20,000 nucleotides of DNA from IMG/VR virus record IMGVR_UViG_3300025934_000016; one strand, given 5' to 3'. The position numbers and the translations under genes were made by a program. Origin of the DNA: an uncultured virus (IMG/VR IMGVR_UViG_3300025934_000016) (Duplodnaviria; Heunggongvirae; Uroviricota; Caudoviricetes). Below the pieces are notes generated by a model. That model saw only the letters and a program-made list of their open reading frames with translations, did no database searches and had not been told where the DNA came from. Positions 1 to 20,000 of this stretch are shown here, piece by piece (positions within the stretch are counted from its first letter, which is position 1; the number at the start of each line of letters is the position of its first letter).

Positions 1-177
1 GGTCACGGCGCTGTCTTGTGCCGGCGTAAGGTCTGCGGCCACTAAAAATAGCGGCTGAAAGCCGTAATCCATGGCGCCCCAACTGACGCCGAGGTCTGCA
101 ATGTACTTTGGGCGACGAGAGTCTGACGATGAGCTACCCGTGCCGATTGCCGGAACGACGTAGAGTCGGAATGCCAT
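1..177 (-). CDS. Hypothetical protein, 5' part only (runs off the left edge)
   Basis: ATG at 177 with AGGAG RBS just upstream; open to position 1: MAFRLYVVPAIGTGSSSSDSRRPKYIADLGVSWGAMDYGFQPLFLVAADLTPAQDSAVT. Not in the ORF track. Confidence 0.7.
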   Translation of the reverse strand, partial: MAFRLYVVPAIGTGSSSSDSRRPKYIADLGVSWGAMDYGFQPLFLVAADLTPAQDSAVT

Positions 178-189
178 AATCTCTCCTGG

Positions 190-513
190 CTACGCCCGTA
201 ACTGCGGGTTACTCGAATCCAATTTGGTAAGCATCTCGATACTGTTCTGGATCAGGCTGATGGCGGCAGGTGCTACCGCCATGCTGCCCGCGGTCAAAAG
301 CAATTTGGCAAAGTCGCCGACGGGGAGATTGACCCCCACCGCTGCCGCCGCGCCTGTGCCCGCCGCCAGTAAGAACCCGACCAGGCTTTGCAGATACACA
401 CGCGAGCCGCGAATAAGCGCCTGCTGCCACCATTTCAAAATAATTACTTGGGGATGGGGGCGTGGCTCGCCCTCGCGCTCTGTCATGACTACCTTGTCGG
501 TCTCAGTCGGCAT
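190..513 (-). CDS. Small membrane protein, putative holin
   Basis: ATG at 513 with AGGAG RBS. Two hydrophobic segments (VYLQSLVGFLLAAGTGAAAAVGV; LLLTAGSMAVAPAAISLI), preceded by a W..ALIR..R...Q pattern like r1t-type holins. Confidence 0.55.
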   Translation of the reverse strand: MPTETDKVVMTEREGEPRPHPQVIILKWWQQALIRGSRVYLQSLVGFLLAAGTGAAAAVGVNLPVGDFAKLLLTAGSMAVAPAAISLIQNSIEMLTKLDSSNPQLRA

Positions 514-524
514 GAAAAATTCTC

Positions 525-1154
525 CTACTTCAGAAGTTCCCGAACAATAACGACGATCAGGCCCGCAAAGGACACGCACGCAACGAACACCGCCACCATG
601 AAGCTATTACTAATCTGGTTTGTTGTCTGGGCGGATTGCTGCCCGCTGGTCTTCCCCTCGATGATCGTCACCCTATCCTTCAGATCGCTGATCTTACTTT
701 CGAGCGCGTTGTTTGATGTGTGGATTAGAGCGGCCATTTGCTCCATCGATTTGTTGGTTGCGTTCTCGCTTTTGTTTATGCTCAACGCGAAGGTCTCGTT
801 TTGCTTATTGACGGCTTTCTCCGCCGCCTGAAGCGCTGCATCAAGACTCGTCTTATTGCTTGCTGCCTCTCGGTCCATGCGCGCGTCGCGCTCGCTGAAT
901 TGCTTGACGATGGACTCAAACTTTTCCTGGTGAAGCTCCTTTAGGTGCGCAATCTGTTTATCGGTGTCGGTCGGGACGCGCGTTACATCCTCATGTAGTA
1001 GCTGCACCGCCTTGTCATTGGCGTCCAACCGCGTGAAGATGATTTCCTTTAACGACGCGATCTCACGCTGTACCTGCTGCGTGGTGAGAAGTGTCGGGTC
1101 GGGGATGGGCCGACTTCCCCCGCCCCTATGAAGCTGTTCTTCGTCGTTCGGCAT
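525..1154 (-). CDS. Coiled-coil protein with C-terminal transmembrane anchor
   Basis: 209 aa, heptad-rich helical body; C-terminal hydrophobic FMVAVFVACVSFAGLIVVIV followed by basic residues. Adjacent to the holin-like gene. Confidence 0.8.
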   Translation of the reverse strand: MPNDEEQLHRGGGSRPIPDPTLLTTQQVQREIASLKEIIFTRLDANDKAVQLLHEDVTRVPTDTDKQIAHLKELHQEKFESIVKQFSERDARMDREAASNKTSLDAALQAAEKAVNKQNETFALSINKSENATNKSMEQMAALIHTSNNALESKISDLKDRVTIIEGKTSGQQSAQTTNQISNSFMVAVFVACVSFAGLIVVIVRELLK

Positions 1155-1335
1155 TCTTTAAGTCATCCATCACCATCCAATCTCTGCGGTCCTGCTGACT
1201 CGTCAAATGAAAGCAGTTACAGTTCTGGCAATAATACGCGCGCTGCTCACGCCGCTTGGAATCCCCCCAGATCCGCAGCACGGAGATCCGTCTGAGCACT
1301 CGTGAGGCATCCTTTTTGGTGAATCTTTTCTTCAC
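1126..1335 (-). CDS. Small basic Zn-binding phage protein
   Basis: RAYYCQNCNCFHLTS fits the common phage R.Y.C..C...HLTS motif. Confidence 0.65.
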   Translation of the reverse strand: MKKRFTKKDASRVLRRISVLRIWGDSKRREQRAYYCQNCNCFHLTSQQDRRDWMVMDDLKNAERRRTAS

Positions 1336-1354
1336 GCATACTATTTGCCGCCGC

Positions 1355-1594
1355 TCAATTGTTGCTCTCCTCTAACCCCAGATACTTGCGCGCCACCTTG
1401 ATCGGGTCGCCTTCCTTCCACACCCAGCGGTCAAGCGCGGTCCCGTCATCGGTGAGCGTCCCTTCAAGCTTCCAGTTCTCCTGTCGGGCGAATTCCGTAA
1501 CCCCTGCCATTAACTGCTGCCCCGCCTTGCGCAGGTCGTTCACTTCGACCTTTAGCCGCTCGATCTCGGACTGTCGTTTCGCCGCTCTAGCCAT
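1355..1594 (-). CDS. Hypothetical protein
   Basis: 79 aa; TAATG-coupled to the upstream ORF; N-terminal coiled coil. Confidence 0.7.
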   Translation of the reverse strand: MARAAKRQSEIERLKVEVNDLRKAGQQLMAGVTEFARQENWKLEGTLTDDGTALDRWVWKEGDPIKVARKYLGLEESNN

Positions 1595-1809
1595 TACCGT
1601 GAATCCCTAATCGCCCGATCGACCAGCGCCCGCATGTCGCGCGTCACGCCGCGTACTCCCGCCGGCGGGCGGCTTGCGTCCTTCTTTGACCGATAGGATT
1701 TCGGGTTGGACCAGCGGTATTGATAGTGCGTCGATCCCATCAGCCTTTTCCATTCGCGGGCCGTGTAGGTCACGTCCATGTAGACAACGCTCTCCTCAGT
1801 CTTATCCAT
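1594..1809 (-). CDS. Hypothetical protein
   Basis: Start reassigned to ATG 1809 (MDKTEES...), which overlaps the upstream stop as TAATG. Confidence 0.65.
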   Translation of the reverse strand: MDKTEESVVYMDVTYTAREWKRLMGSTHYQYRWSNPKSYRSKKDASRPPAGVRGVTRDMRALVDRAIRDSR

Positions 1810-2075
1810 TAGGCTTGGCCCGCCACCATCGCGCAAAACGACTCTATGGCCTGCGCCAACTTGTGACACGCTCGGTCGTGTATGAAATCGCTGGCAGTGA
1901 GTCGCACCGCTTCCATATATTCCGCCTCGCCGACCGTGGCTCGGATCAAGAATTCTTCAGCCTCCGGCGTCGGATGGTGCTCCAGTACTGTCGTTCTTGG
2001 CACGATGAATTGTCGTCTATGCGCTGGCTCTTTGAAGCAGCACTTACATGTCCACGCCAAAATAGCGTCAGCCAT
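1809..2075 (-). CDS. Hypothetical protein
   Basis: 88 aa, overlaps both neighbours in operon fashion; contains CKCC. Confidence 0.65.
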   Translation of the reverse strand: MADAILAWTCKCCFKEPAHRRQFIVPRTTVLEHHPTPEAEEFLIRATVGEAEYMEAVRLTASDFIHDRACHKLAQAIESFCAMVAGQA

Positions 2076-2508
2076 TCACCAAACTCCGGTATTCCTTCTG
2101 GCACTCCGGGCACTCAAGCGGCGTAAACCCATTGGGCTGTCGCTGCCGATATCTGCCGCACCCTCGCGCGCATCTAAGATCGGGGATCTTCCCGGTATGA
2201 ACGTCAAACTGCCGGTCAAATTCCGCTGCTAATCCGTGGCGGTACTCCTGACAACCGCACCAGCAGCGTCCCGCCTTGGGAGGCGTGGAGAGTTGGTTAA
2301 CCGTCCAGATAGCCGGCGCCGCTGACCTGTGGCGCTCGTGATGGCAATTTGCACACGTCGAATACTTCAAAAAGCAGGAGAGACACCCAAAGGCCCGCGA
2401 GTAGGTGTCCAGGCGCTTCAAGACCACGCCGGACTCCGAGACCGTTGTCGATGGGCGACCGCAGCCGACGCAGGCCGTTTGCGCTATGGGGCTAAAATCA
2501 CTTGGCAT
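2068..2508 (-). CDS. Cys-rich multi-zinc-ribbon hypothetical protein
   Basis: Repeated CxxC-type pairs (CVGC, CLSC, CANC, CWCGC, CARGC, CPEC); ATG immediately follows the upstream TAG. Confidence 0.7.
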   Translation of the reverse strand: MPSDFSPIAQTACVGCGRPSTTVSESGVVLKRLDTYSRAFGCLSCFLKYSTCANCHHERHRSAAPAIWTVNQLSTPPKAGRCWCGCQEYRHGLAAEFDRQFDVHTGKIPDLRCARGCGRYRQRQPNGFTPLECPECQKEYRSLVNG

Positions 2509-2827
2509 CTATTCTCCCTTCCTCGTCTTCGAGTACGCTATCGCTCGCAGCATCGCCGTCTTGCCCCCCGGGCCGAAGTGCTTCGCCCGTTTCACCGTTG
2601 ATGGCTCCTTCGTGAACACTTCTTTCATGTTGCGCTGGAGCGCGCTTTTTACGTCGTCGCGGGTTACGCGGCTTTTGGGTCTTGTTGCCATTATTCACCT
2701 GTGCGGCCTCTTTGAGCGTGCGCCGTGGGTGGGGCGCCGATCCCGGCTTTACTCCCGCCGCAAGATCCCCTTGCATCTTTCTGAGCTTCTCGGCTAAGTG
2801 CGGGAGGTTTAGAAGATCGCGGCTCAT
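2498..2827 (-). CDS. Hypothetical protein (3' end uncertain; as written it fully overlaps 2509..2691)
   Basis: ATGA-coupled to 2824..3540 (MSRDLLNLPHLAEKLRKMQGDL...). A single indel near 2691-2734 would end it just before the 60-aa gene. Confidence 0.45.
   Translation of the reverse strand: MSRDLLNLPHLAEKLRKMQGDLAAGVKPGSAPHPRRTLKEAAQVNNGNKTQKPRNPRRRKKRAPAQHERSVHEGAINGETGEALRPGGQDGDAASDSVLEDEEGRIDAK
2509..2691 (-). CDS. Small basic phage protein
   Basis: AGGTGA RBS; 60 aa, Lys/Arg-rich, ending AIAYSKTRKGE, like small basic proteins found near phage head genes. Confidence 0.65.
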   Translation of the reverse strand: MATRPKSRVTRDDVKSALQRNMKEVFTKEPSTVKRAKHFGPGGKTAMLRAIAYSKTRKGE

Positions 2828-3540
2828 AGTCCCTTGGTTCGCTTCTTCCTGGTCTCCGAGCGATGCCCGCGCCGGTCCTCCTTCAGAAACTTCTTTTTCT
2901 TGGCTTCCGACCCGAACACCTCGGTCCACTTGCGGCCATCGAATATAATTTGGTAGCCGCCGGACAAAAGCTGAAACGGCTTTCGAACCTTCCCCAACTG
3001 ATCGAACGGCACCGACCCTGCCTTTCTGAACACTTCGAAGTAGGACGGATAAATAAAGTCCGACATGGGAATTCCGTTGACTGGGAAGCTTAATGCCTCC
3101 ACCGGGTCGCACGCCTCATACGCATACGTCAGCCGCTGGTTGGGTCCGGTCGTCATCATCTGGATGGCCGGGTCGACTAGCATCTCGGCCAACTCGTGCG
3201 AGGCCGACACCGAGACTAGCTCGCGGTTTTTAAGTGTGGTCTTGACGAATACCTTGGAGACCGGAAACCCGTCCGGAGTAAGATCGTGATAGGCGAGCGC
3301 CCCCGAAACGTCCGCATCATCGATAAACGCCATGGCCCATGCGCCCTTCACAAACCCGTCCGACTTGACGAGCTTGGCGGGACTTGCCCACCTTGGTGCG
3401 ACGTAATTGTCCACGTAGAGCTGCATGGCCGCGATCAGCTTGTCGAAATCGACCCCGAGGCCGACTGTGGCCTTGTTGAAGCAGGCAATGGTCGGCGTAT
3501 CCCCCTGATTAAACTGGCGTGAAATTGGTTTTTTGGTCAT
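2824..3540 (-). CDS. HExxE zincin-like putative metallo-hydrolase (PHI-1/EXORDIUM-like motif set)
   Basis: ALAYH...SHELAEMLVDP...YEACDPVE...MSDFIYPSYF; AAGGA RBS. Confidence 0.65.
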   Translation of the reverse strand: MTKKPISRQFNQGDTPTIACFNKATVGLGVDFDKLIAAMQLYVDNYVAPRWASPAKLVKSDGFVKGAWAMAFIDDADVSGALAYHDLTPDGFPVSKVFVKTTLKNRELVSVSASHELAEMLVDPAIQMMTTGPNQRLTYAYEACDPVEALSFPVNGIPMSDFIYPSYFEVFRKAGSVPFDQLGKVRKPFQLLSGGYQIIFDGRKWTEVFGSEAKKKKFLKEDRRGHRSETRKKRTKGL

Positions 3541-3550
3541 TTGGTTCCTT

Positions 3551-3820
3551 TCATCCTATAAATCCGTTCCGCTCGCAGTTAACCAAGATCCACCGGCTCG
3601 CCTCGCGCAGCTTCACCGTGATGATTGCCTTGACGTTGGGCGAAACATTTAGGTCGTCCAAGAACTCTTCAAACTTGGTCTCGAGTGCGTCTATGTCCTG
3701 GATACGCTCGGGTTCTGCGTTCGGACCAATAATCTGCCGACCGCAGCAGAGACAGTTCCCTTGTGGAGTGCAGCGGGCGGCTTGACCCGGCTGCATATGG
3801 CCGCACTCAGGGCAACTCAT
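3551..3820 (-). CDS. Hypothetical Zn-ribbon protein
   Basis: CPECGH...C....C.CC N-terminus. Its RBS (AAAGGA) lies in the last codons of the HNH ORF. Confidence 0.7.
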   Translation of the reverse strand: MSCPECGHMQPGQAARCTPQGNCLCCGRQIIGPNAEPERIQDIDALETKFEEFLDDLNVSPNVKAIITVKLREASRWILVNCERNGFIG

Positions 3821-4288
3821 TCACAATCCTTTCACTCCGATCGGGTGCGACTCCTGCGGCTTGGGCGTCTGCTTCTGCTTCCAGCGGATTTTTTTTTCTT
3901 TCCTACAGATTCGACAACGGCGAACACTCGTCAAAGGTTCGCTATAGATATTGCCGTCTACTAGAGCATGGCCGCTTTTGCACTCTGTTTTATGGGCATT
4001 TTTGGCGCTTGGACTCGTGCCTCGCAGAACGTTTACACGATGGGTCACGGCATCAAGATGCTTGGGGTTGATGCACCAAGTGTTTCGGCAAAGATGATCG
4101 ATGGTCAAACCGGCCGGGATTGCCCCGCAGTGTAGACTGTAACTAGCTCGATGCGCATAAAGGTTTTGGTTGCCAACTTTCAGCATCCCGTAACCCCGAC
4201 TCGTTGACCCAAGCCAAATCCAACAGCCCGTGTTTGGCTCCGGCATCGAATAGAATTCGAGTTTCTCTTCCAGCGTTCGGTCAATCAT
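3821..4288 (-). CDS. Free-standing HNH homing endonuclease (HNH_3 type with C-terminal Zn-finger)
   Basis: GCWIW..GYG..AHRASY..IDHLCRNTWCINPKHLDAVTHRVN, then KTECKSGH...RRCRIC. Confidence 0.9.
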   Translation of the reverse strand: MIDRTLEEKLEFYSMPEPNTGCWIWLGSTSRGYGMLKVGNQNLYAHRASYSLHCGAIPAGLTIDHLCRNTWCINPKHLDAVTHRVNVLRGTSPSAKNAHKTECKSGHALVDGNIYSEPLTSVRRCRICRKEKKIRWKQKQTPKPQESHPIGVKGL

Positions 4289-4338
4289 GGCTTTTAGAGT
4301 CCTTTAACGCCCAGAGGATAAGACTCCTGTGGTTTCGG
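3821..4338 (-). repeat. Diverged 45-bp direct repeat (3821..3865 and 4294..4338) encoding PKPQES(H/Y)P(I/L)GVKGL-stop
   Basis: 12/14 aa identical but only 31/45 nt identical; both copies end in a stop codon. Confidence 0.9.
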
Positions 4339-4863
4339 TCTCTTGGTGATATATGGGGGATTGAAGTCGAGCGCATAATTGACGGCCACTTGAAGCGCCT
4401 TGGCTCCCAGATCGAGCGAGTCCCCTGCCGCTGCCGCCTCCAATGCCTCCGCCGATAGCCTCCCCTCTTTGAATAGTTGGTCCACGTTCTGATGACCCAC
4501 CGCCGTCAATGCCCATCGCGGCGCGGACGCCGTGAGGATGTCGATACTCCAGGGTATCCGCCAAAGTAGCTCCCTCTCCTCATTGGTCGGCACCACGGCA
4601 ATGCGAAACTGAAAGCTCTTGTCATACTCCATGAGCGCCTTACGGACTTCGGGCCACATCCCCACATAGGCGTCGAGGACCGTGAACGATTGCGGCTTGG
4701 AGATCGAGAAGATCTCTCCTACCACGCACGCTGCGCCCTCCTGGCGGTCAAAAACAGGTAAAATAATTCCGCTAATGACCCTTCGATATTTGCGATCAAC
4801 GCCATCGACCTTACCAAACCAGTACGGTTCTTCTCCAGGCGGTGATTTGTGGCCGAGGATCAT
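4294..4863 (-). CDS. Hypothetical phage protein (probable host gene of the HNH insertion)
   Basis: Long ORF. The ORF-track start (4974) lies inside the adjacent cassette, so ATG 4863 (MILGHKSPP...) is preferred; start uncertain. Confidence 0.7.
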   Translation of the reverse strand: MILGHKSPPGEEPYWFGKVDGVDRKYRRVISGIILPVFDRQEGAACVVGEIFSISKPQSFTVLDAYVGMWPEVRKALMEYDKSFQFRIAVVPTNEERELLWRIPWSIDILTASAPRWALTAVGHQNVDQLFKEGRLSAEALEAAAAGDSLDLGAKALQVAVNYALDFNPPYITKRPKPQESYPLGVKGL

Positions 4864-4957
4864 GCCGCTAACAGACCGTGCGTAATAGCCCACGACTCCA
4901 GCGCTCCGCGCGTGTTTGAGTTTACTATTGGTAATAATATACTTGGAGATCGCGCAC

Positions 4958-5005
4958 ATGGAAACACCTACCACACTTTGTCGAGGTAAGAAACCTTACC
5001 GCTAA
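4958..5005 (+). pseudogene. Internally deleted transposase relic (METPTTL|CRGKKPYR*)
   Basis: GGAG RBS plus ATG directly inside the left IR. The start resembles IS1595 transposase N-termini (M..P.TL) and is joined to DNA resembling the C-terminal GKRLTY motif (GGT AAG AAA c CTT ACC). Confidence 0.4.
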
Positions 5006-5023
5006 ACCGTAAAGGAGAAGTTT

Positions 5024-5809
5024 ATGGATACGTCAACGATAAGATCGGCCGACCCTCACTCGGATGGAGATACGTCGCGAAAAGTTTCCGGCACTGCTTT
5101 CCCTTATTATAACCTCGCTGACACTGTATTGGTGGCCAAGGCGATTCACGACAAGGGCGGCGGGTCTGCCTCGCGTGAACAAATCGCCGCTTTCCTTGGA
5201 TATAAATCGGTACAGAACGGGGCGTTTTTAACCCGAATTGGCGCTGGAAGGACGTTTGGACTAATTGCAGAGATGAACAAGCAGCTTCGGGTGACGCCGC
5301 TCGGCTATAAAATAATCTCACCGGAAACTCCCGAGCAGTATCGTGAAGGATTGGTCGAATCTTTTTTGACGGTGCCATTATTCAAGGCTCTTTATGATGA
5401 ATACCGGGGAAGAGATTTACCCGAAGGGCTAGGACTAAAAAACGCCCTTCGTTTGAAGTTTCAAATCGTTCCCAAAAAAATCGATCTTGCATATAGGCTG
5501 CTTTTTGAATCAGCTGAAACCGCTGGCTTTTTTGAGACGCGGGGAAGCAAAACGCAACTTATTGTGCCTGTAATCAAATCTAGGCCGTCAGCTGAACCCG
5601 AGAATAAAAACCTGGCTGTAAATACAGGGTTTGGACGCGGCGGAGGAGAACCTCCGGATGGAACCTCTAAGCTGACAAAATCAAAAGATGATCTTCAAAA
5701 CGAATATATAGAGACACTGATAAGCTTATTACGCGAAAAGAGTAAGAACGGCGAAATGGACGATCAACTGATGGGTCGAATTGAACGATTGCTTGAGTTG
5801 AAGACCTAG
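5024..5809 (+). CDS. Tandem winged-helix-like DNA-binding protein (moron/passenger)
   Basis: AAGGAG RBS; FPYYNL...SREQIAAFLGY...FGLI...VTPLGYKII wHTH-like pattern, second helical domain, low-complexity linker and short C-terminal helical domain. Confidence 0.75.
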   Translation: MDTSTIRSADPHSDGDTSRKVSGTAFPYYNLADTVLVAKAIHDKGGGSASREQIAAFLGYKSVQNGAFLTRIGAGRTFGLIAEMNKQLRVTPLGYKIISPETPEQYREGLVESFLTVPLFKALYDEYRGRDLPEGLGLKNALRLKFQIVPKKIDLAYRLLFESAETAGFFETRGSKTQLIVPVIKSRPSAEPENKNLAVNTGFGRGGGEPPDGTSKLTKSKDDLQNEYIETLISLLREKSKNGEMDDQLMGRIERLLELKT

Positions 5810-5815
5810 TAAGGC

Positions 5816-5850
5816 GACGGCATACCGGACTGGAACTCCAGTATGCCGTC
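5816..5850. terminator. Stem-loop just downstream of the 261-aa gene (possible terminator)
   Basis: GACGGCATAC (5816-5825) pairs perfectly with GTATGCCGTC (5841-5850); no clear U-tract. Confidence 0.45.
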
Positions 5851-5957
5851 ATTAACCGCAGCGCTGGACACGCTCATATGTACCTCAATTTCTTGAGGCG
5901 CGGTTGTATCTGGGGTTTACCCCGCCCGCCACCATTTTGCAACAGAGGCTTTTTGGC

Positions 5958-6005
5958 GCTCTATTCAGGGGAGCGTCCCTAGACAAGATTCTCCCCTAAT
6001 AGAGC
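5958..6005. repeat. Inverted repeat with single-base bulge upstream of the 47-aa gene
   Basis: GCTCTATT(C)AGGGGAG ... CTCCCCTAATAGAGC: 15-bp stem, 17-nt loop. Confidence 0.6.
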
Positions 6006-6036
6006 TTTATTATCGCAGCAATATTAGGAGTATTCA

Positions 6037-6180
6037 ATGAGTAAGAAAGATCAACCGAAATCACGACTGATCGGCCGTGATGCTAAGACAGGCGAGTTTA
6101 AGCCTGTTGATTGGGCTCGCGCGCAGCAAAACAAGGATAAAGCCGTTGTGGAACGGTTGCCGTTGCCTAAGAAAAAATAG
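6037..6180 (+). CDS. Small basic protein with GRDAKTGxF motif (47 aa)
   Basis: AGGAG RBS at 6026-6030; MSKKDQPKSRLIGRDAKTGEFKPVDWARAQQNKDKAVVERLPLPKKK*. Below the ORF-track cutoff. Confidence 0.8.
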   Translation: MSKKDQPKSRLIGRDAKTGEFKPVDWARAQQNKDKAVVERLPLPKKK

Positions 6181-6181
6181 G

Positions 6182-6448
6182 TTAACGATCCTTTAATATT
6201 GTCATCTTCACGACCGACTTAGTCGGTATTGTGATGTTACCGCAACCATGAAGGAGAATGTCACCGTTTTGTTCCCCGGCTAAGTGCGGCACGATTGACT
6301 TAACCCTCTTGTCATCGTGGATAAGCCAACCAACGGAACGACAGTACAGCGGTTCCGCAGCCTGCTGTATCTCCTTCAGGTCTTGCCATCCCCTAGACGC
6401 ATGAGAGTCGAGCCATTCAATTAAGACAAGCTTTAAATTTTCTGGCAT
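6182..6448 (-). CDS. Conserved-type small beta-rich phage protein
   Basis: LVLIEWLDS...GW...CRSVGWL...IP...V pattern. Convergent with the 47-aa gene; ATG lies 3 nt inside the right IR with no RBS. Confidence 0.75.
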   Translation of the reverse strand: MPENLKLVLIEWLDSHASRGWQDLKEIQQAAEPLYCRSVGWLIHDDKRVKSIVPHLAGEQNGDILLHGCGNITIPTKSVVKMTILKDR

Positions 6449-6516
6449 TTGGTATACTTTACCAATATGCCAACAAAAATACTAAAGGCTCATCCTTCGC
6501 CACCGTTTGAGCGATT

Positions 6517-6621
6517 TCAGCAATTAACCTCATCGACTCGATAACAGCGCTCTAAAGCGTTGATATAGGACTCGTAGAGAGCGGGCGTACTATCGGTCGG
6601 AACCATCGCTAAAGTATTCAC
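6517..6621 (-). pseudogene. Probable truncated gene fragment
   Basis: GGAG RBS plus GTG; MNTLAMVPTDSTPALYESYINALERCYRVDEVNC* resembles the 'Y..A..AL..C..VDEVK' N-terminus of longer phage proteins. Stops about 50 nt before the cassette IR. Confidence 0.35.
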
Positions 6622-6637
6622 TTCGGCGCTCCAATCT

Positions 6638-7012
6638 TCATGTTTTGGCCAGCGGCGGCGCCGTAACGGGCGTCACGTCGGGTTCGGGCATCCGGATAGG
6701 TGGCAACTGGCCCGTCTCTACCGCAATAATATTGGTCGGTTGCAGTGCGATGAGCTTCTGCGTGCTCTCGGTCAATTGGGTGGAATCGAGCAGCGGCGGC
6801 TGGGTATAATCCCACAGCTCGCGTTGAAACCCGCTTGTGGCCTGGTCCACCATGTTCTGTATGCGGGCGTTAAACTGTGCCCGCGCCTTGGTGAGGCGGG
6901 TATAATCGTCTTGACAATACTTGCGCTCCCCTTCATCGACCACCTGCTCGCCTGGCGGAAGATCGCTCAAGATGCGCCGACACGCCCCGTCACATCGATA
7001 CTCAACCGGCAT
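6638..7012 (-). CDS. Hypothetical protein
   Basis: 124 aa; CDGAC...YC N-terminus, coiled middle, Pro-rich tail. Confidence 0.7.
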   Translation of the reverse strand: MPVEYRCDGACRRILSDLPPGEQVVDEGERKYCQDDYTRLTKARAQFNARIQNMVDQATSGFQRELWDYTQPPLLDSTQLTESTQKLIALQPTNIIAVETGQLPPIRMPEPDVTPVTAPPLAKT

Positions 7013-7015
7013 TTC

Positions 7016-7165
7016 TTACCCCACCCTTCCCCCGTTCTCGTGCTCTTGCTGGTGCGCCTTTAAACACTGATCCGAGCAAAGCCGCACGACAAACAGGTGC
7101 TCGGTGCAGACATACGGCAGCTCCGCCTCAAAGATCCCCTTGCAGTGAAAACAGCGAAGTCTCAT
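7016..7165 (-). CDS. Small Zn-finger protein (49 aa)
   Basis: ATGA-coupled; MRLRCFHCKGIFEAELPYVCTEHLFVVRLCSDQCLKAHQQEHENGGRVG* (CxxC...CSxxC). Not in the ORF track. Confidence 0.65.
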   Translation of the reverse strand: MRLRCFHCKGIFEAELPYVCTEHLFVVRLCSDQCLKAHQQEHENGGRVG

Positions 7166-7371
7166 CGGTGTCCAAACGACGGCGCATGACCACCGCCGCT
7201 AATCATCGGGGCAATCCAGCTTATGAGAAAGATGATCGCCACCACCACGACCACAATCCGGATGATTGTCTTGAAGATCGGGTCCATGGGAATATACGTT
7301 TCGATCAGGTAGATACACAGCCCGACTAGCGCAATTGCCAGAATCAAATAGATAAGTCCCATTGGGTCCAT
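7162..7371 (-). CDS. Two-TM small membrane protein (Thivi_2564-like)
   Basis: GGAGG RBS; LIYLILAIALVGLCIYLIETYIPMDPIFKTIIRIVVVVVAIIFLI. Confidence 0.8.
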   Translation of the reverse strand: MDPMGLIYLILAIALVGLCIYLIETYIPMDPIFKTIIRIVVVVVAIIFLISWIAPMISGGGHAPSFGHR

Positions 7372-7372
7372 T

Positions 7373-7513
7373 TTAGTTTCCCTCCTTTGATACAACCACC
7401 TTCCAGATCGCCCGCTTGACCTTGTTCACCACCGCCACCGCCCGGATGACCGAGAGATAGTAGATTCGCTTGGCCGTGCTAAGATCGTTCTGCTGCTGGT
7501 TAGATTGCGGCAT
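7373..7513 (-). CDS. Small hypothetical protein (46 aa)
   Basis: TGATG-coupled; MPQSNQQQNDLSTAKRIYYLSVIRAVAVVNKVKRAIWKVVVSKEGN* fills the gap exactly. Confidence 0.6.
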   Translation of the reverse strand: MPQSNQQQNDLSTAKRIYYLSVIRAVAVVNKVKRAIWKVVVSKEGN

Positions 7514-7719
7514 CAGTACCAGTTGGCGCGGTTCTTTCGCCGCGACTCGCGGGCCGTGCGATTCTTAAGCCTTCTGTGCGCGTGATATCGCTCCAGTAAT
7601 TCCGGGCTTTCAAACCACGATGTGCCTATCGCTCCCCCAGTGCCCATAGAAAGCGGGCTCCCTGTGGCAAGAACCTTCAAAAACAATGCGTCGAGCCACC
7701 GCCGTCCGGGGTCTTCCAT
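7513..7719 (-). CDS. Hypothetical basic protein
   Basis: 68 aa directly downstream of terL, coupled to the next ORF; start uncertain. Confidence 0.5.
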   Translation of the reverse strand: MEDPGRRWLDALFLKVLATGSPLSMGTGGAIGTSWFESPELLERYHAHRRLKNRTARESRRKNRANWY

Positions 7720-7764
7720 CTTTTAGCTCGCCTTTAACCGTAACTGGCAATGTTGTTTCATCGC

Positions 7765-10452
7765 TCAGAACGCATGTTGCACTCCTGCCGATGGGAATAT
7801 TCGGTTCAATCCGCTTCTTTGTTGAACGAGGAGTGCTAGCGAAAAGGCTATCACCCGATCATCGAAACACCCGTCTTGAGCCTCACAGCGGCCATTCTCC
7901 ATGATTCCAAATGTCTGCAATTCAGCAATTAAATCCTTGTCGTTGATCGATCCGTGTTCGCCCTTTGATCCGAGTGACTCCAGATATTCGCCAACTAGGT
8001 TTACCAGCATGGGTTTCGTTCGCTGATCGGTGCGCATCCCTAGTCGGTTTTGTTGCGGGTTTCGGATATCTGCTGGTTGATGAGTGTAGATATGCGGATA
8101 GCCCAGGTCTCGTGACAGTTTGTGCAGAACCAAATTCCCATGGCCCCCTGCATTGTTCTCAACGCAGACGTTGGCGCGATTGTAGAGATTCCCGAGCTTG
8201 GTGAGTTCCTCGGAAAATAGCGCCGGCTCCATGTGGCCGTGCCAGGCGGCAGCAATCGACGCATCGGCGCAGTCAAGCACATAGGCGGCGGAATAATCCC
8301 CGCCTTCGACTCCTTCGGCTACGTCGCAGTTGTGGACGGCCAAGTATCTCGCCAAGTAACTATGCGATGATGTTTCAAAATTGTTGACACATCCGACGTA
8401 TTGACTAACCTCGTTTTTCGCCACCTTCACAAAGAGATATTTCCCATCAATCCAGGCATACGTGCTATTACTACGGCCCACAGGATGCCCGTCAAAGATA
8501 GCGGCCATCGCGGTTGTGGATATCCGCATCTGAAAAGCAGCCTTTTGCTTGTACTCCTTGTCCTTGCCAGGAAAGGAACAGACACCTTCGTCTCTCAACT
8601 TGCTGACTCCAGTAAACATTCCACAAGACAATAAAATGTCTTGGAAATCATTAATCAGACCTTTGGAAATTGAGACACAAGCACCCGCTACGTGGTTTCT
8701 AGATCGAACGGTTCCCCCATCGCCGTCGAAGTAGCCCCTGAAAAACTCTATCCGTAACGGTTTCGGAATCGTTTTAACCCACGGTGGCACTCGCTTATTT
8801 GCCGCTCCACGGCCAAATTGCTGCAAAAAGCGATACATACTCTCGCATGTGAATTTGACCTCAATGACGTTCTCTTTCTCAGTATATTGCGGCGATCTGT
8901 TGAACAGACGAGCAATTAACCTCGCCGCTCTGTCGGCAACCGGCTTATCTACTTTCAGATTCAGCGCCACGGCCACTTGGTAGCCGTAATCTCCTTTTCG
9001 AGGATCAGAAATACGCGCTTTCCATGAGTACCCGTCAGCCAAATAAAGACCGACAAACCACCAAAAGTCGCCGTCCTTTAAGATCGAGGAATCGATAACA
9101 CGATCAACTCTTACCTCGCTTTGCGACGGCCATCTCGAAGGATCGATGTCCACTTCCTGTTGAAACGGAAGAGGTATCCGCACAAAATCACCGGCATTTA
9201 CGGTTTGCGCCTCTTTCCAACTACAGAACGAAGGCTTCTTTCGCCTCCGATCACCGTTGGACACTCGTTGCTCTGTCCTTACGCCGTCCACCGTCCATAC
9301 TGGATGCTCTGGAGTCAACCGAACCGGATCGATAAACCCCTGCACCTTGATAGAGTGAATCGGGCCGTCGTATGGCCTGCGCTGGATGCTTTTAATGCCC
9401 GTCTCGGTGCCGTCTATGTCGTAGAGCAAATCGTCTAGGCCTACCGCCTCGATTTCCTTCCAGCCGTCTCGAGTCAAAACCTGCTCACCATCAGGCAAAC
9501 AGCCTATCACGTACCGATGCCGCAGGTCAGGCGGCGCCCACATCTTGACGTACCCGCCCGCCTTCTCCTCGAGCTTGACGTGGAGCAGGTTCTCATCGGT
9601 GGACGGCAGCAATCCCTGAAACGATGGGACTGTGGCGAGCTTCTTTAAGTCGTCGAGCTGGTCGAGGTTAAACCGGGGAGTACCGATGAACATATCGACC
9701 CGCTCGCCCTCGACAAAGCGCCTGACGAGGATTCGCGGCCAAGTTGCCGTTAACTCCTCGTAATACCCCGGACGCAAGTTTGCCTGATTCTCGCTTGTCG
9801 GCGTAAACCAGTGTTCCCATGTCACTGGCGCAATGCCGGGGAGATTAAACACCATGGTGCCGTGGCGCTCATCCCCGCTTTTATCGATGATTCGTTTGCT
9901 TGCCCAATGGGAACGGGAGGGCGGATTGGAGGTTAGCGCAATCTCGGGCTGCTCCAGCCCTTCTTGTCTAAGTCGGCTGTAAGCTAAATCGAAAACTTCC
10001 TCAGATATTCCGGGACTTACCCTTTGCTCTACTCCTGGCAAGTAGGCCGGGGCTACTTCTTCCAATCCTATAAAGCCGTACTCCGTCGATAAGAACATGC
10101 TGGCATCCTGGGCCGTCTGGCCGTGCCGGAATAATACTTCGTGCATCCGACCGTCCGGGGTGCGAAGCATGTAATCGGCAGGATTGGATTTGGAGATGTA
10201 ACCCATCATGCTATTGTCCGGGAACCACCTGAGCCACGTTTTAAGCGTACTGTCGGATAAGTTGCGGTACGTATCCCTCATAATCACAGCTCTAAGAGAA
10301 ACGCCGAGCTTCGATGCCTGCACCGCCTTAAAGAACACCCGCCATACCAACCAAGTGCTCTTCGCAGTCCCAATTGAGCCCCACACATACTTTAATCGGG
10401 CGCGACTTTGATGAGCTGCTACTGCGACCGGGCCAAAGTGATACTCCGGCAT
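7765..10452 (-). CDS. terL: Phage terminase large subunit, intein-containing (about 504-aa extein)
   Basis: Walker A-like WGSIGTAKST, Walker B GFIGLEEV, motif III TSNP; nuclease motifs YVIG|CDVAEG.EGGDYS, CVENN, DDRVIAFSLA. Confidence 0.92.
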   Translation of the reverse strand: MPEYHFGPVAVAAHQSRARLKYVWGSIGTAKSTWLVWRVFFKAVQASKLGVSLRAVIMRDTYRNLSDSTLKTWLRWFPDNSMMGYISKSNPADYMLRTPDGRMHEVLFRHGQTAQDASMFLSTEYGFIGLEEVAPAYLPGVEQRVSPGISEEVFDLAYSRLRQEGLEQPEIALTSNPPSRSHWASKRIIDKSGDERHGTMVFNLPGIAPVTWEHWFTPTSENQANLRPGYYEELTATWPRILVRRFVEGERVDMFIGTPRFNLDQLDDLKKLATVPSFQGLLPSTDENLLHVKLEEKAGGYVKMWAPPDLRHRYVIGCLPDGEQVLTRDGWKEIEAVGLDDLLYDIDGTETGIKSIQRRPYDGPIHSIKVQGFIDPVRLTPEHPVWTVDGVRTEQRVSNGDRRRKKPSFCSWKEAQTVNAGDFVRIPLPFQQEVDIDPSRWPSQSEVRVDRVIDSSILKDGDFWWFVGLYLADGYSWKARISDPRKGDYGYQVAVALNLKVDKPVADRAARLIARLFNRSPQYTEKENVIEVKFTCESMYRFLQQFGRGAANKRVPPWVKTIPKPLRIEFFRGYFDGDGGTVRSRNHVAGACVSISKGLINDFQDILLSCGMFTGVSKLRDEGVCSFPGKDKEYKQKAAFQMRISTTAMAAIFDGHPVGRSNSTYAWIDGKYLFVKVAKNEVSQYVGCVNNFETSSHSYLARYLAVHNCDVAEGVEGGDYSAAYVLDCADASIAAAWHGHMEPALFSEELTKLGNLYNRANVCVENNAGGHGNLVLHKLSRDLGYPHIYTHQPADIRNPQQNRLGMRTDQRTKPMLVNLVGEYLESLGSKGEHGSINDKDLIAELQTFGIMENGRCEAQDGCFDDRVIAFSLALLVQQRSGLNRIFPSAGVQHAF
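8329..9501 (-). mobile_element. Intein with LAGLIDADG homing endonuclease (391 aa) in TerL
   Basis: Begins CLPDGEQVLTRDGWKEIE, block B LTPEHPVW, LAGLIDADG motifs FVGLYLADG and FFRGYFDGDG, ends AVHN before +1 Cys. Confidence 0.95.
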
Positions 10453-10910
10453 CGATAGTAGCTCTCCAGTGCTTGTTGGCGTCGCAATTCTGGATTAGCC
10501 CAATAACGTTCGCGGTTTTTAACTCGGCAGCATATCCGGCACCTTCGTCTATTGCCTAATAACCTAAGATTCTCTCCTTCCAGCGGATGACCCATTTGAC
10601 ACATAGATTTGCGAGCGTTTAGGGCTGGCGGCCCTACGCCCCGTAGAATGTTCTCTCGGTCGGTTACTAACTCAAGATGCCAAGGATTAACGCAGCTTCG
10701 CACGCGGCAAAGATGATCGGGCACCAGCCCTGGCGGAATCGGTTCTCGATGCTGGATATATGAATAGCGATGGGCCTGGCGGTCATTGTCGCCATTCCAC
10801 CGAAATTTGCCGTATCCCTGGTGAGTTAGGCCCGCGATCCATAGCCAACATCCAGTATTCGGTTCTGCGATATACTTCTCTTCGAACCGTTCCAGTGTGG
10901 TCTTATGCAT
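10419..10910 (-). CDS. Free-standing HNH homing endonuclease between terS and terL
   Basis: EPNTGCWLW..GYG..AHRYSY..PDHLCRVRSCVNPWHLELVTDREN, KSMCQMGH...RRCRIC; paralogous to 3821..4288. Confidence 0.9.
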   Translation of the reverse strand: MHKTTLERFEEKYIAEPNTGCWLWIAGLTHQGYGKFRWNGDNDRQAHRYSYIQHREPIPPGLVPDHLCRVRSCVNPWHLELVTDRENILRGVGPPALNARKSMCQMGHPLEGENLRLLGNRRRCRICCRVKNRERYWANPELRRQQALESYYRCRSITLARSQ

Positions 10911-11166
10911 CAGGGTCTACATTCGTTGACAGGATATAGGTTTGAGCGTCCCCGTGGCGATCTTCGGGAACACGTTTTGGGTGTAAGTAAGGAAGGGCCT
11001 CATGACAGGCCCAATCGCGGTGCGCGGTGTCCTCATTTGGATCACGCATTATGTTAAGTGCGTAATCTAACGGCAATAACCCGCCCCTTCGCGCCTCATC
11101 GAGTTCGTTGGTGCGCTTATTCTTGACACCTTTCTGCCGCCCGCCTGTTTTTCTACCTTTCGCCAT
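10903..11166 (-). CDS. terS: Putative terminase small subunit
   Basis: KGRKTGGRQKGVKNKRT N-terminus, PLDYALNIMRD...ALPYLHPK; lies upstream of terL. Confidence 0.65.
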   Translation of the reverse strand: MAKGRKTGGRQKGVKNKRTNELDEARRGGLLPLDYALNIMRDPNEDTAHRDWACHEALPYLHPKRVPEDRHGDAQTYILSTNVDPDA

Positions 11167-11205
11167 CTATTTTCAGGTCTAACTTAGAGTTGCTGTCTCA
11201 AAGCT

Positions 11206-11279
11206 TGGTGGACCAGGAGGGAGTCCAACCCTCACTTACTGGGTGCAAACCAGTCGTGCTCGCACTACACCACCGGCCC
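11206..11279 (-). tRNA. tRNA-Ala (anticodon UGC), CCA encoded, non-canonical D/T loops
   Basis: GGGCCGG TG GTGT AGTGCGA GCAC G ACTGG TTTGCAC CCAGT AAGT GAGGG TTGGACT CCCTC CTGGTCC A CCA; G3:U70 Ala determinant and A73 present. Confidence 0.9.
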
Positions 11280-11429
11280 ACAAATAGATTGAGTTAGGCA
11301 CCCCGGCCACCCGATTTGCCCCTTCCGAATGGCCGAGGTATCTGTCCGGTGTCTCTGTAGCCCTCCTTTCTGTGGGGGAAAATAGGGGAAATTACCGAGG
11401 CTTACGATTGCCATGTGCTACGTGGCATA

Positions 11430-11476
11430 TCACAACCTGTAGTGGTTGGGAAGGATAAACACACTACGAGCGAGCG
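11430..11476. promoter_or_regulatory. Possible NrdR-box pair upstream of tRNA/terminase operon
   Basis: TCACAACCTGTAGTGG (11430-11445) resembles acaCwAtATaTwGtgt; a half-matching ACACTA... starts 31 bp later (11461). Confidence 0.3.
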
Positions 11477-11697
11477 ATTTCTTTCTAATTGGGTTTTAAA
11501 CGAATCGCGGCAATCGGGGGGATAGCAGAGTGAAGGTCAGCCCTGGAAAGTGGCGCTAATAGAATCCTGGTAAGGATTTCTGGAGGGTTTTGGGGCTATT
11601 TGCTATTTGGCATGTTCCAAACAGGCAGTTTGCGGGTTTGTATCCCGTTGGTTTACCGGGCTATCCGAGCTTGTTTGTGGCAGAATTGTGGCATGGA

Positions 11698-11997
11698 TTA
11701 TTCGCCATCTTTCAGAAACATCGCGCGTGCATACTTTTTGTTCTCGCGCTCAGTTAATTCTTCGGCGTGCCTATCCGCTTCGGTTTTTAGTCGCCAATTC
11801 TCCCGCATGTCGGCCCAGATTTTTCCTGCCGAAGTTTCCGTAATCCACCGTTCGTATGGCAAGCCACTTTCCACAAAAGCATTTCTCGCCGGTCCACTTT
11901 GTGGTTCCGGATGCAGATGAACCTTTGCTCGTTCACCGTTCCCGTCGTACCACTCATCACACATTGCACATTGAATTTTCATGTCTCTGTCCCTCAT
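11698..11997 (-). CDS. Hypothetical protein
   Basis: 99 aa, GAGGGG RBS, ATGA-coupled; contains CAMC. Confidence 0.7.
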   Translation of the reverse strand: MRDRDMKIQCAMCDEWYDGNGERAKVHLHPEPQSGPARNAFVESGLPYERWITETSAGKIWADMRENWRLKTEADRHAEELTERENKKYARAMFLKDGE

Positions 11998-12344
11998 AGC
12001 CGCCCCTCAATCTTCACGGTTTTGATTTTGTGGCAAATTTTGTGGCACAGCTTTCCACAAATTTTCCATTCGAAGACCACCACATCCAGGTTAAAATCCT
12101 CGTAACTGCCAATATCGCCGAGGAATTCCACCTGGTCGTCGTCCAGGTCTGCCAGGTCTGCAATCTCGTTGCCGCCAGCGCGCAAGCGAGGCTGTCCTAT
12201 AATCCGCAGAGGCGCTCCTGCGGCTATCAAGGTCAACGCCGTAAAGAGTTTTGGCGGCAACGTCGCGTTGACCTGCTGGATGGCGAACTCCAACATATTC
12301 ACCCACGCTTCGTCACACGCTTTCTCTATCTCTTCGCGTTTCAT
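11994..12344 (-). CDS. Hypothetical protein flanked by 26-bp direct repeats
   Basis: 116 aa with GAGGGG RBS. Confidence 0.7.
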   Translation of the reverse strand: MKREEIEKACDEAWVNMLEFAIQQVNATLPPKLFTALTLIAAGAPLRIIGQPRLRAGGNEIADLADLDDDQVEFLGDIGSYEDFNLDVVVFEWKICGKLCHKICHKIKTVKIEGRL

Positions 12345-12366
12345 AGCCGCCCCTCAATCTTCACGG
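11994..12366. repeat. Perfect 26-bp direct repeat (11994..12019 and 12341..12366)
   Basis: TCATAGCCGCCCCTCAATCTTCACGG occurs twice, 347 bp apart. Confidence 0.95.
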
Positions 12367-12558
12367 AATACGAAACCCCTTGAATTTTAAGCGTTGCATT
12401 TCGGAGCGCAGGGCAAGCCATGACTGATTTGTCAGCCGGTGCTTAGCCAGAAGGTCGCTCGCGCCCTCCCACAATTTTATGTAGGCATCTCGCCGGTTAA
12501 CCGCCTTTGACGCCATATAGTCAAACTGCCGCTCTACGATGTTTTTGTTTTGCTTCAC
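12361..12558 (-). CDS. Hypothetical protein (65 aa)
   Basis: GTG start at 12558 just after the upstream stop; (M)KQNKNIVERQFDYMASKAV... Confidence 0.55.
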   Translation of the reverse strand: MKQNKNIVERQFDYMASKAVNRRDAYIKLWEGASDLLAKHRLTNQSWLALRSEMQRLKFKGFRIP

Positions 12559-12559
12559 T

Positions 12560-13000
12560 TCAATGCCGCCCCTTCTTGGGCTGCACCCTCCAACTGCTCC
12601 TGACATTCTCGCGCTTGACCTTGTGGTGGTGCTCACGCGCCACATAGTCAAGCACCTGCTTTCTGATCCTGCTCGGCGCCCAACCGAAGCACTCGCAGAT
12701 TGGCACAAAGCCAAGGCAATACGACGACTTATCCGACATGAGCCAATCCTCGGCCAGGGCATGAATTCGTTTGTTCTGACGCGACTTGCAATCGCGCTTG
12801 AGCGTGTACACGGCGTCCATCAAGACGGCCAGCATGAGCTTTCGGTAAGGCGTCAGCTCGCGTGGCGGTGTCCCCTCGTAGTTGTTTATCTGTCGCGCTT
12901 GCCAGTCCCGCAGGCCGGCGAAATCTCCAGTGGGGATATTCGCCAGCTTGATTTTGGCCATGCGTGGGTTCACGGTGGCTTTCGATCTTACGCTCAACAT
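12560..13000 (-). CDS. Conserved-type hypothetical protein (RKLMLAVLMDAV...AEDWL...F..ICE..G..P..IR)
   Basis: Recognisable helical family motif. The best RBS (GGGAGAGGG) precedes ATG 13013 in another frame, so the 5' end may be frameshifted. Confidence 0.75.
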   Translation of the reverse strand: MLSVRSKATVNPRMAKIKLANIPTGDFAGLRDWQARQINNYEGTPPRELTPYRKLMLAVLMDAVYTLKRDCKSRQNKRIHALAEDWLMSDKSSYCLGFVPICECFGWAPSRIRKQVLDYVAREHHHKVKRENVRSSWRVQPKKGRH

Positions 13001-13030
13001 TGGCGTTTGTCATATAGCAACCCTCTCCCT

Positions 13031-13294
13031 TCACCCCGTCACGATCAAGCTGGGCAGTCCGCTCTGCGGGTAATCGAGTATCTCCTTAGCGGTCTCCAGG
13101 TCCACCACAGCATAGCTCTGGCACTGGCAATCCTCCGGGTGGTCCTCATGGATGCAGCCCGGGCCGTCGATCACACAGACAGGGTTTGTATCTCCCACTG
13201 CCAGCGCTCGGTTGACGAGTCGGCAGTGGTCGATGGCCCCGTCCTGGGTATCAAAGAATTCGCAATAGTCCATCATCACTTCTGATCGATTCAT
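13031..13294 (-). CDS. Hypothetical protein
   Basis: GGGGAG RBS, ATG 13294; VIDGP...YAVVDLETA motif. Confidence 0.7.
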   Translation of the reverse strand: MNRSEVMMDYCEFFDTQDGAIDHCRLVNRALAVGDTNPVCVIDGPGCIHEDHPEDCQCQSYAVVDLETAKEILDYPQSGLPSLIVTG

Positions 13295-13296
13295 GG

Positions 13297-13581
13297 CTAC
13301 TCCCCGAAGTCTTTCGCGCAGACTTCGCACTCATCGCAGTGCTTCGATAAACACTCAGGACACATAGTGCCGCAGTAGGTAGCGCGCAGGATCCCAGGGG
13401 GGTCATCCGGAAAGGATTCGCCGCATGTTCCGCATAGATTGATCTCCCCGCCTAGCTCATAATGCGTGGCTACCCCTTTGCCTTCAGCCACTAGAGCCAA
13501 TCCGCCTTCGTCAATCCAGATCGTGCAACCGTTAGGTAAATCGTTCAGCCAATTGAGCAATTTTTCTTTACTTGCTGCCAT
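13297..13581 (-). CDS. Hypothetical protein with C-terminal Cys-rich Zn-binding region
   Basis: AAGGA RBS, ATG 13581; IDEGGL; CGTC, CPEC, CDECEVC. Confidence 0.7.
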   Translation of the reverse strand: MAASKEKLLNWLNDLPNGCTIWIDEGGLALVAEGKGVATHYELGGEINLCGTCGESFPDDPPGILRATYCGTMCPECLSKHCDECEVCAKDFGE

Positions 13582-13594
13582 TTTGTTTTTCCTT

Positions 13595-13678
13595 TCAGAT
13601 TGCGGCCAGAACGCCGCAAACAAACCCGATAATTAGGCCGAGGGTGAGGGTGGCAAAGAACCAGGTTTCCCGGTTCAT
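13595..13678 (-). CDS. 27-aa single-TM microprotein
   Basis: ATGA-coupled, AGGA RBS; MNRETWFFATLTLGLIIGFVCGVLAAI*. Confidence 0.6.
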   Translation of the reverse strand: MNRETWFFATLTLGLIIGFVCGVLAAI

Positions 13679-13896
13679 CGAATCCTTCTTTCTGGTTCTT
13701 CGAGAAACTCCGAGAGGGTCTCCCGGATATCGTACAGCACAGTATAGAGCGTCGATGGCGCCAGCTCGTCGTTGTTGTCCGAGGCATCGAGCGCCGCGTC
13801 TGCCTTCATGCAGAGTTTCATCAGCTCGCGGCGCGTCACCTTGATGTTGGCGTCAGGCTCGTGGAAGAGCGGGGATAGGTCGAGATTCTTACTCAT
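13675..13896 (-). CDS. Hypothetical acidic protein
   Basis: AGGAG RBS; 73 aa. Confidence 0.7.
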   Translation of the reverse strand: MSKNLDLSPLFHEPDANIKVTRRELMKLCMKADAALDASDNNDELAPSTLYTVLYDIRETLSEFLEEPERRIR

Positions 13897-14194
13897 TTGA
13901 TTCTCCTATTAGTGTCACGAAATAAGGACGCCGGCCCGTTACTCGCCAATCATGCGGCTGGGTCATCTTCTGGCGTGCCGTTTCTGCTTGAGTCAGATTC
14001 GCGTATGTCTTCGCGCTCAACTCTCCCTCGTAAGGTTTGGCTGTTACCCATCGACCATCGTGTAACCGAAACATTCCATGCCGCTTGCAGGTTTCAATCG
14101 AATCGAGGTTCGCATCGCAAGTGCACGGAAACTCCGGCGGGCAGCAAATCAATACGGGTTCATCTACTCCGTCGCTATCCCAAATCGTTTTCAT
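13889..14194 (-). CDS. Hypothetical protein
   Basis: AAGGAG RBS; 101 aa; contains AKTYANLTQA. Confidence 0.7.
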   Translation of the reverse strand: MKTIWDSDGVDEPVLICCPPEFPCTCDANLDSIETCKRHGMFRLHDGRWVTAKPYEGELSAKTYANLTQAETARQKMTQPHDWRVTGRRPYFVTLIGESNE

Positions 14195-14230
14195 ATTCTT
14201 TCTCCTTCTCTGTTTCGTAGCGCCTTTCTC

Positions 14231-14428
14231 TCAGCGTTTAGGTTTCTCAGATACTCCTTTGGTCTCTTCGCTCATCACCTTGACGGTATCCCAACACTTG
14301 ATCGGCATGGTTCGCTTCACCTCGGCGCGGGTAAGCCCGAGGGACTTTATTGCCTCGTCCTCGGTCTCGACGTGCTCGGCATAGAGCAGCCGTCCGTCAT
14401 GGAGCTTTACGTGGTAGGTGTAGGTCAT
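14231..14428 (-). CDS. Hypothetical protein (65 aa)
   Basis: AAGGA RBS before ATG 14428 (MTYTYHVKLHDGR...). Confidence 0.7.
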   Translation of the reverse strand: MTYTYHVKLHDGRLLYAEHVETEDEAIKSLGLTRAEVKRTMPIKCWDTVKVMSEETKGVSEKPKR

Positions 14429-14445
14429 GGGTTCCTTTCTGTCTT

Positions 14446-14460
14446 GTCCCAAAATGGTAC
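14446..14460. promoter_or_regulatory. Putative operator, copy 2 (GTCCC-AAAAT-GGTAC)
   Basis: Quasi-palindrome whose arms match 14659..14673; lies upstream of the small-gene operon. Confidence 0.6.
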
Positions 14461-14484
14461 AGTTAGGGGTCAAAAAAAATCTTA

Positions 14485-14646
14485 CTACTTCAGCATCTTC
14501 TCAATTGCCGGTACAACCACCTGCCTGATCTCTTTCTGCTTTTCCCATCGTGCGAGCGTGCTCTTAGGGATTCCGACTAGCTTTGCAAACTTCGAGAGTG
14601 ACATCCCCATCTGCTCGCGCTTCCTCTTCAGTTCCTTTCCTGTCAT
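14485..14646 (-). CDS. Small XRE/Cro-like HTH regulator (53 aa; an in-frame 103-aa extension to 14796 exists)
   Basis: MTGKELKRKREQMGMSLSKFAKLVGIPKSTLARWEKQ is a classic XRE HTH. Confidence 0.85.
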   Translation of the reverse strand: MTGKELKRKREQMGMSLSKFAKLVGIPKSTLARWEKQKEIRQVVVPAIEKMLK

Positions 14647-14652
14647 GCATGC

Positions 14653-14681
14653 AATATCGTCCCATTTTGGTACAATGTCAA
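14653..14681 (-). promoter_or_regulatory. Sigma70 promoter (TTGACA-17-GATATT) with operator copy 1 in the spacer; likely leaderless transcript
   Basis: -35 at 14676-14681, -10 at 14653-14658, ATG 6 nt downstream with no RBS; GTCCC-ATTTT-GGTAC at 14659-14673. Confidence 0.7.
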
Positions 14682-14792
14682 GTACCCCGCGAAAATAAAG
14701 TTCGAGGCGTTTGGTCGCGCGGTTGGTTGTTTCCTTTAATGTTCCTTCCTCTTTAAGAAAATCCTCGAAAGATGAGCCAATGTGCTTCTGTT

Positions 14793-15434
14793 TCATGACG
14801 CCACGCGCACCAACCTAATTTTTTTTTGGCGTTCGCGTAGTGCTCGCTCGCGCTTGATCGCTAGAAATAACTTTTCCAACTCAGCATCGGTAAGATTCGA
14901 CAACATCCGAAATACCCGCTCAATGCGCCGTGGCGGTTCCGTTCGCTTATTGCCATGCAGCCGAAAATGACGGACACGCGGACCTAATGCTCGTTGATGC
15001 TTTACGCGATCGCCGGTCGCGCTCTTTACTTTCAATAACTTAGCCTCGCTTTCTTTAAACCCGAACGGCATAATCGGTCGCCCTGGAACAGCCGGATTCT
15101 CTGCTCTTACTTGCTCGATGCTACGGCGATACTCGTCGGTCCCGGTCTTTCGTTCATCCATCGCCTTATCGAGTTGCGCCTTAAACTTAATATCCCGTAT
15201 GCCATGAACCACGTCGTCGCGCTTGACGCCACACTGAGAGAGGAAATAATCAAACTCCCCAGGCAAAAAATGATAGACGCCGAGGTTGTCCTTGAAATCC
15301 ATCCACACTTTCGATTCCAGCAGTGACTTGACCAGATCGGACATACGAGTAAAGCCCAAATTAGCTATGTCCAGCGAAAACCGATGCACCTGCCGACCGT
15401 TCAAATCCAAACGGGTCACATTTTTAATCGTCAT
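14793..15434 (-). CDS. Hypothetical protein, partner of the HNH-helicase
   Basis: 213 aa, ATGA-coupled on both sides. Confidence 0.75.
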   Translation of the reverse strand: MTIKNVTRLDLNGRQVHRFSLDIANLGFTRMSDLVKSLLESKVWMDFKDNLGVYHFLPGEFDYFLSQCGVKRDDVVHGIRDIKFKAQLDKAMDERKTGTDEYRRSIEQVRAENPAVPGRPIMPFGFKESEAKLLKVKSATGDRVKHQRALGPRVRHFRLHGNKRTEPPRRIERVFRMLSNLTDAELEKLFLAIKRERALRERQKKIRLVRVAS

Positions 15435-17462
15435 GCTTCGGTCCTTTCTTCTTGTTCAAACTCCATGTAGGGCTGCAGCGGTTCATTGTGAGCTTGGCAG
15501 TGCTCGACGACTCGATCACGGACCCAGCTCCACAACAGTTTAAGTTTGTCATTGTCCGCCTGATCGCGTTCGCCATTGGGGATTCCCGCCGCTTCGTTCG
15601 CCTTGGCTTGAAACTGGCGCACGTCCTGAAACCGTGTTTCGTGGCCAATGTGGGCGACCATGTAGCGAGTCAGCTCGTTAATTCGAGCGCGATGAGCCAG
15701 GTTCACGTCACGAGGATTGGCGGGCATTGCGCTTAGCGGTTCGCCACGAGAATAAGTCCTCCAGGAGGGTGGCGGCCGGCGCGCGATCACCGCAATCCGC
15801 GGCGCGAAGGTTTGCGGAATACCGATATTCGCGCAAGCAGCCAGATAGTGATCCAGCTCCGGCGCTAAAACCTCGCCATCTTCCTGATCGAGGACATTGG
15901 CCGAAATGAGTTGAGGATCGGATAGACCCAAAAGCGAAAACACCGGCAAACGCTCGCCAAGACAACCACCACCACCGCTACCGCCGTCTATCTGTCGGTT
16001 CTCATCGAGCTCATGGAGCGTGGTCGCTAAAGCTGCGGCGAACACTTTGCGCAGCGGCTTAACGTCCGGGATTAGAATGTTCGCCGGTAACACCATTGGC
16101 ACGGCGCGTTCAACATCGGAGATACGCATGGCCCGCGCCATCATTTGAGTCACATAAAGCAGGGCTGTCACATTTGAGGCATAGGCAATGACGGAAATGT
16201 TCGGATCGTTAAACCCCTCGGTAATCATGTTGACGGCGACATAGGCAAGAGGGCTTTTTGATCCTTTGACGCGAAATAATTCCCTTTTCGCTGCTGTTTC
16301 GGATGAGACGATGCAGGCGGCAAAATCCTGGTTCATGATCGCGTTTATTTCGTCGGCCATAAGGCGAGCCGCCCTCTGGCTGTGCGCAATCACGAGCATT
16401 TTTAGCGGTGCGCGATAATCGATCGCCATCAGTTGGCGCTTGTGCAGCTTGATTGCGGCACTAAAGAAACCCCCGGCGCCACTCCCGATGAAATACAGCG
16501 CCCCGCAGTACAGCGTGCTGCTGGTCAACGTCGAGATCGGCAATTTGGCCGCTGATCTCCTCCTCTTTGCGCAGATCAATCAATCGCGCCTCGCCGCCAA
16601 ATACATACACATCGGGCGGGCGCAGTTCGAGCCGGATCAAGTCCGAGGTGGGAACCGAACAGTCGGCGATGGCCTGGATACTGCCATTTTCGATGTTCTG
16701 ATACCGTACTGTCGAAATGCGCCTGGACCCGCCCGACCGAAACAATGTCCCGGTGGAATTAAGAACCGCCTCGGCATGAAGCTCGTTTTTGAGAACGTCG
16801 CCAGCGCACATCCTCGCGGCTTTGCCCCAAGACAGGTTATCGCCAAGATGATGAACCTCATCAAACACTATGAGGGTGGCAATCCGCTTGAAATCCTCGG
16901 CATGAGCAAACGCCGATTGCGGCAGCGCCTGGTAGGTGTGGACCAGCCCTACGGTGTTCGGGTGCTCAATGTGGTTGTCTCGTGGCTGATCGTCCAAATG
17001 GATTTTTAAAACCTTTAGGTCATCGCACCATTGTTTGACCAGCGCGCAATTTGGAACAACGATCACCATGCGCTTGACGATTCCCAGATCGTACAATCGC
17101 TTGAACACCAAGCCTGCAAAGATTGTTTTTCCGGCTCCTGGCGCTGCGTGTAAAGTCGCAAACCCAGAGGCGTGCAGTACCGTGAGTATTTTTGGCAGTG
17201 ATTGGGCCTGCCAATCGCGTAGGATAATCTCTTTGAAGACCTCCTCGTCTTTCGCGCCGAGCTTGAGGTTACACTTGGCACATTGGGCGCGCATTTCGTC
17301 TATGGTAGTGGCGCCTCCGCTACTCCAGGCGATGCCATGCGCGCCGTGCCAGTCCGCACCGAGGTCATCGCCGCAGTTCTCGCACTTTCCTTGCGCGCGA
17401 GCGTACAGTAGGTTGGCCTCCTCTAGGGTCAATCGCCGCCGCCGATCACGGCCATAGTTCAT
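15431..17462 (-). pseudogene. HNH-like domain fused to SF2 (ResIII/DEAD-like) helicase, split by a single +1 frameshift (or sequence error)
   Basis: N-terminal CENC...H..H....GGATT....CAKCN; LRDWQ, APGAGKT, DEVHH, STGTLFRS in 16461..17462; MITEGFNDP and QMMARAMR in 15431..16579. Removing one base in the C5 run at 16470-16474 gives a continuous 676-aa ORF. Confidence 0.8.
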
Positions 17463-17818
17463 AAAATTCCTTTCTTGATCTCCCAGACCTCGATCACAGT
17501 CTCCTCTTCCTCCGCCCGCTCCTGGCTATAGCTGACCGCCGAGACGACATCGGGGTTATCATCGATAAGTAATCCGCCTTCTCGGAGTCCATCAATCGCG
17601 GCCTTACTGTATAACCCATCGGGGTCGATGGCCCGCCTGCGTCTCGAATGGAAGTGGATACGAAACTTCTGATCCACTTCTTTACGCGCATCCTCTGGTG
17701 AAGCGGCATCGCTAGTATCTGGTTCCAGGTCGGCAACCGAAACGGCAGCACGATCCGGACTCTTAAACTTTCTGAGGTGGGCGGCAACATCTTGTTCTGT
17801 CCACTGGTGGCGGGTCAT
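17459..17818 (-). CDS. RusA-like Holliday junction resolvase
   Basis: RRRRAIDPDGLYSKAAIDGLREGGLLIDD...ETVIEVWE matches the RusA catalytic D.D....K...D.L...G...DD pattern; ATGA-coupled start at 17818. Confidence 0.65.
   Translation of the reverse strand: MTRHQWTEQDVAAHLRKFKSPDRAAVSVADLEPDTSDAASPEDARKEVDQKFRIHFHSRRRRAIDPDGLYSKAAIDGLREGGLLIDDNPDVVSAVSYSQERAEEEETVIEVWEIKKGIL
17494..17790 (-). CDS. Nested alternative-frame ORF inside the RusA-like gene
   Basis: 98 aa with ATG; IVLPFRLPTWNQILAM..HQR..KKWI looks protein-like. Confidence 0.35.
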   Translation of the reverse strand: MLPPTSESLRVRIVLPFRLPTWNQILAMPLHQRMRVKKWIRSFVSTSIRDAGGPSTPMGYTVRPRLMDSEKADYLSMITPMSSRRSAIARSGRRKRRL

Positions 17819-18015
17819 TCCCCACACCGGCGCTTCGCATACACTTCCTCGACTACTCGACTCTCAATAAAATGCCCCGCCCTGATAGCCTGCAGGCCGC
17901 ACTGATAGCACGCCCGCGCTGGCATCCTGGGCGGGTCACTTCGGTAGAGCACATAGTAGATGAATTCCGGCTCATCACAGCTTTCACAGCTCAAGAAACT
18001 CTCCCATCCAACCAT
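17815..18015 (-). CDS. Small Zn-ribbon protein
   Basis: GGAGG RBS, ATG 18015; CESC...CYQC. Confidence 0.65.
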   Translation of the reverse strand: MVGWESFLSCESCDEPEFIYYVLYRSDPPRMPARACYQCGLQAIRAGHFIESRVVEEVYAKRRCGE

Positions 18016-18016
18016 T

Positions 18017-18241
18017 TCACTTAAGTCCTCCGATCCCTGCGTTGGAGACAATCTCCTTGATCGCCGCCACTTCGAGCTTTAGCTGCGCGATCTCTTGGTC
18101 CTTGGCGTTTATCGACTCCAGGCAGAGCTTGATATGATCCTCGACGGTTTTTCTAAACTCCTCTAGTGATTGCTGTTGCTGTTTGTCGTCCATGGATCCT
18201 CTCAAAACGTAATGGTCGTAAAATAGATCATTGTGCGACAC
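18017..18241 (-). CDS. Small coiled-coil protein
   Basis: 74 aa; KDQEIAQLKLEV heptads. Confidence 0.6.
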   Translation of the reverse strand: MSHNDLFYDHYVLRGSMDDKQQQQSLEEFRKTVEDHIKLCLESINAKDQEIAQLKLEVAAIKEIVSNAGIGGLK

Positions 18242-18278
18242 ACCATCCCCGTGCCTTTCTGCCTTTCAAAAAAGACTT

Positions 18279-19322
18279 TTACTTCACCTCACCGCCCATC
18301 ATTGCCGAGGCCATGTTGCGCTCGTGCAGGTATCGCTCGGCGTCAAACTTATCTCTCACTTCGCCCTGAAAGTTCCGATTACAGTGCATCAGCTCGCCGT
18401 TGGGTAGCCAGTAGCCGAGATCGCCGGTGTGATACTGGCCGTTACGAAACTTAGCCGCCGTCAGTTCGGGGTCGTCGTAATAGCCGTCCGACAGGTACGG
18501 CGAGCACACTCTAATTTCGTCGGGTTCGCTCTCGCTTGGCCCTGCCCAAATCTTAACGCCCCGGACCGGCCTACCCACTGGCATCCTACCCTCGCCTATC
18601 GGGTCGTCATGCTCCACTCGCTTGCGGCAAATGACTTGCGCCTCGGTTGCCGTGAAGCGATTGATAAAAGAACCGTTCGGGAAACAGAGCTTATATAGCT
18701 CGACATCTCCCCAGCGAACCATTTCGCCGCCCACATCGACAACCTTGACGGTTGGAAAGGTAAATATCCCCGCCACGAGCCAGCGATACGTTGTCGCCAG
18801 TGTCGGAAGGTAGGTTATCCCCTGCTCATTGACCCACATCCGAAGCGATACGTTTTTCGGTCCTGGGAACACGCACAGAGTCCCGCCACCCAAAAGCGTT
18901 AAAAGCATTTGTCGCCATGCCGCCATGCCCCAACGATGACTTCCGGTGCGGGTCTGTGGCCCTATCCCAAGGTCGCTAATATCGGTGTCGGCCTGAGCGA
19001 TTGCCGCCGCATGGCTTATCATCACGGTCTTACCCGCCCCCGTGGTTCCGCTCGTCGATTCCAGGTAGGCCACATCGGGCGAGATCTGTTTGACAACTGG
19101 GGCCGCTCGCCCCTCCAGCCACACTGGAATTTGCGCCTTCCAGCCGGCCATTGCGTTAATCGCCCAGAGCGGATTGGGCACGATGGAATTCATTGGCGAC
19201 GTTGCCAGCGTGTCGCTTTCGCGGTCGAGCTCGGCATAGGTCATTTCCGCGTTGCCGTAGCGCACCGCCACGCGCGAAGGATACTGGCGCACCACTTCCC
19301 TAAAACGCTCCTCGATCCTCAT
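18279..19322 (-). CDS. Truncated stand-alone adenylation (ANL/AMP-binding, NRPS A-domain-like) protein
   Basis: MTYAELD (A1), AYLESTSGTTGAGK (A3), GGE, NRFTATE (A5), GYYDDPELTAAKF (A6), YHTGDLG (A7). No C-terminal subdomain or A10 Lys motif. Confidence 0.88.
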   Translation of the reverse strand: MRIEERFREVVRQYPSRVAVRYGNAEMTYAELDRESDTLATSPMNSIVPNPLWAINAMAGWKAQIPVWLEGRAAPVVKQISPDVAYLESTSGTTGAGKTVMISHAAAIAQADTDISDLGIGPQTRTGSHRWGMAAWRQMLLTLLGGGTLCVFPGPKNVSLRMWVNEQGITYLPTLATTYRWLVAGIFTFPTVKVVDVGGEMVRWGDVELYKLCFPNGSFINRFTATEAQVICRKRVEHDDPIGEGRMPVGRPVRGVKIWAGPSESEPDEIRVCSPYLSDGYYDDPELTAAKFRNGQYHTGDLGYWLPNGELMHCNRNFQGEVRDKFDAERYLHERNMASAMMGGEVK

Positions 19323-19672
19323 TTCGGCACCTGTGAGGTGAGCGGGTCGTCACCTGCTGCTGTGCCAATCTTGAATTTGTCGTACTCAGGATTGTTAAGT
19401 ATCAGCCGATCCAGCGCGAGGTTGGCCTCGACCCTCGCCTTGGCGTTGTCATCCGGGGTCGCTTTGGCCAAAGCGATTGCCGCAATGCCGCGGATCTCGC
19501 TCCAATTCGCGGCAAACGCCGCCTGTTGGGATTGGGTGCCGACGAGCCGGATGTTGTCACGAATTATAAACGCCTGCGCCAGCTTGACCGCTTCCAGTAT
19601 CGCCATCAGGTAATCGGTCGCGGCCGCTATCTGCATATCCCCGGGTGGGGGCGGATTTTGGATAAAGCCCAT
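19319..19672 (-). CDS. Hypothetical helical protein coupled to the adenylation gene
   Basis: GGAGG RBS; 117 aa; ATGA overlap with 18279..19322. Confidence 0.75.
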   Translation of the reverse strand: MGFIQNPPPPGDMQIAAATDYLMAILEAVKLAQAFIIRDNIRLVGTQSQQAAFAANWSEIRGIAAIALAKATPDDNAKARVEANLALDRLILNNPEYDKFKIGTAAGDDPLTSQVPK

Positions 19673-19676
19673 TCGC

Positions 19677-19837
19677 TTAACCTCCCTCTTTGGTTTTAGG
19701 GTTGATATTACTCATCGGCTCCGCCTCATCCTTCCAGGTGTCCTTCAACGTCCAGTGGACTGCCTTCGCCACCACACCCAGGAACACCACCAGCGCAATC
19801 CACTCAACTGCGGCCAATACGTCCCACACTTTTTCAT
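19677..19837 (-). CDS. Small single-TM protein (start at GTG 19829, or ATG 19837 with a 1-nt indel in an A5 run)
   Basis: VWDVLAAVEWIALVVFLGVVAKAVHWTLKDTW...KEGG*. Confidence 0.5.
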
Positions 19838-20000
19838 CGCTTCACGTCCTTGCTCACGACAATCATGCGATCCAGCAACAAAAGCGCACTAGCCTGCAAA
19901 ACTTTCACGGTAGGCTGAAGTGCGACCCGTGCTGCGTCCCCTGCTGCGGCCCGTGCTGCGGCCCGTGCTGCGGCCCATGCTGCGACCCGTGCTGCGTCCC
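19834..20000 (-). CDS. 3' end of an Ala-rich tetrapeptide-repeat phage protein (partial)
   Basis: ...DAARVAAWAAARAAARAAAGDAARVALQPTVKVLQASALLLLDRMIVVSKDVKR*. Confidence 0.75.
   Translation of the reverse strand, partial: DAARVAAWAAARAAARAAAGDAARVALQPTVKVLQASALLLLDRMIVVSKDVKR
19921..20000. repeat. 12-bp tandem repeat (minus strand NGG GNC GCA GCA), at least 6 copies, continuing past the edge
   Basis: TGCTGCG(G/A/T)CCC(G/A/C) units seen directly. Confidence 0.9.

What the first reader, a model, noticed from the sequence alone, without database searches (positions are those of the whole stretch)
3821..4338. HNH endonuclease that brings a synonymously recoded replacement 3' end for the gene it invades
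Seen: the upstream gene ends PKPQESYPLGVKGL* and the HNH ORF ends PKPQESHPIGVKGL*. That is 12/14 aa identical but only 31/45 nt; 8 of the 12 conserved residues use different codons. AAA GGA is unchanged and serves as the RBS for both the HNH and the downstream gene. The copy fused to the HNH has mostly G/C-ending codons and abuts the next ATG, while the copy now ending the host gene has more A/T-ending codons. Known: free-standing HNH genes home without introns and need their own allele to resist cleavage. Inference: the cassette 'recoded tail + HNH' inserted into the 3' end of the host gene, repaired it with a cleavage-resistant tail, and took the ancestral tail as its own C-terminus. This would be splicing-free intragenic homing. 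The retained frame may also mean the GVKGL tail is functional on both proteins.
Basis: partly seen in the sequence, partly recalled or inferred. Interest (0 to 1): 0.78.

Follow-up and report, generated by a model that had tools for sequence, protein, structure and literature searches.

The report
Phage nuclease swaps host gene's tail
A selfish DNA-cutting gene has landed 15 codons before the end of a phage gene and brought a differently spelled copy of that ending, so the invaded gene stays whole without splicing, a trick known from fungal mitochondria but little described in phages.

Summary
Observation confirmed and insertion shown. A 473-bp cassette (3869-4341, 3-nt junction ambiguity) sits at codon 175 of a 189-aa phage gene with a terminase-nuclease-like fold. 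The closest HNH-less relative (L001) is identical to the host gene for the 21 nt before the site, then matches the HNH-fused tail at 44/48 nt and the host's present tail at 30/48; 8 of 9 compared relatives favour the HNH-fused copy. So the host's tail is the newcomer and the HNH carries the displaced original. The tail motif is conserved in the host family, not in HNH relatives: no support for a function on both proteins. Divergence equals synonymous saturation, so deliberate recoding is not shown; cleavage is untested. A screen found the same layout (head or tail) in 3 of 260 other HNH loci (0 of 1038 controls). This is the layout of fungal mitochondrial endonuclease ORFs that carry foreign C-termini; ten searches of an open-access library found no phage description. 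This scan noted the same class four times on other DNA.

The parts
4342..4863 (-). Host gene body, codons 1-174 of a 189-aa phage protein with a predicted RNase H-like fold (terminase nuclease domain / RuvC); function unknown
   Evidence: 12 homologs of 145-192 aa; AlphaFold pLDDT 77.9; VIA-align Z 11.2, rmsd 3.3, 138 aligned to D6E large terminase, RuvC Z 10.8; no Pfam or PHROG family
4294..4341 (-). Replacement tail (15 codons plus TAA) carried by the cassette, in frame with the host gene
   Evidence: 28-32 of 48 nt identical to the tails of the five closest HNH-less relatives, 36/48 to L006; 8 of 11 shared residues differ in codon from L001 against 5 of 130 in the adjoining body
3869..4288 (-). 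HNH endonuclease coding region, residues 1-140: HNH_3 catalytic domain (D64, H65, N86) and C-terminal Cys/His zinc-finger-like part; own stop codon lost at the junction
   Evidence: PF13392 E 2.1e-11, above cut-off; phrog_826 E 1.4e-41; invariant columns; best Foldseek rows I-HmuI E 4.7e-3 and I-PpoI; relative P0014 ends 4 residues past this point
3821..3868 (-). Displaced native tail of the host gene (15 codons plus TGA), now the in-frame C-terminus (residues 141-155) of the HNH; holds the likely Shine-Dalgarno of the next gene
   Evidence: 44/48 nt to L001, 42 to L002, 41 to L004, 40 to L005, 38 to L003; 15/15 aa to P0002, L002 and L004
3869..4341 (-). Whole inserted cassette, 473 bp (replacement tail, 5-nt spacer, HNH); a 3-nt AGA at 4341-4343 and 3868-3870 makes the exact ends ambiguous
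   Evidence: Comparison with empty allele L001; blastn L001 3372-3419 to window 3870-3823, 95.8%
3551..3820 (-). 89-aa ORF in a variable slot behind the native tail; not part of the duplication, absent from the HNH-less relatives
   Evidence: No tblastn hit of note in L001-L015; L001, L002, L004 have other ORFs or spacers here, L003 none

Best explanation
A mobile HNH endonuclease cassette inserted between codons 174 and 175 of a conserved phage gene. It carries, ahead of the HNH, an in-frame copy of the gene's last 15 codons from a diverged lineage, so the host protein keeps its conserved C-terminal motif with no splicing; the native tail is pushed behind the HNH and, the HNH's own stop having been lost at the junction, is read as its C-terminus (shown). 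Origin, inferred: a break in the host gene was repaired from a diverged phage in which the HNH lay just behind the same gene, homologously on the left and by microhomology inside the last HNH codons on the right. Spread, inferred: the layout is now that of a mobile intron (left arm = host body, right arm = old tail and beyond); the HNH nicks or cuts the uninterrupted allele at or near the junction, repair copies the cassette, and neither junction of the occupied allele re-forms the site.
For: Empty allele L001: 21 nt identical up to the site, then 44/48 to the HNH-fused copy versus 30/48 to the new tail; 8 of 9 compared relatives favour the fused copy. None of 13 relatives with a 3' end has an HNH behind the gene. 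Sharp step in synonymous divergence at the site, 5/130 versus 8/11. Host tail motif G185/G188/L189 invariant in 13 of 13 aligned and GxxG[LIVM] at the end of 17 of 19 further representatives with E<=1e-30, so a replacement is needed; the site lies past the folded domain. HNH catalytic residues intact with I-HmuI spacing (H65-N86; I-HmuI D74/H75/N96 from PMC12724721 passage). The cassette shows no difference in 4 of 4 laid runs while the host body beside it varies, two X11 variants being L001's alleles; the new tail occurs with three head types among 15 listed cluster members. Same layout at other genes in 3 of 260 HNH loci at >=11/14, 0 of 1038 controls; at L071 the HNH is likewise fused to the old tail and the 3 closest relatives match the fused copy better. 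One-sided repair with microhomology junctions is described for T4 (PMC2988022 passage).
Against: No cleavage or homing data. Known free-standing phage endonucleases cut hundreds to thousands of bases from their gene (PMC2988022 passage), so the target may lie elsewhere. The donor of the new tail was not found (best match 36/48, L006, which is the one relative favouring the new tail). No joint skipping the cassette in the 4 of 24 runs laid, and no empty allele that also has the 89-aa gene was seen, so the right homology arm in recipients may be only ~48 bp. Whether P0144 and P0148 carry the HNH could not be seen. These phages recombine freely (mosaic heads and slots), which also spreads a cassette over haplotypes. 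At L071 two more distant relatives (L382, L384) match the new copy better. Foldseek matches of the HNH are all above E 1e-3.
Confidence: 0.62

Rival explanations
1. One-off illegitimate recombination: a segment 'tail + HNH' from a diverged phage was spliced in once; the HNH targets another site (ordinary intronless homing with a distant cut) or nothing, and the allele spreads by general recombination. The structure is the same, but the new tail has no role in immunity.
For: Tail divergence equals saturation (8/12 observed, 7.4 expected) and equals L006-versus-others divergence; donor needs no special recoding; region is mosaic; distant cut sites are the rule for T4 free-standing enzymes; layout found in only about 1-2% of screened HNH loci.
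Against: Recurrence of the same layout at unrelated genes, in head and tail versions; the divergence step sits exactly at the junction with 21 identical nt before it; cassette invariant while flanks vary.
Confidence: 0.27
2. In-place duplication followed by divergence: the HNH inserted with a 48-bp target duplication and the upstream copy then drifted or was selected to escape self-cleavage, the cassette ageing as a unit while homing keeps renewing its flanks.
For: No sampled relative has the new tail's R175 or Y182 without belonging to the R-tail type; AAA GGA is shared by the two window copies and by none of the 13 relatives' tails, which could reflect common origin, conversion or RBS selection.
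Against: The supposedly free downstream copy is the one that stayed close to empty alleles (1/14 codons changed versus L001) while the working copy is saturated; no intermediate tails seen; a diverged donor is the accepted reading of the mitochondrial cases (PMC3630166).
Confidence: 0.08
3. The tail is a functional peptide on both proteins (for instance a docking motif) and the fusion was selected.
For: Frame and 15 residues are kept on the HNH in all copies seen (P0133, P0134); L071 and L200 also show in-frame fusion; the motif is conserved in the host family.
Against: In-frame fusion has a one-in-three prior and rescues an HNH that lost its stop; L065, L261, L318 and L193 are not fused; 1 of 120 HNH relatives ends in a similar string; recent origin or renewal by homing explains the conservation.
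Confidence: 0.03

Closest known systems
Mobile endonuclease ORFs (mORFs) of fungal mitochondria that form gene hybrids: Allomyces macrogynus atp6; Glomus sp. atp6, atp9, cox2, nad3; Rhizopus atp9; Mortierella cox2 (PMC3630166, passages read; Paquin et al. seen only as cited there)
   Same: Endonuclease gene inserted in the 3' part of a conserved gene, preceded by an in-frame foreign C-terminus; native C-terminus displaced behind it, close to the relatives' sequence (91-98% nt there, 92% here) while the new one is far (64-81% there, 63% here) mostly by silent changes; no splicing.
   Different: Phage genome, HNH (His-Me finger) enzyme rather than LAGLIDADG or GIY-YIG; only 15 codons replaced; the displaced tail is fused in frame to the endonuclease; mirror-image head versions occur in related HNH loci; activity not shown here.
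Free-standing phage homing endonucleases, intronless homing (T4 Seg and Mob; PMC2988022 and PMC13565253, passages)
   Same: Intron-less HNH gene with N-terminal HNH_3 and C-terminal zinc-finger-like part as in the Mob class (PMC10448857 passage); promoter-less cassette in an operon; optional among close relatives.
   Different: Those sit between genes and cut far away, relying on polymorphism for immunity; this one sits inside a gene and leaves a duplicate terminus. Aeh1 mobE and T4 mobA insert inside genes but split them instead of repairing them.
Mycobacteriophage Omega gene 51 HNH, which gives lysin A a new 3' end (PMC3706429, passages)
   Same: Phage HNH acquisition that changes the 3' end of the upstream gene.
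   Different: There 35 bp of the target are lost; no displaced copy and no synonymous equivalent is described.
Engineered home-and-rescue gene drives (HomeR in Drosophila PolG2; PMC7968924, passages)
   Same: Nuclease cassette inserted near the end of a gene with a re-coded 3' end that restores it.
   Different: Synthetic, Cas9-guided, diploid; here natural, protein-guided, and homing is inferred.

Membership tests
HNH_3 (PF13392) / I-HmuI-like HNH endonuclease | HNH_3 domain above the curated cut-off | tested here: met
   43.7 bits versus 24.8, E 2.1e-11
HNH_3 (PF13392) / I-HmuI-like HNH endonuclease | Catalytic D-H...N residues intact | tested here: met
   D64, H65, N86 invariant in 35 of 35 aligned; same H-to-N spacing as I-HmuI H75/N96
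HNH_3 (PF13392) / I-HmuI-like HNH endonuclease | Fold like solved homing endonucleases | tested here: inconclusive
   Top Foldseek rows I-HmuI (E 4.7e-3, TM 0.31) and I-PpoI, none at E<=1e-3; no PDB sequence match
Homing endonuclease gene | Optional: cognate allele without the gene exists in close relatives | tested here: met
   13 of 13 relatives with a 3' end lack it; L001 gives the exact site
Homing endonuclease gene | Cleaves the empty allele and spares its own | not testable with these tools
   Needs purified enzyme
Homing endonuclease gene | Biased inheritance by gene conversion | tested here: inconclusive
   Invariant cassette on variable flanks in 4 laid runs and new tail on three head types fit, but general recombination fits too
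mORF-type gene hybrid (foreign terminus + endonuclease + displaced native terminus) | Foreign C-terminus in frame with the host gene, ahead of the endonuclease | tested here: met
mORF-type gene hybrid (foreign terminus + endonuclease + displaced native terminus) | Native C-terminus displaced downstream and closer to relatives | tested here: met
   8 of 9 compared relatives
mORF-type gene hybrid (foreign terminus + endonuclease + displaced native terminus) | Mitochondrial location and LAGLIDADG or GIY-YIG enzyme, as in the described members | tested here: not met
   Phage context (terminase genes) and HNH enzyme: works like them, is not one of them
mORF-type gene hybrid (foreign terminus + endonuclease + displaced native terminus) | Hybrid gene is expressed | not testable with these tools
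   None of the 24 listed runs was on record as RNA (DNA search)
Group I intron or intein carrying an endonuclease | Splicing element around the endonuclease | tested here: not met
   No Rfam match at E<=1 in 3000-7000; the cassette is 48 nt of tail, 5 nt of spacer and 420 nt of HNH coding, with a stop ending the host frame

The most novel reading that the evidence does not exclude
Phage HNH_3/zinc-finger endonucleases form a recurring class of terminus-swapping homing elements: they cut within the first or last ~10-30 codons of conserved genes and carry a synonymous substitute for that end, which both rescues the gene and makes the occupied allele immune. That is a third route into genes beside introns and inteins, a natural home-and-rescue drive, present in at least 1-2% of this HNH family's loci in head and tail versions, with the cut site readable from the junction.
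Probability: 0.45. Interest if true: 0.7.

Novelty: new variant of a known kind. Interest (0 to 1): 0.53.

Why it matters
If the cut is at the junction, each such cassette tells its enzyme's target directly from sequence, which is rarely possible for free-standing phage endonucleases, and gives small (140-aa) nickases or nucleases with known sites. It shows that phage endonuclease genes can enter conserved genes without introns or inteins, the solution known from fungal mitochondria and re-invented in engineered rescue drives. It also explains mosaic gene ends in phage genomes and warns annotators and tree builders that a gene's terminus, and an HNH's terminus, may be foreign. This locus is a clean test case because an exact natural empty allele (L001) is at hand.

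Tried and rejected
No whole genome is held for the window. The host gene had no relatives in viral contigs or genome contigs, so the phage's host is unknown; the tail pattern found 0 matches in viral contigs. Read laying on 4 of 24 runs showed no joint that skips the cassette; contigs drop rare variants, so this is no evidence of absence. ESM Atlas gave no usable hit for the host protein; the HNH profile matched no PDB sequence. Promoter and terminator scans were at chance level; no Rfam match. L071's host gene has no match in the annotated phage collection; polarity at L193, L200, L065, L261 and L318 was not tested against empty alleles. Rejected: GC3 as evidence of origin (p 0.06); assembly artefact; common tail on unrelated genes (only two copies in the window); low-complexity screen hits such as L323 and L134; the faint Pfam rows on 6638-7012 and 7162-7395, below cut-off. 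The first screen statistic (BLOSUM segment score) had an inflated null (max 65 of 600) and was replaced by identities in 14-aa windows with GC-matched controls. Literature: ten searches found no paper describing this layout in phages; the library lacks most subscription papers and I read passages, not whole texts or supplements, where such cases could be noted. The rps3 LAGLIDADG cases in Ophiostoma (Sethuraman 2009) are recalled and seen only as a title in a reference list.

Full report
Setting. The window is phage or prophage DNA: large terminase with a LAGLIDADG-bearing insertion at 7765-10452, a second HNH at 10419-10910, helicase and RusA-like genes. No whole genome is held. Holders of the stretch are rhizosphere and soil metagenomes (24 runs of 23 studies listed). 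The host bacterium is unknown.

The observation. On the minus strand the upstream gene and the HNH end in 14-aa tails that are 12/14 identical with 31/45 nt identical; 8 of the 12 shared residues use different codons; AAA GGA is shared; G/C-ending codons are 11/14 in the HNH copy and 6/14 in the host copy. In 1038 GC-matched pairs of unrelated HNH flanks the best 14-aa window reached 10 identities, so this is not chance. Contigs from other runs span both junctions (X6 record 9, 3000-4453, no difference; X11 record 2, 3740-4438, 3 differences), so it is not an assembly artefact. The host gene starts at 4863 and encodes 189 aa.

Empty alleles. A metagenome scan gave 15 loci of the host gene; 13 include its 3' end and none has an HNH behind it (L002 and L008 hold only 235 and 176 nt of downstream DNA, L009-L011 and L007/L012 have identical tails). 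L001 is identical to the window's host gene for the last 21 nt before codon 175 and then matches the HNH-fused copy at 44/48 nt and the host's present tail at 30/48. The same comparison gives L002 42 versus 30, L003 38/30, L004 41/32, L005 40/28, L013 37/26, L007 24/21, L008 28/22 and L006 34/36: 8 of 9 compared favour the fused copy (L009-L012 were not compared, three having a one-codon insertion and one repeating L007). P0002, L002 and L004 end in all 15 residues of the HNH's tail. The insert is therefore 473 bp, 3869-4341, with a 3-nt AGA at both ends. Against L001, 5 of 130 shared codons differ in the host body (codons 37-174), 8 of 11 in the new tail and 1 of 14 in the displaced tail. The prediction that empty alleles run into the 89-aa gene fails: it has no homolog in L001-L015 and the slot differs in each relative.

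Why a replacement is needed. The host protein folds, by prediction, like a terminase nuclease domain or RuvC (pLDDT 77.9; Z 11.2, rmsd 3.3, 138 aligned; Foldseek best E 8.3e-4); a shared fold shows no function. Residues 173-189 are low-confidence, so the site lies just past the domain. The last residues are nonetheless conserved: G185, G188, L189 are invariant in 13 of 13 aligned, and 17 of 19 further representatives with E<=1e-30 (25 of all 49, many fragments or distant) end in GxxG[LIVM]. The HNH family does not share it: 1 of 120 relatives matches the pattern, and the closest one (P0014, 67%) stops four residues after the point of fusion. The fusion looks like a by-product that gave the HNH a stop codon.

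The enzyme. HNH_3 above cut-off, D64/H65/N86 and the Cys/His ligands invariant in 35 aligned, H-to-N spacing as in I-HmuI (PMC12724721, passage), N-terminal HNH_3 with C-terminal zinc finger as in the Mob class (PMC10448857, passage). The model (pLDDT 92.5) ranks I-HmuI and I-PpoI first but above E 1e-3.

Recoding or borrowing. Eight changed codons of 12 equals the saturation value of 7.4 under the phage's codon usage, and L006 (74% protein identity) differs from the other relatives' tails at 7-9 of 12-14 shared codons. A tail taken from a diverged homolog explains the pattern with purifying selection alone; selection for immunity is possible but not shown. The donor was not found. AAA GGA is shared by the two window copies and by none of the 13 relatives' tails; RBS use is an inference.

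Signs of movement. In the 4 of 24 runs laid, no difference lies within the cassette, while the host body next to it varies at 4345, 4375 and 4384; two of these are L001's alleles. Of 39 members of the host's 90% cluster, 15 were listed: 6 have the new tail (one is the window's own) on three head types and 9 the old tail; their DNA was not seen. No joint skipping the cassette appeared. This fits homing and fits general recombination too.

Recurrence. From 359 loci of this HNH family (best-80 sets, not a random sample; plus five of my own), 269 clusters at 90% and 261 with flanks were screened for translated repeats across the HNH. At >=11/14 identities there were 4 of 261 (the window, L071, L193, L200) and 0 of 1038 controls; at 10/14, 3 of 261 against 5 of 1038. 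L071 is an exact parallel: tail duplicated, 12/12 aa and 29/36 nt, HNH fused in frame to the downstream copy; its three closest relatives match the fused copy better (33/29, 29/26, 33/27 of 36 nt), two more distant ones the new copy (32/29, 32/30), the other 21 are within a few bases or mixed. L200 is the mirror image (HNH fused to a gene's head, a second head behind it; the gene looks like a DEDD exonuclease by recall). L193 duplicates the head of an endolysin with the HNH on the other strand. L065 and L261 (tails ending at the real stop) and L318 (head) are plausible below the threshold. The window's second HNH and the HNHs of L001, L013 and L014 show no repeat. So the layout recurs in about 1-2% of loci, a lower bound given the short ungapped windows.

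Mechanism. Shown: insertion site, polarity, frame restoration, loss of the HNH's own end, no room for or match to a splicing element. Inferred: origin by one-sided repair, homologous in the host gene and by microhomology at the HNH's end, a pathway described for T4 (PMC2988022, passage); later spread by intron-like homing with a cut near the junction. Against this last step, T4's free-standing enzymes cut far from their genes. I put the full account at 0.62; the structural part alone is near certain.

What is known. The layout is that of fungal mitochondrial mORFs carrying a foreign C-terminus (Allomyces atp6; Glomus atp6, atp9, cox2, nad3), where mobility was credited to the endonuclease (PMC3630166, passages; partial duplications also in PMC7487136, passages). 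In phages I found intergenic free-standing enzymes, gene-splitting insertions (PMC2988022), an HNH that gave lysin A a new 3' end with loss rather than duplication (PMC3706429, passages) and an out-of-frame HNH inside a methylase (PMC11855218, abstract). The engineered counterpart is HomeR (PMC7968924, passages). Ten searches of an open-access library found no description of the duplicate-terminus layout in phages; no supplements were read. Four earlier notes of this scan report the same class on other genomes; I did not check their loci, and I had reached the mitochondrial comparison before seeing them. No note concerns this locus or its relatives.

Verdict. Real, well resolved, a phage HNH variant of a known mitochondrial strategy; homing at the junction is likely but untested; deliberate recoding and dual function of the tail are not supported.

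Noticed in passing
L001 2305-2865 and L002 1135-1695: A different HNH sits at the 5' end of the same host gene, taking the ATG coupled to the upstream gene; the host's codons 2-36 there diverge (15 of 29 shared codons differ from the window against 5 of 130 in the body), like a co-converted head with no duplicate left. Both ends of one gene have been invaded by different HNH genes.
   Followed up: partly
window 4294-4863: The host protein is a stand-alone terminase-nuclease/RuvC-like domain a few genes behind terL, with a conserved C-terminal GxxGL; no Pfam, PHROG or Atlas label; 51 representatives at 50% identity.
   Followed up: partly
window 4864-6632: A 1.77-kb insert between the 124-aa gene and the host gene, absent from L003 where the two genes overlap; holds a 261-aa ORF on the opposite strand and an 88-aa ORF, lower GC (0.45-0.48); its first bases resemble the start of the L002 HNH, perhaps a remnant.
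   Followed up: no
window 7765-10452: Large terminase with a LAGLIDADG-bearing in-frame insertion (intein-like, about 8326-9502) that L001, L004 and L005 lack.
   Followed up: partly
window 10419-10910: Second HNH_3 gene between the putative small terminase and terL; absent in L004, L005 and L011, another HNH in the same slot in L014; no terminus duplication.
   Followed up: partly
L071 368-914, L200 1872-2450, L193 1900-2710, L065 1870-2470, L261 367-970, L318 1448-1920: Further HNH loci flanked by synonymous duplicates of a neighbour's head or tail; candidates for the same class.
   Followed up: partly
window 18279-19322: AMP-binding (adenylation) enzyme gene in a phage context (PF00501, E 1.6e-20).
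   Followed up: no
window 15431-17462: HNH-helicase (ResIII/DEAD) ORF 16461-17462 overlaps a 382-aa ORF in another frame; possibly one gene split by a frameshift.
   Followed up: no
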